Source: Gemmatimonas sp.
GTDB taxonomy: Bacteria; Gemmatimonadota; Gemmatimonadetes; Gemmatimonadales; Gemmatimonadaceae
NCBI GenBank assembly: GCA_965279375.1
Contig: OZ257156.1
Location: 160,001 to 224,000, forward strand
Direction: 5' to 3'
Length of the DNA: 64,000 nt
Part shown: piece by piece, positions 1 through 64,000 of the stretch
Layout of the letters: each line of letters begins with the position of its first letter
Position numbering within the stretch: the stretch's first letter is position 1
Program-made: the position numbers and the translations under genes
Notes under the pieces: generated by a model
What the model was told of the DNA's origin: nothing
What the model saw: only the letters and a program-made list of their open reading frames with translations
Databases searched by the model: none

Positions 1-548
1 TCGAAGCGAATCGACGTGGGCTGATGCTGCGCGAGTGCATCGAGCGCACCCGGAATCTCGCGCGGAATGCCAGCGCCCATGAGGATCACATCGACGTTGG
101 CCAGCATTGCGCCGTAGAGCGTCGGGAGCGTCGGCATCTGGATCTTGGTCAGGAGATTCATCCCCACCATGCCGTCGTGCCCTTCCTTGGCCAGCCACAC
201 CTCCACGAACGCGGCCAGTACGGTGATCTGCTGTCGGAGCAACGATGCCTCCTGGCGATACAACGGCAGCAGACGATACGGCTGCCCGGCGGCGCGTCCA
301 CCCTCGAGGAAGTACCCCTTCTCGACGTAGGCCACCACTTCGCGCAGAGGGAAGTGCGACATCGCACGACGCATGTCGCCATGCGGGTCGCCATCCTGAA
401 GTCGGCGAATGAACACGGTGTCCAGCGCCGTGCCGGAAACCACACCCAGCTGTCCGCGCTGCGCGACCGATCGCGCCATGCGCCAGTTGGAGACGGCGAT
501 GCCCATGCCGCCCTGGATGATTCGGGGAAAGCCTGCAGTCACAGTCAT
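1..548 (-). CDS. Nitronate monooxygenase / 2-nitropropane dioxygenase family flavin oxidoreductase (5' part; runs off the window edge)
   Basis: Not in the ORF track. Manual translation from ATG 548 gives MTVTAGFPRIIQGGMGIAVSNWRMARSVAQRGQLGVVSGTA...VGMNLLTKIQ...DVILMGAGIP. IIQGGMG and GAGIP are family motifs. Confidence 0.85.
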   Translation of the reverse strand, partial: MTVTAGFPRIIQGGMGIAVSNWRMARSVAQRGQLGVVSGTALDTVFIRRLQDGDPHGDMRRAMSHFPLREVVAYVEKGYFLEGGRAAGQPYRLLPLYRQEASLLRQQITVLAAFVEVWLAKEGHDGMVGMNLLTKIQMPTLPTLYGAMLANVDVILMGAGIPREIPGALDALAQHQPTSIRF

Positions 549-752
549 GGCGTCTCGATAGGGGAGCGCGCACCGCGCTCGAATTGGTCAGCTACCACTG
601 CAGGGTACCCCACGCGCAGGTCCGACGTAATTCGCGAACCCCTGACAGCGCTGTGGGGGATACGCTGGGACGAGGCGATGTGCACGCCTCGCTTGACCGA
701 GCGCGACGGATCACCAATAGTGGCCGCATCCCGCAGCCACGGAACTCGCCGA

Positions 753-1772
753 ATGCCGTATTACCACTCGCTCAACCCGGCCAAACCGGAAGACCGTCGC
801 ACCGCGGAGGGGCTGCTTCGACTCCGCGCCGCGCTCGCGCAGGAAATTCCGGCCAAGACCACAGAGTCCACGCTCCTCATCGCGTCGTGGAACCTGCGCG
901 AGTTCGGCGGCAACGTACTCGGTGGCCGCGAGCGCGAACCGCTGTTCTACATCGCCGAGATCATGAGCGCGTTCGATATCATCGCGGTGCAGGAGGTACG
1001 CGACAATCTCGAGGCGCTCGACCAGCTGATGAATATCCTCGGGAGCTGGTGGGACTACCTCGTCACAGACGTCACGCCGGGCGCGCAGGGCAATCGTGAA
1101 CGGCTCGCGTTCGTGTTCGACAAACGCAAAGTCGTCTTTGGCGGACTCGCGGGCGAAATCTCACCGCAGGCGGAAAAGGGCGAAGACGGCTTGCTCACAT
1201 CACCGCAAGCGTTCGCGCGGTCACCCTACCTCGCAGGCTTTCGCGCCGGCTGGTTCAAGTTCTCGCTCTGCACCGGGCACCTGTACTACGGCCTCTCCAA
1301 GCCGGACGACCCGCAGCGCGTTGTCGAGACGGAACAGCTGGTCGCGATGCTGCAAAAGCGGCTCGACGCCAAGGATCGCTGGGCGCGCAACATCGTCCTG
1401 CTCGGCGATTTCAACGTCTTCAGCAACGACGACGCGATGTTCAAGAAGCTCTACACCGTCTTCAAGCAGCCGCCCGGGCTGGCCACGGTGAAATCGAATC
1501 AGGATCGCACCAAGCCGTTCGATCAGCTCGCCTTCCTCTCGACGTCGAACATGAACGTCATCGACGATTCGAAAAGCGGTGTGTTCGACTACTATCAACA
1601 GGTGTATCGCGCGCAGGACGAAGCGGCGTACAACCGCGGCACCTCCAAACTCAGCTTCAAACAGTGGCGCAGCTACAAGATGAGCGATCATCTGCCGATC
1701 TGGTGCGAGGTAGGCATCGACTTCGGCATCGACTACCTGCAGGGGAAGGCGAAGGTCCCCGAACCCAGGTAG
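753..1772 (+). CDS. Endonuclease/exonuclease/phosphatase (EEP, DNase I-like) family protein
   Basis: SWNLREF, QEV, GDFN and SDHLP motifs. Start placed at ATG 753 because the upstream part of track ORF 24..1772 is antisense to the 1..548 gene. Confidence 0.85.
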   Translation: MPYYHSLNPAKPEDRRTAEGLLRLRAALAQEIPAKTTESTLLIASWNLREFGGNVLGGREREPLFYIAEIMSAFDIIAVQEVRDNLEALDQLMNILGSWWDYLVTDVTPGAQGNRERLAFVFDKRKVVFGGLAGEISPQAEKGEDGLLTSPQAFARSPYLAGFRAGWFKFSLCTGHLYYGLSKPDDPQRVVETEQLVAMLQKRLDAKDRWARNIVLLGDFNVFSNDDAMFKKLYTVFKQPPGLATVKSNQDRTKPFDQLAFLSTSNMNVIDDSKSGVFDYYQQVYRAQDEAAYNRGTSKLSFKQWRSYKMSDHLPIWCEVGIDFGIDYLQGKAKVPEPR

Positions 1773-1776
1773 CGGC

Positions 1777-4606
<2,830 letters not shown>

Positions 4607-4657
4607 TCGACTCTTGCACCTGTGGAAACCGGACGTTAGACGTCCGGTGATGGCCTC

Positions 4658-5572
4658 ATGAGCGCGGCGCTCAAACAGTATCTCGCCTTTCGCCGATCGC
4701 TGCCGCCCAGACCACCGCTGGAACGGGTCGTGGTGCGAGCTCGCGGTCTCGACTTCGCCGTGTGCCGTACGCCCGCGGTGCGCGGCGCATTGCCGTTGCT
4801 CTGCATCAACGGCGGCCTGCTCTTCGGCCACGAACTGCTCTGGCCCGCACTCGCGCCACTCGCACAGCATCGGCAGTTGATTTTCTACGACCAGCGGGGC
4901 CGAGGCGCGTCAGCCGTTCCACCGGGCATCAACGCGTCGCGCATCACGTTTGACGGCGATGACGCACCTGCGCTGCGACGTGCGCTCGGCATCGATCGAT
5001 GGGACGTCCTGGGGCACTCGTGGGGCGGCGGTATAGCGATGCTGGCCACCGCGGCCGATCAGGAAGCGGTACGCCGACTTGTGTTGGTGTGCGCCGTGGG
5101 TGTGACGGGCGACTGGCTTCCCGGCCTGCACGACGCCGCACTCGCGCGCCTCCCTGAAGCGCAGCGCGATACACTCGCCGCATTCGACACAGCCCGGCTG
5201 CGTGAGCCCGATCTCGCTTACCATGCCGCGTACACGAAAGCGTTCTTCCCGGCGTACTTCGCCGATCCCACCTTCGCGTCCGCCATCACGCCACCGACCG
5301 GCACCAGTCACACCGGCGCCGTGATTGCCGCGCGACTGCGCACCGAGGGCTACGACTGGAGCGATCGCGTGCGTGACGTGCGCACGCCAACGCTCGTCGT
5401 CCATGGCGCCGCGGACATTCTGCCAACCAGCCTTGGCGAACGCACTGCGCGCACTCTTTCCAACGCCCTGCTGCTCACCTTGCCGGGCGTTGGTCACAAC
5501 CCGTTCTGGGAAGCGCCCGCAACGTTCTTCGCCGACGTGGACGCCTTCCTGCGCGCGGAGCCACCTTCCTAG
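4658..5572 (+). CDS. Alpha/beta hydrolase (proline iminopeptidase-like)
   Basis: YDQRGRG, GHSWGG, C-terminal GH catalytic His. Confidence 0.85.
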   Translation: MSAALKQYLAFRRSLPPRPPLERVVVRARGLDFAVCRTPAVRGALPLLCINGGLLFGHELLWPALAPLAQHRQLIFYDQRGRGASAVPPGINASRITFDGDDAPALRRALGIDRWDVLGHSWGGGIAMLATAADQEAVRRLVLVCAVGVTGDWLPGLHDAALARLPEAQRDTLAAFDTARLREPDLAYHAAYTKAFFPAYFADPTFASAITPPTGTSHTGAVIAARLRTEGYDWSDRVRDVRTPTLVVHGAADILPTSLGERTARTLSNALLLTLPGVGHNPFWEAPATFFADVDAFLRAEPPS

Positions 5573-5582
5573 CTCGCACTAC

Positions 5583-6419
5583 ATGAGACTCGCCGAACGT
5601 CTGCTGCTCGTGTGTGTCGCAGCGCTGGCGGGTTTCATCGGAACACAGACGCTGCAATCGCAGCGCACTGCGGAGCATCGCGAGGTCGCCGGCGCAATCG
5701 CCCCAACGCATTCGGCGCGTTCAAGTGATGCGGTCGGCAGCGTCGAATATGTCGCCGCGCTGCGCACCGAAGCGTCATTCGGCACCACCAGCCCGGAAGT
5801 CAGCACCGTTGCCGAGCGCGCTCCAAGCAGCACCACGCCGCGTTCACTCGAGCCGCGCGAACTACGAATGCGCCTCTCCATCGGAGCCTTCGGCACCTAC
5901 ATCGACGATCTCGTCAACGCCCGCGACTCCGCCATCACGCGCTGGCCCGATCGCCTCTCCACACCGCTTCGCGTCTGGATCGCCGAAGCGGAGAACGTGC
6001 CGGGGTGGAACAGCGACTTCATGCCCGCTGTACGCGACGCCTTCGACACCTGGGTGCAGGTGGGCGTGCCCGTGCACTTCACGTTCGTGGTCGACTCGAG
6101 CACCGCCGACGTGCACGTCGGCTTCGTCGAGCGCTTCAACAACGGCATCAGCGGCAAGACCACCTGGAGTCGCAACGCCGCATTCTGGCTCGTCTCGAGC
6201 GAGATCACGCTCGGCGTCGCCCATCCCACCGGCGGCACTGTCTCACCGCCGCAGATGCGCGCCATCGCCCTGCACGAGGTCGGACACCTGCTCGGCCTCG
6301 ATCACTCGCGCGATCTCGACAACATCATGTCGGCCCGCATTCGCGTGCGAGAACTGACGGAAGCTGACCGCGCCACGGTGCGGCTGCTGTATTCCGTGCC
6401 AGCTGGCTCCGTCAAGTAA
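5583..6419 (+). CDS. Matrixin (M10/metzincin) metalloprotease with N-terminal signal/anchor
   Basis: HEVGHLLGLDH zinc motif and Met-turn (NIM). ATG 5583 precedes a hydrophobic segment. Confidence 0.85.
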   Translation: MRLAERLLLVCVAALAGFIGTQTLQSQRTAEHREVAGAIAPTHSARSSDAVGSVEYVAALRTEASFGTTSPEVSTVAERAPSSTTPRSLEPRELRMRLSIGAFGTYIDDLVNARDSAITRWPDRLSTPLRVWIAEAENVPGWNSDFMPAVRDAFDTWVQVGVPVHFTFVVDSSTADVHVGFVERFNNGISGKTTWSRNAAFWLVSSEITLGVAHPTGGTVSPPQMRAIALHEVGHLLGLDHSRDLDNIMSARIRVRELTEADRATVRLLYSVPAGSVK

Positions 6420-6717
6420 CATCGGCCGTTGGTCGCCGCAGCCGTTCGAACGAGATCGGCAGCGTAAGCGAGCTCATCATTGCCGAAATATCGCGAGCGT
6501 TAGCGAGCTCGACTTCTGCCACGAAATCACCGGCGAGCTCGACCTTAAATCGCGGGTTTTCAGAGTGAAAACGGGTGCTTTTGCAACGATTCGCCAACTC
6601 CCACGATTCTGTGCGAAATGACCTCTTGACGCTCATGCGTGTTGCACCAAGATTGTCCCACAGCGAGGACGGTCACGGTATGCCCGCACCGCTGTCCCTT
6701 TCACCTATCAGCGATTC

Positions 6718-7389
6718 ATGAAGAACCTCCGCAGCCGTCTGTTTGCCGCCGTACTCGGCGCCTCCGCGCTTGCCTTCGCGCCCGCGGCGCAGGCGCAGAC
6801 GCTCTCCGGTCGCATGACCGTCGACAACTACTTCACGGCATACCTGAGCACGAGCGCGACCTCGCTCGGGACCGCTCTCATCAGCGGCAGCAACTGGCCG
6901 AGCACGTACTCGTTCAGCACGCAGCTGAATCAGGGTCAGAACTACTTCCTGCACATTGCGGCTGGTGACTACGGCGTCATCTCCGGCGTGCTGGGATCGT
7001 TCTCGCTGGCCGGCTCTGGCTTCCAGTTCGCCAACGGACAGCAGACGCTCAACACCAACACGACCAACTGGACGGCCAGCCTCGGCGCGACGCTGCCTTC
7101 AGCCGGTGGCCCGCAGGTCAACCCGCCCGTGTCTTTCGCGAGCCCGGTTGGCGCGCTTCCGACGGGCATTCGCAGCCAGGGCACGAACGGCGTGAACCCG
7201 TGGGGCAATCAGTTCCCGACGATCTCGTCGCAGGCCCAGTGGATCTGGACCACGGACAACTGCATCAACTGCGGCCGCTACTTCACGACGGTCATCACGT
7301 CGACGGTTCCTGAGCCCAGCACGTGGGCGCTCATGGCGACCGGCTTGGTCGCGATCGTGGTCGTCGGACGTCGTCGCCGCTCGGTCTAA
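6718..7389 (+). CDS. PEP-CTERM sorting domain protein
   Basis: Signal peptide (AQA), C-terminal VPEPSTWALM + TM + RRRR. Confidence 0.92.
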   Translation: MKNLRSRLFAAVLGASALAFAPAAQAQTLSGRMTVDNYFTAYLSTSATSLGTALISGSNWPSTYSFSTQLNQGQNYFLHIAAGDYGVISGVLGSFSLAGSGFQFANGQQTLNTNTTNWTASLGATLPSAGGPQVNPPVSFASPVGALPTGIRSQGTNGVNPWGNQFPTISSQAQWIWTTDNCINCGRYFTTVITSTVPEPSTWALMATGLVAIVVVGRRRRSV

Positions 7390-7410
7390 GCGACGCAGCA
7401 GCAAACAAGG

Positions 7411-7450
7411 CGGGGCGGAGAGACGACACTGTCTCTCCGCCCCGTTTCTA
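7411..7450 (+). terminator. Intrinsic terminator after the PEP-CTERM gene
   Basis: 14-bp stem cggggcggagagac / gtctctccgccccg with a 6-nt loop, followed by TTTCTATTT. Confidence 0.8.
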
Positions 7451-7625
7451 TTTGCGGCATCGAGAGCGGTGCTCCGGCAGGGCGTAGACGGCAGCAAGCG
7501 CCTGCAGCGCGGCCGGACTGACAGCACACGTTCGACAGAGGCCACCAGGATGAACGTTCCCGGTGGCCCCCGAATCACCCGACGCAGGCCGAGCCCGAGA
7601 GGCTCGGCAATGGCACTTCGATTCG

Positions 7626-9002
7626 CTACCAGCGCACCGTCACGGTACGCGGTGCCGCGCCACGCGCAACGACCGTCAGCTTGACCTCGCGCGATCCACT
7701 CGCGGAGAAGGCGCGACGCATGACCGTGAAATCGCGCACCGGCGCACCATTGACGGCACGGATCACCTCGCCCGCACGAATGCCGGCGTCCGCCACAGGC
7801 GTGCCAACCGGAGCACGCATCACCAGTAGCCCCGGCTCAACTCCCAGGCTCTGGGCAAAGTCCTCGTCCACTACCGACAGCTGCGCGCCCGCGATGACCG
7901 CGATCCCCGTGCTCGGAAAGAGCAGACCGGTGGGCGGCAACGGCACAGGAGGCGACGCCGGGGGAGGCGGCGACGGCGGCACGACGTTGAAGCTGAACGT
8001 ACTCGACATCTCGCACACGGAGCCCGTGCTGCAGGTGGAGCGAACGACCGAGACATTGCGATCCGACTGCGGACGCGCCGCCACGGTGACCGGATACTCG
8101 CGTGTACGCGCCCCGCGCCTCACGCGCATGCGAAGGACCTGACCGGGTACCAGCAGCTCACCGTAGTTCACCACATGCAACCGCACGTCGCGACCGTTGT
8201 ACGCCGTCACCGTATCGCCCGCGATGATTCCCGCCTTCTCCACCGGCGAGCCCGCGTCCACCGCTTCGATCACCGGATAGTCGCAGTAGTTGGTCAGCGG
8301 CCCGTCCGGAGACATCACCGTGATCTTCGATTCGGACAGATGCATCCCGAGCCAGCCCGCCGGCGATGACGAGCGCAACGGCGCGCGACTCGGCGTGCCG
8401 CTGCGCGCCGCCTCGGCGAATGCCGCGATCTGCGGCTGCATCGAACGGATCGCGATTTCGATTTCCGGACCCATCATGCGCAGCGAACTGTCCATCATCG
8501 GCGCGATCGTCCGAAGGCTGCCCTCGAGGATCGGCGTGACGGCCCGCAAACCATTCTCCATCGTCTCGAACAGCATCACGTTCGGCGTGAGCAGTCGTCC
8601 ACCCACCATACGCGGAATCGAATCACCACGCCGAATCGTGATCGACTCGCCGTCGCTGCCATCGGGGTTCTTGTAGCGCACCACGATCTGCATCAGCGAA
8701 TCGACACCACGCTGCGCGCGCGAAATGCGACGGATGTCCAACGTGCGATTCGAATCCGTGCGCTGTCCGACCAGCACGGCCGCGTTGTCGAGCTCTCGCT
8801 TGAGGCGCAACAACGCGCGCCCCTCGGGACCATCGGTCAGCATCGTCGGCGATGAGGTCAACTCCACACAACGCGCCGACGAGACGCTGCTCGTGGACGT
8901 GACTCGCTGACGCGTCTGCTGGGCGTCGGCACTGTGCAGCGCGACGCCGCCGAGCGTCAGCGCTGCGATCGCGCGATAGCGGGCGAGGAGTATCGGTCGC
9001 AT
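7626..9002 (-). CDS. Secreted tandem-PDZ domain protein (no recognisable protease domain)
   Basis: Signal peptide. Two PDZ-like units (GWLGM...GSPVEKAGIIAGD; GTPVADAGIRAGEVIRAVNG). ATGA overlap with the upstream gene. Confidence 0.75.
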   Translation of the reverse strand: MRPILLARYRAIAALTLGGVALHSADAQQTRQRVTSTSSVSSARCVELTSSPTMLTDGPEGRALLRLKRELDNAAVLVGQRTDSNRTLDIRRISRAQRGVDSLMQIVVRYKNPDGSDGESITIRRGDSIPRMVGGRLLTPNVMLFETMENGLRAVTPILEGSLRTIAPMMDSSLRMMGPEIEIAIRSMQPQIAAFAEAARSGTPSRAPLRSSSPAGWLGMHLSESKITVMSPDGPLTNYCDYPVIEAVDAGSPVEKAGIIAGDTVTAYNGRDVRLHVVNYGELLVPGQVLRMRVRRGARTREYPVTVAARPQSDRNVSVVRSTCSTGSVCEMSSTFSFNVVPPSPPPPASPPVPLPPTGLLFPSTGIAVIAGAQLSVVDEDFAQSLGVEPGLLVMRAPVGTPVADAGIRAGEVIRAVNGAPVRDFTVMRRAFSASGSREVKLTVVARGAAPRTVTVRW

Positions 9003-9811
9003 CAGTAACCTTCGATCGTCTTGTCCACCGGCAACGCGCTGCTCAACTGCTGCAACGTGGCCTCACGCGCGGTGGAAGCGGACAGGAAATAGTGATTCAA
9101 CACCGGATCCTGCGGGGCATCGCGCAGCGCGGCCCGCGAGGCCGCCATCATCTGGTCGAGCGCCGCCAGACGCGCACGATACACATCCGGCGAACGCACC
9201 GTCGTGTCGTTGGCGGCCAACCACAACGACGCCCGCTCGTACTCACGCTGCGCCGTGGTGAGCACCTCGGTCGCCTGCGCAACGGACGCGAACGACTCGA
9301 CATTGCTGCGCGATGCTGGTTGCAGACTCGTCGCACCATCGCGCGCAGCGGTCGCGACGCGTCCGCTCGTGCCTGAAGCGAGGTCCGTCCTCGCGCTCGC
9401 CGACCATCGCCCCGCCACCACGCCGGTCGCCATCAAGGCGATGGCCGCTGCGGCCTGCATCCACATCGGCAACGCGCGCGGCGCGCCAGCAGCCGCGGTC
9501 ACGCCGCCGCCCCGCGTGATGCGCGCGCTCGACCCGTCCAAGGCCCGCACCACCAGCGGCGACTCCGACGCGACGGCATCCGACGCGCTCGTGAGCAGTC
9601 CCTCGCGGCGCAGTGCCACCGACAGCGAATCCCAGTCGGACACGCGCGAAGTCTCCGCGTGCGCGTACTCCCCAACCGCGCGCTGCAGCAGCGCCTCGTA
9701 TGAAGCACGCTCGGTGCGGCATTCGGCGCATGCGCTCAGATGCGCGAGCTCCTCAGGGGTCGGGAGCTCGTCGGCCAGCGCGGCCAGTCGTTCAGAATCC
9801 AGGTGCGGCAT
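9002..9811 (-). CDS. Putative ZAS-type membrane anti-sigma factor
   Basis: Start MPHLDSERL, HxxxCxxC motif (HLSACAEC), one TM helix, directly downstream of the ECF sigma. Confidence 0.75.
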   Translation of the reverse strand: MPHLDSERLAALADELPTPEELAHLSACAECRTERASYEALLQRAVGEYAHAETSRVSDWDSLSVALRREGLLTSASDAVASESPLVVRALDGSSARITRGGGVTAAAGAPRALPMWMQAAAAIALMATGVVAGRWSASARTDLASGTSGRVATAARDGATSLQPASRSNVESFASVAQATEVLTTAQREYERASLWLAANDTTVRSPDVYRARLAALDQMMAASRAALRDAPQDPVLNHYFLSASTAREATLQQLSSALPVDKTIEGY

Positions 9812-10391
9812 AGCTGCGTTCAGTCCGGCCGGCATCAGGTACGTCGACGAGCGGTGCGAGGAGCCGGCGAAGCTTCGCACGCGCTTTGAACAGTTGTGAC
9901 TTGGACCCACCACTCGTAATCCCCAGCTCCTGCGCGATCTCTTCGTGGGTGTATCCCTCGACGTCATGCAAGAGAAACACCATGCGTGCACCGGGGGAGA
10001 GTCGCCGCGTGGCCTCGCTGATGGTGGCCGCGAGCATGCTCCGCTCCCCGTCCTGCTCCACAAACGCGGAATCCTCTTCGATCCCGGTCTCCGCCGCAGC
10101 CAGCCGCTTCACACGGCGCAGGGCGTTGAGCGCCCGATTGATCGCCACGCGATGCACCCACGTGCTGAACTTCGCGTCCCCGCGCCACGATGGCAGGGCA
10201 CGAAAGATCTGGATCCAGACTTCCTGCGCGATGTCCTCGGCAAGGTCGGGATCTCCGGCGAGTCGACGAACGACGGCGTCCACGTGCGGCGCATGCTGGT
10301 TCCACAGCAGCCGCATCGCCCGCTCGTCGCCGTCGATCGCCCGTCGGACGATGGCTGCGTCAGTCTCCATGGGGTCTGCCCAATCTGTCAC
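9792..10391 (-). CDS. ECF-family RNA polymerase sigma factor
   Basis: Region 2 (AEDIAQEVW...FSTWVHRVAIN) and region 4 (HDVEGYTHEEIA...SKSQLFKAR). Start could be the downstream ATG (METD). Confidence 0.92.
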   Translation of the reverse strand: MTDWADPMETDAAIVRRAIDGDERAMRLLWNQHAPHVDAVVRRLAGDPDLAEDIAQEVWIQIFRALPSWRGDAKFSTWVHRVAINRALNALRRVKRLAAAETGIEEDSAFVEQDGERSMLAATISEATRRLSPGARMVFLLHDVEGYTHEEIAQELGITSGGSKSQLFKARAKLRRLLAPLVDVPDAGRTERSYAAPGF

Positions 10392-10576
10392 CTCCAGCCC
10401 CCGGCAGGGTTGCCTTCGATGAACACAATCGTGGAGAGAGTGGAAAAGGTGGTATCGACAGGCCCGCCGCGGGGTTCTGTGATATGAGCAAAACTTGACG
10501 GGCTCCTTCGCGGGCCTTAGATGCTCATGACGCCGCCGCCGGCACCATCAGACATTCCTACGCAGGTCGACCGACT

Positions 10577-12091
10577 CTGTTACTCGTCGCCGCATTCGCC
10601 CTCGCGCTCGTGGTGCCCCCGTCCAACGGACTCCCCTCGGGAGAACCGTCGGCGGTCGGCATGTCCGCGGCCCGCCTCTCCACGATCGATCGGGTCGTGC
10701 AGCGTGGGCTCGACGCCGGCGGCTACCCGGGCGCGTCGGTCGTGGTGGGACGCAAAGGGTTCAGCGTCTGGTCCCGCGGTTTCGGGGCGCTCGACTGGAG
10801 CGGCAAGAACGCGGTCACGGCCAACAACAGCATCTACGACCTCGCCTCGCTGACCAAAGTCGTCGGCACCACCACGGCGATCATGGTCCTCTATGACCAG
10901 GGCAAGATCGATCTCGACGCCCCGGTCTCGCGCTACCTCCCCTCCTTCACCGGAGGGCTCAAGGACCAGGTCACGGTCCGCCACCTGCTCACGCACCGCG
11001 CCGGCCTTCCCGCCGGCCGAGAGCTCTGGCGCATCGCCAATACACCGGCTGAAGCGCGCGAAGCGGTGCTTAACGCCCCGATCCAGTGCACGCCGGGCGT
11101 GTGCTACGAATACTCCGATCTGGGCGCGGACATCCTCGGCTTCGTCGCCGAAGCTGCCTCCGGCGTCACGCTCGACGTGTTCCTGCGGCGCAACGTGTTC
11201 GAGAAGCTGGGGATGACCGACACGCACTACCGCCTCGACGCCATCGACATCGAGCGGACGGCCCCCACGGAAATCGCTCCGCCGCGTGGCTATCCGCTGC
11301 GCGGTGAGGTCCACGACGAGAATGCGTGGGCGCTCGGCGGGATAGCCGGCCACGCGGGCTTGTTCAGCACCGCGTCGGATCTGTCCGTTTTCGCGCAAAT
11401 GCTGCTGGACGGGGGCACCTACAACGGCGTCCGCGTCATCGCCGATTCCACGGTCAGCCTGTTCACCAAGCGCGCCGCCGGACACCGCGCGCTTGGCTGG
11501 GATACCTGCGTCGGCGGTGCCGGCTGCGGGCAGTACCTCTCGGAGCGCGCCTACGGGCACACCGGATTTACGGGCACGTCGCTCTGGATCGATCCGGATC
11601 GGCACATGTTCGTCATCCTGCTGACGAACCGGGTGCACGCGGCCCGCGCACGGCGTCCCTCCAAGGTCATCGCTGACGTCCGCAACGACCTCGCCGACGC
11701 GGCCGTCCTCGCCGTCATGGACGACCCCAACGGCGTGTTGGCCATGCCGGCCAGCTTCCGCGCCGACAAGGCGGAAGACTGGAACCGTCCGTTGCGTTCG
11801 AGTCGCGCCCGCAGCTCCGCCGCTCGTCGGCGCGCGGCCGCGGCCAGGCGTGCCAAATCCGGCAAGGCCTCCGCCAAGTCGTCATCGAAGTCATCTTCGA
11901 AGTCATCTTCGAAGTCGTCCGCCAAGCCCGCCTCGGCGAGCTCTGCCAGAGGCTCGAAGTCGTCCAAGGCATCCGCCAGCAAGTCGACGAAGGGCAAGTC
12001 GTCGGCGAAGTCTTCGAGCAAGTCGACATCCAAGTCGACGGCCAGGAAGAAGCCGCCCACCAAGTCATCGCGGTCAGGCAAGACGCGCTGA
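10577..12091 (+). CDS. Serine hydrolase (beta-lactamase class C-like) with a Ser/Lys-rich basic C-terminal tail
   Basis: SLTK (SxxK), YSD, GHTGFTG. Start uncertain: CTG 10577 restores a hydrophobic signal, GTG 10610 is the alternative. Confidence 0.85.
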   Translation: MLLVAAFALALVVPPSNGLPSGEPSAVGMSAARLSTIDRVVQRGLDAGGYPGASVVVGRKGFSVWSRGFGALDWSGKNAVTANNSIYDLASLTKVVGTTTAIMVLYDQGKIDLDAPVSRYLPSFTGGLKDQVTVRHLLTHRAGLPAGRELWRIANTPAEAREAVLNAPIQCTPGVCYEYSDLGADILGFVAEAASGVTLDVFLRRNVFEKLGMTDTHYRLDAIDIERTAPTEIAPPRGYPLRGEVHDENAWALGGIAGHAGLFSTASDLSVFAQMLLDGGTYNGVRVIADSTVSLFTKRAAGHRALGWDTCVGGAGCGQYLSERAYGHTGFTGTSLWIDPDRHMFVILLTNRVHAARARRPSKVIADVRNDLADAAVLAVMDDPNGVLAMPASFRADKAEDWNRPLRSSRARSSAARRRAAAARRAKSGKASAKSSSKSSSKSSSKSSAKPASASSARGSKSSKASASKSTKGKSSAKSSSKSTSKSTARKKPPTKSSRSGKTR

Positions 12092-12131
12092 AGTTGCGGT
12101 CGCCTGCTATGTTTCGGCCATGGAGGAGCTC

Positions 12132-12509
12132 ATGACCGACGAAACCATGTCCGCCCAAGGCGAGACCACGGACTCAATCCCGACAGATGCGATCCCGGTG
12201 GCTGAGGGTGGTGCTATCTCGGCCGATCAAGCGCGCCTCGTGCTTCGTCGCGTGAAAGATCCGGAGCTCAACCTCAACATCGTCGATCTCGGGCTCGTCT
12301 ACGACATTACCGTCGAAGGCACCGCCGTGCGTGTCGACATGAGCCTCACCTCGCCCGGCTGCCCGTCAGGCCCGGAGATCATGGGAGAGGCCGAGCAGCA
12401 GTTGAAGACCATCCCGGGTATCGGCGAAGTGACCATGAATCTCATCTGGTCGCCGCCCTGGACACCGGAGCGCATCGAGCCGCGCGTGCGCGCGTACATG
12501 GGGTTCTAG
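12132..12509 (+). CDS. DUF59 / SufT-like metal-sulfur cluster assembly factor
   Basis: DPE...NIVDLGLVY...LTSPGCP...WSPPW. GGAGGA RBS before ATG 12132; alternative ATG at 12120. Confidence 0.9.
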   Translation: MTDETMSAQGETTDSIPTDAIPVAEGGAISADQARLVLRRVKDPELNLNIVDLGLVYDITVEGTAVRVDMSLTSPGCPSGPEIMGEAEQQLKTIPGIGEVTMNLIWSPPWTPERIEPRVRAYMGF

Positions 12510-13276
12510 CGCTCCGCGTGTCGGCCGGCGAGTGCATCCATCAGGTCGAACTCCTCGTTCGATCGCAGATCCACGGCCTTCGCGCGACGCAGCTCAGTGA
12601 ATGACGATTGTCCGAAATCGCTGTTGATGAGGATGGCGCCAACGAGGACGAGATAGCGCGCATTGTTGTACGTGGTCTTGGATGCGAGTAGGTCGATACG
12701 CGCCGAGATCGCCTCGTTCATCACTTCCGTGGCTTCCTTGAGCGGATGCGTCGCCGCCAGAACGCGCGCACGTTCCCGTAGCAGAATCTGCTCGATGGTG
12801 TTCTGCTGATAGTCCAGCGTGTTCACATCGTCGGGAATGATGTGTCCCGACTGGAGCTTCGCTAACGCTGCCCGACATGCTCCGCAACAGCCGCTCGGCT
12901 TGTGCTGACCCTCGCGGAGGATCTGCCCGAGATTCCCTTGCGTGTCGATCCCAATGTGCGGCGCGTGATAAATGAACACCGCCCCATCGTCGGGCACGTG
13001 CCCGGCAAATGCGCCCATTCCCGTGAGTCCTGTAAACGGGAATCCGTCGAGGCCGCCCATTTTGAAAGGCCCCAGCATCTCGTAGGCGCGCTTGGGATAC
13101 TCGATGCTGTTCACGTCATCGCTGCAGATGCTGTCCGCCAGCATCACTCGATTGGGCGGCAGCCCAAAGCGCGTCTTGAACAGGTCCAGCAGCCGATCCA
13201 CGGATTCCATCGTGGTCATGGCGTTCGGATAGTGTCGGCGAACCGTCGCGGCAAAATCGTCTGTAGTCATGATCAC
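12506..13276 (-). CDS. LCIB/LCIC-family (theta-type) carbonic anhydrase-like protein
   Basis: ICSDD, GGLDGFPFTGLTGMGAF, PHIGI and CCGA give the Cys/His/Cys zinc-ligand pattern of the LCIB family. Start is GTG 13276 or ATG 13270. Confidence 0.75.
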   Translation of the reverse strand: MIMTTDDFAATVRRHYPNAMTTMESVDRLLDLFKTRFGLPPNRVMLADSICSDDVNSIEYPKRAYEMLGPFKMGGLDGFPFTGLTGMGAFAGHVPDDGAVFIYHAPHIGIDTQGNLGQILREGQHKPSGCCGACRAALAKLQSGHIIPDDVNTLDYQQNTIEQILLRERARVLAATHPLKEATEVMNEAISARIDLLASKTTYNNARYLVLVGAILINSDFGQSSFTELRRAKAVDLRSNEEFDLMDALAGRHAER

Positions 13277-14295
13277 ATCAGAATGTTGTTGTGAGGCAGC
13301 AGCGGAGCGGGAATGTCCGCTTCGCCCAACATCTCTCGCAAGTCGATCTCGATCGTGCGTGTCATCGCTGTAATCGGCACATCATTGACGTTGCCCTCGA
13401 ACGGATTCTCGGTCGCTTCGCCGATACGCTCCATCATCAGGAACACCCACGCAACCAGCGCCGAAAAGGGAATGGTGAGCCATGCGAAGCCAGCGCCAAG
13501 TTTGGCGAACTCACTGAGCATCCCGAGCGGTACCAGCCCGTTGAACAACCGGATGAACATCAGGTTGACCGTCGCGTACTGACGCGGATACGGAAAGTTC
13601 TTGATGCGTTCGCACTTCCCTTGCTGCGTGTAGAGATCCACGAGCAGGTTCTGCATCTCCACCTGTCGCAATTCCGACAGCAGTCCGCGCGCATGCAGTT
13701 CGCGGAGGTCGCTCGACTGAAGCGCGATCAGCTGCGTCGCCACGTTGGACTTTCCCAGTACCCGTGACTTCTCGTCGGCACTGATCAGTCCCGTCAGCGC
13801 GTCGGCGAGTGTGGCGCCATCCTGCTCCTCGACAGAAAACTTGACTCTGTATTCGCGGTTCTGCTCCTTCTGCATGTTCTCCCACCCTCGTGGCGCGCGC
13901 AGCTGAAAGCGCAACGCGTGCAACCACGCGAGGTGTCGGTGCATCAACCGCGTGTGCGCCGCGTTGAGGTCGGCTGATCTGTTCGCGCTCTCGGCGCTCT
14001 CAACGGCGACGAAATCCATGGCCATGATGCCCCACGACCGGCTGGTGTTGACGATCGCACCGTAGATCTGGCGAGCCTCCCACAAGCGATTGTAGCTGGC
14101 GTTGTTCTTGAAGCCGACCATGAATGCGACGGCCGTTCCGACAACGGCGATCGGCACCCACGGGATCGCGAGCCAGCTCCAGCCGAGCGCTTGATGGAGC
14201 GCCGTGGGTATCGCTCCCACGAGCAGGTAGAACAGAATGTCGCGACGAGTCCAGTAGAGGACTTCCCGAAGTGTGAATCGGCGACCGGTATGCAT
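13273..14295 (-). CDS. Bestrophin-family anion channel (YneE-like)
   Basis: FKNNASYNRLWEARQIYGAIVN, CERIKNFPYP and ENPFEG motifs, with TM segments. Confidence 0.9.
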   Translation of the reverse strand: MHTGRRFTLREVLYWTRRDILFYLLVGAIPTALHQALGWSWLAIPWVPIAVVGTAVAFMVGFKNNASYNRLWEARQIYGAIVNTSRSWGIMAMDFVAVESAESANRSADLNAAHTRLMHRHLAWLHALRFQLRAPRGWENMQKEQNREYRVKFSVEEQDGATLADALTGLISADEKSRVLGKSNVATQLIALQSSDLRELHARGLLSELRQVEMQNLLVDLYTQQGKCERIKNFPYPRQYATVNLMFIRLFNGLVPLGMLSEFAKLGAGFAWLTIPFSALVAWVFLMMERIGEATENPFEGNVNDVPITAMTRTIEIDLREMLGEADIPAPLLPHNNILM

Positions 14296-14337
14296 TGCGG
14301 AGCGTGTTGATCGTGCAGTTGGGGACGCGGCAGCGCG

Positions 14338-14715
14338 TCACGCGCCGGTCGAGGCGCGCGCTGCCAATGGATGACCAAGCGCGAGGATCACGAATGCCAG
14401 CACTACCACCCAACTTTCCCCAAGCAATCCCTTCCAATCGTGCAGGTGTGCGAACTGCACCAACAGAAACATGATGACGCCGAGGTTCATCCAACTGCCC
14501 CAAACAAAGGTCTTGGGGAAGAACATCATCACGCACCCAGCAAACCCGATCACACCAAGCAGTTGTCGAAGGGGAGCGCTTGTTCCGAATGGCTCGAAGA
14601 ACTTCACCATCGCTTCGCTGCCGGTGACCATTCCCCAGCCAGCGCGGAGGCTCATCCACGCCATCAACAGCATCAGTACGCCACTCAGCGCCCGCAGCAC
14701 CATGTTCATTTCCAT
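14338..14715 (-). CDS. Small DoxX-like membrane protein
   Basis: About 125 aa with four hydrophobic segments and a DoxX-like layout. Start MEMNMVLR. Confidence 0.6.
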   Translation of the reverse strand: MEMNMVLRALSGVLMLLMAWMSLRAGWGMVTGSEAMVKFFEPFGTSAPLRQLLGVIGFAGCVMMFFPKTFVWGSWMNLGVIMFLLVQFAHLHDWKGLLGESWVVVLAFVILALGHPLAARASTGA

Positions 14716-15111
14716 CGCAAGATCGGGTTGCGGGGCTCGGCGCCGAGCCCCGGGTTTCTCTTCCCTGGGCCGCGCTGCTCGCCCGGCGAAATTGTACTGC
14801 CGTGGCTGCGAGCTCGGCGGCGGCGCCCGTTGCCGAACGCGAGTTCTGCGCGACCGCCGCTTCACCGGGTACGTCGACTGGACGTTGGCGCGTCCAGGTC
14901 GGCTGCCGTCGCTGCGCCCGCCGTCGACCGCGATTCCCGTGCGGTTATCGGATACGCTGCTGACCGATTGTTGCCATTATCATCGGCCGCAAGGAGATCA
15001 TTGCGGCAGAGGCAACGGCGTTGGTGTGAACGGAAGCGGACGAGCAGGCACCGCGCACACGCCGCGCAGCGTCGTTCCGGCAATTGATGGACGCCGCGTT
15101 TTACGGCGGGG

Positions 15112-16614
15112 TCATTTGGCTGGGCCTTCGAGCAGCTTCAGTCTGGCCTTTGCGTCCGCATTGTCTGGATTGAGGCGAAGCGCGCGTCGGTACATCGCTG
15201 CGGCCTGATCGCGGCGGCCCGCTGCCTCCAACATCTCGCCATAGCTCTCGCTCAGATTGTCGTCGGACGGCCAGAGCGCGATCGCCGCGCGGAACGTCGA
15301 CAGAGCATCGGTCACGCGCCCGTTCTCGGAAAAATGATATCCGAGGTTGTTCAGATCATTCGCGCTCAAGCTATAGCTCGTTGTGTCGTCCTTGTTCTGT
15401 AGCAGGGCAACGAAGGCCGCATCCTCCCCCTCGGCCGCGAGCGTGCGAGCGTAAATACGCGTCAGCGATCGAGGCGTAGACATGGGCGCGCGACCATTGA
15501 GCATCCGCAATGCCGATAGCCCCATCCTGTAGACATTCTCACTCTCTGTATTGTCGAAAATGACGACCGTCTGATCCGAGTCGAGATTCCGCATGAAGAT
15601 CGTGACGCACCCTGGCATGCCGCCGGCGTGCCACGCGATGCGGCCTTCCGAGCGGTCGCGGAAGATGAACCAGCCGAGCCCGAGGTCCGCCTCGCCCATG
15701 CCGCCGAAGTTCAGCCAGACGTGGACCGGCGTTCCGTCGGCCAGCTTCTGCGGCGTGACCGCCGAGTCCAGCGTCGCCGGCTTGAGCAAGCGGCCATCCC
15801 TGAGGGCCCGATCGAATCGCAGCATATCGCCGGTCGTGCTGACGATACCACCGTTGCCGTAGGTACGACCGTTGTAGTAGCTCTTCGCGCCGTCCAGGCG
15901 CGTGCGTTGGTTCGAAAACCGCAGCGGATACGCGTAGTTCTGCGCAAAAAGCGGCGTATCGGGACGGTTGATCAGCGCGCTCTTGAGATAGGTCTGTCGC
16001 ATACCGGCGGGGCGCAGGATGCGGCTTGCGAGATAGGCGTCGAACCGCTGGCCGGACCGCACCTCCACCAAACGCGCCAGCAACTGATAGCCGAGATTAC
16101 TGTACCACCATTTCTCGCCTTGCTTGAGCGCAGGTGACACGCCCGACGCCGCGATCGCTGGAACGAGATCGCGCATTTCCATCGGTCGACCGAGCGTCTG
16201 TGCATAGCTCGGCGCGATTTCCTGCTCCGACATTCCGGACGAATGCGAAAGCAATTGCCGAACCGTGACGCCCTTGTAGGGAAACTCCGGGACGTAACGC
16301 GCCAGCGGTGCGTCGAGAGCGATCGACCCGCGCTCGACCAGTTGGAGGATCGCCACGGCGGTGAAGAGCTTGCCGACCGACGCCATTTCGAACTCGGTAT
16401 CCGCGGCGTTCGGTCGCTGATTCTCGAAATCGGCATAACCGAACGACCGGGCGTAGATCACGCGCCCCTTCTCCGCGACAAGCACGTTGCCGTTTAAGCC
16501 ACCGCTGCTCGCGTGCGCCCCAAAGAAGGCGTCAAGCTTCGCTGCGCGGTCCTGCGCAGCGGCCGGGGATGGCAGAAGAATCAACAGCGCGGCGGCCAGC
16601 CAACGATTTCCCAT
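15112..16614 (-). CDS. Secreted serine hydrolase (beta-lactamase-like) with C-terminal TPR
   Basis: Signal peptide, SVGK, YSN, HAGG and TPR-like end (YRRALRLNPDN). Confidence 0.9.
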   Translation of the reverse strand: MGNRWLAAALLILLPSPAAAQDRAAKLDAFFGAHASSGGLNGNVLVAEKGRVIYARSFGYADFENQRPNAADTEFEMASVGKLFTAVAILQLVERGSIALDAPLARYVPEFPYKGVTVRQLLSHSSGMSEQEIAPSYAQTLGRPMEMRDLVPAIAASGVSPALKQGEKWWYSNLGYQLLARLVEVRSGQRFDAYLASRILRPAGMRQTYLKSALINRPDTPLFAQNYAYPLRFSNQRTRLDGAKSYYNGRTYGNGGIVSTTGDMLRFDRALRDGRLLKPATLDSAVTPQKLADGTPVHVWLNFGGMGEADLGLGWFIFRDRSEGRIAWHAGGMPGCVTIFMRNLDSDQTVVIFDNTESENVYRMGLSALRMLNGRAPMSTPRSLTRIYARTLAAEGEDAAFVALLQNKDDTTSYSLSANDLNNLGYHFSENGRVTDALSTFRAAIALWPSDDNLSESYGEMLEAAGRRDQAAAMYRRALRLNPDNADAKARLKLLEGPAK

Positions 16615-16739
16615 GGTGTATTTCGGACTCCGTTCTCAGGTTGGATTGTCATCTCATCTTTGATGTCAATCGTACTGAAAAGGTTGGGTCAGCGCCGATG
16701 TGCCTCGCGGAACTCGACGGCCCCCCGCGGACCGACCGC

Positions 16740-17294
16740 TCAGGCCTTCGCCAACCGCGCCGACGCGCCACGCCGCTCCGCACGAATCGCCACCACCAGC
16801 GACTTCACCACCGGCAGCAGACTCAACGCACCCGTCCACAGCGCGGCGTCTGCAAAGTTCATCACCATGGTGCTGCTCGGCGTCAGCTGAATGGCGAAGA
16901 AGTCCGTCACGCCCGGCGGACCAAAGAGCATGCTGGCCATGTTCCCCATCGCACCACCGGCCACCAACCCGAGCGCGATGCTCGCACGCGGATCGACCTG
17001 CGAGAGCTGCCGCACGATCATCGTGATCATCGCCAGCGCCGCCCCTGTGACCAGCACGTTCAGGTGCCAGGTGTAGGGTCCCACGCTCACGCTGCCGGCG
17101 CTGCCGGTGTTGTACGTCAGCATCAGACCGAAGCGACCCGCCATCTGCCACAGCTCTCCAACGTCGAGCGTGCGCACCGCCGCAAACTTGGTCAGCCAAT
17201 CGAGCGACGCGGCGAGCGCCGCCACGCCGAAGTACAGTGCGAAGCTGACGGGAGAGTTGCTGGACGGGTCGGGGCGAAACGTCGACGATCGCAT
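16740..17294 (-). CDS. lspA: Lipoprotein signal peptidase II-like protein (atypical)
   Basis: DWLTK, YNTGSA, GGAMGN, VTDF, NFAD motifs. Confidence 0.7.
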   Translation of the reverse strand: MRSSTFRPDPSSNSPVSFALYFGVAALAASLDWLTKFAAVRTLDVGELWQMAGRFGLMLTYNTGSAGSVSVGPYTWHLNVLVTGAALAMITMIVRQLSQVDPRASIALGLVAGGAMGNMASMLFGPPGVTDFFAIQLTPSSTMVMNFADAALWTGALSLLPVVKSLVVAIRAERRGASARLAKA

Positions 17295-17450
17295 GAGTCC
17301 GGGCTCCAGAGCGTGAGGCACAGACCGTGAGCGCGATTGCTCAGCGGACGACATCCTCCATCGCACCCATCATGCCGCGTGACGGACCGGGCCATTGGCT
17401 CGGATTCGGCCTCGCCGTATAACCATAAGTCATTATCCAGCAACACGATA

Positions 17451-17505
17451 CAAAAACGAGCCGACTCCCGGCCCTCACGTGGAGGCGCCTGGGAATCGAG
17501 CTCGT
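17451..17505 (-). terminator. Probable intrinsic terminator downstream of rnd
   Basis: On the minus strand, an imperfect stem ACGAGC...GCTCGT is followed by TTTTG. Confidence 0.5.
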
Positions 17506-17579
17506 CTGTTGCAACTTCACCTCACCCCCGCCGCCCTGTTGCGACAGGCCAACAACAGATCAGACGCGAAGGGCGCTGA

Positions 17580-18848
17580 TCAGTCTTCGGATTTGTACGG
17601 CGACTCGTCCGGTCGCGCGGGCGCTGCGGCGGCGGTCGCAGTTACGGCGGCCTTGGGGGCACTCCCGGACTTGGGCGGAGACTGCGGCGGAACGGCGGCC
17701 TTGCTCGACGCGGTGAACGACGCGAGCGCCTGCACGAAACCAGCGCCAAGCACCTCCACCTGCCAGCGACGGAGCTCCGGAACCTCGAGCAGATCGTCGG
17801 GGTGACGCGGGTTGCGACGCGCGGCCGCTTCCATACGATCACGCGAGCAGAGCACGCCCGGGTCGAGATCGAGCTCTGTGGCCATCGCATCACGCACCGT
17901 CTTGAGCTTCGCGACGCGCTCGTCGAAATCGGGATCGCGATCCCAACGCGCCGACTTGGCGAAGCGCGGTAGCTCCGACTCGGGCACCGCATTGCCGCGC
18001 ACGATCGCCTGCAACGCTTCGACTGCGCGCGAGTCGGACATGCCCCGCGGAAATCCCTTCACCGCAAACAGTGCTTCTCGCGTTGTGGGTGCCGTGCGCA
18101 CGAGATCGAAGAGCACCTCGTTACCCGCCACGCGGAACGTCGCGCGATCGAGTTCGGCGGCGATGCCGTCACGCCACCGCACCAGTTCGCGCAGACGCGC
18201 GAGTTCACGACGTGTCAGATCACGCGCGCCTTTGATCTTGAGGAAGCTCGTGTCCGGCTCCTCCACATCCCACTTGGTGCCTTCGGCGCGCTGAAATTCT
18301 TCCTGCGCCCAGTGCAGGCGACCCTTCGCTTCGAGCGCGTCGCGCAAACGATCGCGCAAGCCAAGCAAGTGGCGCGTGTCGTGCGATGCATAGTCGAGCA
18401 TGTCTTGCGTCAGCGGTCGCATGCTCCAGTCAGCGCGCTGATGCTTCTTGTCGAGCTTGAGCGAAAAGAACTGCTCGAGCAACGCGGCCAGGCCGAAGGC
18501 GCGAATGCCCAGGAGCTGCGCGGCGACACGTGTGTCGAACAGATGCGTGACACGCCAGCCGTAGTCCTTGTGCATGAGCCGCAAGTCGTAGTCGGCGTCG
18601 TGCAGCACGACTTCGATGTCGCGATCTTCGAGCAGCGCGCCGAGTCGCTCAGGCGTACCGATCGGCAGCGGATCGATGATTGCATCGTGCTCATCGGTCG
18701 ACAGCTGCAACAGGTAGATACGATCGACGAACCGGTGAAAGCTGGCGCCTTCGGTGTCGAGCGCGATGGCGCGGGTCCCCGAGAGTTTCTCGAGGAATCG
18801 ATCCACGGCCTCGGCCGTATCGAGATAGTGGAATGCGGGTGCAGGCAT
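17580..18848 (-). CDS. rnd: Ribonuclease D (DEDDy exonuclease with HRDC domains)
   Basis: ALDTE, HDADYDL, DTRVAA, DWSMRPL, YASHD and two HRDC-like regions. Confidence 0.9.
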   Translation of the reverse strand: MPAPAFHYLDTAEAVDRFLEKLSGTRAIALDTEGASFHRFVDRIYLLQLSTDEHDAIIDPLPIGTPERLGALLEDRDIEVVLHDADYDLRLMHKDYGWRVTHLFDTRVAAQLLGIRAFGLAALLEQFFSLKLDKKHQRADWSMRPLTQDMLDYASHDTRHLLGLRDRLRDALEAKGRLHWAQEEFQRAEGTKWDVEEPDTSFLKIKGARDLTRRELARLRELVRWRDGIAAELDRATFRVAGNEVLFDLVRTAPTTREALFAVKGFPRGMSDSRAVEALQAIVRGNAVPESELPRFAKSARWDRDPDFDERVAKLKTVRDAMATELDLDPGVLCSRDRMEAAARRNPRHPDDLLEVPELRRWQVEVLGAGFVQALASFTASSKAAVPPQSPPKSGSAPKAAVTATAAAAPARPDESPYKSED

Positions 18849-18941
18849 GAGTAGACGTAACCTACACCGGACCACGGCTCAGGAAGCAGAGGTATCGCAA
18901 TTCGTCATTCCCCCGTACGCCCCCTTGCTCCGGATGCTGTC

Positions 18942-20336
18942 GTGACTGAGAGTTCGACCCTTATGCCTACTGACGCGAATGTGCCCGCGCCCGAGTCGCC
19001 CATGGCGGCCGCCCACCCGCCGTTCAGTTGGCGCACCGGCGACGTGGCGCGTGCAGCGCTTGTCGCGCTGGCCGTCTGGTTCGGCCTCCAGCTCTTCTGG
19101 GCGGTCAACTCGCTCGTCTTTCTGGTCTTTCTGGCGACGCTCTTCGGGCTCGCTGTGGCCAAGGGCGTGGACTACCTCGAGCGCTACAAGATCCGGCGCG
19201 GGATCGGCGCGGCGCTGATCGTCTTCGGGACCTTGGGCGTCATCGGCGGCGGACTGGCGATCACCGCGCCGACGCTCGTCGAGCAGGGGCGCGAGCTGCA
19301 GAACGAGTTCCCCGCCGCCGTGAAGCAGCTGCAGACATGGGTGGACTCCAAGCGGGGCGGTTTCTGGGGCTCCTTGCTCAAGGGCGCTGCAGGGCCGACC
19401 GCGGCCGCGCCAGCCACGGCAGCGCCAGCGACGAGCACCCCGACCGCTGCGGCCCCCGCAACCGGGTCGCCTGGCTTGGCCCCCGCGCCAATCGGGCAGC
19501 GCCCGGCGGGCGCGACGGCCGCAGCGCCCCAGTCCGACGTTATTGCGCAGAAGCTCACCGGTGCGCTGTCAGGCGCCAGCAAGTATCTGCTCTCGTTCGT
19601 ATCCAACACGCTCGCCGTTCTCGGGGCCTTCGTGTTCATCGTCTTCCTCGCCATCTACATCGGCGCGGAGCCCGAGGTCTATCGAGGCTGGCTGCTCTCC
19701 ACCGTACCCGCCGCGTCGCGCGCGCAGGTGCGTATCGTACTGCGCGAGGTCTCCACGGTCCTGCGCAAATGGCTGGTCACGCAGCTCATCGCCATGCTCG
19801 TCATCGGCGCGGCGAGCACGATCATCCTGTTGCTCCTTGGCGTGAAGGCGCCGTACGCGCTCGGCTTCATTGCAGGATTGCTCGAGTTCATCCCCACCGT
19901 AGGGCCGATTCTCAGTGCGGTGCCGGCGATCATCATGGGCTTCGTGGATTCGCCGGAGAAGGCGGCCACTGTGTTGGTGGCCTACTGGGGCATCCAGTTC
20001 GTCGAGAACAACCTGCTCATCCCGTTCCTGATGCGCGGCGAGATGGATCTGCCGCCGGCGATCACGCTGATCGCCCAGACGCTGATGACACTCGTCTTCG
20101 GCTTCGTTGGACTCATGGTGGCGGTGCCGCTGACGGCGGCGGTTCTCGTTCCGCTGCGCATGATCGCCGAGCGTGAGAACGAGCGCGAGCGGGATCTGCA
20201 CCGCGAGCGGAAGCTGGCCGCGCAGGCGCTCTCCGATGTCGAGAATCCCGATCAGGTGGTCTCTGACGCGGACAAGGGACCGGGGCCGTACAATCGGCTC
20301 CCTTCCACGACCGCCACACTCAAGAAGATCACATGA
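18942..20336 (+). CDS. AI-2E family transporter with a Pro/Ala/Thr-rich insert
   Basis: Multi-TM, FIPTVGP and QFVENNLLIP motifs. Confidence 0.88.
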   Translation: MTESSTLMPTDANVPAPESPMAAAHPPFSWRTGDVARAALVALAVWFGLQLFWAVNSLVFLVFLATLFGLAVAKGVDYLERYKIRRGIGAALIVFGTLGVIGGGLAITAPTLVEQGRELQNEFPAAVKQLQTWVDSKRGGFWGSLLKGAAGPTAAAPATAAPATSTPTAAAPATGSPGLAPAPIGQRPAGATAAAPQSDVIAQKLTGALSGASKYLLSFVSNTLAVLGAFVFIVFLAIYIGAEPEVYRGWLLSTVPAASRAQVRIVLREVSTVLRKWLVTQLIAMLVIGAASTIILLLLGVKAPYALGFIAGLLEFIPTVGPILSAVPAIIMGFVDSPEKAATVLVAYWGIQFVENNLLIPFLMRGEMDLPPAITLIAQTLMTLVFGFVGLMVAVPLTAAVLVPLRMIAERENERERDLHRERKLAAQALSDVENPDQVVSDADKGPGPYNRLPSTTATLKKIT

Positions 20337-21133
20337 TCGCTCGTGTGAATGGGATCGATGTGGCCTACGACGACAAGGGCGGCGGTCTCCCCGTGGTCTT
20401 CGTGCACGGCTTCCCGCTCGATCGCATGCTCTGGGTACATCAACGCAGCGCGCTCTCGGCGCGCGTGCGGTGCATCGTCCCCGACCTGCGCGGCTTTGGC
20501 GAGTCAGGGGTCGATGGCCCGTACTCGATGGACCAGTATGCCGACGACCTGGTTGCGCTGCTCGATCATCTGGATATCGAGTCGGCGGCGATCTGCGGGC
20601 TCTCGATGGGTGGATACATCGCGATGGCGATGTGGCGACGACACGCCGCGCGGATTCGTGCGATGGTGCTCTGCGACACGCGCATGGGCGCAGACAGCGA
20701 CGCCGTGCGGGCCAAACGCGATACCATGATCGCTCTGACCGAGTCCGAAGGCGCCGCAGCGATCGCGAATGCGCAGATCGGTGGTCTGATCGGCGCGACC
20801 ACGCGACAGCGCTCCCCCGATGTGGAAGCGACCATTGAGGCGATGATGGCGCGTCAGCCGGTCGCGGGCATTGTGGGGGCGCTCGGCGCCCTGCGCGACA
20901 GACCGGACTCACGGGAGACCGTCCGGTCGATTAGCGTTCCCACGCTTGTGATCGTTGGCGACGAGGATACCGTGACGCCGCCCGCGGACGCACAGGCGAT
21001 GCTGGACGCACTCCCCGAGAGCGCCGCCGCGCGACTGCAGGTCATCGCCGGCGCCGGTCACGTGTCGTGTCTCGAGCGTCCAGCCGCCGTGACACACGCG
21101 CTCGCAGACTTTCTGGCCACCGTGCCCGTCTGA
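20333..21133 (+). CDS. Alpha/beta hydrolase (enol-lactonase-like)
   Basis: HGFP, DLRGFG, GLSMGG, GAGH. ATGA overlap with the upstream gene. Confidence 0.88.
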   Translation: MIARVNGIDVAYDDKGGGLPVVFVHGFPLDRMLWVHQRSALSARVRCIVPDLRGFGESGVDGPYSMDQYADDLVALLDHLDIESAAICGLSMGGYIAMAMWRRHAARIRAMVLCDTRMGADSDAVRAKRDTMIALTESEGAAAIANAQIGGLIGATTRQRSPDVEATIEAMMARQPVAGIVGALGALRDRPDSRETVRSISVPTLVIVGDEDTVTPPADAQAMLDALPESAAARLQVIAGAGHVSCLERPAAVTHALADFLATVPV

Positions 21134-21158
21134 GATTGCGCGACTCTACCCTGACCGC

Positions 21159-21773
21159 ATGCCCTCGATGACCGGGACTATCTCGGAGTCTGAACGTTCG
21201 TCTGCTGCCCGTATCGGGCAGGTGCTTTTCAAGAACCGTGGCTGGCTTCCTGTTCCGTTTCTGGCCGTGCCCCTGCTCGCGCCGGGCACGCAGACGGTGC
21301 AGACGTGGACCGTCGGTATCGCGCTGGTGCTGCTCGGCGAATTGATCCGCACGGCGGGCGTGGCGGCGGCAGGTACCGTCACGCGGCGCCGCTCGCGCGA
21401 TGTGCAACGCTTGGTCACCTACGGTGCGTTTGCCTGGTGCCGCAATCCGCTGTACGTCGGAAACTTCTTCGCGTGGATCGGCTTCACCGTCGCGTCGGGC
21501 GTGTTCTGGTTCGTGCCGGTGGCCATCGTCATCTTCGCGATCGAGTACACACTCATCGTGCGCTACGAAGAAGGCGTGCTCGAATCGATCTTCGGGCAGG
21601 AGTACCTCGACTACAAGCAGCGCACGCCGCGCTGGTTCGGCCGCCCGCCCGCGAATAGCACGCAGGGGCCGCACAACTGGGGCGAGGCCATCTGGAGCGA
21701 ACGCAGCACCTTTCTGCAGTACATCGCGCTCGGCGTCGCCTTCTGGCTCAAGGTGAAGTACTTCACGCACTGA
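21159..21773 (+). CDS. Isoprenylcysteine carboxyl methyltransferase / PEMT family membrane protein
   Basis: LVTYG...RNPLYVG...EE...FGQEY...PRW. Confidence 0.85.
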   Translation: MPSMTGTISESERSSAARIGQVLFKNRGWLPVPFLAVPLLAPGTQTVQTWTVGIALVLLGELIRTAGVAAAGTVTRRRSRDVQRLVTYGAFAWCRNPLYVGNFFAWIGFTVASGVFWFVPVAIVIFAIEYTLIVRYEEGVLESIFGQEYLDYKQRTPRWFGRPPANSTQGPHNWGEAIWSERSTFLQYIALGVAFWLKVKYFTH

Positions 21774-21795
21774 GCGCAGCAGCGGCCCACAAAGC

Positions 21796-21833
21796 AAACG
21801 CGCGAATCTTCCGGAGAAGATTCGCGCGTTTTG
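21796..21833. terminator. Bidirectional intrinsic terminator between convergent genes
   Basis: 16-bp perfect stem aaacgcgcgaatcttc / gaagattcgcgcgttt with a 4-nt loop and A/T ends. Confidence 0.85.
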
Positions 21834-21861
21834 CCATGCAGAACTTGTGCGGGATGAACGA

Positions 21862-22125
21862 TTACCGCGTCGGGCGTCCCGGCGGCGTCGGTCCCTTGAA
21901 GACTTCCTTGTTCTTGCCGATGAAGCTCTTGAGCTGGACCGGCACATCTTCCTCGGGGAAGATTGCCGTGACCGGGCACTCAGGCTCACAGGCGCCGCAA
22001 TCGATGCACTCGTCGGGGTGGATGTAGAGCTGATCCTCACCCTCGTAGATGCAATCGACCGGGCACACGTCGACGCACGACTTGTCCTTGACGGAAATGC
22101 AGGCTTCGGTGATGACGTATGGCAT
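21862..22125 (-). CDS. fdxA: Ferredoxin (FdxA-type, two clusters)
   Basis: [14 protein letters not shown] and [12 protein letters not shown]. Confidence 0.9.
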
Positions 22126-22256
22126 GGCGGGGTATCTCGAGTCGGGCGCGCCCCGAACGGCCGGGGCTGTGTGAAGGACGGAAATTAGGGTGGGGTAGAC
22201 GGAGCTACAAGGCGCAACGATGCGTGGAAGCGCTCATCGCGCAGATGAGAAAATTC

Positions 22257-22559
22257 TCACCGCCAAGGCGGCAATTCGCCGCGCTTGAGCTCCGGATTGT
22301 GGCGATACACGGTGAACGTACGGCCGATCACCTGCACCACCTCAGCCGACGCGGCTTCAGCAACCATATTCGCCGCCTCCTTGGCGCTCAGCTCTCCCGC
22401 CTTCGCCACCTGCAGCTTCACCAGCTCATGCGTGCGCAGCACGTCCTCGAGGCTCGCCAGAATGGCCGGCGTGACGCCCTGATGCCCCACGTGGACCTTC
22501 ACGTCGAGATGATGTGCTTCAGCGCGCAGGGCGGCGCGTTCCTTCCCGGTCATGGACAT
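22257..22559 (-). CDS. yhbY: YhbY / CRM domain RNA-binding protein
   Basis: LRAEAHHL...VGHQG...HELVK...QVIG...YR. Confidence 0.88.
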   Translation of the reverse strand: MSMTGKERAALRAEAHHLDVKVHVGHQGVTPAILASLEDVLRTHELVKLQVAKAGELSAKEAANMVAEAASAEVVQVIGRTFTVYRHNPELKRGELPPWR

Positions 22560-22611
22560 GCAAGGCTCACTGATGCTGGTGCGGACGCCCTCGCGGAGTC
22601 TCGGTCTGGAC

Positions 22612-23265
22612 TCAGAGCCGGTAGCCGTCGAGCGCAAAGAAGAAGATTGGGTTGATCGGCGGGCCGTCCCACCACGCGCGGCCCACCCCGCGCTTCATCA
22701 CCTGAAAGTGCAGGTGCGGCGCGTCCGGTGGTGCGTTCCCCGTCGTGCCAACGTAGCCAATGACCGTTCCCTTCGCGACCCGATCGCCCACCGCGAGCCC
22801 GGGTCGGTAGCGCTCGAGATGCGCGTAGTAGTAGACGAATCGGCCGTCGATGTCGGTCGCGTAGATGACGATGCCGCCGATCGGTCCGCTGAACATGCGG
22901 CCGATCACGCAATCGTCGGCGGCCAGCACGGCGGTGAAACGCGGCGCCATCAGGTCGAGCGCACCGTGTATCCGACCGCCTGCACGCCCCGCCTCATACG
23001 TGTTCTTCACCGCGCGCCGATCCATCCCCTCCACTGGCACCATGAGCTGTCGCTGCCAGAGCAGGTCGAGATCCGCATCGGTCACGAGCGAGTCGCGAGC
23101 GCCCGAGTACGACGGGCGCGCGCCGACTGCGATGACCTCGGGTACGACGGGCGCCGGTATCGGGCGCGGCGCTTCGATGGGAGGCGCACCGGGCGCGCCA
23201 TGACGGCACGCCGCCAACGACAGCGACAGAGCGATCGTCAGCGCTACGCGGAGTCGCGTGATCAG
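22612..23265 (-). CDS. M23 family metallopeptidase, probable lipoprotein
   Basis: HGALD, YAHL, HLHF motifs. The LAAC lipobox needs extension to CTG 23265 (track start is TTG 23217). Confidence 0.85.
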   Translation of the reverse strand: MITRLRVALTIALSLSLAACRHGAPGAPPIEAPRPIPAPVVPEVIAVGARPSYSGARDSLVTDADLDLLWQRQLMVPVEGMDRRAVKNTYEAGRAGGRIHGALDLMAPRFTAVLAADDCVIGRMFSGPIGGIVIYATDIDGRFVYYYAHLERYRPGLAVGDRVAKGTVIGYVGTTGNAPPDAPHLHFQVMKRGVGRAWWDGPPINPIFFFALDGYRL

Positions 23266-23675
23266 CCCTTCACCACTTCCGGACGGAAGTACGGCTCGAG
23301 AAAACGCAGCAAGTCGTCGATGGTGCGCACGCCAGACTTCAGCTCATCGAGCTCATGCGCCCGCGGCAGGCGCGCGCCGGCACGATCCGCGATCACGAGC
23401 ACGGCGTCTTCGAGGTCCAGTCCGCCCAAGCCGAACACGCGCTCCAGATCGTCGCCCGGCGCCACGCGATAGTGCGGTTCGACGACACCGTGACGTTCGG
23501 CGAGATAGTGGTAGGTCTGCTCGAGGAGGATTTCGGGGTACCGGCCGCGCGTGCTGTCGCGGAACCGGGAAAGCCCATCCCGCTCGATCGAGCGGAGATT
23601 CAACGATCGCGCGCGCAAGAGCGCGGCCAACCCGATGAGCAACACGACGGCGGCTACAACTACGGACAGTCGCAC
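23262..23675 (-). CDS. Hypothetical protein: N-terminal TM helix plus ACP-like domain lacking the conserved Ser
   Basis: GGAGG upstream of GTG 23675. PGDDLERVFGLGGLDLED...VRTIDDLLRFL resembles the acyl-carrier-protein pattern. Confidence 0.55.
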   Translation of the reverse strand: MRLSVVVAAVVLLIGLAALLRARSLNLRSIERDGLSRFRDSTRGRYPEILLEQTYHYLAERHGVVEPHYRVAPGDDLERVFGLGGLDLEDAVLVIADRAGARLPRAHELDELKSGVRTIDDLLRFLEPYFRPEVVKG

Positions 23676-23909
23676 GGCGGGTCTCGCCTCCGAATGGGAG
23701 ACAGGGGGAAAATGGCCGTCGGCGTGAGGTGCCAAACGGGCTGGACAAGCATGCGCAATCGCACTGGCACTAAGCAAGCATCGCGATCGCGACGCCGCAA
23801 TTCACTTAACGTCAAAACGCCCGATATCGTTGGTGATATTTCTCACCGCAACGCGACGTTCGATCGAAACGGCGGGGACTGCCGAAAGACTTGAGAACGC
23901 GCTTGAATT

Positions 23910-23953
23910 CGTCAACGGTTTCGTTGACGTAGTCGTCAATGCCGATCTATATT
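23910..23953 (+). promoter_or_regulatory. suf promoter: SufR-type inverted repeat overlapping a -35 (TTGACG), with -10 TATATT
   Basis: cgtCAACggtttcGTTGacg at 23910-23929. TTGACG 23924-23929, 18-nt spacer, TATATT 23948-23953, ATG at 23960. Confidence 0.7.
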
Positions 23954-23959
23954 GTCCCG

Positions 23960-24661
23960 ATGCAGGATGTCATCGGGGCACTCGGGGGATTTCGCGGCGT
24001 TCGAGCCGATTTGCTGGTCGCGCTGAAGAAAGCGCAGCCGCTGACGGCGCACGAGCTGGGAGATCGTTTCGGACTCACTGCCAATGCGTTGCGCCGTCAC
24101 CTCAAGGCGCTCGAGGAGGACGGGTTGGTGCGTTTCCGGCGCGAAGTACGCGGGGTGGGTGCGCCGGTCTACACCTTCTCGCTGACGGCGGCGGGCGAGG
24201 CGCTGTTCCCGCGCAGCTATGTCTCGGTGCTGTCCACCGCGCTCGACGCATTGCGCGAGCAACGTGGTGACGACGCCGTCACGCGCGTGCTGGAAGCCGA
24301 GTGGGACAAGCTGGCCGAAGAAGCGGGACCGGTGTTGCGTGCGCTGCCGTTATCGGAGCGCGTTGCGTTGGTGGCGGAGCTGTTGACCGCCAAGGGCTAC
24401 ATGGCGGAGTCGATCGTGCAATCCGTGGAGGGCGAGTCGGAGACGACGACGCTGCGCATTCACAACTGCGCGGTGCGTGAGATCGCCGAACGTTTTCCTG
24501 AAGCGTGTGACGTGGAAGCGAAGTTCGTGGAGAAGCTGCTCGGCGTGCCACTGGTGCGCGGGCAACATCGCCGAGATGGGTGTGGGCGATGTGAATACGG
24601 CGTTGTGAGCGCGGTGGTCGCGGGCACAGCAAACATGGCGTGGGAACAGGAGCAGGCATGA
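23960..24661 (+). CDS. sufR: SufR-type HTH iron-sulfur regulator
   Basis: N-terminal wHTH ([17 protein letters not shown]...GVGAP), C-terminal Cys pattern (HNC...C...CGRC), first gene of the suf operon. Confidence 0.8.
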
Positions 24662-26091
24662 GTTCGACCATCGACGCGCTCGTCAACCGCGAGTACCAGT
24701 ACGGCTTCTCGACGGACATCGAAGCCGACACGTTGCCGCCCGGTCTGTCCGAAGACACGGTGCGCTTCATCTCCGCGAAGAAGGGTGAGCCGCAGTGGCT
24801 GCTCGACTGGCGCTTGAAGGCGTTCCGTCGCTGGCTGACGATGACCGAGCCGCACTGGGCCAACGTGCAGTATCCCCCCATCGATTATCAGGCGGCCAGC
24901 TACTACTCGGCACCCAAGTCGGTGAAGGCGCTCGCGTCGCTCGACGAAGTGGATCCGGCGCTGCTCGAGACGTACGCCAAGCTTGGCATTTCCCTCACCG
25001 AGCAGAAGCGACTGAACAACGTGGCCGTGGACGCCGTGTTCGATTCGGTGTCGGTGGGCACGACGTACAAGGAAGAGCTGAGCAAGCACGGCATCGTGTT
25101 CATGTCCTTCGGCGAAGCGGTGCGCGAGCATCCGGAGCTGGTCCAGAAGTATCTGGGCTCGGTGGTGCCGTACAGCGACAACTTCTTCGCGGCGCTCAAC
25201 AGCGCGGTCTTCTCCGATGGTTCGTTCTGCTACATCCCCAAGGGGGTGAAGTGTCCGATGGAGCTGTCGACGTACTTCCGCATCAATGCAGCGGAGACGG
25301 GACAGTTCGAGCGCACGCTGATCGTGGCGGATGAAGGATCGCAGGTGAGCTACCTGGAAGGGTGCACCGCGCCCAAGCGCGACACCAACCAGCTGCATGC
25401 CGCCGTCGTGGAGATCATCGCCCTCGACAACGCGACAGTGAAGTACAGCACCGTGCAGAACTGGTACGCCGGCGACGAGCATGGCGTGGGCGGCATCTAC
25501 AACTTCGTCACGAAGCGTGCGAAGGCGATGACCAACGCCAAGGTATCGTGGACGCAGGTGGAGACCGGCTCGGCGATCACGTGGAAGTACCCGAGCGTGA
25601 TTCTGCAGGGCGACAACAGCGTGGGCGAGTTCTACTCGGTCGCGGTGGCCAGCAAGCGTCAGCAGGCCGATACGGGCACCAAGATGATCCACATCGGCCG
25701 CAACACGAAGTCGACGATCGTCTCGAAGGGCATTTCCGCGATGCAGGGACAGAACAGCTATCGCGGCAAGGTGCAGATCCTCCCGAAGGCGGAGGGCGCG
25801 CGCAACTACACGCAGTGCGACTCCATGCTGGTGGGCAACGCCTGCGGTGCGCACACGTTCCCGTACGTGGAAGTGGGCAACAACAGCGCGACGCTCGAGC
25901 ACGAAGCGAGCACGAGCAAGATCGGCGAAGACCAGATCTTCTACCTCAAGGCGCGCGGGCTCGACGCTGAACAGGCCGTGTCCATGATCGTGAGTGGGTT
26001 CTGCAAGGAAGTGTTCAAGGAGTTGCCGATGGAGTTTGCGCTCGAAGCGCAGCAGCTCCTCGGCATCACGCTCGAAGGCTCGGTCGGCTGA
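24658..26091 (+). CDS. sufB: Fe-S cluster assembly scaffold SufB
   Basis: [42 protein letters not shown]. Confidence 0.97.
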
Positions 26092-26093
26092 TC

Positions 26094-26890
<797 letters not shown>

Positions 26891-26894
<4 letters not shown>

Positions 26895-28234
26895 GCACTG
26901 CCGTGAGCACCGCCGAGCGTACGGCGGCTGCATCGCCGTATGCGGAGCTGGCGAACGCATCTGCGTCGCAGGATGCGCCGACTGTATTGCAGGCGCTGCG
27001 CAGCGCGGGGGCGGAGGCGTTTGCGCGCCTCGGGTTCCCGAGCACGCGCAGCGAGGACTGGGCGTACACCAACGTGTCGGCGATCGCCTCGGCGAGCTTC
27101 GTGCCGGCCGCCCAACGGGCGCCGTCCGCGTTCCGTGACGCGTCGCATCTGGAAGAGTTTTCGTTCGGCAGCGCGTGGCCGATGCTCGTCTTTCTCGACG
27201 GCCACTTCATTCCGACGCTCTCGTCGCATGAGGCACTCCCCGAAGGCGTGCGCGTGATGACGTTGGCGCAGGCCGCCGTCAACGAGCCCGAGTTGCTGCA
27301 GAAGCATCTGGGAAGCGCGGCCGCGGCCGATCGCGATGGATTCACCGCGCTCAACGCGGCGTTCACCGGCGAAGGCGCGCTCATTCACGTGGGCAAGGAG
27401 ATGGTGACCGACACGCCGGTCCATCTGCTGCATTTGACCACGGCCGACGGCGCGGGCGTGATGTCGCACCCGCGGCACGTGATTGTGGTGGAGCGGCACG
27501 CCAAGGCGAGCGTGGTGGAGAGCTACGTGTCGCTGGCCGACGTGTCGTATTTCACGAACACGGTGACTGAAGTGGTGCTGGAAGACGGCGCCACGCTGCA
27601 TCACGTGCGTGTGCAGCGCGAGGCGCTGTCGGCGTTTCATGTGGGCACGATCGAAGCGCGTCAGGGGCGCGACAGCCACTTCCTGCAGTTCTCGTTTCAG
27701 ACCGGCGGCCAGCTCTCGCGCTCGAACGTGTACACGGTGCTCAACGGCGAAGGGTGCGGCACGACGCTCAACGGCATCTACATGCTCGATGGCGCGCAGC
27801 ACGGCGATCATCAGACGCGAGTTGAGCATGTGGCGCCCAACTGCTTCAGCCGCGAGATGTACAAGGGGCTGCTCGACGGCCAGTCGCACGGCGTGTTCAA
27901 CGGCAAGGTGTACGTGCACCCCGAAGCGCAGAAGACCGACGGCAAGCAGACCAACAACACGCTGCTGCTCTCGCCGGACGCGCAGATCGATACCAAGCCG
28001 CAGCTCGAGATTTTCGCGGACGACGTGAAGTGCACGCACGGCGCAACCGTGGGCCGCATGGATGAAACGTCGCTCTTCTATCTCAAGAGCCGTGGCGTGG
28101 GTAGCGTGCTGGCCAAGCAGCTGTTGATGTACGCCTTTGCGGCGGACGTGATCGAGACCATCGACAACGACGCGGTGAAGGAAGGGTTGGAAGAGATGAC
28201 GTTGGCGCGGTTCACCGGCATCACGCAGCACTGA
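26891..28234 (+). CDS. sufD: Fe-S cluster assembly protein SufD
   Basis: EDWAYT, KPQLEIFADDVKCTHGATVG, LFYLKSRG. Confidence 0.95.
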
Positions 28235-28242
28235 GCCGCCCC

Positions 28243-28695
28243 ATGTCCGATCTGCAGGAGCTGTATCAGTCCGTCATCCTGGATCACAACCGCAAGCCGC
28301 GGAATTTCGGCGAGCTTGCGGCGGCGAACCACACGGCGGACGGCAAGAATCCGCTGTGTGGTGATCAGGTGACGGTCTCGCTGGTGCTCGACGGCGATGT
28401 CATCAGCGATGTGAAGTTCACCGGTCACGGCTGCGCTATTTCCAAGGCGTCGGCGTCATTGATGACGGCGGCGGTGAAGGGGAAGTCGCGCGCAGATGCG
28501 GAAGCGCTGTTCGAGCGCTTTCACGCGCTGGTGTTGGGGCAGGATCCGGAGGGCGGCAAGACGCTCGGCCAGCTCGTGGTCTTCTCGGGCGTGTCGCGTT
28601 TCCCGGTGCGCGTGAAGTGCGCGTCGCTGGCATGGCACACGCTCAAGGCCGCGCTCGAGAGCGACGAGTCGGCGCCGGTCGTGACGACCGAGTGA
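28243..28695 (+). CDS. sufU: SUF system sulfur-transfer protein SufU (copy 1)
   Basis: LYQSVILDH, NPLCGD, GCAIS, RVKCA. Confidence 0.93.
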   Translation: MSDLQELYQSVILDHNRKPRNFGELAAANHTADGKNPLCGDQVTVSLVLDGDVISDVKFTGHGCAISKASASLMTAAVKGKSRADAEALFERFHALVLGQDPEGGKTLGQLVVFSGVSRFPVRVKCASLAWHTLKAALESDESAPVVTTE

Positions 28696-28735
28696 TGCAC
28701 GCGTGATGAGCATGTGATGAGCAAGAGATGAGCGA
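28692..28735 (+). repeat. Four imperfect 11-bp tandem repeats at the sufU-Rieske junction
   Basis: gtgatgcacgc / gtgatgagcat / gtgatgagcaa / gagatgagcga. Confidence 0.75.
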
Positions 28736-29060
28736 CTCGTTGCAACGGGCGGCGCTGGTGTCGGAGATCGAGGAAGGATTGCCGCTGGCGGTGACGTTGG
28801 CAGATGGTGCCCGCATCTGTCTCGTGCGCGATGGGGACGCCGTCTACGCCATGGCGGATCGGTGCCCGCATCGGGATTTCGCGCTGTCCGGTGGTGATGT
28901 CGTGGAGCCGTGCGTCATCGAGTGTCCGTGGCACGGTGCGCGCTTCGATGTGCGCACCGGAGAGGTGCTGCAAGGGCCATCCACCGATCCCCTGTGGACG
29001 TATCCCGTGCAGATCGTCGATGGCAGCGTGTGGGTGAACGTGGTGCGCGCCTCGTCGTGA
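28728..29060 (+). CDS. Rieske [2Fe-2S] ferredoxin
   Basis: CPH...CPWH Rieske ligands. Confidence 0.92.
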   Translation: MSDSLQRAALVSEIEEGLPLAVTLADGARICLVRDGDAVYAMADRCPHRDFALSGGDVVEPCVIECPWHGARFDVRTGEVLQGPSTDPLWTYPVQIVDGSVWVNVVRASS

Positions 29061-29125
29061 CGCCGCAATGGCGCCGCAGGAAGCGCGGTTGATGTTTCGT
29101 TGATTCGTCGTCTCAGTCCCAGCGA

Positions 29126-30361
29126 GTGTCTCGCATGAGTTCTCTGTCGCCGTTGGCGCCACGCGCCGATTTCCCGCTCCTCGCCGCGCATCCCGAGCTG
29201 CACTACCTCGATTCCGCGGCCACGTCGCAGAAGCCCAAGGCGGTGCTCGACGCCATCAGCGGTTTCTACGAGACGGCCAACGCCAATCCGCACCGCGGCG
29301 CCTATGCGCTGTCGGCGCGCGCGACCGATGCGTACCACGATGCGCGCGCAACGGTGGCCCGTTTTCTTGGCGCGTCGGATTCCGACTGCCTGATCTTCAC
29401 GCGCGGTACGACGGAGTCGGTGAATCTAGTGGCCTCCTCGTGGGGCGGTGCCAACGTGCACGCCGGCGACGAGATTGTGATCACCGCACTCGAGCATCAT
29501 GCGAACTTCGTGACCTGGCAGCAGCTCGCCAAGCGCACCGGCGCGATGCTCCGCATCGTGGAGCTGACGCCGCATCAGGAAATCGACCTCGATCAGCTGC
29601 GCGCCGTGGTGAACGCGAAGACCAAGCTCGTCGCCATCACGCACGTATCGAATGCCGTGGGCGCGATCACGCCGCTGCAGACGGTGGTGGAGATCGTGCG
29701 CGGTCACTCGAGTGCCGTGTTGTTCGTCGACGGTGCACAGGGCGCGCCACATCTGCCGGTGGCGTTCGACACGATGGACATCGACTTCTACGCGTTCAGC
29801 GGGCACAAGATGCTGGGCCCCATGGGCATCGGCGGGCTGATCGGTCGTCGCGCGCTGCTGGAGGCGATGCCGCCGTTTCTCTTTGGCGGCGACATGATCG
29901 AGTGGGTGCACGACTTCGACAGCACCTGGAATGTGTTGCCGCACAAGTTCGAGGCGGGCACGCCGAACGCGGCGGACGCGGTGGGGCTCGCCGCGGCCGT
30001 GCGCTATCTCAGCGCACTCGACATGACCAAGGTACGCGCGCACGAAGTCGCGCTGCTCGAGGCCGCGGCGGCCCAACTGCGCGATCTTCCCGGCTGCACC
30101 ATTTATGGGCCGGTGCCCGAGCGTCGCAGCGGTGTAATCAGCTTCTCGCTGGACGATGTGCATCCTCATGACCTCGCGACCATTCTCGATGAACACGGCG
30201 TGTGCGTGCGCGCCGGCCACCACTGTGCGCAACCGCTGATGCGTCGCCTGGGCGTGAGTGCGACGGCGCGTGCCTCGTTCTACGTGTACAGCGAGCAGAC
30301 CGATGTGGATGCGCTCTGTTCGGCGCTGGCGTCGGCACAACGCCTGTTCGCCAGCGCGTGA
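29126..30361 (+). CDS. sufS: Cysteine desulfurase SufS
   Basis: YLDSAATSQKP, SGHKM (PLP lysine), RAGHHCA. Start is GTG 29126 or ATG 29135. Confidence 0.95.
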   Translation: MSRMSSLSPLAPRADFPLLAAHPELHYLDSAATSQKPKAVLDAISGFYETANANPHRGAYALSARATDAYHDARATVARFLGASDSDCLIFTRGTTESVNLVASSWGGANVHAGDEIVITALEHHANFVTWQQLAKRTGAMLRIVELTPHQEIDLDQLRAVVNAKTKLVAITHVSNAVGAITPLQTVVEIVRGHSSAVLFVDGAQGAPHLPVAFDTMDIDFYAFSGHKMLGPMGIGGLIGRRALLEAMPPFLFGGDMIEWVHDFDSTWNVLPHKFEAGTPNAADAVGLAAAVRYLSALDMTKVRAHEVALLEAAAAQLRDLPGCTIYGPVPERRSGVISFSLDDVHPHDLATILDEHGVCVRAGHHCAQPLMRRLGVSATARASFYVYSEQTDVDALCSALASAQRLFASA

Positions 30362-30864
30362 CCGATGTCGTTGCTGATGGCGTATCTGGTGGCGTGAGCG
30401 AGCAAGGCGGCAGCGCTTCTGCCGCGATGCTCTCGGCGATGTACCAGGAAACGCTGCTCGCGCATCATCGCGCGCCGCACAACCGGCGCCCGATGCCTGA
30501 CGCGACGCATCGCGGCTCGCGGAAGAACCCGTTGTGTGGCGATGCGCTCGATCTCTTCGTGCAGCTCGCGGACGGGCACGTGCTCGATGTGTCGTTCGAG
30601 GGACGCGGCTGTTCGATCGCGGTGGCCTCGGCGTCTATGCTGACGGAGGTGGTGCGTGGCCTGTCGCGCGCCGAGTCGCTGGCTTTGGTCGAGCGCGTGG
30701 AGGGAATGCTGCAGGGCGCGCGGAGCACGAGCGACGTTACGGACGGCGGGGCGCTGCCAGCCGCATTGGACGCGCTGCGTGGTGTGGCCCCCTTCCCCGG
30801 ACGCCACGGCTGTGCGAGCATGCCTTGGCTGGCGCTGCGCGACGCATTGCACGAGCGTCCGTAG
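30358..30864 (+). CDS. sufU: Second SufU-like protein
   Basis: MYQETLLAH, NPLCGD, GCSIA, RHGCA. GTGA overlap with sufS; start uncertain. Confidence 0.85.
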   Translation: MTDVVADGVSGGVSEQGGSASAAMLSAMYQETLLAHHRAPHNRRPMPDATHRGSRKNPLCGDALDLFVQLADGHVLDVSFEGRGCSIAVASASMLTEVVRGLSRAESLALVERVEGMLQGARSTSDVTDGGALPAALDALRGVAPFPGRHGCASMPWLALRDALHERP

Positions 30865-30914
30865 CACACCGCGTCTTCGTAGCCGGTCTTCACCACCCGC
30901 CCTCTCTCGGACCC

Positions 30915-31208
30915 ATGTACGCCATCGCGATCCTTCGCTACCGCAAGCCGCTGGAAGAAGTGCAGAAGGCCCTCGACGAACACCGCACCTACCTGCGCGG
31001 CCTCAAGGCGGACGGGCTGCTGCTGGTGTCTGGCCCGCTCAATCCGTGGCACGGCGGCGCACTGCTGCTGCGCGTCCCCGACGATGACGCGACCGCCGCA
31101 CTGGACCGCATTCGCGACGGTGACCCGTACACGAAACTTGGACTCGTGCAGTACGAGCTGTTGCCGTGGGCGCCGGTGATCGGGCTCGACGCGCTGGACA
31201 AGCTCTGA
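30915..31208 (+). CDS. YciI family protein
   Basis: HRTYL...SGP...GGALL...DPY, about 97 aa. Confidence 0.8.
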   Translation: MYAIAILRYRKPLEEVQKALDEHRTYLRGLKADGLLLVSGPLNPWHGGALLLRVPDDDATAALDRIRDGDPYTKLGLVQYELLPWAPVIGLDALDKL

Positions 31209-31744
31209 GTCGTCTCGCACGCGTTCTTGCCACGCTGCAGCGTTGGGCTGATGCGGGGTGGTCCGGCAGCGTGGTGTTCGCGTGGGGGCTGCTGCAAGGG
31301 TGCGTCTTTCCGGGGTTCGTTGACCTGTTCTTCCTGCCGCTCGCGATCGCGCGCCCGGCCCGTGCCTATCGGCTCGCGTTGATTGCGACGCTGAGCACGG
31401 TGCTGGGCAGCGTACTGCTCTATGCGTTTGGCGACCGCGCGCTCGCGCTCTTGCAGGGCCCGCTCGCGAACATGCTCAGCGTGACCACGGAGCATCTCGC
31501 GTCCACGCGCGCCACGTTGGCGCGCTACGGGGCGTGGGCGATTCTTGCCAGCACCATCAGCCCGCTCAGCACCAAGCTGACGAGCATCGCGTCAGGTGCG
31601 ATCGGCGTGCCGTGGGCGGAATTCGTGGTGGCGTTGACTGCGGGGCGCGCCCTGCGTGCGTTCGGCCTGGCGTGGCTGGTGCGCCACGGCGGGGCACACG
31701 CGGTGGAACGGTGGATGAAACCCATCGACCGCGTGAAGCCGTAG
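31205..31744 (+). CDS. YqaA/DedA (VTT domain) membrane protein
   Basis: FP...D...PL, GSVLLY, SPLSTK, GRALR pattern. Start is CTG 31205 or GTG 31166. Confidence 0.7.
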   Translation: MSRLARVLATLQRWADAGWSGSVVFAWGLLQGCVFPGFVDLFFLPLAIARPARAYRLALIATLSTVLGSVLLYAFGDRALALLQGPLANMLSVTTEHLASTRATLARYGAWAILASTISPLSTKLTSIASGAIGVPWAEFVVALTAGRALRAFGLAWLVRHGGAHAVERWMKPIDRVKP

Positions 31745-31765
31745 CCGCGTGTTCCGATAAACGTC

Positions 31766-32929
31766 CTACGTCGTACGTCCGTGCTTGAGCTGGATCAATC
31801 GCTCACCGGCCGCATGCAGCGTTTCGTCCTTCTTGGCGAAGTGAAAGCGAATGAGATTGTGAATCGGCTCGCGGAAGAAGCTCGAGCCCGCAACCCCGGC
31901 CACGCCGATCGTCTTGATCATCCACTCCGAGGCGTCGGCGTCGTTGGCGAAGCCGAGTGAGCCGATGTCGACCATGACGTAGTAGGCGCCCTGCGGTTCG
32001 GTGAAGGGGAGCCCGGTCTGCTTGAGATAGTTCAGAAAAATCTCTCGCTTCCCGGCGTAGAGCATCTTCATCTCCGTGTAGTAGCTGTCGGGGAGTTCGA
32101 GCCCGGCGACGGCTGCTTCCTGCAGCGGCGCCGACGCGCCAACGGTGAGGAAGTCGTGCACTTTGCGCGCCTGCGCAATCACGTGCGGCGCAGCGTGCAC
32201 GTAGCCCAAACGCCATCCGGTGATGGAGTACGTCTTGGAGAGCGAGTTGCAGGTGATCGTGCGTTCGAACGCGCCGGGGAGCGTGTTGAAGTACGTGTGC
32301 ACGTGCGGCTCGTAGACGATGTGCTCGTACGGCTCGTCGGTGATGACGAAGCAGTCGTGCTCTTCGGCGAGGCGCAGGATGGTCAACAGTTCGTCGCGCG
32401 TGAAGACCTTACCCGTGGGATTGCCCGGGTTGCAGATGACGATCGCCTTGGGCTTCTGCGCGAACGCACGCGCGAGTTCTTCTTCGTCGAAGTTGAACTC
32501 GGGCGGACGCAGCGGGACGTAGATGGGCACGGCACCAGAGAGAATGGCGTCGGCCGCGTAGTTCTCGTAGAACGGCGAGAAGACGATGACCTTGTCGCCC
32601 GGATTGCATGCGGTCATCATCGCGACCATCATCGCTTCGGTGCTGCCGCAGGTGACGACGAGGTGGCGTTCCGGATCGACGTCGAGTCCGGTGAAGCGCG
32701 CAATCTTGCGCGCGAGTGCCTCGCGGAATCGCGGCGCGCCCCACGTCACAGCGTACTGGTGATGCGGGCCACGCGTGGCGCGTTCGAGCCCGACGAGCAT
32801 CTCCTCCGGCGGATCGAAATCCGGGAAGCCCTGCGAGAGGTTGATGGCGCCGAATTGGTTCGCCATGCGCGTGGTGCCGCGGATGACGGATTCGCTGAAG
32901 ACGGAGAGGCGGGAGGCGGTGGCTGGCAT
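31766..32929 (-). CDS. PLP-dependent aminotransferase class I/II (YbdL-like)
   Basis: AINLSQGFPDF, NPGNPTG, DEPY, SKTYSITGWRLG. Confidence 0.92.
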   Translation of the reverse strand: MPATASRLSVFSESVIRGTTRMANQFGAINLSQGFPDFDPPEEMLVGLERATRGPHHQYAVTWGAPRFREALARKIARFTGLDVDPERHLVVTCGSTEAMMVAMMTACNPGDKVIVFSPFYENYAADAILSGAVPIYVPLRPPEFNFDEEELARAFAQKPKAIVICNPGNPTGKVFTRDELLTILRLAEEHDCFVITDEPYEHIVYEPHVHTYFNTLPGAFERTITCNSLSKTYSITGWRLGYVHAAPHVIAQARKVHDFLTVGASAPLQEAAVAGLELPDSYYTEMKMLYAGKREIFLNYLKQTGLPFTEPQGAYYVMVDIGSLGFANDADASEWMIKTIGVAGVAGSSFFREPIHNLIRFHFAKKDETLHAAGERLIQLKHGRTT

Positions 32930-32963
32930 GGTCGAGAAAATACGCGCCGGTTATACTCCGTGC

Positions 32964-33437
32964 ATGACCCCTGCCCCGATCGACGTCGGGCTCTCGAACG
33001 CCCAACCCGTCAGCGATGTGCGATCTGGCGCCGTGCTGCTCTACGACGGCGACTGCGGCTTCTGTGCGGGCAGCGTGCAGTTCGTGCTGGCGCACGAGCC
33101 CGAGGCGCGTCGTGATGCCCTGCGCTTCGCCCCGCTGCAGGGACGGTTCGGCGCCGAGGTGATGCGTCGCTTCCCGGAAATCGGTGGCGTGGACTCCGTC
33201 GTCTGGTTCGAATCCGGCGCCGATGCGCGTCCCAGGGTGCGCGTGAAGTCAGCCGCTGCACTGGCAGCGCTGGCGCACGTGGGTGGCCTCTGGCGTGTGC
33301 TGGCGGGGCTTGGGATGCTAGTGCCGTGCGTGGTGCGCGACCTCGTGTACGATGCGGTCGCCAAACGCCGCTTCGAGTTGGCCGCGCCCGCGTGCCTGAT
33401 TCCCACGCCGGAAACGCGCACGCGCTTTCTCGCGTAG
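32964..33437 (+). CDS. DCC1-like thiol-disulfide oxidoreductase (DUF393)
   Basis: YDGDCGFC, FAPLQ, RDLVYDAVAKRR. Confidence 0.88.
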   Translation: MTPAPIDVGLSNAQPVSDVRSGAVLLYDGDCGFCAGSVQFVLAHEPEARRDALRFAPLQGRFGAEVMRRFPEIGGVDSVVWFESGADARPRVRVKSAAALAALAHVGGLWRVLAGLGMLVPCVVRDLVYDAVAKRRFELAAPACLIPTPETRTRFLA

Positions 33438-33515
33438 CTTCGCGTCACGCCACTTCGGTTGGAGTACGTCCGCCTTCGCTCGAATTTCACGACCTTACTT
33501 GCCAACACACCGGGC

Positions 33516-34412
33516 ATGACTGCAGCCTCAAGCGAACCGTCGTTGTCTCCTGCGTTGCGCGATCGCGTTCTCGCGCGCATCGGAATCACCACGCCGATCG
33601 CGACCGACTACGACGGACTGGCGCGCGTGTTCAAGGCATGGTGCGACCACATTCCGTTCGACAACGTGCGCAAGCTGATCGCGCTCCGCACCAACGATGC
33701 GCGGCCGCTGCCGGGAACGACGGGCACGGACTTCTTCGAGGCGTTTCTCGAACACGGCAGTGGTGGCACCTGCTGGTCCACGAGTAACGCCATCTACGAA
33801 CTGCTGGCGAGCATGGGCTTCACTGTTCGTCGCGTGGCCGCATCGATGCGCGACCAGGGGTTCGTCACGCATGGCACGGTGAAGGCCACCATTGACGGTG
33901 CCGACTGGCTCGTGGACACCTCCATCCTGTCCAACATTCCGCTCCCCGTCACACATCAGCCGTTCATCAGCGACGACACGATTTTCACCGCGGAGATCGA
34001 ACCCACCGACGCGCTGCATCTCGTCTGGTACAGCATTCCGCCCAACGTCGGCTACACGCCGTGCCGCATGCTGGACGACAACATCAGCCACGCCTACCTC
34101 AGCGCGGCCTACGAGAAGTCACGCGGCTTTGGTGCATTCAATCAGCACATCTACGCGCGTCGCAACTTTCCAGGGCTGATGCTGCTCATGCGCGGACCGG
34201 TGCTCTATCGACGCACCAGCGCGGGCACGTCGCAGCAAGCGCTCGAGCGCGACGACGTCGTCTCGCTGCTGCGCAACGAATTCGGAATCAGCGACGCACT
34301 GGTCTCGCGCTGGATCGACGTCGGAGGGCTCGATGCGACGTTCGAGCCCTGGGCCGGACCGCCGCCGGTCGTTCCGCCAAGCACACCACCGTCGAGCCGC
34401 ATCGGGCGCTAA
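33516..34412 (+). CDS. Arylamine N-acetyltransferase family protein
   Basis: IPFDN and GGTC motifs, with candidate catalytic His (VTH) and Asp (LVD). Confidence 0.8.
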   Translation: MTAASSEPSLSPALRDRVLARIGITTPIATDYDGLARVFKAWCDHIPFDNVRKLIALRTNDARPLPGTTGTDFFEAFLEHGSGGTCWSTSNAIYELLASMGFTVRRVAASMRDQGFVTHGTVKATIDGADWLVDTSILSNIPLPVTHQPFISDDTIFTAEIEPTDALHLVWYSIPPNVGYTPCRMLDDNISHAYLSAAYEKSRGFGAFNQHIYARRNFPGLMLLMRGPVLYRRTSAGTSQQALERDDVVSLLRNEFGISDALVSRWIDVGGLDATFEPWAGPPPVVPPSTPPSSRIGR

Positions 34413-34436
34413 CCGTCCGTTGCGAACCGGTCGACG

Positions 34437-36119
34437 CTACCGGCCACCGGGCTTGGGCTCGACCTTGGTTTCGATGTAGTAGTCGCGGAGCGGAACAACG
34501 ATCGTCGTCGCGGAGCTTCCAGTCAGCGACTGCCACGTGGTCGTCGGCGTGATCGTACGCTCCTGTCCGTCCACCTGTACACGCATGGGCATCGCGAAAC
34601 CGGACACGACGTGGTTCCAGCGATACTCCAGCGTCGCACCGGACACTCGCGTCTCGAAGAGCGGGACCATCGTCGTCTCCAGATACTGTGCGAAGAACGC
34701 GGCGAGATCGAGGCCGGCGCGCTTGGCGAGGTAGTCACGCACTTGCTGCCCGCTCACAGTCTGATGACGAAACGTCTGCTGCAGGCCGCGCAGCATGCTG
34801 CGCCACTTCTCGTCGTCGTTGATGATCGTGCGCAGCGTGTGGAGCACGTTCGCGCCCTTCATGTACATGTCACCCGAGCCTTCTTCGTTCACGCCAAACG
34901 ACCCGACGATCGGCCTGTCGTTGGCGATGGTCATGCGCTGTCCGATCACGTAGGCGGCGCCCGCGGCTTTCCCCTGCTGACACTCCGTGTACAGGTTCTC
35001 AGCGTACGTGCCAAAGGCCTCGTGAATCCACATGTCGGCCGCGTCGCGATCGGTGAGGCTGTTGGCCCACCATTCGTGCGCGCTTTCGTGGATGATGATG
35101 TAGTCCCAGCGCAGCCCATTGCCGGTGCCAGAGAGATCCTGCCCGAGGTAGCCGTTCATGAACCGATTGCCGTACGCCACGGCGCTCTGATGCTCCATGC
35201 CGAGGTACGGTGTCTCCACCAGCTTGAAGCCATCGTCGTACCACGGGAACGGACCAAACCAGTGCTCGAAGCAGCCGAGCATCGGTCGCACCTGCGCCCA
35301 CTGCGCGCGCGCAGCGGTTTCGTGGTAGGCGAGCGGATAGAAGTCGAGCGTGAGCGGCCCCGTCTCGCCCTGATAGACCTCGGACCAATGGGCGTAGCGA
35401 CCGGCATTGACCGCGATGCCGTAGTTGTTGATCGGCGAGGTGACGAACCACTCCCACGTGGTCCAGCCATCGGCGCCACGAGTCACGCTGCGCAGCCGTC
35501 CATTGGACACATTCATCGACGAGTCGGGGAGCGAGATCGCGACGCGCTGGCTGTCCGGTTCATCGGCCGGGAAGTCTTTGGTGGGCCACCACGCGCTGGC
35601 GCCCATGCCTTCGATCGCGGTGGCGACCCATCGATTGCCGAGGCTGTCGCGCTGCCAGACAAAGCCACCGTCCCAGGGCGGCGTCTTGGCGACCGGTGGA
35701 CGACCGTGGTAGTAGACGCTGATTGTGCGTGACGCGCCGACGGGTTGCTGCGGCGGCGTACGCGCGAAAATCGCGTTCCCCTCGCGCCGCCACGGGACGG
35801 AGGACGCACCAAATCGGATGCTGTCCACGACCAGCGGCTCCTGCAGATCGATCTGCAGCTCGCCGGCGACCGCGCGGTTAGGCGCGAGCACGCGATACGT
35901 GAGCGCGTTGTACCCGGAGATCGTGCTGTCGCGGGGATCCACCCGCACATGCAGGTCGTAGAACTCGGCGTCCCACCACGCGCGCTGCGGCGTATTGCTG
36001 CCCCGCAACGTGTCCGCCCGCGTGAATCGCTTTTCTGGTGCCTGCGCGCCGCTGATGCGCGCCGAGGATACGGAAACGCCGGCCAGCAGCAAGGCCAGGG
36101 CGAGTGAGATTCGGCGCAT
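34437..36119 (-). CDS. Secreted M1 family aminopeptidase
   Basis: Signal peptide, GMEH, HESAH...E zinc motif, YMKG. Confidence 0.92.
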   Translation of the reverse strand: MRRISLALALLLAGVSVSSARISGAQAPEKRFTRADTLRGSNTPQRAWWDAEFYDLHVRVDPRDSTISGYNALTYRVLAPNRAVAGELQIDLQEPLVVDSIRFGASSVPWRREGNAIFARTPPQQPVGASRTISVYYHGRPPVAKTPPWDGGFVWQRDSLGNRWVATAIEGMGASAWWPTKDFPADEPDSQRVAISLPDSSMNVSNGRLRSVTRGADGWTTWEWFVTSPINNYGIAVNAGRYAHWSEVYQGETGPLTLDFYPLAYHETAARAQWAQVRPMLGCFEHWFGPFPWYDDGFKLVETPYLGMEHQSAVAYGNRFMNGYLGQDLSGTGNGLRWDYIIIHESAHEWWANSLTDRDAADMWIHEAFGTYAENLYTECQQGKAAGAAYVIGQRMTIANDRPIVGSFGVNEEGSGDMYMKGANVLHTLRTIINDDEKWRSMLRGLQQTFRHQTVSGQQVRDYLAKRAGLDLAAFFAQYLETTMVPLFETRVSGATLEYRWNHVVSGFAMPMRVQVDGQERTITPTTTWQSLTGSSATTIVVPLRDYYIETKVEPKPGGR

Positions 36120-36176
36120 GTCGCGATGAGAAGGGAATCAGCCTCCGAGCTATCCGCTCGAAACTAGGACGCCGCT

Positions 36177-36227
36177 GCGTCAGCGCAACGTCAGCGCTTC
36201 GTCAATCGCAGCGTCAGCGCAACGTCA
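36177..36227. repeat. 17-bp direct repeat within an ~11-bp periodic CGTCA array
   Basis: gcgtcagcgcaacgtca at 36177 and 36211. CGTCA at 36178, 36189, 36200, 36212 and 36223. Confidence 0.8.
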
Positions 36228-36666
36228 ACTGATCCGGGCCCGCGATGCGCCGCACGTGGCATCGACACACGGTGGCAGCGGTTGCTGGCGGCTTCTTGCC
36301 CGAAGTTGTCGCTGGCGACGGCTCCGCGGTCCCCACCGTTACTGTCACGCGTTGCGTGCGCGATCGCCAGCGCACGATGACCTCGAACGGCTCGCCCGCC
36401 GCACGCACGGAGTCTTTGAGCATGTCGTCGGCGATGGTGTAGATGCCCGGCAGGTCGGCGCTTGCTTCGCGTTCGACATTGGTCGAGACGCGTCGGACGC
36501 GCACCGTGGCATCGGGGATGGGCGCGCCCTTCGCATCGCGCAGCGTGAGCGTGACGAGCGCGAAGTTGGCGCTGCACATGCACGGTTCAGGCACCTGTCC
36601 CCCCATGCCCGAAAACAGACTGAGCGCGACCCTCGTGAGGAGTGCCGCGCTCAGCTGACATAGCAT
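36214..36666 (-). CDS. Hypothetical exported protein with a carboxypeptidase-regulatory-like beta sandwich
   Basis: LRDAKGAPIPDATV...PGIYTI pattern, Cys pairs near both ends. Confidence 0.55.
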   Translation of the reverse strand: MLCQLSAALLTRVALSLFSGMGGQVPEPCMCSANFALVTLTLRDAKGAPIPDATVRVRRVSTNVEREASADLPGIYTIADDMLKDSVRAAGEPFEVIVRWRSRTQRVTVTVGTAEPSPATTSGKKPPATAATVCRCHVRRIAGPDQLTLR

Positions 36667-36683
36667 GGCCGTCGGTGCTGGGG

Positions 36684-37817
36684 TCAGCGCGTGGTCCGAC
36701 GCCGAGCGCCTGCCGCCACCACCAGCAAGCCCACAGCGACGAGTGCCAACGAACTCGGCTCCGGCACCGCACTGAACTGACCGATCCACTGGGCGTTGTA
36801 GCTCGTGGACGCCCAACCACTGAATTCGCCGAAGGTCGAGTTCAGGTTGTTGTCGAGATCGCCGAACTGCGTGCCGAACGTGATGCCGTACGACGCGACA
36901 CCCGCGATCCGCCCGTTGATGAAGAGCGGACCGCCCGAGTCGCCACCGCCCAACCCAACCTCGCGCAATCCGCGACCGAGGTCGCAGAACTGCGTGGTGC
37001 CGAAGTACGCGCCGAGTTCGCAGGAGGCATCGTTGGCGCTCTTGCCGTTGTCGAAGTCTGCCACCAGACCATAAGGATCCGCGGTGCCGAACGACGCAGG
37101 GCCACCCGGCACAAAGAGGTCGAAGAACGCCGGGTCGGTCCAGCTGAAATCGACCAGATTCTGCCCCTGACGGCGGTTGGATAGGGCGAAGCCCGGAGCA
37201 AGTGTTTCCCCGGTGTCACCAGTCCCCGACGTGCCGGAGCCGACGACGTTAGCCGTCTGCCCGAAGGGATTCCCCATGAACAGGTCGTACGACTTGGACG
37301 CCATCGACGGCTTGTTTTCGAGCTTGATCACGGCGACGTCGTGCGCGTCGATGACTTCGCCGGTGTACAGCGGATTCACAAAGAACTGCGAACCCGTCAC
37401 GAATTCACGGGTACCGGCACCTGGTCCGGATGGGAAGAAGACCGAGGTGGTGGCGGTCGTGATGATCGAGCCGGTGCCGTCGGTGAGACAGTGGGCGGCC
37501 GTGAGCATGTACGCGCCGCCGGCAATGAGGGCGCCGGAACAGATGAAGGTGCCATCGGTGCGCTCGATGAAGATCGCGCCGACGCCGTCATAGTATGCGC
37601 CGGGGGGAGTCGTATAGAGCTGGGCGGCCGCGTCATCGCCAGCCACCACCAACAGCTTGCGAGCCTGAGCGGAAAGCGGGCCGTATCGAGCGGGCTGAGA
37701 GCCCACGATTGGACTCGGCAGCGACGGCGGCGTCCACTGCTGCGCGTTCGCTACTCCCGCGGTCAGGAGGGAGGCGGCGAGGATAGCTTTCTTCAGGTGG
37801 TCCATAGCGAATCTCAT
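36684..37817 (-). CDS. Trypsin-like (S1) serine protease with PEP-CTERM anchor
   Basis: CSG, TAAHC, DVAV and GDSGGP triad motifs. C-terminal VPEPSS + TM + RRR. Confidence 0.92.
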   Translation of the reverse strand: MRFAMDHLKKAILAASLLTAGVANAQQWTPPSLPSPIVGSQPARYGPLSAQARKLLVVAGDDAAAQLYTTPPGAYYDGVGAIFIERTDGTFICSGALIAGGAYMLTAAHCLTDGTGSIITTATTSVFFPSGPGAGTREFVTGSQFFVNPLYTGEVIDAHDVAVIKLENKPSMASKSYDLFMGNPFGQTANVVGSGTSGTGDTGETLAPGFALSNRRQGQNLVDFSWTDPAFFDLFVPGGPASFGTADPYGLVADFDNGKSANDASCELGAYFGTTQFCDLGRGLREVGLGGGDSGGPLFINGRIAGVASYGITFGTQFGDLDNNLNSTFGEFSGWASTSYNAQWIGQFSAVPEPSSLALVAVGLLVVAAGARRRTTR

Positions 37818-38029
37818 TCCCGCGCAAGAGTATGAACGATCGCGTGTCAGCCATTGCGAACGGCACGTTGCGCCCTGCCGTGGCTCTAAGGCGCTACGCT
37901 AGTTCGCGTGCTCCAGTCCGTCAACATCTGTATTCGCAGGGGCCGCGACCTCGATCCGATCGTTTCGTGCGAGCCGTCACAGTCTGTCGCGATCGACGGC
38001 GCGCCGTTGTTGAACCACTGAGGAATTTC

Positions 38030-39658
38030 ATGCGCGTGCGCTCTTCCCTGCTCGCTCGCCTTCGTCAGGCGACCACCATCTCGCTGTCGGCGGTCTCGCT
38101 GTCGGCCGCCTCGCTCCTCATCGGCACGCTGAGTCTTTCACGCGAGCTCGACGCGCAGGTGCGGCGACCGATTCTGACGCCGCCCAAGCCGGTCGTGCCG
38201 CCAGCGTCCCCGACACCGACCAAGCCAACGCCGGCCGCGCCAGCAACAACTCCCGCAGCAGCCGCGCAGCCGAGTGCACGCGTCATCGGCGTGGTATTCG
38301 ACAGCACGGCGATGCGGCCGCTTGCTGGTGCGCTGGTGCAGCTGGTCGCGTCGGACGATCCGTCGCGCGTCCGCTCCTCGACATCGGACGCGCGCGGTGC
38401 ATACGCGCTCGATTCCGTGCGGGCGGGCTCCTACCTGCTCGGCTTCTTCCACGCGAAGCTGGACTCACTGGGTATCGAAGCGCCGCTGCTGCGCGTGGAC
38501 GTGCGCACCGATGGCGAGATCCGCGCCCCGGTCGCGATTCCCTCCGGACGAACGCTCGTCGCGCGGCTGTGCGGTCCGTCGGCTGCCGCTGAAGGTCAGG
38601 GGATGTTCATGGGCTTCGTGCGCTCGTCGCGCGCCGAAGGGTTGAGCGCACCCGCGCGCATTCGTGCGCAATGGAAGTCAGTGACGCTCGGGCCTCGCGG
38701 TGTCGAGCGACGCTCGCCGGCCCTGTACGCGACGACGTCGGCGTCAGGCGCATTCTCGATCTGCGGCATCCCGACGGACGGCACCTTCATGGCGCGTGCG
38801 TTCGTTGGCGCCGATTCGAGCGGGTTCGTGGAGCTCGAGGCGCCACGCAACGGATTCCTGTTCCGCGATGTGTACGTCGGCTCGGCGACCAAAGTGCCCG
38901 CGCCGGTAGTGGACGACCCCGAGGCCAAGCCGGGTACGCTCTCGTCGTCGGGCGCGACAGTCCTGCGTGGCAACGGCAAACTGCGTGGCATTGTACGCAA
39001 TGCCAACGGACAGCCCGTGCAAGGCGCGCGACTCGTGGTGTGGGGCAGCGGCGTGGAAGCCACGACCGGTGCGAGCGGACAGTTCGCCATGCAGACACTG
39101 CCGGCTGGCACCTACACGCTCGAGTCGCGCGCGCTGGGCTACATGCCGCGTCGCACCGCGGTCGATGTACTCGATGGCACCGAGGGATCGGCGGAGATTG
39201 CTCTCGATGCATTCGTCCCGACGGTGGACACGGTGCGCATCAAGGCGAATCGCGGACAGGGACTCGACCAGTTGGCCGACTTCGAGAAGCGTCGCAAGAG
39301 CGCCTTCGGGCACTTCATCGACGAGGATGCACTTTCGCGTCGCAACCCTACGTACATGTCGGATGTGTTTCGCACGACACCCGGGATGACGATCATGCCG
39401 GGACAGTCGTTCGGCGATCAGGTGTTGATGCGCGGGAGCGGCGGCAGCGGCACGTGCATTCCGGCGATCTTCCTGAACAACATGCGCGTGATGAACGACG
39501 ACGGAAATCTCGACAACCTGGTGAACCCGCAGGAGGTGCGCGCGGTCGAGATCTATTCTCGCACGGCTAGTGTGCCCATTCAGTTCCAGGCGACGAACGG
39601 CTGCGGGTCGATCGTGATTTGGACGGGTGGACGTCGCCCGCCGGCAGACCGTCGGTAG
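38030..39658 (+). CDS. Exported protein with carboxypeptidase-regulatory-like domains and a C-terminal TonB plug-like domain, no barrel
   Basis: GAGG RBS, repeated GVV.D...PL.GA.V units, C-terminal VRAVEIY...NGCGSIVIWT. Confidence 0.75.
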   Translation: MRVRSSLLARLRQATTISLSAVSLSAASLLIGTLSLSRELDAQVRRPILTPPKPVVPPASPTPTKPTPAAPATTPAAAAQPSARVIGVVFDSTAMRPLAGALVQLVASDDPSRVRSSTSDARGAYALDSVRAGSYLLGFFHAKLDSLGIEAPLLRVDVRTDGEIRAPVAIPSGRTLVARLCGPSAAAEGQGMFMGFVRSSRAEGLSAPARIRAQWKSVTLGPRGVERRSPALYATTSASGAFSICGIPTDGTFMARAFVGADSSGFVELEAPRNGFLFRDVYVGSATKVPAPVVDDPEAKPGTLSSSGATVLRGNGKLRGIVRNANGQPVQGARLVVWGSGVEATTGASGQFAMQTLPAGTYTLESRALGYMPRRTAVDVLDGTEGSAEIALDAFVPTVDTVRIKANRGQGLDQLADFEKRRKSAFGHFIDEDALSRRNPTYMSDVFRTTPGMTIMPGQSFGDQVLMRGSGGSGTCIPAIFLNNMRVMNDDGNLDNLVNPQEVRAVEIYSRTASVPIQFQATNGCGSIVIWTGGRRPPADRR

Positions 39659-39939
39659 GGCGGGACGTCGCCGAGTGCGGTCCGCGTGATGCCCAGCGTC
39701 TCACCGATGCTGGGTCCGCGCGTCGATGCCGGCAGGGCTCGTCCGGCGTAGATTGCGCCGACCCGGCCCGCGGCGAGGCAGCAGCGCTGATGGTCGGATC
39801 GTGATTGCCGTGACCTAACGATTCCGCAGGTCGTCGGAACCGGCGTCAGGGTCGGGCTGCGAATCCTCGCTCGTGGGATCATGCTGTGCAGTCGGCCCGC
39901 GTTCGCGAACTCGCTCCGCACACACACCTACCTTTTTCA

Positions 39940-41550
39940 ATGCCCGAATCCGTTGATTCCTCGTCGCCCATGCGCGCTCCCCAGCGCATGTGGCCAATCG
40001 TGCTCTGGCACTTGTCCATCGTTGTCGCGATTGCTCTGGGACCGAGCGGAGTCGGTGTGCTGCGGGGACAAGGACCCGTGGCCAAAGAGGTGCAGCTTCA
40101 GCTGATCATCTGGAGCGCGTCGTTCCTCTTTGCTGCCTTGCTGCTCGCGTCACGCGTCGTGAGCGGGCGCCGCGTCACGGTGCCGCTGCCGTTGGGTGCG
40201 GTCGCGCTCAGCTGGGCTGCTGGCGGCGGCTATCTGTACATGGCGGCAGATGGCACGTTTGCGCGCAAAATGGCGATTGTGGCGGCAGTGCTGTCGATCT
40301 TCGCGGTCGCCGCGCCCTACTTTGTGCGCCGGCTGTTCACCCCGGTGGCGGTGCTATCGGGCGTTGCCGCGCTGGGTCTTGTCGCGATCATCGTCCGGGA
40401 TCAGCGTCGCCCACCGAGAGAGTCGATCGAGTACGCCGCGACGGTGCAGACCGCGAGCTATAACCTCGCGCTGACCACGGTGGCTGACCTGCGTGGACGC
40501 ATCGAGCCTCGCGGTGGAGGAGTGGTGGCGCTTTCTCGCGGCTATCTGGTCATCGGCGGAGAGGGGAAGATGGCTCGGCTCAACCAGCTCCCATCCGACA
40601 GCTTCGCCGTGACGATGCTCGCCGCGCGGGTGCCGATGAAAAGCGCCGGTTACGACTCCGCTGCCCGGAAGGTGAAGGATATGGAGCCGCACTTTCGTGT
40701 CACGAGCGCATTGCTCGATACGATGGCTTCTCCGGCCGTCCTGTACGTGGCGCATCATGCGTGGAACGAGCGGGATCGCTGTCAGACGTTGCGTGTGTCG
40801 AAGGCGGCGTTCCGCAGCGATGCGTCGCCTCGCGACACGCTCGAGTGGACGACCATTTTTGATTCGCGGCCGTGCATGGTGCTCACGGACAAGATGGACG
40901 GCAACGAATCGGGCGGGCGACTGGCGTGGGCGCCTGATGGTGGCCTGCTCCTGTCGATTGGAGACTACGGGTTCAACGGCATGGACATTCCCGTCTTCGC
41001 CCAGGACAGCTCCGTCGACTACGGCAAGGTGATGCACATCAGCAGGTCGGGGACATCGCAGGTCGTCAGCATCGGGCATCGCAACATGCAGGGGCTCCTC
41101 AGCGATGATGAGGGCAAGATCTGGAGCGTCGAACACGGTCCGCAGGGTGGCGACGAACTCAATCAGATTCAGAAGGGCGGCAACTATGGCTGGCCCTATC
41201 AGACCGATGGCACCGACTACGGCAAGAGATCGTGGCCCATGATCGAACGCGGCCCGGTCGACGCCCAGTATGTGCCGCCACAGCTGTCGTTCGTGCCATC
41301 GATTGCGCCCAGCAGCCTGATCGAGATGAAGGGGAATCACTTCCCTCGTTGGAAGGGTGATTTTCTCATCGGCACATTGCGGCTTCGATCGCTGTATCGG
41401 GTTCGCCGTCGCAACGACCGCGTGCGGTACGTGGAACCGATCGTGATCGGGACGCGAATTCGCGATCTGACCGAGGGCACGGACGGTACGTTGATGCTGT
41501 GGACGGACACGGGGCTGCTGATTCGTGTCGATTCGACCGGGGCGAAGTAG
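39940..41550 (+). CDS. PQQ-dependent glucose/sorbosone dehydrogenase family protein with N-terminal multi-TM region
   Basis: GGRL, GHRNMQGL, EHGPQGGDELN, GGNYGWP, RIRD. Confidence 0.85.
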   Translation: MPESVDSSSPMRAPQRMWPIVLWHLSIVVAIALGPSGVGVLRGQGPVAKEVQLQLIIWSASFLFAALLLASRVVSGRRVTVPLPLGAVALSWAAGGGYLYMAADGTFARKMAIVAAVLSIFAVAAPYFVRRLFTPVAVLSGVAALGLVAIIVRDQRRPPRESIEYAATVQTASYNLALTTVADLRGRIEPRGGGVVALSRGYLVIGGEGKMARLNQLPSDSFAVTMLAARVPMKSAGYDSAARKVKDMEPHFRVTSALLDTMASPAVLYVAHHAWNERDRCQTLRVSKAAFRSDASPRDTLEWTTIFDSRPCMVLTDKMDGNESGGRLAWAPDGGLLLSIGDYGFNGMDIPVFAQDSSVDYGKVMHISRSGTSQVVSIGHRNMQGLLSDDEGKIWSVEHGPQGGDELNQIQKGGNYGWPYQTDGTDYGKRSWPMIERGPVDAQYVPPQLSFVPSIAPSSLIEMKGNHFPRWKGDFLIGTLRLRSLYRVRRRNDRVRYVEPIVIGTRIRDLTEGTDGTLMLWTDTGLLIRVDSTGAK

Positions 41551-41575
41551 CCGCAGCTGGGCACGCGTCGCTTTC

Positions 41576-41635
41576 ACTGCGACTGCGACTGCGACGGCAA
41601 CGGCAACGGCAACTGCAACTGCAACTGCAACAGCC
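41576..41635. repeat. Compound hexanucleotide microsatellite
   Basis: (ACTGCG)3(ACGGCA)3(ACTGCA)3ACAGCC. Confidence 0.9.
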
Positions 41636-41680
41636 GTGAAGCCGATAAGCGACGATTGAACTGGATTGCGCGGATACAGC

Positions 41681-41731
41681 GAGAACGGGGATACAGAAAG
41701 AGCAGTTGGCTCTGACTGTATCCCCGTTCTC
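41681..41731. terminator. Long inverted repeat between convergent genes (terminator or REP-like)
   Basis: 16-bp arms gagaacggggatacag / ctgtatccccgttctc, with an inner agagc/gctct pair. Confidence 0.65.
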
Positions 41732-41783
41732 CGTTTCACACTGCGTCAGGAACGAACGGCGCGTACCATGCTCGCAATGCCAA

Positions 41784-44700
41784 CTAAGGCTGCGTGCCCG
41801 CGTTCAGGTCGTTCCAGTTCATGATGGCGTTGAAGCCCATGATGAACGTGCCCTGCGTCTGCCAGCGCCAGAACGGACGGATGGTGAACATCACCAGGTG
41901 TCCCTTGCCGAGTGGCGAGTCGATGACGTTGGGGCGATTCGAGAGATTCTCTCCGCCCTGCAGCACGCCGGAGAGCAGCATGTCACGCGGGCTACCGGGC
42001 CACGCCATGACCACGCGCGGCTTCATGTCGCCGAGCGTACGAAGCGGAGGTGCGGCCGCCGCTCCACCAGCGCCACCGCGTCCGCCAAAGCCACCTTCGA
42101 ATGCAGGGGCAGCAGACGACGTTGTGGGCCACTTCTGCATCGGATCCCACACCGAGTGTTCAACCCACGTCGCCATCGGCTGCGTGTTCTGATACACGCC
42201 GGGCTGACCACCGAAACCACCGGGGCCACCGCCGCCGCCAAGCGCTGTACCCGCGAGCGCGCCGGAGCTGCCCGGACGCAACACGTCGGTCTTGCTGATC
42301 GGTGCGGCATTCGGCGTGACGGGTACGCCCGCATCGAGCAACGTGCCGCCGCTGTAGTAGACCGGCATCTGATTGACGTCGAAGCCGTAGGCGATCGGGC
42401 TGGTCATATCGGTGATGACACCGCGCAGGATCGTGCCGCGGTTAACCAACCCTTGCGCTGCCGTCGGGCGCAGGCCCGGCGTGAGGCTGTAGGTCGGGAA
42501 GATGCCCGACGTGCCGCCTTCGGTGATGAGCGTGCCGCCAGCCTGCACGAACTCGTGCAGCGCCTTGAGCCCATCTTCACCCAAGCCACCGCGCGTATCG
42601 GCGGTCGAGTCGGGATAGCCAAGCGCGGGATATTCAGCGGTACGCTGATACGGGATCGGCTTGCCATCGGTCGGCGGCGCCTGTCCAACTGCACCACCAT
42701 GCGGCCACAGGATCACGTCGAACTTCGTGCGCAGCGCGCCCAACTTGCGGACGTTGTTCTCGCCGAAGTAGCTGTACGGGATCTTGTAGTAGTCGAGCGC
42801 CGCACGCACCCAGCCTTCGTCTTGCGTGTTCGTCCAGCTGTGGATGTAGCCGATGCGCGGAATGTCGAGGTCGTGCGACTTGACCGTCGGCGCGACATCA
42901 ACCGCCCAGGCGGAGAGACCGAGCTCCTTGAGGGCCGGCTCGAGCTGCGCCTTGTTGGCCTTGGCGATGATGAACGAGCCCGCGCCGAACTTGTGGCCCG
43001 CGGCTTCGAACGGCGCTTCCGCGGCCGACATCTTCGTGGTGGCGAGGCGATAGCGCAGCGCGACCATATTGTTGTCGCCCGTGTGCTCAACGATCACCGT
43101 CGCACCCGAGCCCGCGATACCACCCGCGGCCGTCACGTGCCCCGAGACCGGCGTCATGCCAGCGGTGAGCAGTGCGGGATCCTTGATCTCGTGCAGGATG
43201 ATGTTGCGCATCATCTGGTACGTCCAACCGGTGTCGTCGTAGGGCGACGGGTTGGTGGTCGGGTAGTTCTGGATGCTGAAGTACATGTCGGCGATGGTGC
43301 GCAGCGGCTGATCGCCACGAATGATCCAATCGCCCTTCTTCACATCGACCGTGCCGAACTTGCCGTCGGCGTTGGCGACGTGGAACTCGAGACCCTGGTC
43401 GATGAGCTCATTCACCGCTTCGGCCGCGTTGGCCTTCGCATGCTGCGACGCGGGAACGACCCACCCCTTCACTGGGCCGAGCACACCCTTCTTGATCGCG
43501 TTCTTGTTCTTGATCCAGTAATTCTCGAGGAAGCGCTCGCGCTCCTTGCCCGTATTCCACAGTGCGTAAAGCACCGCAGACTCCTGGATGTTGGTGTTCG
43601 CGCGCGGGCCCCACTTGATGTCGTTCGGGGTGGGGTTCGGGCGGAACCACTCACGACTCTGGTTGTAGTTCGTGCCGCCGAGGATGCGCGTGAGCGACGA
43701 GTCGTTCACCGGCGCCGCTGCACCGGCTCCGCGTCCACCACGACCTGCGCCTGCACCCGCGCCCGCCGCCGGAGCCGCGCCGCCAGCCGCGGGCGCTGCC
43801 GCTGCCACCGGGCCGGGGCCACCGCCACGCGCGGCACCGCTGACGCCATCGCAGCCGGAGCCGTAGCTCTGCACTTCGTAGAAGCGACCGATGGCGTTGT
43901 GCGAGTGCACGAGGAAGAACATGTAGTTGGGCACCCAGCCGTCGTAGAACCCATAGGTCCACACGCCGGGCACGCCCTGCTTGGTCATCTCCATCACGTC
44001 ATTCTCGGCCATGTACCACCACTCATTGATGGTGATCGGGTCGAGCTGTTCGTTGTACGGACCGGTGCCCGTGGAGACGTAGAGCAACGTCTGCGCTTCG
44101 TGCAGGTCATGCATGATGGTGGGGTGCCACGTGTTGGCCACACCGCGCACGTTCTGCGTCAGCTTGAGGTACTGGCCCATGCCGTCGCGGTTGTTGTCGT
44201 GCGCGACGTACTTGCCCCAGTAGGGAGTGGGGAGGTTGAGCCCAGTGCGCTGACGGAAGCAGGCACCGTCCACGATCTTGTCGCGGCCGTCCGGCTCGAT
44301 GACCGGCGTGATGAGCGTGAGCACGTTCTTGCGGATGCCGGAGATCATCGCGCCGTCATCGACGACGAGACGATAGGCCAGCTCCATCAGCATTTCCGGT
44401 CCGCCGGTTTCGGTGGAGTGGATGCCGCTGGTGAGGTAGTAGACCGGCTTCGCGATGCCGAAGAGCTGCTTGGCGCGCTGCTCACTCGTCTTGCGCGGAT
44501 CGGCGAGCTCGTTGAGGTAGCCCTTGTAGGTGTCGAGGTTCTTGATCGTCTCTTCGTCGGCGATCGCGAGGACGACCATGTCGCGTCCTTCTTCCGACTT
44601 GCCGATCGTCCAGAACTTCGCGCGCGTCGGCGCCGCGTCAGCCACGGCCTTGAGATAGCGATGGATGTCGCCGGACTTGGTCAGGTAGCCCGGCGTTCCC

Positions 44701-44939
44701 ACGATGCGATTGATGCCGGGGAACTTGAGCGTCGTCGGGACTTTCTCCGACGCCGGCATGTAGTTCACCAGATCGGTGCTGATACGCGGGTCCGTGAGAT
44801 ACTGCTTGATGAGCTTGGTGTACTCATCGTCCTGTTTCTGCGTGGCCTGCGCGCCGGCACGCGGAGCGGTCGCCAGTGCAGCAGCGGCAACGCACGCGGA
44901 CCAGGCCAGCCGACGCATCGACGGTGTCGAGCGGAACAT
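41784..44939 (-). CDS. Large secreted M14 family zinc carboxypeptidase-like protein
   Basis: GGAGG RBS before ATG 44939, signal peptide, HSTE zinc motif, DNNRD, DLHE. Confidence 0.88.
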   Translation of the reverse strand: MFRSTPSMRRLAWSACVAAAALATAPRAGAQATQKQDDEYTKLIKQYLTDPRISTDLVNYMPASEKVPTTLKFPGINRIVGTPGYLTKSGDIHRYLKAVADAAPTRAKFWTIGKSEEGRDMVVLAIADEETIKNLDTYKGYLNELADPRKTSEQRAKQLFGIAKPVYYLTSGIHSTETGGPEMLMELAYRLVVDDGAMISGIRKNVLTLITPVIEPDGRDKIVDGACFRQRTGLNLPTPYWGKYVAHDNNRDGMGQYLKLTQNVRGVANTWHPTIMHDLHEAQTLLYVSTGTGPYNEQLDPITINEWWYMAENDVMEMTKQGVPGVWTYGFYDGWVPNYMFFLVHSHNAIGRFYEVQSYGSGCDGVSGAARGGGPGPVAAAAPAAGGAAPAAGAGAGAGRGGRGAGAAAPVNDSSLTRILGGTNYNQSREWFRPNPTPNDIKWGPRANTNIQESAVLYALWNTGKERERFLENYWIKNKNAIKKGVLGPVKGWVVPASQHAKANAAEAVNELIDQGLEFHVANADGKFGTVDVKKGDWIIRGDQPLRTIADMYFSIQNYPTTNPSPYDDTGWTYQMMRNIILHEIKDPALLTAGMTPVSGHVTAAGGIAGSGATVIVEHTGDNNMVALRYRLATTKMSAAEAPFEAAGHKFGAGSFIIAKANKAQLEPALKELGLSAWAVDVAPTVKSHDLDIPRIGYIHSWTNTQDEGWVRAALDYYKIPYSYFGENNVRKLGALRTKFDVILWPHGGAVGQAPPTDGKPIPYQRTAEYPALGYPDSTADTRGGLGEDGLKALHEFVQAGGTLITEGGTSGIFPTYSLTPGLRPTAAQGLVNRGTILRGVITDMTSPIAYGFDVNQMPVYYSGGTLLDAGVPVTPNAAPISKTDVLRPGSSGALAGTALGGGGGPGGFGGQPGVYQNTQPMATWVEHSVWDPMQKWPTTSSAAPAFEGGFGGRGGAGGAAAAPPLRTLGDMKPRVVMAWPGSPRDMLLSGVLQGGENLSNRPNVIDSPLGKGHLVMFTIRPFWRWQTQGTFIMGFNAIMNWNDLNAGTQP

Positions 44940-45317
44940 CCTGCCTCCTTCAAGGGAATGGGCCGCGGCGGAGGGCTGCGGTCGCATTGGGTGGTGTACT
45001 CAGTGTACGCGCAGCTCAAGGATTTCGCGGTAGTGATTTTCCCTCCAGTAACCGGTAACCGCAGACGTCGTTCGCTCCACTCAAGACCGACCACCCACCA
45101 CTCGTGACCCGAAACAGAGGAGTGTCAGAGCGGCGGCAGCGCGCAGTGGCCAGTGCCCAGTTCAGAGTCTTTCACTCAGATCAGGCGGGGTCGAGAACCG
45201 CCAACCCGACACAACCCTGTTGCGGGCTACGGGTGGTGAGTGGCGGGAGATCAGTAGAGCGAACGGCGTGACCGGTTACCGAACTACCAACGCGGTGACC
45301 GATTCCCCCAGAACGCA

Positions 45318-45349
45318 CAACGGGCCGGAGATCAGTCTCCGGCCCGTTG
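45318..45349 (-). terminator. Hairpin downstream of the susD-like gene
   Basis: 14-bp stem caacgggccggaga / tctccggcccgttg with a 4-nt loop and a weak U-tract. Confidence 0.6.
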
Positions 45350-45370
45350 CGCATTCAGTAAATCCGTCGA

Positions 45371-46936
45371 TCAGGGAGGGGTCGGCGAGTTGGCCGGGCC
45401 CGTTCCGCCCCACGTGTAGAGCGCTTCGCCCTTCACGCCCAGCTCCTTGGCCGGCACCGGCATTTCACGCGGCGTGCCCTCGAGCAGGCCGTCGGTGCGA
45501 CGACGCCAGTAGTACGGCGCCGGGCCGAGGCCCAGCAGCTCCACTTCCATCTCGTAGCCCAGCTTGGTGGTGAGGCCTCCGACGCCGTCGCCGGCAAGGG
45601 CCGCCGACAAGCCACCGCGCGTGACGCGGGTCTTGTTGATCAGCGTCGCCGCGTTGGCCAGCGAGCCGCCCGTGCGGATCAGTGCTTCCGCCCAGACGAG
45701 ATCGTTCTGGGTGGCCGAGATGACCGGCGCGGGGCCGAAACCGCCGTAGATGCCGGACGGATCCTGCTTACCGGTGCGATCGTAGCGGATGTGGCCGATG
45801 TTCGACTGGTGATACGAGCCGCGGCTGGGGCGGAAGATTTCGTCGCGCGAGTAGACGAAGTCCGTGCCGCCGTTGGCCGTCTTGGGGTTGGTGCCGAAGC
45901 CCCCGACGGTCGACGCATCGCCGAAGGAGCCATCGCCCAAACGCTTGTCGGGCGAGTTCGGCTTCGGATTACCACCCGCCGGGTACGGCGTCTTCTGCGT
46001 CGCCGGATCGAGCATGTTGGCCACGCGGGTGTGGACGCGACCGCCGTCGAAGCCATCGAACCAGACGAGCATTTCATGGCACCACGAGACGCAGCCGTCG
46101 CCAACGAAGACGAAGTCGAACGGCGTGCCGCTCGACATGCCGGCGGAGGCGAAGTTCAGAATCTGCGTCCAGTTGGCCGCGGTGTTCTCGGCGCCGGTGC
46201 GCGGGTAGTACGCCAGCGTGATCGCCGCCATCGTGTTGGCAACCTGCGCGATCTGAGCGCTCGTGTACGACACGCCGTTGGTCCACGCTGCCGGCGTCGT
46301 GAACGACGTCGCCTTGGCGATGTTGGCCGCCGAGGTGAGCTTCGCGACGGCCGCATCGCGAATCTGCTTGCGATTGGAGTAGACCAGCGTCGCCGGGTCG
46401 GTCGTTTCGTCGACGATGTAGCCCTTGTCGTAGTTGAGCGCGATGTAGCTCAAGCCGGCGCCCAGCATCAACTCGGACACGGCTTCGGCACGCTTGGTGT
46501 CGGCCGCGTTGTTGATCACCGTCTTGTTCACACGGATGGCCTTGAGCACGTCCACCGCCGACGACATGGCGGCGTACATGCCCACCCACGGCACTTCCAT
46601 GCTGGTGCGACCGGCCGCGGCCGGATCGTTCTGCCACGGGCGCGTGAGGCGCTTGCCGTCGGCGTCATAGCTGGAATAGAAGTTCATGTTCCAGTTATTC
46701 CATGAGGCCGAGAAGGTCTGCGCCTGCGTGACGAGCACGCAGTTGCCTTCGCATCCGTCGTACGCGTTGAACCAGGTGCGCATCGTGCCGCCCGCGACGG
46801 CTTCGAGCGCCGCGGGGTCGGAGAGTGCGCGCTTGGCATCGGGCGCGTTCGGGTTGGTCACGTCGAGCGAGCCGCATCCGGCGACGGTAACCGTCGCCAT
46901 CACGCTGACTGCTCGCAAAAATCGCGTCATCTGCAT
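45371..46936 (-). CDS. SusD/RagB-like outer membrane lipoprotein
   Basis: VAGC lipobox followed by LDVTNPN. AEA...A..LINKTR motif. Directly downstream of the SusC-like gene. Confidence 0.8.
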   Translation of the reverse strand: MQMTRFLRAVSVMATVTVAGCGSLDVTNPNAPDAKRALSDPAALEAVAGGTMRTWFNAYDGCEGNCVLVTQAQTFSASWNNWNMNFYSSYDADGKRLTRPWQNDPAAAGRTSMEVPWVGMYAAMSSAVDVLKAIRVNKTVINNAADTKRAEAVSELMLGAGLSYIALNYDKGYIVDETTDPATLVYSNRKQIRDAAVAKLTSAANIAKATSFTTPAAWTNGVSYTSAQIAQVANTMAAITLAYYPRTGAENTAANWTQILNFASAGMSSGTPFDFVFVGDGCVSWCHEMLVWFDGFDGGRVHTRVANMLDPATQKTPYPAGGNPKPNSPDKRLGDGSFGDASTVGGFGTNPKTANGGTDFVYSRDEIFRPSRGSYHQSNIGHIRYDRTGKQDPSGIYGGFGPAPVISATQNDLVWAEALIRTGGSLANAATLINKTRVTRGGLSAALAGDGVGGLTTKLGYEMEVELLGLGPAPYYWRRRTDGLLEGTPREMPVPAKELGVKGEALYTWGGTGPANSPTPP

Positions 46937-46963
46937 CGAGTCAAATCCTGTGTTGGCGGGTGG

Positions 46964-49900
46964 TCAGTAGCCGAGTTCGAGCATCACGGTGAACGTGCGG
47001 TAGGCGGGATACGTGAAGTAGTCCACCTTGTAGCCGAACGGATTGCCACCGCCGGGTCCCGACACATCCGGGTCATAGCCGGAGTACTTCGTCTTCGTCC
47101 ACAGGTTGCGACCAACGATGCCCAGGCGCGCCGTCTCGAAGCCAGAGACCTTGGCCGCCTTCACGACAGCCTTGGGCAGCTGGTAGTTGAGCGACAGTTC
47201 GCGCAGGCGCACGTAGCCACCGTCTTCGACGAACTTGCTGTTCGGATCGAAGTTGTTGTAGAAGGCCTGGAAGAAGCCCTGCGGCTTCTGCTGACCCTTG
47301 GGTACGTTGCGCTGATCGAAGTCCGCATCGCGGAGCTCGTTGTACGGCCACTGACGCGTGTAGTTGTAGATGTTGCCGCCCTTCTGCCACGTCACCACGC
47401 CGGTGAGCGAGACACCCTTCCACTGGATGGTGTTGTTGAAGCCCATCGTGAAGTCGGGGTTCACGTCACCGATCGGACGCAGCGCCACGCCCTTGTCATC
47501 GAAATACTTGAGCGGACGCTCGTCCTTGGTGCCGTAGGCCGAGTTGGCGACGTAGTAGCCCAGTTCATTGAGCTTGTAGTCGGACGCGCTGCCGGAGAGC
47601 GTCTTGTTGGCGATGTTCGTCGCCAGCTGCTCTGCCGTGCGAATCCACGTGGATCCGTAGATCACACCGAACACCTGACCCGGCGCGACGCGGAAGATGC
47701 GCGTGTTACCGTCGCCGCCGTCCGGACCCGCGAGGTACGGACCAACGCTGAGCGAGGTGATGGTGGAGCGCGTGCGGTCACCCGTCACGTTCAGGCGCCA
47801 GAAGAAATCCTTGCTGGAGGCCAGCACCGCGCCGAACGCGACTTCATGCGTGTTGCCGTCGAGCGTCGCGGCGTTCACCCACGTGTTGCGATAGCCCGAG
47901 GCGGCCGACGTCGGCACCTGCAGGATCTGATCGCTCGTGGTCTTCTTGGAGTAGCTGTACTCGAGCGTGTAGTTCTTGAGGAAATTGATGTTGAAGCCCG
48001 CTTCGGTTTCCTTCGAGAAGGCCGGCTTCAGGTTCGGGTTGCCGAGCGTGACCTTGCTCGGGCTGCCACCCGCGACCGAGAAGACTTCGTACTGCGCTTC
48101 GAACGGCGGGCGCAGACCGGCGGTGCCGTACGACACGCGGATCTTGCCTTCGTCGATGCCGGGGACATGGAAGTCTTCGGAGAAGCGATACGCGGCCGAG
48201 GCGCGCGTGTACGTCGCCTTGCGTTCCTTCGCACCGAACAGCGACGACTCGTCCTGACGCACGAGACCGTCGATGATGTAGCGATCCTTGATGTCGAACG
48301 TCGTGATCGCAAACAGGTTGCGGTTGCGGATCGTGATGGTGTTCGAGTTCGGCAGCGTCGGCGCATCGGGATCCTGCGCGGCGGCTCCGAATTCCGTCAC
48401 GCCCGTGACGGTGAGCTTCTGCGCACGCACGCCGAGCACGTTGGCCGTCTGGTCTTCGTAGACGGTGGCGAGCTTGGTGGTGTTGGTGAGCCAGTCACCC
48501 AGCTTGCGGATGGCCGTCAGCGTGGCGCCCGTGTTGAACGACTTGTTGGACGCGAACTCCTGATTGATGGAGCCCTGACCCTTGCCGCCCGTGGAACCGA
48601 GGAAGCCGATCGGCGTGAACGTCTTGTTGTTGCCGGTGGACTGGTCGTAGTTGAAGTTGCCTTCCGCCGTGAGCCAATCGAACGGGCGATAGTTCATCTT
48701 GATCACGCCTGTGAAGCGGTCGCGATCGTTGGTGACCTTCTGGTTGTTCAGGCGATACAGCGGATTCGACACGTTGCCCGAGGAGGGCGGCTGGCGAATG
48801 ACGGCGTTGTACGGCGAGCCGTCGGTGTTGGGCGCCGTGATGTCGATGTTCGGCTCGAGGAAGCGGATGCCGAAGAAGAGCGAGCCTTCGTTCGTCTGGT
48901 CGGCGTGCGAGCGGCCGTAGAACATGCCGGTGTTCAACGTGATCTTGGAGGTGATCTCCTGGTCGACGTTGATGCGGAAGTTCTGGCGGTTGTAGCCCTG
49001 CAGCAGATCGAGTACGCCCGTTTCCTTGATGTTTTGGATCGAGGCGTTGAAGTTCGTCGCGCCCTTGCGATGACCGACCGAGATGTAGTTGCTCATCGTG
49101 GCGCCCGGCTTGAAGACGGCGCCGAGTGCGTCGAAGATCTTCGGATAGCTGTTGTCCGAGATGTCGTCCGCTTCCGAGATGCGCTGGCCGTTGGCGTCGA
49201 GCTTGAAGCCCGTGGCGCTGGTCGGGTCGAGCTGGAAGGCCGTGGAGGTGTTCAGGCCGACCTTCTTGGGGAGGTAGCTCTGCCCGTACTCGTTACGGAA
49301 GGTGAAGTTGGTCTGCCCTTCCGCGAGGTTGGCGCCACGCTTGGTGAAGATCTGGATGACGCCGTTGGCCGCATCCGATCCATAGAGCGAGCTGGCCGCC
49401 GCGCCCTTGATGACTTCGACGCGCTCGATGTCCTGCGAATTTATGTCAGCGAGACCCAGGCGCGTGATCGTGCCGTCCACGATCACGAGCGGATCCTGAC
49501 GACCCGCGAGCGACGTGGCGGAACGCAGGCGAATGGCCGGCTCCGAACCCGGCGAGCCCGACGTGGTGGTGACGCTGGCACCCGCGACCTTGCCCGCCAG
49601 ACCGCCGAGCGGCGAGATGGCCGGCGTTTCCTTCAGTGCGCTCGCGTCGACCACGCTGACCGCAAACGCCGTCTTCTTCTGCGACGTCGCGTCGGACACG
49701 CCCGTCACGACGACCTGCTCGAGGCTCAAGACGTCCTTGTCGAGATCGTAGTCCTTGTCCACACGACCCGCCGCGATCGTGATGGGGAGACGCTTGGGCT
49801 TGTAGCCGATGAAACGGACCACGAGGTTGACCGCGCGACCGCCGTACTTGGAGACGTCGACGGTGAAGCTGTACTTGCCGTCCACGGTCGTGATCGTGCC

Positions 49901-50068
49901 GGCTCCGATTTCCGGAATTCCGACGCTCGCGCCGCCAAGCGGCTGCCCCGCGGACGTGACCTTGCCGGAGAAGACCTCGGTTTGCGCTTGTGCCGTGCCG
50001 GCGCAGAGCGCGAGCGCTGCGACTGCGGTGGCCATACGCAGAGACCTTCGGATCAAGACACCATCCAT
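46964..50068 (-). CDS. SusC/RagA family TonB-dependent transporter
   Basis: LEQVVVTG, PLVIVDG, IERVEVIKGAAASSLYGSDAANGVIQIFTK plug signature, barrel ending in an aromatic residue. GAGGT RBS. Confidence 0.95.
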   Translation of the reverse strand: MDGVLIRRSLRMATAVAALALCAGTAQAQTEVFSGKVTSAGQPLGGASVGIPEIGAGTITTVDGKYSFTVDVSKYGGRAVNLVVRFIGYKPKRLPITIAAGRVDKDYDLDKDVLSLEQVVVTGVSDATSQKKTAFAVSVVDASALKETPAISPLGGLAGKVAGASVTTTSGSPGSEPAIRLRSATSLAGRQDPLVIVDGTITRLGLADINSQDIERVEVIKGAAASSLYGSDAANGVIQIFTKRGANLAEGQTNFTFRNEYGQSYLPKKVGLNTSTAFQLDPTSATGFKLDANGQRISEADDISDNSYPKIFDALGAVFKPGATMSNYISVGHRKGATNFNASIQNIKETGVLDLLQGYNRQNFRINVDQEITSKITLNTGMFYGRSHADQTNEGSLFFGIRFLEPNIDITAPNTDGSPYNAVIRQPPSSGNVSNPLYRLNNQKVTNDRDRFTGVIKMNYRPFDWLTAEGNFNYDQSTGNNKTFTPIGFLGSTGGKGQGSINQEFASNKSFNTGATLTAIRKLGDWLTNTTKLATVYEDQTANVLGVRAQKLTVTGVTEFGAAAQDPDAPTLPNSNTITIRNRNLFAITTFDIKDRYIIDGLVRQDESSLFGAKERKATYTRASAAYRFSEDFHVPGIDEGKIRVSYGTAGLRPPFEAQYEVFSVAGGSPSKVTLGNPNLKPAFSKETEAGFNINFLKNYTLEYSYSKKTTSDQILQVPTSAASGYRNTWVNAATLDGNTHEVAFGAVLASSKDFFWRLNVTGDRTRSTITSLSVGPYLAGPDGGDGNTRIFRVAPGQVFGVIYGSTWIRTAEQLATNIANKTLSGSASDYKLNELGYYVANSAYGTKDERPLKYFDDKGVALRPIGDVNPDFTMGFNNTIQWKGVSLTGVVTWQKGGNIYNYTRQWPYNELRDADFDQRNVPKGQQKPQGFFQAFYNNFDPNSKFVEDGGYVRLRELSLNYQLPKAVVKAAKVSGFETARLGIVGRNLWTKTKYSGYDPDVSGPGGGNPFGYKVDYFTYPAYRTFTVMLELGY

Positions 50069-50344
50069 TGCGTTACCTCGTGCGGTGAAGGGAGGAGCGG
50101 GTACGACGAACAGAAATGGCGTCCTGTCCCTTGGTGGTCCCAAGAAACGCGGACGCGAATTGGCGACGTGCAGGTAGGCATCACAGAGTGCGACATGTAT
50201 CGGTCATGCAACGGCTGGCCACATTATGCGAATGCAACTTTGCCGACGCAATGGTTCGTCGCTCCGTTCCGTCCCTCGCATCACCATCCTGTCCGTGTCA
50301 ACACGCGACTTGACCCACGAGTCACTGCCCTTATCGTTGCCAAG

Positions 50345-51160
50345 GTGACCTCCCGCTCACGACTCGCCCTCCTCATCGCGCTGGCGATCCCGATCTTCGC
50401 CCGCACGATCCCGGCGCAGCGTCCCGACGGACGACTGTCAGGGACGGTGCTGGACAAGGCCAGCGGTATACCGGTCACCGAGGCCGTCGTGGTGTTCCTC
50501 TCCGACGGACGCCTGTTCACCACAGATTCCACGGGCAGCTACCGCTTTGACAAACTGCCGAGCGGCGTTCTGCGCTTTCTCGTCCGCGCCCGCGGGTATC
50601 CGTCGGTCGGCCTGATCATCGCGCTCGCCAAGGGCGAGAGCATGACACGCCAGGTCGAGCTGGATTCCACTGCCGCCGGCGCCGCCGCGAGCGCAGCCGC
50701 CACGGCACAGGCCGCTTCGAGAGGTCGCGACTCCGCGCAGGCGCTCCCCATGGTCGCCGTCGCGGCAGAGGCCAGCCTCGGCCCGCGCTTCGCAAACTTC
50801 GAGCGCCGACGGAAAACCGGCGCCGGCCACTACATCGTGCGCGAAGACATCGAGAAGGGCGGCTACTCCTCGCTGCAGGACGTCGCCCGCACCGTACGTG
50901 GTGTGAACGTGGAGTGCGGCGGCGGGCTGGGCTGCTACATCCGCATGGCCCGCGCGCCCATGCGCTGTCTCCCCGAGTACGTCGTCGACGACAACGTGGA
51001 CAACACCTTCGGCCCGACGATGCCGGTGCGCGACATCGAAGCGCTGGAGATTTATACCGGGCCATCGGACGTACCGGGCGAATACGCCGGACGCAATGCA
51101 GGGTGCGGCGTGATCGTCATCTGGACACGTTCAGGCCCCACGCGCAAGCGGAAGCTCTAA
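50345..51160 (+). CDS. Exported protein with a carboxypeptidase-regulatory-like domain and TonB plug-like domain, no barrel
   Basis: Signal peptide from GTG 50345, LSGTVLD...TDSTGSYRF, C-terminal IEALEIY...NAGCGVIVIWT. Confidence 0.75.
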   Translation: MTSRSRLALLIALAIPIFARTIPAQRPDGRLSGTVLDKASGIPVTEAVVVFLSDGRLFTTDSTGSYRFDKLPSGVLRFLVRARGYPSVGLIIALAKGESMTRQVELDSTAAGAAASAAATAQAASRGRDSAQALPMVAVAAEASLGPRFANFERRRKTGAGHYIVREDIEKGGYSSLQDVARTVRGVNVECGGGLGCYIRMARAPMRCLPEYVVDDNVDNTFGPTMPVRDIEALEIYTGPSDVPGEYAGRNAGCGVIVIWTRSGPTRKRKL

Positions 51161-51188
51161 CCCAACGCTGCAGGCGCGCGCGGGCGAC

Positions 51189-54100
51189 CTAACGCGGCGC
51201 CGTGACGACTACCTCGCGCTGACCCGCTGTCAGTGCCACAGTCTGCTCTGCCCCGCCCGGCCAGCGCACCCACACCGAGAGCGCGTCGCTGCCGGTCGCG
51301 GTGGGCATCGCCAACACTGGCGAGACCGCATCCACCGACCAGTAGCCAGCGCCCTGATGCACTTCGCGGAGCGGACCGCGCGCGCTGCCGTGGACGATAC
51401 GCAACTGCGCGCCCACGCCCGACGGATTGCTCGCCGATCCCACCAGACGTACACGCACGCCGGGCGTTCCGCGCACGTTGCGCCAGAGCGTCATCGGCGC
51501 GCCGTTCTGCGACACGGCAAGATCCACTCGGCCGTCACCATCAAAGTCCGCAGCGGCCGCGCCTCGTGAATCGCCCCTGACCGCAATACCGCTCTGCTGC
51601 ACCGTCTGCGATACGAAGCCACCCGAGCCGTCGCCGAGCAGCAGCAGACCAGCACCTGCGTCAAAACGCATCGTGTTGATCTCTGTGGGGAAGAAGTTTT
51701 GCGCGAGGAAGAGATCCTCGCGCCCATCACCATCGAAGTCAGCGACCACTACACCAAACGCGGGCGCGAGCTGGGCAACGGTGGGTAGCGCGTGTGCCTC
51801 AAAGTGGCCGTTGCGATTGAGGAATATCGTATGCAGGAAGGTCGTCGCGCCTACGCGCATCGCACGCGACGCGTCCGCGCCAAGGAGCGCATCGACGTCG
51901 GCCTTGGAGAATGCGGCGTACGTGGCAAATCGCTCCTTGACCGAGGGCAGCGCCGCATTGATGCGCGAGAACGGATCGAGCGGCATTTCGCGGCGCGTGA
52001 GGGAGTCTGCGCGCGCCGGAATCAGCGCCAGTCGATCGCCTGCCACCGCGCCGACCACCAACTCGTACGGCCGGCTGACCGACGTCTGCCACGGCACGTT
52101 GCGCCCCCAGCTCGTGGCGACGATGTCTAACCGCCCGTCGCCATCGAAGTCGCCGACGTTCACGCCGTTCCATCGGCTCAGCACATCACCCAGCCCCCAT
52201 GCGCGCGTAACGTCACGCAGCGCGCCGTTCTCGTTGTGCAGCACGCGAATGGGGCCAAACTCTGTGGCGATGAGCAGTTCGGGACGCGTATCACCATCGA
52301 GATCGGCAAAGACCGCGGACGACACGAGCCCCAGCGCCGAGAGCGCCCGCGCGTTGCCGTCGTCCGCAACGAACGACCCGTCTGCCGCCCCGAGCAGCAA
52401 TCGCGAGCGCGCCGGCAAAGGCCACGCGCCGGGTATCGCACGCGCACCGACAAACAGATCGAGACGGCCATCGCCGTTCACGTCGGCCATCGCGAGCGCA
52501 CCAACGCTGGCCGAATCGCCCGCCGCGACCACTGTGGCCGCGCCCGTACGTGCGCCAGCGGAGAAGCCGAGGACCGACGGAAGCGCCAAGGCGTCGCTCG
52601 TCGACGCGGCCTCGTAATTCGATTGACCGACGAGCAGATGCGTGCCTGTGCGGCCGTTGGGTGCGCCGAGCACTGTGGTGAGGTCCACCGCCTGCAGTGC
52701 ACCGGGGGTCGCAAGCGGAATGAATTGCGATCCCGTGTTGCGCAGCACGTTGAGCTTGCCGCCGCGCCCACTGCCGAAGACCAGATCATCGCGACCGTCA
52801 CCGTCGATATCGATCCAACTCACGCCCGGCCCCAGCTGGCTCAGTCGTGTGGGGAGCAACGGCTGTCGTTTGAAGTCGGCGTAGAGCGAGTCCACATGCG
52901 TTGCGCCGCGCAGCAGCGACGTCGCGTCAGCAAAGAGCGGCGCAGATGCGCGAGTGGAATCCGCCGCCGCATCAGTGGCCGCCGCTTCATCGATCTCGTA
53001 CAGCCGATTGGCGCGCGCCGTCGTGATGACACTGACCTTGCCGCTCCGCCAGCGCACCGTAAGCGAGGTGGCTGCGCTCGAGTCGGCGGCGAACGTCAAC
53101 TGCGCGTCGCTTCCCGAGAGGTAGTAGCCGCCGGAGGTCATTTCACGCGACTGCATGGGAAGCGCACCACTCCGCACCGTGACCAGCGCACCAACGCCTT
53201 GGGTGTTGGCACCGACGCCGCGCAAACGCACCGAGATGCGCGGTGCGTTCGACGTGCTCCGATACACCACAGACGGCGCGTTCAGCCGTGTGACCACGAC
53301 ATCGAGCGCACCATCGCCATCGAGATCGGCGACAGCAAGCCCCTGCGAGACGGCGCTGTCCACGCCGAATCCCCAGCGCTGACTCACGTCGGCAAACGAC
53401 AGGTCACCGCCATTGCGCAGCGCGACGCTGGGCGTGCGCAGCATCGGGAACTCTGCCGACTCACGATTCCAGGGCACGCGGGGAAAGCTGTTGCGAATGC
53501 GATCGTACGGATCGGCCTCGCGCACGTCGTAGCGATGCCCGTTCACCGCGAGCAGATCTTCGTAGCCATCGAGATCCACGTCGAGAAATGCCGAACCCCA
53601 CGTCCAGTCGGTGGCACTGACACCGGCCAGATCCGCGATCTGCGCGTACGTGCCATCACCGCGCGAGAGCTGCAGCATGTTGCGCATCCACTGCGTGCGT
53701 TCGGGCGAGAGGCCGACAGGCTTTTGCAGCGGCGTGTGCGTAGGAACTTGGCGCTGCCGAGCCTCGAGCGTGGGCGCGAGCATGTCCGTGGTGAAGATGT
53801 CCACGTTGCCATCGCGATTGATGTCACCGAAATCCACCGACATGCTGGTGTTGCTGGTGGCACGCAGCGCCGTCTGCGGAGCAAGCTGGAAGTTCCCCTG
53901 TCCGTCGTTGATCCAGAACTGGTCGGGGTCTTCGAGATCGTTGCACACGTACAGATCCGGCGCGCCATCCTGATTCACATCGTAGAACCGTGCAGCGAGA
54001 CTGAAATAATCGGGATCCACGGCGAGTTGCACGCCGCGCTCGTCACGAAAGCGGGGCCCAAGCACAGGTGTGCGCGTGAAGTGCCCCTTGCCGTCATTCA

Positions 54101-54875
54101 GAAAGAAGAGATCGCGTTCGGCTCGCTGTGACCGCATGAAGCCACCGAGATCGGGCCGAGCCTCCACGCGATACTCGGCGCGCCATTCGGGCAACACAAC
54201 GACCGAGTCCCCGACCTTCTTGAGCACCTGATCGAAGGCGCGCGCCTGCGGCGGGAACGCATCGAGTGCGTTTCTCGTCTTGTAGGTCGCGACGTAGAGA
54301 TCGAGCGAGCCGTTGCCGTCGACGTCGGCAAGGGTCATGGTGGTCGCGTTCACGCCGCCACTCAGTCCGCTGCCGGCCGTTGCGTCGGTGAAGTGCCCCT
54401 TGCCGTCGTTGAGATAGAGCTTGAGCGGTCCACCAAACGTTCCGGCAATGAGATCCAGGTGCCGATCGCCATTCACGTCCGCGAGCACGACGCTCGTCGT
54501 CGAGACGCCTGTGAAGTCGAGACCACTCGCCTTCGTGACGTCTGAGAAATGCATCTCGCCATCGTTGCGATACAACGCCGCCGGCTTCTCCTCCGAAGCC
54601 AGCACCACGTCGGGTCGGCCATCGCCATCGACATCGCCGAGTGCAACGCCCGCACCATCGAGCAGGCCGCGATTGTCGAGGCCATGTTCGACGTCGATGT
54701 CATTCTGATGTGTCAGACCGGTGGCGGCGGCGTTGAGCATCGTGAAGCCGACATGGTCGCTGCGCGGGATGGCTAGCTGTCGCCAGCGATACCCGCTCTC
54801 CTGATGCCAACTGGTATCGACAGGCGGCGCACTGCATGCAACGAGGAGCACGCAGAGTACCGTTAGACGCCTCAT
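51189..54875 (-). CDS. FG-GAP/VCBS-repeat lipoprotein with two ASPIC/UnbV-like domains (CRTAC1-like)
   Basis: LVAC lipobox, many DxDGDGxxD repeats, two ASPIC-like ends (VRWRSG, VRWPGG). ATGA overlap with the upstream gene. Confidence 0.88.
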   Translation of the reverse strand: MRRLTVLCVLLVACSAPPVDTSWHQESGYRWRQLAIPRSDHVGFTMLNAAATGLTHQNDIDVEHGLDNRGLLDGAGVALGDVDGDGRPDVVLASEEKPAALYRNDGEMHFSDVTKASGLDFTGVSTTSVVLADVNGDRHLDLIAGTFGGPLKLYLNDGKGHFTDATAGSGLSGGVNATTMTLADVDGNGSLDLYVATYKTRNALDAFPPQARAFDQVLKKVGDSVVVLPEWRAEYRVEARPDLGGFMRSQRAERDLFFLNDGKGHFTRTPVLGPRFRDERGVQLAVDPDYFSLAARFYDVNQDGAPDLYVCNDLEDPDQFWINDGQGNFQLAPQTALRATSNTSMSVDFGDINRDGNVDIFTTDMLAPTLEARQRQVPTHTPLQKPVGLSPERTQWMRNMLQLSRGDGTYAQIADLAGVSATDWTWGSAFLDVDLDGYEDLLAVNGHRYDVREADPYDRIRNSFPRVPWNRESAEFPMLRTPSVALRNGGDLSFADVSQRWGFGVDSAVSQGLAVADLDGDGALDVVVTRLNAPSVVYRSTSNAPRISVRLRGVGANTQGVGALVTVRSGALPMQSREMTSGGYYLSGSDAQLTFAADSSAATSLTVRWRSGKVSVITTARANRLYEIDEAAATDAAADSTRASAPLFADATSLLRGATHVDSLYADFKRQPLLPTRLSQLGPGVSWIDIDGDGRDDLVFGSGRGGKLNVLRNTGSQFIPLATPGALQAVDLTTVLGAPNGRTGTHLLVGQSNYEAASTSDALALPSVLGFSAGARTGAATVVAAGDSASVGALAMADVNGDGRLDLFVGARAIPGAWPLPARSRLLLGAADGSFVADDGNARALSALGLVSSAVFADLDGDTRPELLIATEFGPIRVLHNENGALRDVTRAWGLGDVLSRWNGVNVGDFDGDGRLDIVATSWGRNVPWQTSVSRPYELVVGAVAGDRLALIPARADSLTRREMPLDPFSRINAALPSVKERFATYAAFSKADVDALLGADASRAMRVGATTFLHTIFLNRNGHFEAHALPTVAQLAPAFGVVVADFDGDGREDLFLAQNFFPTEINTMRFDAGAGLLLLGDGSGGFVSQTVQQSGIAVRGDSRGAAAADFDGDGRVDLAVSQNGAPMTLWRNVRGTPGVRVRLVGSASNPSGVGAQLRIVHGSARGPLREVHQGAGYWSVDAVSPVLAMPTATGSDALSVWVRWPGGAEQTVALTAGQREVVVTAPR

Positions 54876-56374
54876 GCGCCGCGCCGGGTCTTGAGTGTGC
54901 GCATCACCTTGCGACCGATGCACTGCCCCTGCGTGAGACCATCGACCACTGCCGGGAAGTAGTGCACCCCCGCGTAGACGCGAGAGATCGCGACTTCGTC
55001 GCGCGCGGCGGTGAACGATTTGAAATTTCGCGGCGGTTGGCCGATATCCACCTGCGTGGAGTCGATGTACGCGATCGTGTCGCCGAGCAGCGCGGTGAGC
55101 GCCTCCACGGCCGCCGCCGATTGCACCGAGTGCCCTGAGGGATACTCGGGGAACGGTGGTGTAGGGATCACCGTCTGGAACTTCGGGTCGAAGACGCGCT
55201 GCGCATACGCAACCGGACGCACAACATTCGAGCGATACTTCTCGCGCCAGCATCCGATGAACGCATCGGCGATAGCGATCGACGTCATCGCATACAGCTC
55301 GACCGCCGCGTCGGCACTCAGGTTGCGGCGTGCGACCATCAAGTTCACGACGCTGATCCAGTGAAAGCCCGGCGTGCCGGTAGCGACGGGATTGTCAGCC
55401 CAGAACAGCGCGATCTGCCGCTGCTCGGGCGACATTGCGAGCACCGTGTCATAGAACTGCTTGCCCATCTTCCAGAAGGGCGAGTCGACCTGCTCGGAGT
55501 ACACGGGCGGTGGCGGTGGCGCGCACTCGTCGCCCGTGGCCAGCACAAACGGACGCAGATTGCCCCAGTACGGCTCGGTCGGTTTTGTGGGGTTGAACGC
55601 CGGCAACGTCGTTGGACCTTCGGCCTTGGGGCGATTGGTGAACGTGCCCTTGCTCGTGGCGTTCTCGACGTCTTCGTGAATGTTGGGATTCGCAAACTGA
55701 ACGAGATCGCTTTGCCCCGAGAGCGTTTGCGGCACGAACTGCGCGATGTTGGCCGTGTTGCTCCACTCTTCGCGCTTGCCGGATGGTGCCCACGGACGAC
55801 CGCGCGTCGCAAAGAAGCTGTCGGCGGCGGCCCATGCGAGAATGGCTCCCCCAATGGCACGACCGTGTGCCAGCGAGCGCGACTTCTCCTCGGCATTCAC
55901 GCCGGCGGCCACGCGCGCGTCGACCTGCGCGGCGGCGAGCGAGTCTACCGTGCGACGCGTGCCGACCATTCCGTCGCGAAAGAGCGAATCGAGCACGACG
56001 CGCTCCGCTTCAGCCGCGACGATGGCACCGTCGAGCGGATCGCTGCCTGCGGGCGCGGGGAGCGAGGAGAGGCCGTTGAGCTGACCACTGAGCGAGCGGA
56101 GCGATCCACGCGAATCGGCGGCATACCCTTCGTAGAGCGCGACGGCGCTGTAGGCAGAGATCCGTGCAGCGATCGGGGGCCCGAGTCGCTCGCTGCGCAC
56201 GAATGCCAGCGACGTGCGCAACCACTGCGACACGAGCTGCGGATCTGTAGGCGCCGGGGACTTATCGCAGGCGGCACTCCCGGCAACGAGCGCACTCACT
56301 AGGACAGAGGCGCAAAGGCCAAGGCGCCTGCTCGTGCGCGCGTGAATCAGTCGGTGGCGCATTCGTGGTTCCAT
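54872..56374 (-). CDS. Vanadium-dependent haloperoxidase / PAP2-superfamily protein, probable lipoprotein
   Basis: K...RP (EKYRSNVVRP), YPSGHS, SRVYAGVHY, FWAD motifs. Hydrophobic leader ending SAAC. Confidence 0.85.
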   Translation of the reverse strand: MEPRMRHRLIHARTSRRLGLCASVLVSALVAGSAACDKSPAPTDPQLVSQWLRTSLAFVRSERLGPPIAARISAYSAVALYEGYAADSRGSLRSLSGQLNGLSSLPAPAGSDPLDGAIVAAEAERVVLDSLFRDGMVGTRRTVDSLAAAQVDARVAAGVNAEEKSRSLAHGRAIGGAILAWAAADSFFATRGRPWAPSGKREEWSNTANIAQFVPQTLSGQSDLVQFANPNIHEDVENATSKGTFTNRPKAEGPTTLPAFNPTKPTEPYWGNLRPFVLATGDECAPPPPPVYSEQVDSPFWKMGKQFYDTVLAMSPEQRQIALFWADNPVATGTPGFHWISVVNLMVARRNLSADAAVELYAMTSIAIADAFIGCWREKYRSNVVRPVAYAQRVFDPKFQTVIPTPPFPEYPSGHSVQSAAAVEALTALLGDTIAYIDSTQVDIGQPPRNFKSFTAARDEVAISRVYAGVHYFPAVVDGLTQGQCIGRKVMRTLKTRRGA

Positions 56375-56553
56375 CGGGTGACTCGAGCGTGCGGGCGAGA
56401 GTGAGGCAGTGAGAACTCGCGTTGAGAGAGCGCGACTCGCGTAGGTTACGGCCCATTCCTCGGCCACGGTAGAGCGACAATGGTGCCGAGCGGTGCGCTC
56501 GCGGTGACGAACGGTGGATCGCTTGGCACGAGCACACGGCGTACCTTAGCAGC

Positions 56554-57327
56554 ATGCCGTCCCACTGCCTCCCCACGCTGCAGCCTTCCACGCACGGCGC
56601 AACAGTATCTCCGACATCGAGGTGCGTGTTCTCAGTGCTCGCCGCGCTGTTGGCGCTGCTGACTGTGTCGTGCGATAGTCGCGCGCCCAATACATCGGTC
56701 CGCAGTGCAGCGGCAGAGGTGTCGAGTGTGGACGTACGTCGCCTCTCGCCGGCACGAAAGGCGGCCATGCCGGACATCATCGTGCAGGCCGCGGATCGTT
56801 CTCGACAGATCGGGGACGAACGCGCACGTGTTCAACTGTACGTGATCAGTGACTACCAGTGCGCAGAGTGCCGTGCGTGGTACTCCGCCGTGTTGCCCGA
56901 GCTTCGTCGGTCGTACGTGGACTCGGGTATCGTCCGCCTGACCTGGGTGCACTACCCGTTGCGCGCGCACCCCAACGCCGTGCGCGCGGCCAGCGCCGCA
57001 CTCTGCGCGGGCTCGCAGGGGAACGACATGTTCTGGGCGGCGAGTGAGCGACTGTTCGCGGAGCAGCCGCGGTGGAGTGACGTAGCCGATCCCGCGCCGG
57101 TGTTGGACTCGCTGGTGACGAGTGTCGGCGTCGAGCCCTTCGCCTTGCGGAGCTGCACGTCGAGCGGGCGCCTGCTGCGGCAGATTCGGGCGGATATCGA
57201 CTGGACGGACAAGGCTGACGCTGGCGCGCCACTGCTGGTCCTCGTGGGCACTCGGCGGGTCGCTGGCGGCGCATCGATGTCGGTGCTGCGGCCCGTGCTC
57301 GACTCCGCCATCGCTGCGGCCCGGTAG
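56554..57327 (+). CDS. DsbA-family thioredoxin-fold protein
   Basis: SDYQCAEC, HYPL...H, AA.AA.CA. Start uncertain. Confidence 0.8.
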   Translation: MPSHCLPTLQPSTHGATVSPTSRCVFSVLAALLALLTVSCDSRAPNTSVRSAAAEVSSVDVRRLSPARKAAMPDIIVQAADRSRQIGDERARVQLYVISDYQCAECRAWYSAVLPELRRSYVDSGIVRLTWVHYPLRAHPNAVRAASAALCAGSQGNDMFWAASERLFAEQPRWSDVADPAPVLDSLVTSVGVEPFALRSCTSSGRLLRQIRADIDWTDKADAGAPLLVLVGTRRVAGGASMSVLRPVLDSAIAAAR

Positions 57328-57493
57328 TCGAGCGCGCTCGCGCGCGCGATCCGACTGTTGACCCCCGGCGCGGGGGGACGCACTGTAGCGGGGCTGAGAG
57401 CTTGCTTCATCGTCCCCGGGAGGGACGCACCGGACCGATGGTGCGTTTGTCCTCCTCGCGACATTCCGCCCCGTCAACCGCCCGAGACCGCGT

Positions 57494-60400
57494 ATGCTGC
57501 CGTATCGACCGTTGCTGTTGCTCGCGCTTCCCGCCGTCGTGGGGGGCACGCTCGGCGTGATCCACCGCGCGGACGTGGATGATCGCCTTCCGTCGCGCGC
57601 CGCAGCGCCCGCCGTGCTCGACTCGACGCTGCGTGCGTCGTATCGCTGGCGCAACATCGGCCCCGATCGTGGTGGCCGATCGATTGCGTCGAGTGGTGTG
57701 AAGGGGCGCCCGAAAGAGGCGTACTTCGGCGCCGTCGGCGGCGGCCTGTGGAAGACGTCGGACGGTGGCGAGACCTGGGCGCCGGTGACAGACGGACAGA
57801 TCAACAGCGCCTCGGTGGGCGCCGTCGCCGTGAGTGAGAGCAATCCGGACGTTATCTACATCGGTACCGGCGAAACGTGCATTCGCGGCAACATCATGCC
57901 GGGCGATGGCATCTACAAGAGCAGCGACGCCGGCAAGACGTGGACGCATGTCGGATTTGCGGGCGTCGATGCGATCAGCAAGATCCGCGTGCATCCGACG
58001 AACCCGGACGTGGTGTTCGCGGCGGTGTTTGGCCAATACAGCGTGCCGAGCGCGCAACGCGGCGTCTTCAAGAGCGTCGACGGCGGCAAGAACTGGCGCA
58101 AGGTGTTGTTCCGCGATGACAAGACCGGCGCGATCGACATCAGCATGGATCGCAACAATCCGAACGTGCTCTACGCGGCGATGTGGGAGGCATACCGCAA
58201 GGAGTACCAGATGTCGAGCGGCGGCACCGGCAGCGGCCTGTTCAAGAGCACCGACGGCGGCGAGACGTGGACCGAGATCACGCGCAACGCCGGTATGCCC
58301 ACCGGGCTCGTTGGGCGCATTGGCGTGGCCGTGAGCTCCGCGAATTCCAATCGCGTGTATGCCATCGTCGAAAATGACGAAGGCGGTCTGTTCAAGAGCG
58401 ATGACGCGGGCGCGACGTGGAGCGTTGTGAACGAGGACCGCAGCATCCGTCAGCGCGCGTTCTACTACACGCACGTCTTTGCCGATCACAAGAATGCGGA
58501 TGTCGTGTATCTGCAGAACACGTCGATGTTCCGTTCCACGGATGGCGGCAAGACGCTGCAGAACGCTGGCAACGGTACGCATGGCGACCATCATGATCTG
58601 TGGATCGACATGGACGATCCAACGCATCTGGTCAACGCCAACGACGGCGGCGGCGCCGTGTCGTTCAACACCGGGCGGGCGTGGAGCGAGCAGGACTTCC
58701 CCACGGAGCAGTTCTACCATGTGATCACGACGGCGCACGTGCCGTTTCATCTGTGCGGCTCGCAGCAGGACAACAGCACGCTGTGCACGCCGATGAATTG
58801 GAACGCGAACGCCGGCTTTGGTCGTGGCGGCGGTGCCGGTGCGGGCGCGCTCAACGCGGGCGCCGTTGCGCAGCCCGCGTCGGGCGGTATGGCCGTTTCG
58901 TATCAGGTGGGTGGCGGAGAGCCGGGTTACATCGGTGCCGACCCGAACGATCCGGACCTGTTCTACGCCGGCACGAACAACGGCGGCTATCTCGACAAGT
59001 TCAACCGTCGTACCGGCCTTGGCCGCGAAGTGAATCCGTATCCGTGGTTCTACTCGGGCGAGCCGTCGAAGGACATCAAGGAGCGGTGGCAGTGGACGTA
59101 TCCGATCGTCTTCTCGCCGCTCGACAAGAAGACGTTGTACGTATCGTCGCAGCGGTTGTGGGCCACGAAGGATGGCGGCAAGACGTGGGCGAATCTGAGC
59201 GGCGACCTCACGCGCCATGCGCCGGAAACGCAGGAGAAGTCGGGCGGTCCGATCACGGGCGACATGAACGGCCCCGAAGTGTACGGCGTGATTTTCTCCA
59301 TCGGACCGAGCAAGAAGAACATCAACACCATCTGGACCGGCTCGGATGATGGGCTCGTGCACGTCACGCGCGACAACGGCAAGACGTGGGCGAACGTGAC
59401 ACCCAAGGAGATGCCGGACTTCGGTCGCGTGAGCCAGATCGATGCGTCGGCGTTCAACGATGGCGCCGCGTACATCAGCGTGCGCAAGCCGCTGCTCAAC
59501 GATCGTGCGCCGTACATCTTCAAGACCACCGACTACGGCAAGACGTGGACGAAGATCGTCAACGGCATCGGTGCGGAAGCGTATGTGCACGCGGTGCGCG
59601 AAGATCCGTATCGCAAGGGTCTGCTGTATGCGGCCACCCAGCAGGGCGTCTACATCTCGTACGACGACGGCGCGAACTGGGAGAGCCTGATGCTCAACAT
59701 GCCGAACGTGCCGATTGCCGACCTGATCGTCGAGCAGAACGAGCTCGCCATCGCGTCGCACGGCCGCGGCTTCTGGGTCCTCGACAACATTTCTCCGTTG
59801 CGTCAAGCGTCGCCGGCGGTGAGTGCGGCGGACATTCATCTGTTCACGCCGGCGGCCGCGATTCGCGGCAACGGTGCAGCACCGATCAGCTACATCCTCA
59901 AGACTGTTCCCAAGCGGTTGTCGTTGCAGATCGTGGATTCGGTGGGTGGCGTGATGCGCAGCTTCGAGCCTGACACGAGCAGTGCACCGGCCGCGGCGCC
60001 GCAGGGTGGCCGGCGTGGTGGTGGGCCGAGCACGATCCCCAAGAACGTCGGGCTCAATCGCCTCAACTGGGACATGCGCATTGGCAGCATCGAGAGCTTC
60101 CCGGGAATGATCCTGTGGGGCGCGGGCACCAACGGTCCCGCCGTTCCGCCGGGGAAGTACACGGTTAAACTCATCGCCGACGGAAAGACGCTGACGGCGC
60201 CGCTGGTGGTCAAGCGCAATCCGCGCATTCCCGACGTGACCGATGCCGAGCTGCGCGCGCAGTACCTGTTCGGCAAGCGGGTGCGCGACAAGGCGACGGA
60301 AGCGAACCAGGCCGTGATCGCGATTCGCCGCGTGAAGCTGCAGCTCGAAGACCGCCTCAAGAAGGCGGCCGACGACGCGGCGCTCAAGTCGGCCGGTTCG

Positions 60401-60727
60401 ACGCTCAAGACCAACTCGTCGGCCGTGGAAGAGAACGTGTACCAGGTGCGCAATCAGAGCGGCCAGGACCCGCTCAACTTCCCGATCAAGGTGAACAACC
60501 GCATCGCCAACCTGCTGTCGATGTCGGAGCGTGGCGATGGCGCGCCGACGACGAACATGCCGGAGATCTTCGGCATCCTGACCAAGGAATTGAAAGTCTA
60601 CACGGACCGTCTGGATGTGGTGTGGAAGACCGATCTCGTGGCCGTGAACAAGGAACTGGCCCGTCTCAAGCTTCCGCTCATCGACCCCACGTGCGCCAAG
60701 GCTGAAGGCTGCACGGCCACGCCGTGA
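57494..60727 (+). CDS. Secreted BNR/Asp-box (VPS10-like) beta-propeller protein, putative glycoside hydrolase
   Basis: WRNIGP.RGGR and many S.DGG.TW Asp-box repeats, with a C-terminal helical region. Confidence 0.85.
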   Translation: MLPYRPLLLLALPAVVGGTLGVIHRADVDDRLPSRAAAPAVLDSTLRASYRWRNIGPDRGGRSIASSGVKGRPKEAYFGAVGGGLWKTSDGGETWAPVTDGQINSASVGAVAVSESNPDVIYIGTGETCIRGNIMPGDGIYKSSDAGKTWTHVGFAGVDAISKIRVHPTNPDVVFAAVFGQYSVPSAQRGVFKSVDGGKNWRKVLFRDDKTGAIDISMDRNNPNVLYAAMWEAYRKEYQMSSGGTGSGLFKSTDGGETWTEITRNAGMPTGLVGRIGVAVSSANSNRVYAIVENDEGGLFKSDDAGATWSVVNEDRSIRQRAFYYTHVFADHKNADVVYLQNTSMFRSTDGGKTLQNAGNGTHGDHHDLWIDMDDPTHLVNANDGGGAVSFNTGRAWSEQDFPTEQFYHVITTAHVPFHLCGSQQDNSTLCTPMNWNANAGFGRGGGAGAGALNAGAVAQPASGGMAVSYQVGGGEPGYIGADPNDPDLFYAGTNNGGYLDKFNRRTGLGREVNPYPWFYSGEPSKDIKERWQWTYPIVFSPLDKKTLYVSSQRLWATKDGGKTWANLSGDLTRHAPETQEKSGGPITGDMNGPEVYGVIFSIGPSKKNINTIWTGSDDGLVHVTRDNGKTWANVTPKEMPDFGRVSQIDASAFNDGAAYISVRKPLLNDRAPYIFKTTDYGKTWTKIVNGIGAEAYVHAVREDPYRKGLLYAATQQGVYISYDDGANWESLMLNMPNVPIADLIVEQNELAIASHGRGFWVLDNISPLRQASPAVSAADIHLFTPAAAIRGNGAAPISYILKTVPKRLSLQIVDSVGGVMRSFEPDTSSAPAAAPQGGRRGGGPSTIPKNVGLNRLNWDMRIGSIESFPGMILWGAGTNGPAVPPGKYTVKLIADGKTLTAPLVVKRNPRIPDVTDAELRAQYLFGKRVRDKATEANQAVIAIRRVKLQLEDRLKKAADDAALKSAGSTLKTNSSAVEENVYQVRNQSGQDPLNFPIKVNNRIANLLSMSERGDGAPTTNMPEIFGILTKELKVYTDRLDVVWKTDLVAVNKELARLKLPLIDPTCAKAEGCTATP

Positions 60728-60779
60728 TGCATTCCGCACAATGCGAAACGCCGCACATTCCCTCCTGAGGAGCATTCCG

Positions 60780-61880
60780 ATGTCCCGTTCACGTAGCGGA
60801 CTCGCCGCGCTGTCGCTCACCGCCGCCGCACTGGCGGGGTGCACGCTCCAGCGCGCGCAGCCGACCGCAGCCGCCTTCAAGTCGGCCGCGACGGATGATC
60901 ACATGAGCCACATGAGCGCCGCCGATATGGCGGCGCCCATGCGCTCGAGCAGTAACGGTTCCAACAGCACGTTTCAGGGCACGGCCGGCATTCCGGCCAG
61001 CAACGCGACGGCGGAGGCTCGCCTCAAGGCCAGCCCGCGTCACTCTGAATGGGTGAAGTTCCCCGCAACGCCGGGGTCGGCCGACTCGATCATGGCCTGG
61101 GTGGTGTATCCGGCCAGCCCGAACAGCCGCGCCAAGGCGCCCGTCGTCGTGGTAGTGCACGAGATCTTCGGGCTGTCGATGTGGGTGCGTGGTGTGGCCG
61201 ATCAAGTCGCGGCCGACGGCTTCATCGCCGTCGCGCCCGACTTCCTCTCGCGCGCGCGCGGTGGACCGAGCAACGTCGAACTCTCCGGCGACTCGGCGCG
61301 CAAGATCATCGGCGGCGTGAATGCCGCGGAAAAGAATGCCGTGATCAGCGCAGCAGCCAACTACGGCATGATGCTGCCGTCAGCGCAGCAGAAGTACGCC
61401 GTGATCGGCTACTGCTGGGGCGGCACGGCGTCGTTCGGCCACGCCGTCAACGGCGGCGTGAAGGGCTTTGCCGGTGCGGTGCCGTTTTACGGGGCGCCGT
61501 ACATGAGCAATGGCACACCGGCCACCGCGACCACGGCGGCCGTGCCGGGAGCCGTCAGCTCGGACTCACTCGCCAAGATCAAGGTGCCGGTGATGTTGCT
61601 CAGCGGCTCCAAGGACGCGCGCATCGGTGCGGCGATGCCGGCGATCGACTCGATCATGAAGTCGATGAAGAAGGAGTACTCGGGCACCAACTACGAGGGC
61701 GCCATCCACGGATTCCTGCGCGCGCAGGATGATCCAATCGCGCAGGGTCCGGTGCGTCCGGGCAGCACACCGCGCACGGCGGAGGACATGCAGGCCGAGC
61801 AGGCCGCGAATCTGGCGGCGGCGAAGGATGGTTGGGTGAAGACGGTGTCGTTTCTGAAGAAGAACCTCGGCGTCAAGTAA
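60780..61880 (+). CDS. Dienelactone hydrolase family lipoprotein
   Basis: GAGGAG RBS, LAGC lipobox, HEIFG, GYCWGG, HGF. Confidence 0.88.
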   Translation: MSRSRSGLAALSLTAAALAGCTLQRAQPTAAAFKSAATDDHMSHMSAADMAAPMRSSSNGSNSTFQGTAGIPASNATAEARLKASPRHSEWVKFPATPGSADSIMAWVVYPASPNSRAKAPVVVVVHEIFGLSMWVRGVADQVAADGFIAVAPDFLSRARGGPSNVELSGDSARKIIGGVNAAEKNAVISAAANYGMMLPSAQQKYAVIGYCWGGTASFGHAVNGGVKGFAGAVPFYGAPYMSNGTPATATTAAVPGAVSSDSLAKIKVPVMLLSGSKDARIGAAMPAIDSIMKSMKKEYSGTNYEGAIHGFLRAQDDPIAQGPVRPGSTPRTAEDMQAEQAANLAAAKDGWVKTVSFLKKNLGVK

Positions 61881-61887
61881 TCATCAG

Positions 61888-62811
61888 ATGAGCAACGTAC
61901 GAGTTGCGGTCGTGCAGGCCGCTGCAGTCCCGTTCGACCGCAACGCATGCGTGGACAAGGCGGTCCGCCTGATCGGAGAGGCGGCCGCCACGGGAGCGAA
62001 GGTCGTCGTCTTCCCCGAAGCGTTCATCGGCGGCTATCCGAAAGGGCTGGACTTCGGAACTGTCGTGGGGAAGCGCGACGTGGAAGGGCGCGAGGAATTC
62101 CGCCGTTACCACGAGGCCGCCATCGAGGTGCCGAGCGTCGAGACAGATGCACTCGGCGAAGCGGCGGCCACACACGATTGCTATGTGGTCATGGGCATCA
62201 TCGAGCGCGATGGCGGTACGTGCTACTGCACCGCGTTGTTCTTCGGCCCAACCGGCGTGCTGCTCGGCAAGCATCGCAAGTTGATGCCAACCGCGATGGA
62301 GCGGATCATCTGGGGCTTTGGCGATGGCTCCACGCTCACCACCGTCGACAGTCCATACGGCCCCATTGGATCGGTGATCTGCTGGGAGAACTACATGCCG
62401 ATGCTGCGCATGGCGATGTACGCCAAGGGCGTCACGCTCTACTGCGCACCCACGGCCGACGATCGCGACACGTGGTTAGCCACGATGCAGCACGTCGCGC
62501 TGGAAGGGCGGTGTTTCGTGCTCTCGTCGTGTCAGTTTCTGCGACGCGGCGATTTCCCCGACGACGTGCGTGTACGATTGGGCGACGCGCCGGATGACGT
62601 ACTGATGCGCGGCGGCAGCGTGATCGTGGGGCCGTTGGGACAGATCATCGCCGGCCCGGTGTTTGGAGAAGAAGCGATTCTCTCCGCCGAGATCGATCTG
62701 CAGGACATCCCGCGCGCGAAAATGGACTTCGATGTCGTGGGACACTACAGCCGGCCGGATGTGTTTCAGCTGGTGGTGAACGAGCAGGCGACGCGCGCGG
62801 TCAAGAGCTAA
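61888..62811 (+). CDS. Nitrilase (carbon-nitrogen hydrolase branch 1)
   Basis: FPEAF, HRKLMPT and ICWEN give the E-K-C triad. DVVGHYSRPD. Confidence 0.92.
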   Translation: MSNVRVAVVQAAAVPFDRNACVDKAVRLIGEAAATGAKVVVFPEAFIGGYPKGLDFGTVVGKRDVEGREEFRRYHEAAIEVPSVETDALGEAAATHDCYVVMGIIERDGGTCYCTALFFGPTGVLLGKHRKLMPTAMERIIWGFGDGSTLTTVDSPYGPIGSVICWENYMPMLRMAMYAKGVTLYCAPTADDRDTWLATMQHVALEGRCFVLSSCQFLRRGDFPDDVRVRLGDAPDDVLMRGGSVIVGPLGQIIAGPVFGEEAILSAEIDLQDIPRAKMDFDVVGHYSRPDVFQLVVNEQATRAVKS

Positions 62812-62814
62812 CAC

Positions 62815-64000
62815 CTACGGCTTCGCGGCCCGGAGCTGACGGGCCGCGAGCTGCTGCGCCAGCATCGCCTCGGTGCCAAAGCGCAGCGTCGCGGCGAGTG
62901 TGCGAGCGATCGAATCGGCGCGTGCAGCCTCGCCGGCTTGGCGCACCGCGTGAGCCAGCGACTCCTGCGGGACCGGCGTGCTGTCGAGTGCGACGCCACG
63001 CTCCATGAGCGGAATAGCGCTGCGAGCCTGACCGCGTGCCACCGCCACTTCGCCGCGCAGCAGCAGTGCGGCGCTCTCATGCCGAGCATTGCCTTTCACG
63101 GCCCGACGCCCGAGAGTGTCGAGCATCTCGCGCGCGGCGTCAGCCATGCCGACGCGCGCCATCGCCTTGCCGGCCCAGTACAGCACCGTCGGCTCGCTCA
63201 CGCCACTGCGCGAGACGGCGCGCACACGCTCCAGCTCTTTGCGGACACCAGCGCTGTCGCCGGCCAAGCCACGCGCCCACGCAAGCATCAGCCGCGCGCG
63301 CACCTCGCCGAGCGATTCCGTCTTCATCGCCTGGTGCGTCAAGGCAGCGCTGTCGAACATGGTGACTGCCGTGCGCGCATCGTCGCGCCACAGGGCCAGC
63401 AACCCTAACGAGCGATAGCCGCGCGCCGACTGCCCCGCCGAGCCACCGATCATGAGCCGGAAGACCGCAGCCGCAGAATCGGGGAAGCCCGCGCGAACGA
63501 GCGCCGACCCGTACTCGTTGTTCTGCACGACGTCGGTTCGCAGAGACGGATCGAGCGCAAAGGCGCGAGCGAACGCGCGACGGGCGGTCGTCCGATCGGC
63601 GTCGCTGTCGAGGGAATTCGCCGCCGCGGCGAGATTGATCCAGTCTCTCGCGTCAAGCGAGTCAGTCTTGAGCAGCTGGACATACAGATCGCGCGCCGCC
63701 GCACTGCGTCTGCCCTGCAGGAGGTCGAAGGCGAGCGATGATCTCGTGTCACGGTCGAGCGGATACGAGGCGAGCCAACGCTCCTGGATGGCGATGGCGC
63801 TGTCGGGCAGCCGTCGCCAGCGCGCCTGCAACGCCTCCGTTCTCATCGCTTCGCGGGCACTCAGTCGTGCGCGCAGCGACAGCGCACCCGCAATCGATGC
63901 CTCACCTTCTGCGGGCCGATTGAGCAGATACTGCAGCTGACCCAACGCCGAATGTGCCGTTGCGAAGCTCGAGTCGAGGGCGATGGCCCGACGATACTCG
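62815..64000 (-). CDS. TPR-repeat protein (3' part; start lies outside the window)
   Basis: Frame is open to the edge (EYRRAIALDSSFATAHSALG...) with repeated TPR-like helices. Confidence 0.7.
   Translation of the reverse strand, partial: EYRRAIALDSSFATAHSALGQLQYLLNRPAEGEASIAGALSLRARLSAREAMRTEALQARWRRLPDSAIAIQERWLASYPLDRDTRSSLAFDLLQGRRSAAARDLYVQLLKTDSLDARDWINLAAAANSLDSDADRTTARRAFARAFALDPSLRTDVVQNNEYGSALVRAGFPDSAAAVFRLMIGGSAGQSARGYRSLGLLALWRDDARTAVTMFDSAALTHQAMKTESLGEVRARLMLAWARGLAGDSAGVRKELERVRAVSRSGVSEPTVLYWAGKAMARVGMADAAREMLDTLGRRAVKGNARHESAALLLRGEVAVARGQARSAIPLMERGVALDSTPVPQESLAHAVRQAGEAARADSIARTLAATLRFGTEAMLAQQLAARQLRAAKP

Follow-up and report, generated by a model that had tools for sequence, protein, structure and literature searches.

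A bestrophin channel gene beside an LCIB/theta-type carbonic anhydrase homologue in Gemmatimonas: a recurrent bacterial gene pair and candidate bicarbonate-efflux module

Two protein families are brought together in algal CO2-concentrating mechanisms, LCIB/LCIC with the bestrophin-like thylakoid proteins BST1-3 in Chlamydomonas and a theta-type carbonic anhydrase (CA) with PtBST in diatoms. An interaction of LCIB/C with BST1 and BST3 has been reported in Chlamydomonas, where it forms part of a carbon-recapture model (PMC6708349); the algal LCIB-BST step is also treated in PMC11142338. In algae it has proved difficult to demonstrate directly that BST proteins carry bicarbonate and that LCIB is active, and PMC10096703 gives LCIB/C activity as unconfirmed. 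In bacteria, a membrane anion pathway is encoded beside a CA in the SulP-beta-CA and SbtA-CA units. These are energised transporters, whereas a bestrophin is a passive gated channel. A 2026 survey sets out five DIC transporter families, with bestrophins not among them (PMC13147460). A 2024 review noted theta-CAs in prokaryotic genomes, and the word "bestrophin" has 0 occurrences in it (PMC10880623). Structures of bacterial bestrophins are known, the literature consulted assigns them no physiological role, and the best-studied member, KpBest from Klebsiella, is a Na+ channel. No description of a bacterial bestrophin-LCIB operon was found in the literature searched (mostly open literature, without supplements).

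We analysed a window of 64,000 nucleotides from Gemmatimonas sp. (GenBank assembly GCA_965279375.1, contig OZ257156.1, positions 160,001 to 224,000) in which these two families are encoded side by side (Table 1). The closest named relatives are mostly Gemmatimonadaceae and the gene content appears Gemmatimonas-like. If the bacterial enzyme is cytoplasmic, a position equivalent to the stromal side, the topology would be that of the algal LCIB-BST step, with HCO3- crossing to the far side. Unlike the algal genes, the bacterial genes are physically linked. The pair also resembles the SulP-beta-CA and SbtA-CA units in its arrangement, and both of these kinds of unit are present in the same genome.

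Table 1. Coordinates of the features at the locus (positions within the window).
Feature	Position	Strand	Remarks
Bestrophin-family channel, 340 aa	13273..14295	(-)	PF25539; stop TGA at 13275-13273
LCIB/theta-type carbonic anhydrase homologue, 254-256 aa	12506..13276	(-)	PF18599; predicted cytoplasmic
Junction of both genes	13270..13276	(-)	GTG overlapping TGA, or ATG two bases beyond
Small DoxX-like membrane protein	14338..14715	(-)	42 bp upstream of bestrophin; weak DoxX_2 match

The enzyme matches the profile LCIB_C_CA over positions 2-222 of 223 (E = 1.7e-63, 214 bits against a curated cut-off of 25), and its best structural relatives by sequence are 6kfs (E = 2e-28) and PtLCIB4, 5b5y (E = 2.5e-26). 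A model built from a 37-sequence alignment has a pLDDT of 85, which drops close to the active site, at residues 50-54 and 73-79. In a Foldseek search with this model all 8 matches with E <= 0.001 were LCIB-family structures (TM 0.61-0.81; 5b5y, TM 0.78), and classical beta-CAs trailed at E = 0.01 or weaker. The earlier note on this DNA, made from the sequence alone, had recognised an LCIB zinc-ligand pattern in the motifs CSD, PHIG and CCGA. All three are present, and the alignment places C51, H107 and C131 (256-aa numbering), with the adjacent D53, on C61/H117/C141 of 5B5Y, residues that serve to verify theta-CAs in PMC13147460. All 103 sequences compared, a few of them duplicates, share C51, D53, H93, H107, C131 and R121. 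The enzyme has no hydrophobic segment, and since such a segment is absent it is likely to be cytoplasmic. NCBIfam holds no model for either the bestrophin or the enzyme. An intact site need not mean an active enzyme: according to a review, several members of the LCIB family were without CA activity as recombinant proteins although their zinc sites were intact (PMC5876011).

The channel, too, matches its family profile far above the cut-off (Bestrophin_2, E = 1.4e-47, 163 bits against a cut-off of 27). It shares its family with KpBest, to which both the neck helix and the C-terminal acidic motif align, and its hydrophobic segments lie at residues 40-62 and 266-289. The match to the Klebsiella structure 4wd7 (E = 2e-22) is far stronger than that to the bestrophin-like structure 7ek1 (E = 7e-4), which we take to be plant VCCN1. 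The description of the unit as built from algal CO2-concentrating families therefore holds at the family level only, as the bestrophin is closer to KpBest and is no close orthologue of BST proteins; the enzyme is nearer to PtLCIB4 and 6kfs than to CrLCIB.

In the channel neck, T54/F58/F62 align with I62/I66/F70 of KpBest, so that Thr replaces Ile at the first position, and F58 and F62 are invariant across 50 LCIB-linked bestrophins. KpBest, with its I-I-F neck, conducts Na+, and the substitution I66F shifts its selectivity from Na+ to Cl-; human bestrophins pass HCO3-, with PHCO3/PCl of 0.44-0.69 (PMC8496536). A T-F-F or I-F-F neck was found in 65/65 LCIB-linked bestrophins, in the 4/4 that are linked to a beta-CA and in 30/30 unlinked close relatives, whereas the middle residue is I or L in all five more distant paralogues (33% identity or less). 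The x-F-F neck was considered as a mark of CA linkage and is ruled out as such, being clade-wide. Because unlinked close relatives carry it too, the prediction of anion selectivity extends to every member of the clade, linked or not.

The junction of the two genes can be read in two ways. With a GTG start at 13276 the enzyme (256 aa) shares the bases GTGA with the bestrophin stop; with an ATG start at 13270, two bases past that stop, it has 254 aa, which is the length on record. The earlier note's statement that the bestrophin stop overlaps or abuts the next start is thus borne out by either option, and the sequence is consistent with translational coupling. At its 3' end (12506) the enzyme gene has a stop that overlaps the stop of a convergent DUF59 gene. 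A scan for promoters found 0 sigma-70 sites where 0.6 are expected by chance, terminator-like sites numbered 2 against 1.9 expected, and an Rfam search of 12000-17500 gave 0 matches. The gene upstream of the bestrophin matches the DoxX_2 profile below the cut-off (E = 0.04) and is 75% identical to the gene that precedes the same pair in Bacteroidota (L008, L011) and in metagenome loci (L088, L089). It is probably a passenger that travels with the pair and no core part of it.

The locus sits as an accessory insertion between the DUF59 gene and lspA, which are often near neighbours in same-genus genomes. Its GC content is 0.60, against 0.654 for the genome. Among the matches listed for 25 same-genus genomes, which leave aside 41 weak ones, the pair occurs only in one genome (G567), at a different site, and another (G247) has the bestrophin alone. 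The insertion, the lower GC content and the DoxX-like gene common to Bacteroidota loci make it likely that the unit was acquired by the Gemmatimonas host. The same observations, together with the finding that each gene often occurs alone, would also be expected if a stress-island cassette had merely carried both genes along and each worked on its own. Both gene orders are seen, however, the gaps are short, and no flanking gene is widely common to the loci, all of which counts against this explanation, as does the re-pairing described below. We regard co-transfer without functional coupling as quite unlikely.

Adjacency of the two genes is by no means unique to this genome. A GTDB scan with the enzyme confirmed 331 relatives, and among the best 80 of these loci 67 have a same-strand bestrophin gene no more than 300 bp from that of the enzyme; it lies upstream of the enzyme gene in 56 and downstream in 11. 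A count based on open reading frames gives 65 pairs, since contig ends cut two bestrophins. Gaps are mostly below 20 bp. By record title, the carriers among these 80 loci come from five phyla (Gemmatimonadota, Bacteroidota, Acidobacteriota, Myxococcota and Nitrospirota), so that conserved same-strand adjacency across taxa, as known for SulP-CA units, is also found here. One further sequence is labelled cyanobacterial in its record title; it groups within Bacteroidota and may result from mis-binning. In metagenomes, the adjacency is seen in 53 of the best 80 of 283 loci, and in one more the two genes are 654 bp apart. A contig end truncates several of the 26 loci without a nearby bestrophin, and this set overlaps with GTDB and is not independent of it. 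The proposal of a conserved two-gene unit is supported by both sets. Long frames in three loci (L008, L010, L011) looked like bestrophin-LCIB fusions and were rejected as shadow frames, as no open reading frame matches both proteins; a search among longer proteins found no fusion either (0/30 long representatives had a bestrophin domain), which is weak evidence.

Both of these samples are biased to close relatives, and a more even one was taken from 251 genomes of the order to which a Runella genome (G301) belongs (Cytophagales-type). PF18599 was found in 22 of the 251, a 24th match being a fragment that was left out. Where the enzyme is at least 50% identical, 5/7 loci adjoin a bestrophin, whereas 0/16 loci of distant LCIB clades (23-37% identity) do so, two of them having a bestrophin at 2.4 and 4.9 kb. 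Bestrophin pairing therefore belongs to one LCIB subclade. Seen from the channel, the association is much looser. Close bestrophins (E <= 1e-60) number 107 copies in 68 of the 251 genomes, and five of these copies adjoin LCIB. When the best 29 bestrophin loci were read with flanks of 1.5 kb, a classical beta-CA adjoined the channel in 4 and no CA was seen in 25; at least one further beta-CA neighbour (G386) follows from coordinates among the matches listed, a listing that leaves aside 146 beta-CA matches. In the host phylum (301 genomes) LCIB occurs in two genomes, each of which has the pair, and the bestrophin clade in five; in the three of these that have no LCIB, the 1.5 kb around the bestrophin contain no CA. 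The dependence is one-sided, in that most relatives of the host bestrophin have no CA neighbour.

The histories of the two genes differ. In a tree of 102 bestrophins made by a quick method, linkage to LCIB has to change 11 times, and well-supported branches force 8 of these changes. In the FastTree tree of the enzymes, by comparison, the partners of four divergent bestrophin lineages belong to a single shallow Bacteroidota clade (55 rows). Across the 65 bestrophin/enzyme pairs, pairwise identities are uncorrelated between the two proteins (rho 0.046, a value reached by 137 of 500 permutations), and enzymes that are 78-83% identical adjoin bestrophins that are only 32-37% identical. AU tests rejected a single clade for all 33 CA-linked bestrophins (p = 8e-49) and for the 20 whose partners belong to the Bacteroidota enzyme clade (p = 1.6e-53); these tests used a 47-row subset, picked so that the subclades were represented and the distant paralogues left out, and groups chosen after the trees had been seen. 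Strict co-inheritance is ruled out by the uncorrelated identities and the AU tests. Since near-identical enzymes adjoin deeply different bestrophins and a single clade is rejected, the pair has re-formed repeatedly with different bestrophin lineages and has not only been inherited. Hitchhiking would have left both trees congruent, so the pairing of the enzyme with at least four divergent lineages speaks against co-transfer alone. Re-pairing favours selection for the combined functions and makes a rigid, co-evolved interface between the two proteins less likely.

The identity of the second partner is also informative. In at least five loci, channels of this clade are accompanied by a Can-type beta-CA in place of the LCIB enzyme, an exchange indicating that what the two enzymes share is CO2/HCO3- chemistry. 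A different substrate would be conceivable: COS and cyanate are substrates among beta-CA relatives, and an enzyme using such a small molecule, or a non-catalytic sensor that gates the channel, could be coupled to the passage of Cl- or another anion. Such a reading would draw on the paired clade's own invariant C130, which lies beside the ligand C131 in 88/88 of its sequences and in 2/15 from distant clades, on the occurrence of the enzyme downstream of cation and proton transporters, and on the inactivity of some LCIB-family proteins in vitro noted above. With all catalytic-site residues kept and a beta-CA able to take the place of the enzyme, we consider it quite unlikely that the coupled species is something other than bicarbonate.

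Apart from the Ion_trans_2 membrane protein, no neighbouring gene is widely common to the loci. This K+-channel-like pore protein, which has a GFGD filter-like motif, is found at 16/80 GTDB and 11/80 metagenome loci. TMEM175 is near the unit at 1 GTDB and 5 metagenome loci, a Na+/H+ exchanger at 2 and 1, and an H+-PPase at 1 and 2 (of 80 each; two more short H+-PPase hits were dropped as likely representing a fused OmpA domain only). All of these are raw counts. At the 13 GTDB loci that lack an adjacent bestrophin, 4 have a K+-channel-like gene, a Na+/H+ exchanger or an H+-PPase just upstream of the enzyme. The copy in the window has none of these (Ion_trans_2, TMEM175, Na+/H+ exchanger or H+-PPase) as a neighbour.

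The earlier note had proposed that the unit serves either CO2/HCO3- capture, with anaplerosis in mind, or pH control. For capture, the channel would admit bicarbonate, or the enzyme would trap entering CO2, for anaplerotic carboxylases; in this host it would feed RuBisCO, as the SulP-CA and SbtA-CA units do. Nothing contradicts the observation that RuBisCO is absent from the window, and yet the genome encodes a form II RuBisCO (887 bits against a cut-off of 489), FBPase and PRK (only the first 75 residues of which were scanned) at C1:608.5-612.0 kb, about 435 kb from the pair. It also encodes a two-subunit photosynthetic reaction centre, a SulP unit with a beta-CA and an SbtA-SbtB (PII-like)-beta-CA unit; DabA was not found in the host genome. 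Together with the algal interaction of LCIB/C with BST1 and BST3, these genes are what argues for carbon supply.

Across the other carriers the picture is different. A search of 49 genomes, 48 of them pair carriers, gave RuBisCO-family matches in four, all of which matched the RuBisCO-like OiaX best and fell below every cut-off; true RuBisCO was found in 0/48 other pair-bearing genomes, many of which are incomplete MAGs. A general link of the pair to RuBisCO is thereby ruled out. The RuBisCO linkage expected of an algal-type CO2-concentrating mechanism does not hold across the carriers, which also have neither pyrenoid nor thylakoid, and the RuBisCO of the host is unlinked. Other beta-CAs are present in the carriers checked (3 matches in the host genome, and 5/5 pair-bearing genomes of the Cytophagales-type sample), which also rules out LCIB as the sole housekeeping CA. 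Moreover, accumulation of an anion against an inside-negative potential is impossible for a passive channel, which would instead leak bicarbonate outward. In its working the pair resembles a unit of transporter plus CA, and it parallels the LCIB-BST step of algae, but it lacks the tie to RuBisCO by which a CO2-concentrating mechanism is defined. Of the two functions proposed, pH control fits best and capture is weak as a general function; we consider carbon supply unlikely. Such a role may apply in this particular host, which has a Calvin-cycle cluster and SbtA and SulP transporters.

With a probability of about 0.55, we favour a gated bicarbonate-efflux module that acts in pH or ion balance and not in carbon capture. 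An open passive anion channel in an inside-negative membrane lets bicarbonate flow outward, and it is for this reason that efflux is proposed. Efflux would also agree with the pH- and ion-handling genes seen nearby at other loci and with the absence of RuBisCO from carriers other than this host. The cytoplasmic enzyme would hydrate CO2 to HCO3- and H+, the channel would open on some trigger, and HCO3- would leave, driven by the membrane potential. The net result would be the export of base, with a proton staying inside, and depolarisation. This may be of use to a cell whose interior has become too alkaline or hyperpolarised or carries a load of respiratory CO2, and the K+-channel-like gene, TMEM175, Na+/H+ exchanger or H+-PPase beside the unit elsewhere may balance charge or pH. 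Coupling of enzyme and channel is likely to be metabolic and regulatory, and a fixed physical complex would not be required. The analysis shows to which families the two proteins belong, that the zinc ligands are intact, which residues form the neck, and that the genes are tightly linked, recur together and have swapped partners; every functional step is inferred, and the direction of flow from general bioenergetics.

Several observations weigh against bicarbonate efflux. The dependence is one-sided, 13/80 close and 16/16 distant LCIB loci have no adjacent bestrophin, the x-F-F neck is clade-wide, and some LCIB-family proteins are inactive in vitro (PMC5876011).

A bolder idea is that the pair represents a sixth, channel-based class of bacterial inorganic-carbon system, in which an LCIB-type anhydrase would dock onto a bestrophin of the anion type that passes bicarbonate across the membrane, and a K+ channel would often provide the path for the counter-ion, as a free-living counterpart of LCIB-BST. 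In a phototrophic host it might be wired into carbon supply, with a light-acidified periplasm corresponding to the thylakoid lumen. We think this quite unlikely. Bicarbonate efflux, if true, would give bacterial bestrophins a testable job, and the repeated recruitment of two types of CA by a clade with an anion-type neck makes bicarbonate a testable substrate. Named cultured carriers of the pair are Pedobacter caeni DSM 16990, Runella defluvii DSM 17976 and Flavobacterium caeni, and they offer a two-gene bacterial system in which the algal LCIB-BST question can be tested.

Gemmatimonas is known as a photoheterotrophic genus. The Gemmatimonas-type host genome of the bestrophin-LCIB pair (one contig, completeness of 99.95%) encodes both a consecutive form II RuBisCO, FBPase and PRK row and a photosynthetic reaction centre, and this combination in one genome suggests that the bacterium is a potential photoautotroph or mixotroph. 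The SbtA gene set of the same genome, in which the beta-CA has a twin-arginine-like N-terminus as judged by eye, is predicted from its gene content to be a complete bicarbonate-uptake operon. The host also encodes a second bestrophin in which the middle neck residue is not F and which has no CA neighbour within its 1.5 kb flanks.

Features of the host genome, the window and a related locus
Feature	Position	Remark
Form II RuBisCO, class 1 FBPase, PRK (L254)	G000:C1:608498-612022	consecutive; outside the window
Photosynthetic reaction centre	G000:C1:3117089-3118746	
SbtA (PF05982), PII-like SbtB-type, beta-CA, probable LysR-type regulator (L252)	G000:C1:4813809-4815994	in this order
SulP gene, Can-type beta-CA gene (L251)	G000:C1:535614-538014	overlapping
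Second bestrophin (L003)	G000:C1:1002871-1003566	distant; ~25% identical
DUF59-lspA interval	window 12510-16700	
Serine hydrolase	window 10610-12091	
Lys/Ser-rich tail	window 11800-12091 (+)	~95 residues
H+-pyrophosphatase locus	L072 (3095-5854)	

Comparison with same-genus genomes identifies the DUF59-lspA interval as an insertion hot spot, as it lacks an insert in several genomes, spans ~35 kb in G577 and holds other cargo in G574. The serine hydrolase carries a C-terminal histone-like tail that is also present on the G574 orthologue.

In three other genomes (G302, G316 and G548; loci L166, L182 and L183) a close bestrophin is abutted by TMEM175 without a CA alongside, and the close LCIB gene is located elsewhere. 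An H+-pyrophosphatase lies directly upstream of the LCIB gene in L072, where it carries a fused OmpA domain, and in L132 and L134. The K+-channel-like, bestrophin and LCIB genes of L052, a record titled as a cyanobacterium (Vulcanococcus), are nested within Bacteroidota sequences, and this conflict between title and sequence placement would reflect either mis-binning or transfer. Five long proteins (P0127, P0146, P0151, P0168 and P0185) have two LCIB domains plus fused DUF1275, cNMP-binding, Na/Ca exchanger and Calx-beta, or PAP-fibrillin domains; these fusions are possibly gene-calling artefacts.
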